Shown here: piece by piece, positions 1-20,000 of the stretch
Layout: every line of letters begins with the position of its first letter
How positions within the stretch are numbered: position 1 is the first letter of the stretch
Assembly: GCA_000934665.2 (NCBI GenBank)
Contig: KZ538090.1
Coordinates: 114,493 to 134,492 of the forward strand
Reading direction: 5' to 3'
DNA: 20,000 nucleotides
Source: Catajapyx aquilonaris
Taxonomy: Eukaryota
Made by a program: the position numbers and the translations under genes
The notes under the pieces: generated by a model
The model's database searches: none
Seen by the model: the letters and a program-made list of their open reading frames with translations, nothing else
What the model was told of the DNA's origin: nothing

Positions 1-225
1 TCAGGGCATCCCCTGGCCTGGAATCACCCTCTCTGGAGTGTATCTGGAGTGAGTGTCACTGCTCCACCATCTTGCACCTTTTTGGTTGGAGGGGGTGTAG
101 GCTGTAGGCTGCTGGAAAACGGATCTTGGCCTGGTGCCTCCCTCCGCCGGCAGGGTCGCCCCAGTCGCACTCTTTCCCGCCAGATGCACAACCCGCCCTC
201 GTTTGAAACACTTTTTTATTTGTTT
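1..225 (-). mobile_element. Possible degenerate retroelement gag fragment (decayed CCHC zinc knuckle)
   Basis: The minus-strand frame reads KKCFKRGRVVHLAGKS. Spacing at 210-169 is exactly C-X2-(R)-X4-H-X4-(S), with two Cys substituted, followed by Pro/Gln/Thr-rich sequence. No RT or protease is visible. Confidence 0.35.
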
Positions 226-263
226 CTATTTTTTTACCCGAACAACCCCAATTTCATCCCCAT

Positions 264-314
264 GGTTGCGTCACGGCCCCTATACGATGACCATTATGGG
301 GCCGTGACGCAACC
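264..314. repeat. Perfect 17-bp GC-rich inverted repeat with 17-nt loop
   Basis: GGTTGCGTCACGGCCCC (264-280) and GGGGCCGTGACGCAACC (298-314) are exact reverse complements. Confidence 0.9.
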
Positions 315-2220
315 GGTACCAAATTGTGCGCCCCATTTCCGGGCCAATACGGGGCCAGGTGCACCCCTTTTCAAGGTCCTTTTTCAAGCACACATTCACC
401 CGTTGGCCTCAAGTAAGCACACATTGGATATTACAACCGGAAGATCAAGTCCAACGTGTACCGTTAGTTGGCTTGCATGTTGACCATTGTTCGCATCTTG
501 GATAGAGTATGTTGCTATAATAAAAAAAATTGTGGGGAGGTGTATACATCACAAAGTGGGTCGTTGGACATGTTTTCATTCGCAAATCTAGTCACGAAAT
601 TTTGCGACTCTTCCGTGACAGCCAGCACTATGAATAATAATGGTTGGTGTAACATGACATTTGGTAGTAGTTAAATAACCACCACTCGCAAGCCATAACC
701 ATAACTCATGAGCTGAGTTTAGATAGCATGACAGAGTTTATGCAAAAAGTTTAAAAGTACAGTAACTAGCTGGGCGGATAATGCCATATAAAACTTTCAG
801 GTTATCACCAGGAAAAGGGAAATGCCGTACCATGCACCATTTGTCATGATTACTTATGGCGGACAGAGATATGCATAATTAACTTGTATGTTTCTGTCTT
901 CTTGATGAGTTGATATTTATCGGAGCATGTATACCGTACAGTTAGAAATCCCGAATAAATTGTTTTCCCTCTCAAAACGAATCCCTCCCAGGATTGATAT
1001 TAGTAGTGTAACTACAGTAGTTCCTAATACTGTAATATCGCAAATGGAAAAGTGAAATTCAGTTGTTCAGTATTATGTTCACTGAGCTGTGAAAACTGAC
1101 CTTGAAACGCGTAAATTTGTGTCTGTGTGTGTGTGTTTTTTGGTGCTTGAAAGGGCCACAGAAAGTGTACCTCCCCAAATTTTAATTTTAATAGAAATAA
1201 TGCCCAATTTCGCAGTTCACTGAAACGTTCGTATTTACTACCTCCACACTAATAAGGGTTGATCGCTCACGTTGGCAGCAATAGGCACAATAGACACAAA
1301 ATAAAAAAGCGTGTCATGTTCTGCTTGTGCAGACATATAACCAGAAGGCATGTACGGTACAACGTCTCTTCCTTATGGACGGTAGGTCAACCTGTTGACT
1401 ACCGTTAAGCGCAGGTAACCCACATCGAGCCACTATAACTTTTATGCTGAATATTACCCAGTCAGCATGAGACTCCGATACGTTATCTTATCACGATTCG
1501 CTTAATCAGGTTTGTAGTTCTCTCAGCCAAGTCAGTTGTAAGGTGAAAAATTGCTTGAAAGGAACAGAGCCCCGTTACGTAAGGTACGCGGTATCACTTC
1601 ACATCCGTTCTGACACACGCATATTCAAATATAGCCTACGTTGGTTGATCTCAAACAGCGATAGTTGCTATCAGCCGATAGTTCCGTCACTTCCGTTTCC
1701 TATATGCAAAATAGAGCTCTGGTAGTGCGGGTATTCCGTAACCAGCCTGTGATTCTATTTATAAAAATACATTTTTTTTTCTTCTTTTCATCCTGTAATT
1801 CTGTAGGAAGTTTGTACGCAACGCCCAAATGGAATCTGTTCCCCTTTTTATATGTACCCCTCTTGAAAGGGACGGCCTTGGGGTGTATGTTGATGGTGGG
1901 GGTTATGCTGAACACCCACACAAAAAACAAGCCTGGCGGGCTAGCACCAAAAACTTAAGCCCCTGTTTCGGTTCACCTGTTGAGCAGACATACACCTGTG
2001 GCATCCCATCATGCCCTCACGTAGCACATATGTACAAGTATACCACACCCATTATACATATCAGTATTAAAAAAATGCGCAATTATGGAATATTCCGCAG
2101 CGTTTCTATACAAATTGGCCAGATTCGCCCAGTGGTAATGTTGATGGTTAGGCAACAGTGGGAGCCAGTGACCCCAGTCTTTGAACCCTCCATCCTACCC
2201 AGCCTACCTTGATATTTTGC

Positions 2221-2226
2221 TCAGTT
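2221..2226 (+). promoter_or_regulatory. Candidate initiator (TCAGTT) of MARVEL gene 1
   Basis: Exact arthropod Inr consensus about 375 nt upstream of the ATG, at the start of a more GC-rich leader. A 4-codon uORF (ATG CAC GCG CTG TAG, 2230-2244) follows. Confidence 0.35.
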
Positions 2227-2597
2227 TACATGCACGCGCTGTAGCAACCAACCCCCTAGTGCCACCCCCCACCTACCCTCCCCCATAGAATTATTATCTC
2301 TTGCACTTTCTGCATCCATCAAGGCCTCCCGCCATTTGCGAGTTGGTGGAAGTGGTAGATAGACCCGAATTCCAACGGGGCCCTGCTGGACGAGGCTAGA
2401 CCGGTTGAAGGGCTCCTCCAGCCGAGGAAGAACAGCCCACAAGCCATCCAACCAACCAGAGGCCATCCAACAGCAGCAGCGTCGGACAAAAAAAACAAAA
2501 AAACATTACATTTCGAGGTCCTCTGGTTCAGGCGCCATCTCTTCATCGGCGTCCATTTTCTTGCCGTGACCTGACGTGTGTGACGTGACCTGTCACC

Positions 2598-5195
2598 ATG
2601 ATGACGGAGACGCAAGGCCAGGAGAGGTCGTCCAATGTGACAACAATTACTCATACGACAGTGGGCAATCCGACGACTGTGACAGTCAAGACCGAACCAG
2701 GACAAGGAGGAGTACAGTGGTTGAAGTTCAATCCAGCGTACTTTGCGACGTTACCAGGAATTCTGCTGCTCATCGAAGCGGTGAGTGCACCTGTTGCCGT
2801 ACAGCGCAGTTGGACAGTGTGACAATTCCATAAGTGTCCACACATTGACGACAATTTAAATGACATAATAACGATTTTGAGCACTTTAAGATGTGCCGCA
2901 TTTGATTAACAGTGTACGCCTCGTTTTATTTCCGTTGCGCCAGCCGCAAATAAGGGCGTTTTGCACTTACATCACCTCTCCATATATGACCAGGTGACGT
3001 AACTTATAATTGTTGACCTATGCAAAAAAAAAGCACGGAAACAATCGCAATTAGCACGATTGTTTACACGTCACTGCTCTAAAAATAACCATAGTTATAT
3101 CAGGAGGGTGCCAAACTGATATTTCATCAATCAACGAATTATATATTCTTAGCCCCCGCACTATACAGGCGTGCCAGTCATACTAATTAACATGCATATG
3201 TGCAGACCTTGGACACCACCACTAACTAGCAGGGCGCATGTGTATGACATGGTGCAAATCTCAATCACTCTTCGTGGGATGGGGGAGTTCATCATCCTTT
3301 TGGTTGGACTTTTATTGCTTCCGATGAGAGGAGGATGAGCGGTGTCTTCTGAAAGCGAATTTGCAAAAAAAAAGGGATAGTTTCCATTCTAAGCTTGAAG
3401 TCGCCGCCGTGGCCTTGGTTGGCTGCTTGCGTTGCATGACGACACTTCCGCTTCGTTTTTACCAAACGTGGCTCGATCTGCCTGCCAGTGAGGAGGTTTG
3501 GCAAAAACGTGGGATAACAGACATGCAATGCAGAAATGATAGGATAGATGAGGCTACTGTGTAATTGGGTGTGCATCAATTAATCAGGGAGTAATTGAAC
3601 CGTAATGAAATTCACATCACGATTAAACTGTGCAACCTAATGAAGATTAATGGCTCTTAGTTATGCCCGACATGTCTGGCTACAAAGTCAATTTGTGAGG
3701 TATTTTTAAACGTTATTGTGAGAAAGTATGTTGTTTACCTTGAACTTTTTCAGGCATTAGGGAAATGCCAGGATTGGAACATGCCGTATGCAAGAATGAC
3801 ACGCAGGTGTTATTTTTGTCTATGGAGGGTCTACATGAATACAGATTACAATGTGGCTTGAGGCATTGTTAGGAATAATACACTGAGGCCATGCTCACCC
3901 TGTATTTTGTAACTGGTTGTATCATTTTATGCACATTGCCATGAGAAAAAATTAGGATGAGCAGACATTTGAAGCACAAATCACGATCCAGTGAACACTT
4001 GCGTAAATATTATAGCAATATTCTGGCTGTTTTCTCAGAAAACGTGGGGCGGGATATCTTATCAGACCGGGAAAGTGTTGGTCCAAATCCCAAGTCTCAT
4101 CGGCTAACTCATGTTTGTGGGAGGAAACAGGGGACTCTTTCTTTATATAATTTTTTCTTCGAAAGTGAAGAAATCAGGCCGCAAAATCCACAAACCTTGG
4201 ACAAACTTTTTCTTTCGGATCCGTTCTTTCGGTTGTCACTGACAGAGAAGATAACAGACGAGAGCGTAGTCCACGCAAAAAACTGTCCAAAACGTCATGA
4301 CCCGAACTGCTTATCATAATACCGATATTATCATGCTCACATGTCTATTTCAGTATGAGCTAAAATGATAATGCTACATGATTACAAAAAGTGCGCAATT
4401 TCCATCCCCAGCATTGCTAAAACTTCCGCAATAAAAAAAGGCTCTAATAGCCTCGTTTAGAGTTGGCTTATTCTGGCTCATGGCCGACCATCAACAGACG
4501 TCGATCACCTTAGTCTGCCCAAATATGCCAATCAATCTGGTTATGGACGTGTTTAAATAAATAAAAAAATTCATTCCTTGCAGCTGCTGGGCATCATCTG
4601 TATGTCCCTGGCATCCCCTGCATACCTCTCAGGGACGCACTGGTTCCTGTTCGTGGTGGTCATCTGCTTCATCATCACAGTCATCATCGTTTTTCTCTAC
4701 CTACTGTCCATTCGAGACGCTCTAAAACTGCCTGTCGACTGGAACAATTTGGTAAGACGCTAATCCAAGGTGCAAGTCAGCAGAAAATATGACAACCCAT
4801 GTTGTACGTTGCAGGAATTCTTCTACACAGTCGGAGCCACGCTGCTGTACTTCACAGCCTTCATTACTCAGCTGGCCATTTGGGCACAGGTTGATCCCTC
4901 GCTTCATTCCTACTACAGTCATGGACGGCAAATTGTCAGCAATATCAAGGCGAAAAATATTGCTGCTGGGGTACGTCATCATATACTTGAACACTTTTAA
5001 TAAAATAATTCGGTTGGATTGGATTGACATATCGTCACCAAATTAATTCCTGGTTGCACATATCCGGTTCGTTGGTGACCTATGTACTGAGACGAATTCT
5101 TTCCTTCACAGGTGATCGCATTATTCAACTGCATCGCTTACGGAATTGGAGCGTTCTTCCTGTACAAGCGTCTGAGGGAAAGCCGCGCAAATTGA
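2598..5195 (+). CDS. MARVEL-domain protein, CMTM4/plasmolipin-like (196 aa)
   Basis: Exons 2598-2780, 4584-4751, 4815-4970 and 5112-5195; all introns GT-AG, phase 0. Kozak-like CACCATG. The spliced protein has NPAYFATLPGILLLIEA|LLGIICMSLASP...HWFLFVVVICFIIT...LPVDW...|EFFYTVGATLLYFTAF...NIAAG|VIALFNCIAYGIGAFFLY, giving four TM helices with the typical MARVEL pattern. Confidence 0.93.
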
Positions 5196-6152
5196 ACACG
5201 GACCAATGCGTGGAAATGAGCCTTGTATGCAGCGTTGCATATGCAGTTATTTAATTAATCTGTTGAGTGGCAGTGTCTGGATGAGATTAACTTTTTGGGG
5301 GATGACTCGGCGGTGACCATGTCACGTGCGAAAAATGTACAAGTCCAACTTGAGAAGGGTGGGGTACTGGTTTGGGAATGGTAGTTTGGACCAAGATAAT
5401 AATAATAATTGTATGTAAATATTCAGATATGCTTTTGCTATAGTGTTACTATTTTTGTTGTTAGATGTTTCATATGCCTTGGTGACAAAAGATGTAAGAT
5501 TTTTTTTAAAAAAGGTTGTATCGTATCATTCACTGTATTTTGAAGGCGGATCCACAGGCCATGTATAGAGTGAGTCAGTGAATCTCTCCAAACTGCTATG
5601 ATTCGAGAACTGTGGGTTACACCAATTGCATTTTACCTTACAACGTGTCATAATCATTATTACAGCTTGGAGTGACGCACTGAATCACCCAATGTTTCAT
5701 GGTCTCCGAGTGGGCCATTTCTGGGCATTGATACCTCATACTGTAACCTCATTCAAATATGATAAAAATTTCATGCAAACTACTGTGATATATTATCAGA
5801 TCAATCTTTCAATTGTTTACAGTCATATCTAATTACGGAAACAAAAGCCCTGTCAATAACTCGTAACAAATGCAGACCACTTCCTCGAATCCTAACCACA
5901 AATGAGGATTAATAACCACAACATTTAAGCTGTCAAAAAGTAATATGGGTTTGAATTACCAGTGTGATGCATTTTATACACAGTGCCAACTAATCCAGGC
6001 AGTTATTTCCCTTAGCCCAATAGCATCTCTGGTTGGATACATTCATTAGACATTTCATTGTTTCATAGCTTTACGGCTGTGATGATTCTCTCTCACTTGG
6101 ATTCAGTTTTTTTACTTACATTATGTAGATTAAAAGTGTTGATTACTGAATG

Positions 6153-6158
6153 AATAAA
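6153..6158 (+). terminator. Candidate polyadenylation signal of MARVEL gene 1
   Basis: AATAAA about 960 nt after the stop, preceded by ATTAAA at about 6129. Confidence 0.35.
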
Positions 6159-7345
6159 CGTCTCTTAACATGCAGTGTTCATAGCTAACACTTGAAAATA
6201 TCTGTCATTTCAAGCCTTGCACGTTACATCTCTGAAAGGAAGGCAAGGAAAGAATCAGGAGAGATGCAGGTAATTGAACATTAATGTAGTGCACCATATC
6301 AGACATCCAGATGGAATCGCGCAACCTTGAAACACACGTGCAGTACCCGTATTATGCATGCATCAAGCCCGGGAGGCAGAAAATGCAACGTTGTGAATGA
6401 ATCACATGTCTTACATAAAATTTCGCGTATGACATTAGTTTACTTTTCTGTAACTTGTGAGGACCTGCAATCAGCACAAACCTATGGACATGAATCACAA
6501 GCTTCCTCCTTCTCCTTAGTGAACTCCTACACCTGTTTTATTACATCTCACGTGTCACATTCAGTACAAGTCTTGCCAGTGGGTATTTTCACGAAGAATT
6601 CCAAATAAAAAAAAATCAGTGGCCAATAAAATTCCCATCGAATGCTTTCGTCACATTGTAGGGAGCAAACTACTACTAAAAGTAATAAAGACGAAGTGAT
6701 TTCTTCATGAATGTAACCATAAGACCGTGAATGTAACAATTGCACATGTTATAATGTAATAACTGGCTTTCGAATGTTGTTACTTCAAGTTTCGTATGAA
6801 CAAGAGATTTTATGTGGTCTTCATGCCATTTACTATAGGTCCGACTCAAAATCAGAAGTGCCAATGACTCACTGAAAATCCATAAAATCTAGGCGTGTGG
6901 TCCCCCTCCTTGGGAGAACATTTTTCTTAATTTAGAGTGGGTGTAGTCACTCTTACTCAACCAATATTCCTGAAAATATCACACCGACTCCCATATGAGC
7001 CCCATTCACACACATGGTGTGCATCTCATTAAGCCAACTACACCATTGTGCCCGACTTAGTACCGTGTCCATTCGACACCATCTGGCAAAACCCCAAGGA
7101 ATCTGGAAACACAATCCTTGACACTCTTTACCACTTGTCATGTCCTTACTAATGACCAATCAGTGCCTTTCTATCATCCCCCTAGCTCATCAGCATCCCC
7201 CTATTTAAATCCCACAAAAAAAATGGCCAAATATTAATTATGATGCCACGTGAATTACCATGCGTTTGTATCTAAATATATTGATCCTTACATGCGTGTG
7301 TTGTGACTAAGCGTAGGTGGATGTTGGGAAGGGAGATGTTCCCTG

Positions 7346-7558
7346 ATTGGCTGCAGAATAGGTCGTTTGTGGGAGGGGACCCCATATAAAAAAAAGGAGG
7401 GACTGAGGGGTGGTGGAGGGCACTAGTTGGGTGCGGCCACAAGCATCCTTTTTGCCTTATTTTCCTACGCTCCTAGTTGCGTCCTCACGCTCCAAATAGT
7501 CCAATCATAAAAAATAGAAGTGTATCCTACTTATTACACCACACGATTTGGCGTAAGT
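7346..7558 (+). promoter_or_regulatory. Candidate promoter and non-coding first exon of MARVEL gene 2
   Basis: Reverse CCAAT (ATTGG 7346-7350), TATAAAA at 7385, G-rich tract and a consensus donor GTAAGT at 7553. The ATG exon is preceded by acceptor-like TTCTTCTAG (ending 8156) and CTAACAG (ending 8172). Confidence 0.35.
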
Positions 7559-8178
7559 ATTGCTCACGTCACTTTTTTTTGCAATATACACGCCCAGTTT
7601 GGGTGACGGCAAACCGCGCCCAATTTGAGTGTCACTAGACCGGGCGGCTTTTTTTTTTCTCTCTTCCATATAAGGATAGTCCGTGACCGTGATGCGCTGT
7701 TTATTTTTAGTGACGGATGTGTGTCGTGGATGGGATAATTGTCCGTTTTTGTGTGTGTGTGGTGAGCTGCTAGTGTTTGGGAGAAATTTGAGCTGGTTTG
7801 GTTTGAGGGGGCGGTAAAAGTGGAACAAGCTAGTGGCTTATTTCCTAGCTTTTGACTATTTTTGGTGCAGGCTGAGTTGACGAATTGAACTTCGGGGCAA
7901 CAGCTGTGTTTGAGGTGTCATGCATAGATGCTGATGACATCAGTGCACGGCATTTGTGTTTATATTTAAAATTAGTCGGAAATGCTTGCATGACCCAATT
8001 CTTCAGGAAATAAACCGGTGAAAAATTCTTGGAGGTTGGTAGCCCTCTTCCAAAAAACAAAAAGTAATAAATAAATAAAGATGTCTGCTCGACGTAAAAT
8101 CATAATTTTACTACAGGCCTCTGACCACTATTGAGTGACAATTTGACTTCTTCTAGCGGAAGCTCCTAACAGGTCAAG

Positions 8179-9626
8179 ATGTCCCATACTGTCACAGTGA
8201 CCCATACTACTCACACCACGTCTTCATCTGCCATATTGGTCAACACAGGCTATGCTTCCTCAGTGCCTGGTCTACTTAAGTTGGCCCAAGTGGTATGATC
8301 ATTTACTACAACACAAGTGCAGTAAAATGTGACATGGCAATGAAATAAACGGAATCTTTACAGATTGTGGGTGCAATCTGTGTGGGAATAGTTGGCCACT
8401 ACTTCAGTTACAATACCAGCCGTTACTACAACCTGTATGTATCGGAGCTCTTCTTCCTCCTGATTGCGACGAGCTGTCTGATTGCATCGTCGTGTCTACT
8501 CATTTCCTGCCTGCTCTCTCTCTCCACTGCGGCCATACTCCCAAAGACTCTCTTTGTAAGTAGCATACATGCCATTAAAAAAACTGCTGCATAGTATTTG
8601 AATATTGTATAGAACCGTATTGTACGTTCAACACACTAGGTTCAAGTCTAGTGCACTGGCAGATTTGCTGAGAGTACAAATATACAATTTCATACATTAA
8701 ATTGAACCCTACAATATGGACTGCTCCCATCAACAATGATGGCTACTCAAAGCTACTCCAAGTATGGGTGAACCACCGTGGGGTGAACCATGATAGTACT
8801 CCTGATTTATATTTAAAAAATAAAAGCACCACAGAACATTGGTGAAAGTGGCTCATGTAAATTCTAGGATTGCAATAGTTGAACAATTATTATATTACTC
8901 TTATACATGTAAGTTACATATTCTGAATTTTTATAAAGTGGCCAATTTTAAAACTTGTTTCCAGGAAATAGTTTACCATGGATGTGCATTTGTTTTGTAC
9001 CTTGCTGCTGGTATAACTCTCCTTATTCCTGTGTCTGACAAAAGATATTACTACCATGAGGCTTATCTTGCTGCTGCGGTAAGTCTAGAATTTAAGGCGC
9101 ACAACGTAAAGAAATCACAGGTTGATACCTGATCTGATGTGTGGCATGCCATCACTATTTGCATGATTACCCAGAGTGAAATGACACTATCTTGGATCAG
9201 GATGCACATGTCAACCTCAGCTGATTTCTTTACAGATGGGGGATTCTGTTTGAAACTAGCATTTTCATTTTCCTTAGGTGATTATTTACCTCTCACTGCT
9301 GCTGTTTCTTAATTTTTGTGCTTCACTGAATTTGGTGGTGGATGTCGTAAGAAGAAATGCAATTTACGAATACAGTTTACATGAGAGGGGTTATGGCAGT
9401 AAAATATTTGCGGGGGTGAGTGCCAAATCAAACAAGACTGCTTTCTCATGTAATTAAGAGCATGCATTTTATATCTGAGAATGATTCTTACAATTACCAT
9501 TAATGAGATTGCAATCTGTCATATACATCGTGATTCTTAATTCTGTTTCAGATCCTTGGACTGATCAATGCCGCCCTCTACCTCATCAGTTTGGTGTTTG
9601 CTGTTCGCACATACAGACTGGCATAA
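8179..9626 (+). CDS. MARVEL-domain protein, second paralogue (164 aa with exon 3a)
   Basis: Exons 8179-8292, 8364-8555, 8965-9078 and 9552-9626; GT-AG, phase 0. MSHTVTVTHTTHTTSSSAILVNTGYASSVPGLLKLAQV|IVGAICVGIV...ELFFLLIATSCLI...LPKTLF|EIVYHGCAFVLYLAAG...YLAAA|ILGLINAALYLISLVFAVRTYRLA*. Confidence 0.92.
9106..9233 (+). other. Long intronic stem-loop between exon 3a and exon 3b
   Basis: Three stacked helices: GTAAAGAAATCA (9106-9117) with TGATTTCTTTAC (9222-9233), AGGTTGATA (9119-9127) with TGTCAACCT (9209-9217, one G-U), and CCTGATC (9128-9134) with GATCAGG (9195-9201). Confidence 0.8.
9278..9415 (+). CDS. Putative duplicated alternative exon 3b of MARVEL gene 2 (46 codons)
   Basis: Acceptor TTTTCATTTTCCTTAG, donor GGG|GTGAGT, 138 nt, phase 0/0, no stop. 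It encodes VIIYLSLLLFLNFCASLNLVVDVVRRNAIYEYSLHERGYGSKIFAG, colinear with exon 3a. Confidence 0.75.
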
Positions 9627-10684
9627 ACAACTAAACAAGACTCTCGATTCTTGGATTCACAAGAGCTAGTTATGCATTTAATATCTGTGTGCACATAGAA
9701 AATTAATTTTACATAACTGAATGTCATGAAACAATTGCTTAATTAATATTTTTCATTGCCCTTAGGAAGTGAGATTAACTTAAGGGTTTGTACGCATCTT
9801 TGCAGAAAATTTCAATTATATTTTCTACATTTAATACCATAGTAAATCATGAAATACTTAAATGAACCAGTCAGATGAAAACCAGGACATTCCATTTAAT
9901 AAATTAAACATAGGCTTTTACTGTACTTAAAATAGAAAAGAAACTTGTGCCTTGATGTATAACAAGATGCACTTGCAGTAACTTCACACATAATACCATT
10001 TTGATAGCACAGGAATTTTAAATTGATCTGTTATCTACATGAATCTCGAGAAATGTGTTCACAGGATAGTAATCTAGTAATGAATGTTGTACACATTATA
10101 TAAGATGTTTTCCAATATTTTGCGGACATGAATGCAAACCTGCAAGACTGATAAAGAATGATCTTCAATGCCATACAAAGTCCAGAAAAGACTTGATGAT
10201 ACAAATATTAGGACTTCCACAGCACATCACAAAGTCTTCACAGTGTGAATCTCCTGCTTTTTCAGAGTACAACAAGTGCCATTCTTACGCCTAATGCAAA
10301 GACTTGCCAATGTACTAATACATTCTTCAATAAAGGCCTTATTTAAAGTGATATATCCTTTTAATTGTGACATTTATTAAACAAGCAAATATCATCCAAA
10401 ATTGCAATATATTTAGGACTCAATAGGTTTGTAAATAATTGCTTCAGTATGCACCTAGGCATTCCAGGTGCAACAATGCAGCATGAACTGGATGAAGACA
10501 TAATTATAGTGCATTGTCACTGGAACTCCCAAACACAAACTCCCTGTGTCATCTGACCATTTTTAAAACTGTTAAACTGCTGCAGGTCATCTACCCTGTT
10601 TTTTTTTTTTTTGTGAATGTGTAAAAAAAAAAAATGTAGCTTCCTCATCCAGCCTTCCTCCTCAGCCTCCCAACATTTGGCAGT

Positions 10685-10694
10685 CTAAATTTAA
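10685..10694. promoter_or_regulatory. MEF2-consensus site upstream of singles bar
   Basis: CTAAATTTAA fits YTAWWWWTAR about 140 nt upstream of the ATG, next to an E-box CATTTG at about 10674. The motif is AT-rich, so a chance match is possible. Confidence 0.3.
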
Positions 10695-10830
10695 AAGTCC
10701 ATCGCCCCAGTCAGAATTCCTCCCCTGCTGAGCAACCTCCACTCAGCCTGCTCCACCTTCGCACATATTGAGGCATACCTACTGAAAGAAGAGCCAGCAA
10801 GAATTTTGGTTGGGATTTAATTGGGGAACA

Positions 10831-12040
10831 ATGAAGTCTAACCATGTGTCAGTGTCAGTGCCACAGCAAAAGTCATCTGGCATTGGTTGTCCATGCTGCT
10901 GCTGTTGTTGCACATGTCTTAACACTGGATTCTTGAAGACCACACCCGGAATTTTGAAAATTGTTCAACTGGTGAGTACTTCTTCCAGTGTGTGTGCATG
11001 TTAATACAATGAACACGTACGGGTACAAGCACACAAGTGATGATTATAAAGGGCCAGCTGCATGATCAATAGTAAATCCAGCAAGTGATTAAAGTGAATA
11101 ATTAGGATCAACTATTTGTTATGGATTTCCACCATGCAACCAGCACTAAAAGTAATAAATGTTGAGAAAAGATATGCACAGAAATGCCTTTTCCCACATT
11201 TTCACTGCAGGTAACTTTTTTTGACAGTTGAACTTCTGGTTTGATCAGTGTTTGCTTCATTTGGCTCATGGTACCCCTGATAAGTGTGCAATAATGCCCC
11301 CTTATCATGGAAATAAAACCATTTTATTATGCCTATGGACGATGACAGTTGCAATATGACATCATAAATTTGCATTTGTTTTCTCTGGGAGATTCTTACA
11401 TTTTCCTCATTCTCAAAATTTAATAAACAATAATCTGAGATTTCTAAAGAAGCACCCCAATAATTAGCATCATGGTCATCTCATTAATCTAATAGAAGAT
11501 ATTCCTTCATAGATTCTGGGAGGCATGTGCCAAAGTCTGCTTGTCAAGTATGGAATGGGCTATTCAGCTGTAATTGGCAGCTCATATTCAACTTTCCTGA
11601 CTACCGCTTCAGCTTGCCTGATGACAACTTCTGTTCTCCTCTTCTGCTACTTAATATCAGACAGATCTCATGGTCTCATCAGGAATTCAAATTTTGTAAG
11701 TATTAATATAATGAATAGAATTGCGTACACTGTTAATTCTTTCCGACATTTTAGGAGGTCATTTTCAATGCCGTGGCATGTGCTTTGTACTTGGGAGCAT
11801 CCTCGTTCCTGTCCTTCTCAGTCAATGTGTTCCTCTGGCCACTTTACATCATAACACCTTTCTTCCAAGTGTATCCAGCTATGACAGCTTGCTATGTGAG
11901 TGTAACCACATTAGATCTAAATTACCTCATGGTATATTTATATTTAATTTTCTCGCCCATAGGTGATGGGTTTAGTGGTTGGAATTCTGCATGGAGTGGA
12001 TGCATATTTTGCATATAAGCAGATCAAGAGTCTCTGCTAG
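10831..12040 (+). CDS. sing: Protein singles bar (MARVEL-domain myoblast fusion protein, 180 aa)
   Basis: Exons 10831-10971, 11513-11695, 11755-11895 and 11963-12040; GT-AG, phase 0. Recognised motifs: Cys-rich CCCCTC..FLKTTPGILK, ILGGMCQSL, FLTTASACLMTT, ITPFFQVYPAMTACY and GILHGVDAY. Confidence 0.92.
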
Positions 12041-12179
12041 TAAGAGAATGGATTTGAAGACATAATGCCCAGATGACAACAGGCACATCTCTCAAATTGG
12101 AATGTCACGTGTGTAGTGACGGGAAGACAAATTTTTCAGAAATGCTCAGGGGAATAACTTTTTTATAAGTAGCGCAATA

Positions 12180-12185
12180 TTTATT
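12180..12185 (-). terminator. Candidate polyadenylation signal of CAD
   Basis: TTTATT on + equals AATAAA on -, about 305 nt past the CAD stop codon. Confidence 0.5.
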
Positions 12186-12491
12186 TCATGGCACTTGACA
12201 ATTGTCATATTTTCTAACAGGTAAAATCCATCACCTTATCCCAACAATCAAAATATATCTACGAACTCACAAAAGTCAGTGAGGAATGTTTGCTTTATGG
12301 CCACATTTGAATCATAGGCAATCACAGTGTTAGTCTTCTACAAACTAATATCAGTCTGCCCGCAAGTCTATGAAGATTCTACACCCTGCTGTTCCCAGTA
12401 ACATTGCATAACACTTACTAATGCCATGCATTTTTTGACTAATGAATACAATGGTCTATTTTAAAGAAGGTTCAAGCTGGACCCTACCTTT

Positions 12492-15400
12492 CTAGCACTT
12501 TCCCAAAACCATGGCCAGAAGAGCCATTCTAACATAGAGCCCATTGGCCACCTGCCTAAAATAAGCAGCCCGTGGATCTGTGTCAAAATCTGTGCTGATC
12601 TCGTTGACCCGAGGCAGGGGGTGCATGACTGCCATATTCCTCTTAGCACGAGTCATCAGTTGTGGAGTAACCACAAAATGACCACAAGCCTAAAAATACC
12701 ATAAAGATTAACTTTCCATGAAGGATTTTTTACATTTATACTGCTCGAGAAATAAATATTACCGATTGATAGCTCTCTTGCGACTCAAATCTTTCTTCCT
12801 GTATGCGAGTCATGTAGAGGATATCAGTATCCGCCAGAACCTCTTCCAGTGTATCAGCTGTGGACTGAACAGTGAAATTTTTTATTCCTGTATTCTTGTG
12901 AAAGGAGTCAAGACTTTGTAATGCAAAGATCTCATGTAGACATAGACACTCTTGATAACTTGACACTTATCTTCTAGCAATTTCACAACAGTTGTGCCAG
13001 CACACTAGGATATGATGTATTGTGACACAACGTACCCCTCAGACTTTCAAGTAACACTTACTATGGTGCATGTGCCTTTGGACCTCACATGTTCCAGAAT
13101 GTGTTCTGGCATCCCCAATCCAGGAGGGTGCACTAAGATCAAGTGCACATTATACAACGTCAGAAGCCTGAAATTGTAAAGTAAATGATACAACTGACAG
13201 GAAAAACTGCTAAAGATACAATAATTAAATTCATACTTAGCCAAGGAGTGAACAGTTCTGCCATGCTTCAAGTCTCCAACCATAGTGACAGTCTGTCCAT
13301 TGACTGTGCCCATCTCTTCCCTGATGGTGAATACATCCAAAAGAGCTTGGGTTGGGTGCTCTCCAACTCCATCTCCAGCATTCAGGACTGGAATTTTGCA
13401 CACTTGATGGGCAGACTGCAAGAAACAGTACATGCACGTCTGTGTGTCTGGGGCATACAAGTTATGCATACTACTCACATTAGCTGCACCAGGATCTGGG
13501 TGTCTCAACACTAATACATCACCAAAGGCACTCACAGTCCGTATTGTGTCTGGGGGAGGAGAAAAAATATTTTAGTCAAGACGTAACTCTATAAGGATGC
13601 CTACCTTTATATCCAGCGATGAAAGGTGTTCAAAACTTAAAAATAACTGTCACTATCACACTTACAATGTTCCTCATTGTTTTGTTGTAAAAAAGGACAT
13701 TTGCCTACTCTTAAATTCAAGGATTCAATTTTCACAATCGAGTCAAACACTTCTTTCCATACGTCTGGTAGACAGAGATCAGGAAATTGAGCCTTTCTGT
13801 ATACATGTGGCATACGCTCTACCCTTCGTCTGGGAAATGAGAAAATTTTCCATATTCTCCAACACGAACTTCGACTGAAAATGCATTGATATCCCATGGT
13901 AAGGCCCTGCCTGCACTTCGAGTTATGGAGAACTTCGAGTTATAGAAATTCGAGTTAGGGAAGTTTATTTCCTATTCTTTTACATTGTCACCAACCAAGC
14001 TCATCATTTTCTTCGACTTATAGAGAACTTCCACTTAGGGAAGTTCGACTTATGTAAGCTTTACTACTGTATCATGATTGCTTGTTTATTTTTTATACCC
14101 CATTGGGAGAATCTGCGCTCCATTAGGGTGGTGGAATACCACCATTGGATGGGGCCAAGGATAGGGAAGGAAGGAAGTGACTGTGGCCTATTGTGTGGAA
14201 GTGATCCCGGAATTGTCCTGGGCGGGCTGTGGAAAACCACAGAAAACCATGGTCAGGATTGCCTGCCCGGGAATCGAACCCAGGACCTCCCGATTAGCAG
14301 TCTGGCTCCTTATCCCCACACACCAACCTGCTTTGGTACAAAACCAAATATCATGAAGAATAATTTGTAAATGAGAATTTTCCTTCCCCTGCCAGACTCC
14401 AATATAAATTTATTATCCATCTTTCCCCACCAGTAATAGAGCCAGTTCTATGATAAAATGCATGTGATCATGACCTGGCAAAACTTGGCTGGTATTAAAG
14501 GAAAGGAGCTCACTGCATTAAACTTTTCGTATGTTATTGAATGCATTGCAAGGGTATGGTACTTCAGTCAGTAACATCAATAAGTACCAGTTTCCAAAGT
14601 GAGAGAACAGCATAATTACCTTCTAGTGTTTCTCCTTTTTGAACTGAAGAACTCCTCGAGTCAATATGAATCACGTTTCCACCAAGTTTGTACATAGCAG
14701 ATGCAAAACTGCAACTGGTTCTAGTGCTCACTTCATAGAAGACTGATGACATGACCTTCCCCTGTGACAAAATGACTCAATTATTTTGGCATAAAACTAA
14801 AAGACAATTTGGTATTACAGTATCAAGCATAATGAGGATGGATTTTTCCAGCCTGATAAATCTGTACGATTGACCACCAGATGAACATCAGTGAAAAATT
14901 CATGACATTCTCCCCGTGTTCCCCTTCCACCCATGAGCGGCATGTACCTCTAGGATATTGGTCCTCCTCTCCTTCTTCAGTAATTCAGCATGGTGGAACA
15001 CTGCATTCAACTGCTCCTTTGTGAACATGTCCACAGAGAGGATAGATTTTCCTTGTAATCCATGGGAACCACCAAGCCCACCACCAACTGTACCAGCAAA
15101 AGGAGACACAGGGCGTAAACCATCTCCTCTCACCCGGAAGTCTTCTGACAGCCTTTCACTACTCAGGGCTCTTATGCCTAATTCAGTAAGCATGGTGGAA
15201 TAAATGCCTGGAAATACAACAAACACTGCTTTGTAAGCAAAAAATTAATGCTATGCTAAGAATTTCATCATAAATCTATTTTACTCGACCCATTTGACCA
15301 CCTACAAAAATTGTCATATCATCATCATCATCATTGAATCTAATGTTTGCTGGCAGATTTATCAAAAGATGTGGGGCACCTTATCAAGGCAAGTGATTGG

Positions 15401-16606
15401 GACCTAGGGTAAAACTGGTGAAGTTGAGGAATAATCACATGTTTCCATGGGCATGCAAAGTTGTCTCTGGCAGAATTTGGAATATGTACTAACCTCACTC
15501 TCACTACACATGTGCAAAATTAACAATGAAACAGGAATCATCTCCCTTTATCTATTTCTTAAGATCCAATTTTATCTCATACATCAACAAAATCAAGCCA
15601 TGGAAACACCATCATCAATCTCCTGCTTCAACAGTTCACGTCCAGTTTCTTATCCCACTCACTAAGTCACGTTCCAAAGACATGCCAATTCCAGGAATCA
15701 ATTGCACAGTCCATTAACAAAACAAGCGGGTAGATCAGGCACAAGAAGTTTATACTACGAGACAAAGAACCAGTGGCACATTTTCTTTAGAGAGATTTAA
15801 AAGAAGTGTTCGGGATATGACAAAGAAAAATTTTCAATAAAAGTTATCATGCATGAGAAATTTGCAAAAGCAATAATGGGTTACTGTTAGTCTCTCGCTC
15901 TGCATCCACATGACGGTTAACTTGTGCAGCAGCTTCCCTGACCACAGTTGCAATCACAGGTGTCACTTGAGTCTTCTCCACTATAGGTGGTTCAGTGATG
16001 TTGATGTTCAAGGTGTCAACAGTCATCTCCCTCTGCCATTCCCGTACATCCTCCCCAAAACCAGCTGGTGCCAGGACCTATGACAATAATGATAATAATA
16101 AATCCTGTTATTTTAAGAAACTGTTAAATTTTTTGTTGCCGTGATAAATCCCTTAAATCGTCCCCTGGAATTAATTTTGCTTGTTTTGCAAATAGTACAC
16201 TTCATTCAAATTAGAACTCCCAAGAGGTAGTCAAAATTTCGGGTAACATCCTTGGTTCAATGTAATCTTTCCTCTACGTTAGTATTACCCACTAATAACA
16301 ATTTATGACCTGAGAAACAGTTCACATCTAAAAACAATGACAAATATTACTGTTGAGAATGAATTAGACCTCACTGGTCTCTGTATTTACCTCACCATCA
16401 ACATAGGCAACCTCTCCTCTAAGTACCACTCGGGTGACAGCCCCCTTAACTTTCATGCCTGCAAAGGGGGTCCACTTTGCCTTGCTGAAGTTGGTTGTGT
16501 CTGGAATGACCCACTCTTGCTCCATGTCCACTTCAATGTATGTATGAGGCTGTTCAGGTAGGTTAAAAATACGCTTTGGGTTGTGATGCAGCCTGCTGAC
16601 CAAGTC
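12492..16606 (-). CDS. CAD: CAD multifunctional protein (rudimentary), C-terminal 488 aa: end of dihydroorotase, linker and aspartate transcarbamylase; 5'-partial
   Basis: Exons in transcript order: 16606-16391, 16077-15885, 15207-14948, 14761-14620, 13549-13479, 13415-13237, 13167-13062, 12864-12763 and 12689-12492. All are GT-AG with consistent phases. Motifs: [96 protein letters not shown] and VRMALL. No upstream exon was found in 16607-20000. Confidence 0.97.
13916..14071. mobile_element. One end of a pogo/Tigger-like (Tc1/mariner) element or MITE
   Basis: Six copies of a TTCGA(G/C)TTA-type motif in two clusters of three, ending in ...TTTACTACTG|TA. No partner TIR was found. Confidence 0.55.
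14078..14337 (-). mobile_element. tRNA-derived SINE, Talua-like
   Basis: On the - strand: A-box-like TGGTGTGTGG, B box GGTTCGATTCC (GGAATCGAACC on +, about 14270-14280) and an A-rich tail near 14080-14097. The body GGAAGGAAG..GTGGCCTA..ATCCCGG..GGAAAACCAC..GTCAGGAT resembles polyneopteran Talua-type SINEs as I recall them. Confidence 0.8.
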
Positions 16607-16781
16607 CTGTGAAACAAAACGTGCCCATCCAGAATTATATTTAAAACAACATGATATAGGGTATTACTCCTAACAAATGGCAATATTCACAAATTGCTGA
16701 TAAAAAATAATTGCTTGGGTGAAGGAGAGGTAGAAAACAATTCTAACGTACGTTTTGGACACTATTTGTACAACCAATACA

Positions 16782-16801
16782 ACACACACACACACACACA
16801 C
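16782..16801. repeat. (AC)10 microsatellite
   Basis: Read directly from the sequence. Confidence 0.9.
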
Positions 16802-17241
16802 CTACATTGCATACATCATATAGGATCCAATTTCTTCACAAAACTAAGAATTTTAGAACTAAAACATAGTGTGTACCAAATGAGGTGTTGGTTTTTATTG
16901 GTGATGCAACAGGCTGGTTATTGTTAAACAGTTTCTTTAAGATTTTCTGAAAAATTAGCTGCTAAACACACATTATGTATTCTAATAATATTATTCTGTT
17001 AACAGGCAGCTCCTGCTCACCACCTGATCAAAATGGCACCCTACTGGCGCCACACCTAGGGGCCACTTAGACCACATTGTATCTTTTGCACAACAAATTC
17101 CGAAAGTAACATTGCACTACATTGGTTTCATGAGAGATAAAGATGATTATGGGCTAGAAAAAGTACATTTCAAGAGGGTGACTAAACAATAAACATAAAA
17201 TAATCTCTATATATAAATGTGAATATTTGTACATATGTATA

Positions 17242-17638
17242 CAGGGTGGTCCAACTTTTTTGTCCGATCAGTTATTGACAAATTCGGCCTAAGCTGCTTA
17301 TGTTGTAGTGCGTTACCTGGCAACTCCGGCCGGCGGGCCAATTCAAACATCAGCACATGGAGAGTGCTTAGATGAGCACCATGTCGCACCTCTCAGAGTT
17401 GGAGTATGTGCAGGTTCTCATGGTGCTCCTCTGCCACTGGGGCCAGGTTAATTGTGTATTATTAGAGCCCTGGAAGCTCTTGGCTTATAAAAATTTATAA
17501 ATTTTGTTAATACTCGTCTCCATGTGCTGATGTTTGAATTGGCCCGCCGACCGGGGTTGCCAGGTAACGCACTACAACATAAGCAGCTTAGGCCGAATTT
17601 ATCAATAGCTGTTCGGACAAAAAAGTTGGACCACCCTG
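17242..17638. mobile_element. Tc1/mariner-type MITE, 397 bp, with 122-bp TIRs
   Basis: TA|CAGGGTGGTCCAAC...GTTGGACCACCCTG|TA. TIRs 17242-17363 and 17517-17638 differ at 5 positions, with a TA target duplication. Confidence 0.93.
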
Positions 17639-17860
17639 TATTTATTTATCACGCCTAATTAAGCCACTTCCTGGGTACGCAGAGCGCTGAAATTTCTTCC
17701 ACCCATGCCTTACCTATCGGTGAACCTGGGAAAAGTCCCAAAACCGCACTTTTTTGAGTCTAAGGGCGGTTTTCAGCAGCCTTTCCAATTGTCTAGCAAC
17801 CTTCGCTGACAACAAGCCAAAAGGAAGGATCTGCCTGTCTCACTCATGTCAGGGAGCATA

Positions 17861-18157
17861 TACTACATAAGAGGCGCTAACATTCGATTTTTGCGTCTCT
17901 CTGTTTTGGGCGTGTTGCCAAGGCTGGCGGCCATTTTGAATTGTGTGCAACGCCAACGAGGTATAAATAGGGTACAGGCAGGCCATCAAGGTCCGCCATC
18001 TTTGATGGTTTTGGCTGCCATGGCAATACATGGCAATAACAATTTACTTACCCATTCCAATATCGAATTAAATTCACGTGTGTTCTTGCCGTGTAGTTGC
18101 CATGGCCGCCAAAACCATCAAAGATGGCGGACATAAGTTTGCGCCTCTTATGTAGTA
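17861..18157. mobile_element. About 295-bp MITE with 21-bp TIRs and internal 52-bp palindrome
   Basis: TACTACATAAGAGGCGCTAAC and GTTTGCGCCTCTTATGTAGTA (1 mismatch); internal arms at 17991-18041 and 18081-18132. Confidence 0.8.
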
Positions 18158-18411
18158 GGCGTATTCGGCAATTCAGATTTTTCTGAGATGCGTCACGTGA
18201 TATCCGAGTTGTTAGCCCCGCCCCTCAGAAGATTATTGCCGAACGGCCGAACTGAGAGACCCTCCTACCCGCCATTTGTGCTGCATCCCAGTGATGCTAA
18301 TGTTCGGGTATTTCGGTGCCATATTTCGGACGCTTGCGGGTAATGGTGCGGGTAAAATGAAAATGCTGGTAAAATCGGGTATTTTCAGGTCCTCTCGCGG
18401 GTTTTTTTGGG

Positions 18412-18594
18412 CATTTCGCATTGGCAACATTGCTGCATCCATAACACGAATTTGTTGTCCGCCATGTTTCTCAGCAAGTAAGTCAGGTCAGGAGTACACT
18501 AACTCATTTTGCATTGGCAACACTGCTGCATCCATAACAATAATTTGTTTGTTAATTGTTTCTCAGCAAGTAAGTCAGGTCAGGAGTACACTAA
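18412..18594. repeat. Two-copy tandem duplication, period about 93 bp
   Basis: GCATTGGCAACA(T/C)TGCTGCATCCATAACA...TGTTTCTCAGCAAGTAAGTCAGGTCAGGAGTACACTAA occurs starting at 18418 and at 18511. Confidence 0.92.
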
Positions 18595-19654
18595 GTTCCT
18601 GCGCTTGGGAAGTCAGGTAGGGTGCATGCGCACTTACTTCAGGGGGCGTGGCACCTGATTTGCCGAACATCCAAACAGCCCAGGAAGTCAGATTCCTGAA
18701 TTGCCGTATACGCCTAGTATATGCTCCCTGCTCATGTTCTAAAATAATCAACATTGCATATTCAACAATGAAAACAATAGAACAACGGGCAGGTTGGCAA
18801 GAATAATTGCAGTACACAGCAGTCATAGGGTATTGTAACAACGGTTGGAGTACTTCGGGGAGTGCCAAGATCAGCAGTACCGAACAATACAGTACTGTAC
18901 AGTACACATCGATGGAACCTGCCACAAGGCAAAAGGAAATACAAAAGGGGAGCAGGTATACGTTCGTGTGTTTGGTCTCGGATGCGTTCATGTTTAGATT
19001 GTGTTATCATCAAACATTTCAAAAAATTATGATACAAAATTTTCAAATGTAATTTTAAAACGGGGGTTAATGTGAAACAGCGTAAAATGGAGCGGGGTAT
19101 AACGGGTGCTTCCCGTGTAGGAAATCTTTCTTGGCAGCTTCACAACCAGCAGGCTATCATAATTTTCAATTGATCATTGTGATTTTGTTTATGGATCATC
19201 ATTTCCGTGCTCTGGACATGTGATAGGAGACATGGCAAAGGATACAACGAACATGGTAATAATTTTTCCCCGGGTCGTAAATAAAAAGCGCAAAATCAGA
19301 CATTTGCGTTTCCTGGTGTTCTGAAATAGGTCGCCTGGTTTTGATAATGGCCTACGGACTTATTGCAGTATGATTTACTGCGACCTGTGCTTATGAAAGG
19401 GCTCCCAAGGCTCCCCATGAGGATACAGGTAGTACCCGTTTTATGCTGGAAATTGGTTCCCGCAAAACGCGGCGTAAAATGAAAAGACATAAAACGAGAC
19501 AAAATTATAATGGAAATAAATTAGATAGGTTCCAAGATTTCCAAAAATTTCCCTGATACAGTTCTTAAATTGCAGTTTTTAATGCCGACTATTTCAAACA
19601 TTTATAATTCACGTTTAAGAGCGCGCTCTAGGCTACGCTATTCATTGTTGCGGG

Positions 19655-20000
19655 TAGCCCGTCGCGGGCCGGCCCGTGAGTTTGACACTTCTTCCTCTCG
19701 CTGTCACGGCCGCAAATATGGAGGTATCGGCATGAAACTGGAGTATATGGACGCGAAAGAGTTGCACTTTGAGATGGTGCGCTTATTTTTCTCCTGGGGC
19801 GATATTTGCGGCCGCCGCGGCCAGATACAGTTTTTTATTTTGACCCGCAATAACTTCTTTCCATGTCGGTACCAGTGAAATTCGAGGCTGTCACGACCTT
19901 TGGACGGCGAATTACCGTAAGTGTGTGAAAGGGCACGAGTGTGGCAGTCTTGGTTTGGCCAAACTTTGGGATCGAAAATACCCCCCTCCATGAACAATAA
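19655..20000. mobile_element. Probable DNA-transposon remnants
   Basis: GCGGGCCGGCCCGTGAGTTTGACAC (about 19663-19688) resembles a hAT/Charlie-type terminus. There is a 13-bp inverted repeat CGGCCGCAAATAT (19707-19719 and 19802-19814), and the region is CpG-rich relative to host introns. Confidence 0.4.

Follow-up and report, generated by a model that had tools for sequence, protein, structure and literature searches.

A 138-nt segment at positions 9278-9415, in the 473-nt intron between exon 3a and the last exon of a four-helix MARVEL-like gene of Catajapyx aquilonaris, is very probably a real exon-derived element. We refer to the segment as 3b and to the gene as gene 2. Our tentative interpretation, to which we give slightly less than an even chance, is that 3b is a true copy of exon 3 that has diverged strongly and been kept as a regulated alternative exon replacing 3a. 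The main mRNA, with exons 1-2-3a-4, was seen in RNA; a minor or condition-specific mRNA, 1-2-3b-4, would accompany it. The window, by which we mean the whole 20,000-nt stretch that was analysed (from contig KZ538090.1), carries on its plus strand three small paralogous genes with four phase-0 coding exons apiece:

2598-2780, 4584-4751, 4815-4970 and 5112-5195, plus strand: coding exons of gene 1
8179-8292, 8364-8555, 8965-9078 and 9552-9626, plus strand: coding exons of gene 2 (MARVEL-like)
10831-10971, 11513-11695, 11755-11895 and 11963-12040, plus strand: coding exons of gene 3 (singles bar orthologue)

Gene 2 lies directly upstream of gene 3. A search with exon 2 of gene 3 returned 17 proteins at E <= 10 among 31 candidates, all 54-63% identical and mostly lepidopteran; several of them bear the name "protein singles bar" or a Pfam MARVEL annotation, and the Papilio sing orthologue (P0003) scores 35.0 bits in the Pfam MARVEL model, above its cutoff of 32.8. 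On these grounds gene 3 is the singles bar orthologue, and an identity of roughly 60% in this exon relates the organism to Lepidoptera; the description of gene 2 in the earlier note as a neighbor of the fusion gene sing is borne out. Like Drosophila singles bar and its lepidopteran orthologues, gene 2 belongs to a small four-helix family with four phase-0 coding exons; unlike them, the gene that bears 3b is the upstream paralogue and not sing itself. A fused gene model from Choristoneura (P0018) opens with the gene-2 orthologue, in which a 3a-like exon is present, and continues with exon 2 of sing; the order of gene 2 followed by sing is therefore conserved. The gene-2 part of this model reaches 28.7 bits with Pfam MARVEL (PF01284), below the 32.8 cutoff. 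Exon 2 of gene 2 is 71% identical to P0001, which is a relative's unspliced genomic reading frame running into the intron and is therefore uninformative on exon 3. In genes 1 and 3, the introns that match the 3b-bearing one are 141 and 67 nt long, with no extra exon inside.

Three deposited Choristoneura models (P0018, P0017, and P0008) share one locus tag, and all contain joining errors. In P0018 the gene-2 orthologue is fused to singles bar; P0008 leaves out exon 3 of sing; and P0017, like P0018, is missing part of sing exon 2 and continues beyond the donor of exon 3. They are usable for synteny, not as evidence on isoforms. In an Atlas feature search, residues 1-98 of P0018 came closest to MAL/MARVEL clusters (best score 0.91); at rank 22 of that search stood an arthropod cluster of 171-aa proteins with DUF7775 (28% of members) and MARVEL (26%), a family to which genes 1 and 2 may belong. 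A metagenome locus (L001), the sole one found in a scan with the sing alignment, is on a GC-rich contig without a real match to any of the 12 exon peptides and was therefore rejected as spurious.

The exons of gene 2 follow from a 1255-nt spliced RNA contig, whose pieces are all the exons listed here other than 3b and whose every joint spans GT..AG; all splice sites of the gene, including those of 3b, are GT..AG:

7477-7552, plus strand: 5' untranslated exon of gene 2 (contig piece; joint 7552>8157 across a GT..AG intron)
8157-8292, plus strand: start-codon exon, with ATG at 8179 and 38 aa coding (contig piece and joint to exon 2; translation)
8364-8555, plus strand: exon 2, 64 aa, part of helix 1 and helix 2 (contig piece; joint 8555>8965; translation)
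8965-9078, plus strand: exon 3a, 114 nt, 38 aa, helix 3, short outer loop, and start of helix 4 (contig piece; joint to 9552)
9278-9415, plus strand: candidate exon 3b, 138 nt, 46 aa, hydrophobic helix and 18-residue polar loop, ending in KIFAG (open frame, splice signals, profile fit, and codon signal)
9552-10288, plus strand: last exon, 24 aa, rest of helix 4 and C-terminus, stop at 9624-9626, 3' UTR (contig piece; translation)

The RNA comes from a single public run with no library kind on record and of unknown tissue, in which 2 of 85,611 contigs match the window. Exon 3a is the form present in this RNA: the sole spliced contig passes from 9078 straight to 9552, leaving 3b out. No contig of the run lies on 9115-9537, and gaps between contigs prove nothing; because this is one sample and contigs drop rare forms, the spliced contig does not show that 3b is never used. 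The contig differs from the window at two positions, A>G at 8204 (exon 1) and T>G at 9896 (3' UTR), for which allelic or strain variation is the simplest reading. The second contig (7879-8118, 240 nt, depth 2.2) falls within the intron that separates the 5' untranslated exon from the ATG exon and may represent either unspliced RNA or an alternative first exon.

Segment 3b has the architecture of an internal exon. As the earlier note had described it, it is stop-free in frame 0 over all 138 nt, in phase 0/0 like 3a, with a strong acceptor and a GTGAGT donor. The letters before it are ...tttcattttccttag, those after it gtgagt. The 17 nt upstream of it have a pyrimidine fraction of 0.76 and the acceptor ends in TAG, which is itself the opening in-frame stop of the 3b frame; at the other end the frame extends to 9457, giving 59 aa from stop to stop. 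Its splice signals are at least as strong as those of 3a, with an acceptor pyrimidine fraction of 0.76 versus 0.65 and donors that match at 6/6 positions in both. Exons 3a and 3b are neighbors of similar size (114 and 138 nt) in the same phase 0/0, separated by an intron of 199 nt, and 136 nt lie between 3b and exon 4. Since 3b has signals no weaker than those of 3a and yet is skipped in the observed mRNA, it must be regulated if it is functional.

An indication of where 3b comes from is its fit to exon 3 of the family. The exon-3 region was aligned in 13 rows (the three paralogues of the window, the 3a-like exon of Choristoneura, and nine sing orthologues), and each exon-3 profile made from this alignment omitted one paralogue group in turn. 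The true exons thus held out scored 8.7 and 10.3 bits (gene 2 group), 4.3 bits (gene 1), and 8.0 bits (gene 3), and 3b scored 4.6-6.4 bits against the leave-one-out profiles; it fits the family about as well as a held-out true paralogue exon. This score was reached by 0, 3, 0, and 1 of 178 hydrophobic decoys (3b beats 174-178 of the 178) and by 15-41 of 1000 composition-preserving half-shuffles.

The pair of 3a and 3b, taken by itself, does not support the term "tandem-duplicated" that the segment had been given. The gapless alignment from residue 1 indeed contains the identities reported for it, 6 in 23 positions (I2, Y4, L11, A15, L19, and V23), and the exons end as reported, in KIFAG (3b), YLAAA (3a), and NIAAG (gene 1). 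The protein local score of 29, however, is marginal and not significant, being reached by 114 of 2000 shuffles, and similarity at the DNA level is nil (score 16 versus a shuffle mean of 16.1; 283 of 500 shuffles as high). The intron DNA flanking 3a and 3b shows no similarity either; there is thus no trace of a recent duplication. The pairwise test is low in power, because true paralogue exon-3 pairs are weak in it too, their scores being reached by 2, 27, and 404 of 2000 shuffles. Segment 3b is as distant from 3a as from the other paralogues; any duplication would therefore be old, or the copy fast-evolving.

It is quite possible that 3b is a silent relic or pseudo-exon, that is, a former copy of exon 3, or exon 3 of a lost tandem paralogue, which is no longer spliced and has not yet decayed. 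The sole mRNA observed skips it, and three of the most conserved exon-3 residues are replaced in it, the invariant E1 by V, the near-invariant A8 by L, and the invariant Y12 by N, each replacement being possibly a single base change. Its codon log-odds, +0.083 per codon, are inside the range of true exons (-0.13 to 0.45; 19 exon pieces), at the low end. Database searches returned no 3b-like peptide: among proteins of 82-2000 aa there were 10 word-sharing candidates, all above E = 10; among 1.84 billion cluster representatives there was no match at E <= 0.001; and the ESM Atlas gave no usable match. These protein searches are low in power, as exon 2 of gene 2 found a single relative (P0001) and missed P0018, which is in the database, and in a library clustered at 50% an alternative isoform would probably share a cluster with the main one. 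On the other side, both splice sites of 3b are intact and no stop interrupts its 46 codons in this AT-rich DNA. Its distance from every paralogue points to a long history, and without selection the frame and splice sites of such an old copy should have broken. A retained and regulated exon would account for this preservation.

A chance origin is improbable. In that case 3b would be T-rich intron in which, by accident, no stop fell between an AG and a GT, its T-rich codons reading as hydrophobic residues. The similarity of the 3a-3b pair within the shuffle range would agree with this, as would the family positions that 3b retains (Y4, L11, F13, and A15), all of them hydrophobic or small and of a kind that any hydrophobic segment can match; moreover, the stop that opens the frame belongs to the acceptor, and the segment was picked after the fact. 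Three largely independent tests nevertheless speak against chance: exon architecture, family fit, and codon bias. For the first, we scanned both strands of the window (40 kb) for frames of 90-240 nt, open in phase 0, that lie between an acceptor with >=70% pyrimidines and Y at -3 and a donor matching >=5/6 positions of GTRAGT. This strict scan gave five hits, four on known or evident exons and the fifth on 3b. A loose scan gave 62 hits, seven of them with a perfect GTRAGT donor; these are 3b and rows ending at the donors of 3a, of exon 3 of gene 3, and of an exon on the strand of a putative CAD gene, and the window holds no other perfect-donor decoy. A third-order model derived from the non-coding DNA of the window itself yielded, over 3 Mb of simulated sequence, 8 pseudo-exons of 3b quality, which corresponds to 0.0013 per 473-nt intron and to about 0.1 per 40 kb on both strands, and 0 of the 8 had a helix-like hydrophobic stretch. 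An architecture of this kind is unlikely to be due to chance. The profile fit, which nearly all hydrophobic decoys fail to reach, is the second test. The third, the coding signal, is weak: codon log-odds are positive in frame 0 and negative in the two other frames (-0.54 and -0.41), and the frame-0 score is reached by 861 of 16083 stop-free decoys and by 4 of 70 hydrophobic decoys.

The isoform lengths predicted for gene 2 were confirmed by translation: 164 aa with 3a, 172 aa with 3b, and 210 aa with both exons; with neither, the protein has 126 aa. We scored these forms with a full-length family profile made from the sing orthologues and genes 1 and 3, with gene 2 excluded, which serves as a stand-in for Pfam; single exons of gene 2 gave no MARVEL match in Pfam, the pieces being too short. 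Helices were counted by a 19-residue hydropathy scan, which uses a simple scale and is not a trained predictor:

3a form: 48.0 bits, 4 hydropathy regions
3b form: 37.7 bits in one end-to-end match, 4 hydropathy regions
Both-exon form: 43.1 bits, split into two matches, 5 hydropathy regions
Neither-exon (skipped) form: 29.1 bits, 3 hydropathy regions

The 3b form gains 8.6 bits over the skipped form. When the 1-2-3b-4 protein is checked in this way, as had been suggested, it remains below the 3a form in bits and retains four helices in the hydropathy scan, the number that characterizes MARVEL proteins and that the 3a form shows as well. The proposed swap of TM3 and the second outer loop is thus compatible with the protein layout, while the sole spliced contig, which skips 3b, counts against it. 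In the 3b form, helix 3 would present a different face and the second outer loop would grow from about 9 residues, as in 3a, to about 18, with helices 1, 2, and most of 4 unchanged. Two arginines open the 3b loop, right after its helix, on the side predicted to be outward, a placement that would be mildly unfavourable.

Inclusion of 3b as a cassette exon together with 3a, a reading that overlaps with use of 3b in general, is very unlikely: both exons keep the frame, the flanking introns of 199 and 136 nt permit joint inclusion, and the arginines of 3b would then face the cytoplasm, but the 210-aa product has five hydrophobic segments (the added fifth helix that the earlier note had foreseen) and would have an inverted C-terminus, the family profile splits it in two at 43.1 versus 48.0 bits for the 3a form, a fifth helix departs from the four-helix layout of 13/13 aligned relatives, and the contig carries 3a without 3b.

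Replacement of 3a by 3b would be the more likely use, yet the exclusivity that the earlier note had proposed is not built into the gene: the reading frame is kept when both exons are included and 199 nt separate them, and therefore neither frame nor spacing enforces it. Use of 3b would instead be under active control, possibly through complementary RNA segments that bracket 3a and 3b. The candidate elements are the following:

8852-8867, plus strand: element in intron 2, complementary to 9371-9385 in 3b (13/15) and to 9085-9094 just past the 3a donor (10/10)
9106-9233, plus strand: long imperfect hairpin in the 3a-3b intron, arms ~9106-9134 and 9204-9233 (12-nt perfect inverted repeat and fold; putative role)
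9444-9453, plus strand: element 29 nt past the 3b donor, complementary (10/10) to 9377-9386 inside 3b

The region 8556-9551 contains 4 perfect inverted repeats of at least 10 nt versus 0.82 expected, a number reached by 4 of 300 shuffles. The 3a-3b intron folds at -53 kcal/mol (z -1.95), and 7 of 200 shuffles fold as well; the fold of the whole of 8556-9551 is unremarkable (z -0.68). An Rfam search of 7400-10400 gave 0 matches. The hairpin was also considered as a repeated mobile element and this was rejected, as it is present in a single copy within the window. Pairing of the intron-2 element with 9085-9094 past the 3a donor would loop 3a out. It is conceivable, if rather unlikely, that 3a and 3b are mutually exclusive and that the choice is set by competing pairings of the 3b element at 9371-9386 with 8852-8866 or with 9444-9453. 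As the pairing elements are short, AT-rich, and without comparative support, we treat them as a lead and not as evidence. If true, an RNA-pairing-set swap of 3a and 3b would be the first internal exon swap described in the singles-bar family, and it would vary the outer surface of a protein encoded beside a cell-fusion gene.

Mutually exclusive exons already exist in the MARVEL superfamily. In vertebrate MARVELD3, mutually exclusive homologous exons E3a and E3b encode the MARVEL domain, and across vertebrates each form is conserved or the forms are split between paralogues (PMC4494069). The statement of the earlier note that no such exons were known to it in this family is therefore too broad for MARVEL proteins at large (PMC4494069), and stands for insect singles-bar-like genes, in which our literature search found no alternative exons described. 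On the one hand, MARVELD3 resembles the candidate in gene 2 in that the membrane domain of a MARVEL protein is varied by alternative exons; on the other hand, its alternative exons are long and terminal in the coding sequence, a whole four-helix domain is encoded by either of them, and both isoforms are documented (PMC4494069). The candidate in gene 2 is a 46-aa internal exon, and its swap would be confined to helix 3 and the second outer loop.

Another parallel is offered by the adjacent exons of gene 2, which are in the same phase, of similar length, and surrounded by complementary segments, like those of Dscam1, 14-3-3 zeta, and Mhc. The tandem mutually exclusive exons of these arthropod genes are governed by competing RNA pairings; every variant is clearly homologous to the others and appears in RNA, and different species share the pairings. 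In gene 2, unlike in these genes, the two exons are not significantly alike as a pair, and only 3a was seen in RNA. With tandem alternative exons in arthropods and MARVELD3 in vertebrates, this kind of event is already known.

If 3b is used, one gene makes a small four-helix protein with two outer surfaces, beside the family member singles bar, which acts in myoblast fusion. The molecular action of MARVEL proteins in membrane apposition is poorly understood, and a used 3b would be a natural experiment on which helix and loop matter in these proteins, as well as an unannotated isoform for insect gene sets. An unused 3b would be a dead exon, preserved unusually well but of minor interest.

Other features of the window deserve a brief mention. 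Exon 1 of gene 3 (10831-10971) encodes a cysteine run, C-P-C-C-C-C-C-C-T-C, near the N-terminus of the singles bar orthologue; it aligns with the KCCCCRCCEC motif in 9/9 lepidopteran orthologues of the alignment and looks like a lipid-attachment cluster. On the minus strand, open frames at 12400-16700 resemble aspartate carbamoyltransferase and dihydroorotase and lie tail to tail with singles bar; judged from their translations, the frames from ~12.4 kb may be read as a CAD/rudimentary-like gene. Farther on, frames on opposite strands at 17223-17375 (plus) and 17448-17645 (minus) encode near-identical peptides (…SALPGN.GRRANSNISTWR…); the pair therefore appears to form an inverted repeat, which is probably the remnant of a mobile element.

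Follow-up and report, generated by a model that had tools for sequence, protein, structure and literature searches.

The intron between exons 3a and 3b of a predicted four-pass membrane protein gene in the window (the whole 20,000-nt stretch of Catajapyx aquilonaris DNA analyzed here) contains a hairpin that is real and non-random, yet one of several comparably structured loci in the stretch. On present evidence, an incidental inverted repeat in the intron is likelier than an element recruited to guard splice-site choice. The explanation preferred here, tentatively and with a little less than even confidence, is a lineage-specific local stem-loop in the pre-mRNA. The inverted repeat that encodes it is imperfect, measures about 128 nt and may be a decayed MITE, and the likeliest effect of the stem would be the passive occlusion of a cryptic acceptor. 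A more solid by-product than the hairpin itself is that, as judged by comparison with homologues, the 3a/3b pair of TM3 exons is old, being common to Daphnia, a thrips and an amphipod.

The gene comprises the exons listed in Table 1. Following a search with exon 2, which recovered homologues with 51-58% identity to that exon across the part that matched, full-length homologues scored 48-64 bits against Pfam PF01284 (MARVEL; cut-off 32.8), these scores being those of the homologues and not of the window's spliced protein; single exons from the window gave no useful match to Pfam. Judged from these homologues, the predicted four-pass membrane protein is probably a MARVEL-domain protein. The leads from a protein atlas search with exon 2 were all weak, none scoring above 0.88; clusters of MARVEL and of chemokine-like factor proteins were among them. 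A first word-indexed protein search gave one match, the read-through ORF P0001.

In alignment, exons 3a and 3b form two classes of one TM3 exon, and both are found in two Daphnia-like loci (L001 and L002) and in thrips and amphipod gene models. The 3b class bears the signature RN..Y....E.GY..K.FAG, common to the window, L001/L002 and proteins P0006 and P0038. The view taken in the earlier note, that 3a and 3b are alternative exons, is thus borne out by homologous TM3 versions kept in distant relatives, and on these alignments the two are predicted with confidence to be genuine, old, homologous alternative TM3 exons. Alternative 3a/3b isoforms are already recorded in the NCBI isoform annotation, relatives having isoforms with 3a only (P0013, P0036), 3b only (P0107, P0006) or both (P0108). 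In the last of these, annotated in Daphnia, 3a is spliced to 3b, so exclusivity of the two exons is not absolute in this gene family. NMD is among the mechanisms for mutually exclusive splicing named in PMC6071210; the lengths of 3a and 3b are each a multiple of 3, and NMD would therefore be unable to police their double inclusion.

Table 1. Exons, intron, decoy acceptor and hairpin elements, in window coordinates.
Feature	Position	Strand	Description
Exon 1	8179..8292	+	Contains the start codon (MSHTVTVTHTT...); the next intron is 71 nt long
Exon 2	8364..8555	+	TM1 and TM2
Exon 3a	8965..9078	+	114 nt, 38 codons; canonical TM3 version; in 33/102 homologue representatives
Intron between exons 3a and 3b	9079..9277	+	199 nt, GT..AG, phase 0
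Helix 1, 5' arm	9106..9117	+	12 bp, perfect; pair probabilities 0.96-1.0
Helix 2, 5' arm	9119..9127	+	9 bp including one G.U; partner 9209-9217
Helix 3, 5' arm	9128..9137	+	7 strong bp (9128-9134) and 3 weaker; partner 9192-9201
Apical region	9138..9191	+	Two small low-confidence inner hairpins; probabilities 0.29-0.5; MFE and centroid disagree
Helix 3, 3' arm	9192..9201	+	7 strong bp at 9195-9201; 7-nt bulge 9202-9208 before helix 2
Helix 2, 3' arm	9209..9217	+	MFE pairs
Helix 1, 3' arm	9222..9233	+	Decoy polypyrimidine tract; includes CTGAT (A at 9224), the best branch-like match to yUnAy
Decoy acceptor AG	9234..9235	+	Unpaired, just outside the stem; its use reads MGDSV-stop (9236-9253)
Exon 3b	9278..9415	+	138 nt, 46 codons; alternative TM3 version
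Exon 4	9552..9626	+	TM4 and stop

Folding of 9106-9235 on the plus strand gave an MFE of -44.3 kcal/mol, whereas its shuffles average -28.3 (sd 3.43), which corresponds to a z-score of -4.66 at this fixed site with 0/200 shuffles as good, and a fold better than shuffled controls is therefore established at the site. Helices of 12, 9 and 7 bp pair 9106-9137 on the 5' side with 9192-9233 on the 3' side, and the stem-loop of 28 pairs reported in the earlier note is present in the 3a-3b intron with matching MFE pairs; the inner TCACT/AGTGA pairing that it also proposed is absent from the MFE structure, where other inner pairs occur. Helix 1 (9106-9117/9222-9233, 12 bp) is Watson-Crick throughout, and a lone pair, 9118/9220, lies between helices 1 and 2. 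With 900 nt of context, pair probabilities are 0.88-1.0 throughout the three helices (28 pairs) and 0.62 for the lone pair. The arms differ by indels, seen as bulges of 1, 2 and 7 nt that all lie on the 3' side, and by just one transition inside the three helices, 31/34 of the outer pairs being Watson-Crick. The minus strand of the same segment also folds (MFE -40.6, z -3.05, 2/200 shuffles as good). This combination of nearly all-Watson-Crick pairing and folding of both strands is as expected from an inverted repeat at the DNA level.

The 3' arm contains, as had been claimed, the pyrimidine tract of a good-looking acceptor. Its AG, preceded by ...gatttctttac, lies within TCTTTACAGAT, of which 11/11 nt are the same as at the true exon-2 acceptor (8355-8365), where the context TCTTTACAG/AT is likewise the same as at the decoy. 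On account of this identity to the gene's own exon-2 acceptor, the decoy is a credible candidate acceptor. As a sign of duplication the 11-nt identity was rejected (BLAST E 0.58) and is attributed to coincidence of acceptor-like sequence. In the predicted fold the decoy tract, 9222-9233, is base-paired with a probability of 0.96-1.0. The coordinates also agree with the claim that the hairpin takes up 128 nt of the 199-nt intron; 71 nt remain. The idea that folding shortens the intron to about 71 nt is sound as arithmetic, but it lacks specificity, for the predicted end-to-end path is 16.0 in this intron and 15.3 (sd 4.7) in shuffled introns; since shuffled introns give an equally short path, effective intron length is uninformative and was dropped as a test.

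Clear inverted-repeat elements, among them far stronger ones than the 3a-3b hairpin, are present in the window: one at 17239-17641 with 125-nt arms that are 96% complementary and flanked by TA, one at 17991-18132 with 36-nt arms that are 97% complementary, and further elements at 17861-18157 and 264-314. They indicate that hairpin-forming repeats are common in this genome. The hairpin resembles MITEs in its size of about 128 nt, its terminal inverted repeat (perfect over 12 bp), its intronic position and the clear TA-flanked element in the same window, and differs from them in having no demonstrable target-site duplication and no second copy within the 20-kb window. The flanks, CACAAC and AGATGG, share nothing, and no clear target-site duplication borders the stem; a TA/TA reading is possible one step inside it and is uninformative, TA being self-complementary. 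The terminal-repeat pattern had 0 matches in prokaryotic and viral contigs, which do not include the host and are thus silent on copy number. The intron without the hairpin measures 71 nt, equal to intron 1. The hairpin would most likely have arisen as a small inverted-repeat insertion or palindromic duplication in the 3a-3b intron, MITE-like and since decayed. Once folded, the stem would remove the decoy pyrimidine tract and the CTGAT branch-like motif from single-stranded form, which makes a passive effect on splicing the most probable one, if there is any: the cryptic AG at 9234 would be prevented from drawing splicing away from the true 3b acceptor (9277). Because the decoy matches a working acceptor of the same gene at all 11 nt, selection for masking it is plausible, which counts against a purely neutral hairpin.

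The comparison with orthologous introns, proposed in the earlier note as a check of conservation, covered two orthologues, L001 and L002, which are close to each other and distant from the window gene (about 70% protein identity in exon 2), so that a role conserved among close relatives alone is conceivable. Their 3a-3b introns show no folding beyond that of shuffles (z 0.20 and 0.01), contain no match to the hairpin sequence and are built differently: 68-70% is pyrimidine, there are 3 AG, and yUnAy occurs 27 nt from the donor; in L001 no AG occurs in the last 157 nt before the acceptor AG. Between L001 and L002, exon 3b is identical at 132/132 nt and the neighboring introns at 84-89%, the 3a-3b intron being the least conserved segment (84% versus 100% for exon 3b). 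The structure is missing from relatives with the same exon pair and is thus probably an inverted repeat of recent origin rather than a conserved splicing switch. On the evidence of these two introns, the hairpin would not be an ancestral part of the 3a/3b system.

These observations weigh on the possibility that the stem actively controls the choice between 3a and 3b, which is considered unlikely. Sequestration of CTGAT and the pyrimidine tract upstream of 3b could favor joining of 3a to exon 4; alternatively, the 3a donor and the 3b branch region could be drawn into a loop of about 48 nt, hindering 3a-3b joining. The stem is stable, has high pair probability in context and sits exactly between two conserved alternative exons, and it includes the sole yUnAy motif that is well placed for the 3b acceptor, 45-55 nt upstream. 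Pyrimidines make up 50% of the intron itself, which has 12 AG (the last at 9219, 9234, 9258 and 9276), against 68-70% and 3 AG in L001/L002; in an intron without this pyrimidine-rich, AG-poor design another device may be needed. NMD could not police double inclusion of exons that are multiples of 3. However, the stem is not conserved in the L001/L002 orthologues, the predicted end-to-end shortening is no greater than in shuffled introns, and P0108 joins 3a to 3b. If the branch point is near 9253, as guessed, the linkers would be 27 plus about 20 nt, a range that in yeast helps splicing and does not block it (42-85 nt; PMC12350175). Competing pairings are also absent. The best second partner of the left arm (-24.6 kcal/mol) was reached by 27/300 shuffles and that of the right arm (-23.0 kcal/mol) by 207/300, and with neither arm having a significant second partner there is no docking/selector arrangement. 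Among the candidate pairings rejected, a 20-bp match of the left arm to the exon-2 acceptor region (8360-8383) was no better than shuffles, and short inverted repeats (8852-8867 with 9085-9094 and with 9371-9385; 9377-9386 with 9444-9453) were at chance level for 1.4 kb. Control of the 3a/3b choice of the type known from Dscam, 14-3-3zeta and Mhc, raised in the earlier note, is accordingly not borne out for a self-contained hairpin with no second partner and unstructured orthologous introns.

Chance complementarity in an AT-rich intron, with arms that have neither a common origin nor a function, appears improbable, although the statistics depend on how widely one looks. Among shuffles of the local 800 nt, 7/300 contained some local structure at least as stable as the hairpin and so equalled its local folding energy; a stem-only duplex as good as the hairpin occurred in 1/195 shuffles of the local 1.1 kb. 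Scaled up (7/300 per 0.8 kb; 1/195 per 1.1 kb), these rates predict about 0.2-1 such structure per 20 kb on both strands. An estimate from composition puts the expected number of perfect 12-nt inverted repeats within 200 nt at about 0.6 per 20 kb, and another, unrelated 12-nt pair is indeed present at 19023/19155. The hairpin takes only 13th place when the non-overlapping stem-only duplexes of the plus strand are ordered by raw energy, and it is missing from the list of the 15 most stable local folds there. A z-score scan of the plus strand (bases 1 to about 11990; windows phased on the hairpin, 25 shuffles each) placed it 3rd of 457; a z of -4.1 or lower was reached by eight windows, which represent five separate loci in these 12 kb of a single strand. 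Once corrected for look-elsewhere, the stem is no more than moderately unusual. Against chance stand this z rank, the fixed-site result (z -4.66, 0/200), the rarity of stem-only duplexes as good in the 1.1-kb shuffles and the arrangement of three helices in register with bulges all on one side.

A stronger version of the insertion scenario, held to be very doubtful, is that the hairpin replaced a pyrimidine-rich, AG-free 3a-3b design of the kind seen in the Daphnia-like orthologues. A long AG-free, pyrimidine-rich tract reaching towards the upstream donor is not found in the window intron (50% pyrimidine, 12 AG). An inverted-repeat insertion would have destroyed the old arrangement and been co-opted to hide the cryptic acceptor and branch motif and prevent misjoining, its folding restoring a short effective donor-to-branch distance; this would amount to a turnover of the mechanism policing a conserved alternative-exon pair. 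Should the stem indeed suppress the decoy or bias the 3a/3b choice, the implication would be an animal case of a young, possibly transposon-derived hairpin protecting the choice of splice sites in a conserved pair of alternative exons, and of a policing device that can turn over between lineages.

A role as small-RNA precursor (intronic miRNA or siRNA) or ADAR substrate is highly improbable: about 32 stacked pairs lie on the transcribed strand of the intron and folding is somewhat stronger on the plus strand than on the minus, but the would-be duplex is interrupted by a 7-nt one-sided bulge, the apex is a 54-nt irregular region, the longest perfect helix (12 bp) is short for editing, the hairpin is not conserved in L001/L002, and Rfam gives no gathering-score match anywhere in the window; at E <= 10 its two weak matches are irrelevant and fall outside the hairpin, which has none. 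In an animal pre-miRNA the stem is about 33-35 bp long, the bulges are small and symmetric and the apical loop is defined, and neither this shape (7-nt one-sided bulge, 54-nt apex) nor a known Rfam family was recognized in the hairpin.

Among known systems, a distant branch point with a long polypyrimidine tract underlies the mutually exclusive exons 2 and 3 of alpha-tropomyosin, and AG exclusion zones have reportedly been studied in connection with a distant branch point that enforces mutually exclusive exons. The L001/L002 3a-3b introns, with 68-70% pyrimidine, 3 AG and yUnAy 27 nt from the donor, are similar in design, whereas the window intron (50% pyrimidine, 12 AG) has the hairpin where its relatives have the pyrimidine tract. 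In OGDH, a distant branch point and long polypyrimidine tract likewise enforce mutual exclusion of exons 4a and 4b (PMC7969005).

Competing RNA structures, made of a docking site and selector sequences, are described in PMC6071210 for insect Dscam1, 14-3-3zeta, Mhc, MRP1 and srp; such systems, as presented there, are conserved and have either one site with at least two mutually exclusive partners or pairings flanking each exon. The tandem homologous alternative exons with intronic base-pairing close by are shared with the gene studied here, but its single self-contained hairpin has no significant second partner and no conservation. In yeast, 'downstream stems' and 'zipper stems', of which RPS23B and RPS17B are examples, occlude cryptic 3' splice sites, zipper linkers measuring 42-85 nt (PMC12350175). 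The present case, a predicted fold, differs from those in yeast in that it concerns an animal gene, a branch point guessed from motifs, a stem between alternative exons and an AG just outside the helix. It resembles them as a local intron stem that makes a cryptic 3' splice-site region double-stranded and joins the donor and branch/acceptor sides: the stable stem holds cryptic-site signals, with tract 9222-9233 paired and the AG unpaired beside the helix, and the predicted linkers, 27 nt plus about 20-44 nt, lie within the published zipper range. The exon pair has a parallel in MARVELD3, for which PMC4494069 describes homologous alternative exons E3a and E3b, each encoding a whole MARVEL domain. 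MARVELD3 is vertebrate and of another subfamily, and each exon here encodes TM3 and the following loop only, but both, on the homologue evidence in the present case, are MARVEL-domain genes in which two homologous alternative exons have been kept over long evolutionary time.

The intron between exons 3a and 3b, the two homologous versions of the TM3 exon in a four-pass MARVEL-domain gene, contains a real, stable and lineage-specific stem-loop. Positions 9106-9235 of the plus strand were predicted to fold into one long stem-loop with a minimum free energy (MFE) of -44.3 kcal/mol, against -28.3 ± 3.43 kcal/mol for dinucleotide shuffles, a comparison with shuffled controls having been called for in an earlier note on this stretch (z -4.66, 0/200 as good at the fixed site), and the minus strand folded more weakly (-40.6, z -3.05, 2/200 shuffles as good). 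All unpaired residues of the outer stem (1, 2 and 7 nt) lie on its 3' side, and the hairpin is retained when the whole intron is folded; in a 900-nt context, the 28 helical pairs had probabilities of 0.88-1.0 and the lone pair 0.62. The stem-loop described in the earlier note, with its three helices and the size of its intron, was therefore borne out, whereas the inner TCACT/AGTGA pairing was absent from the MFE structure.

Features of the host gene, its intronic hairpin and other inverted repeats in the window
Feature	Position	Strand	Description
Exon 1	8179-8292	+	114 nt
Intron 1	8293-8363	+	71 nt
Exon 2	8364-8555	+	192 nt
Exon 3a	8965-9078	+	114 nt
Intron 3a-3b	9079-9277	+	199 nt
Helix 1	9106-9117 with 9222-9233	+	12 perfect pairs
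Lone pair	9118/9220	+	between helices 1 and 2
Helix 2	9119-9127 with 9209-9217	+	9 pairs, one G.U
Helix 3	9128-9134 with 9195-9201	+	7 pairs plus three weaker extensions
Exon 3b	9278-9415	+	138 nt
Exon 4	9552-9626	+	75 nt
Hairpin	264-314		perfect 17 bp, GC-rich, 17-nt loop
Inverted repeat	17239-17641		~403 nt; 125-nt arms, 96% complementary
Inverted repeat, outer of nested pair	17861-18157		21-nt arms, 95% complementary
Inverted repeat, inner of nested pair	17991-18132		36-nt arms, 97% complementary

The host gene lies on the plus strand and comprises five exons, each a multiple of three in length, with introns that are all GT..AG. With exon 2 as query, a full HMMER search returned 102 representatives at E ≤ 0.001. 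All six that were scanned matched Pfam MARVEL (PF01284) above its cut-off of 32.8 bits, with scores of 48-64 bits for the four full-length proteins, and one representative bears the source name CKLF-like MARVEL protein. Two MARVEL-type paralogues on the same strand flank the gene (approximate limits 2631-5195 upstream and 10918-12019 downstream), and neither showed a 3b-like exon by tblastn. The orthologous gene occurs on two Daphnia-like loci, L001 and L002 (metagenome or assembly contigs), where its exons follow the order of the window gene (2, 3a, 3b, 4). Exon alignment gave two classes, 3a with E-[IVL]-[VI]-Y-H at its start and [LI]-A-A-[AG] at its end, and 3b with the signature R-N-..-Y/H-....-E-.-G-[YF]-..-[KR]-.-F-[AC]-[GA]. 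At E ≤ 0.01, a 3a-type exon was present in 33 of the 102 representatives and a 3b-type exon in two, namely P0006, an amphipod gene model joining exon 2 to 3b, and P0038, a thrips model with 3a, a 207-nt in-frame unspliced 3a-3b intron, 3b and exon 4. P0038 is labelled 'CTP synthase, partial' by its source and is actually a MARVEL protein. Searching with the L001 3b exon recovered the NCBI Daphnia records P0107 (D. pulicaria isoform X1; exon 2-3b-exon 4) and P0108 (D. pulex isoform X1). P0108, at 209 aa and with five hydrophobic segments, carries both 3a and 3b, and P0013 and P0036, which come from run assemblies, read exon 2-3a-exon 4. The proposed alternative TM3 pair is thus well supported by relatives as to its two exons but not as to strict mutual exclusivity, since one annotated isoform (P0108) includes both; the pair may not be strictly mutually exclusive.

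Between L001 (1054-1185) and L002 (907-1038), exon 3b is identical at 132/132 nt, suggesting constraint on synonymous sites too, and exon 3a at 120/123 nt; the introns flanking 3b are 84-89% identical, the 3a-3b intron being the least conserved segment (84%). Structure in these orthologous introns was not found: the 3a-3b introns of L001 (880-1053; z 0.20, 116/200 as good) and L002 (746-906; z 0.01, 99/200) folded no better than shuffles, a repeat run gave z 0.19 and 0.27, none of the remaining introns of the two loci was significantly structured, and sequence matches to the hairpin amounted to chance words. The conserved 3a/3b design does not include the hairpin. As both loci are distant from the window gene (exon 2 proteins ~70% identical) and close to each other, this comparison rules out an ancient structure, not one limited to close relatives of the window's species.

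The tentatively favoured reading is that of an incidental inverted repeat whose effect would at most be to mask a cryptic acceptor passively. An origin as a small inverted-repeat insertion would fit the 31/34 Watson-Crick outer pairs, the divergence of the arms chiefly through indels, the folding of both strands, the 71-nt intron (the length of intron 1) left on excision of 9106-9233, and the presence in the window of an obvious TA-flanked element whose inverted arms are long; the hairpin has no clear target-site duplication, nor was a second copy found within the 20-kb window. The cryptic acceptor (AG at 9234-9235) is preceded by ...gatttctttac, and the predicted reading from 9236, MGDSV-stop, was confirmed. 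It is a credible site because its 11-nt boundary, TCTTTACAG/AT, is identical to that of the working exon-2 acceptor. The shared 11-mer, TCTTTACAGAT, lies at 8355-8365 and 9227-9237. Helix 1 encloses the pyrimidine tract of this site and the one suitably positioned yUnAy motif (CTGAT, with its A at 9224). Two AGs, at 9234 and 9258, separate the stem from the pyrimidine tract of the true acceptor, and each would lead to an early stop. In yeast, intron stems are established to occlude cryptic 3' sites (PMC12350175).

That the hairpin actively regulates the 3a/3b choice is possible but unlikely. The docking/selector model, as described in PMC6071210, requires one element with at least two exclusive partners. 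The best second partner of the left arm was the exon-2 acceptor region (8360-8383, -24.6 kcal/mol, equalled by 27/300 shuffles) and that of the right arm was 8759-8807 in intron 2 (-23.0, 207/300); neither being better than shuffles, this arrangement was not supported. The hairpin is self-contained, and the suggested control of the Dscam1, 14-3-3zeta and Mhc type lacks a competing partner for either arm. Shortening of the intron by folding proved a weak argument, with an end-to-end path in sampled structures of 16.0 against 15.3 ± 4.7 in shuffles. If the branch point lies near 9253 (a motif guess), the stem has the geometry of yeast zipper stems, with linkers totalling ~47 nt, and would aid, not block, removal of the 3a-3b intron.

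A pure chance product is less probable still. The hairpin is beyond chance at its fixed site, but only moderately so once look-elsewhere is considered: 7/300 shuffles of the surrounding 800 nt equalled or exceeded its stability with some local structure of span ≤ 140, and a stem-only duplex as good arose in 1/195 shuffles of the surrounding 1.1 kb, rates that by our own scaling correspond to ~0.2 to 1 such structure per 20 kb over two strands. On the plus strand it ranked 13th in raw energy among non-overlapping stem-only duplexes and was absent from the listed top 15 of local folds by stability. In a plus-strand z-score scan of bases 1 to ~11990 (457 windows phased on the hairpin, 25 shuffles for each) it ranked third, and z ≤ -4.1 was reached by eight windows at five loci. 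The window's strongest inverted repeats sit in 12-20 kb, beyond that scan, and with several comparable or stronger loci present, stable hairpin-forming repeats are common in this stretch. The repeat at 17239-17641, with termini CAGGGTGGTCC.../...GGACCACCCTG and TA on both sides, resembles a MITE of the Tc1/mariner type or a foldback element. No local fold in the window is more stable than that of the inner pair at 17991-18132 (-84 kcal/mol), and the 264-314 hairpin holds the top z-scores of the plus-strand scan. Directly upstream of the downstream paralogue, 10599-10634 is a low-complexity inverted repeat (at least 12 T, a gap of ~10 nt, then 12 A). A role as a small-RNA or editing substrate is hardly credible.

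Pyrimidines make up 68-70% of the 3a-3b introns of L001 and L002, compared with 48-53% of the other introns at these loci; the 3a-3b introns contain three AGs only (at the donor, 16 nt into the intron and at the acceptor), with a yUnAy motif 27 nt from the donor; the window intron is 50% pyrimidine with 12 AGs. That the hairpin compensates for a pyrimidine-rich design lost in the window lineage is highly improbable. In alpha-tropomyosin, a distant branch point with a long pyrimidine tract enforces mutually exclusive exons. The same design is reported to do so in OGDH (PMC7969005). Whereas the window intron has none of its features, the 3a-3b introns of L001 and L002 resemble this OGDH-type design.
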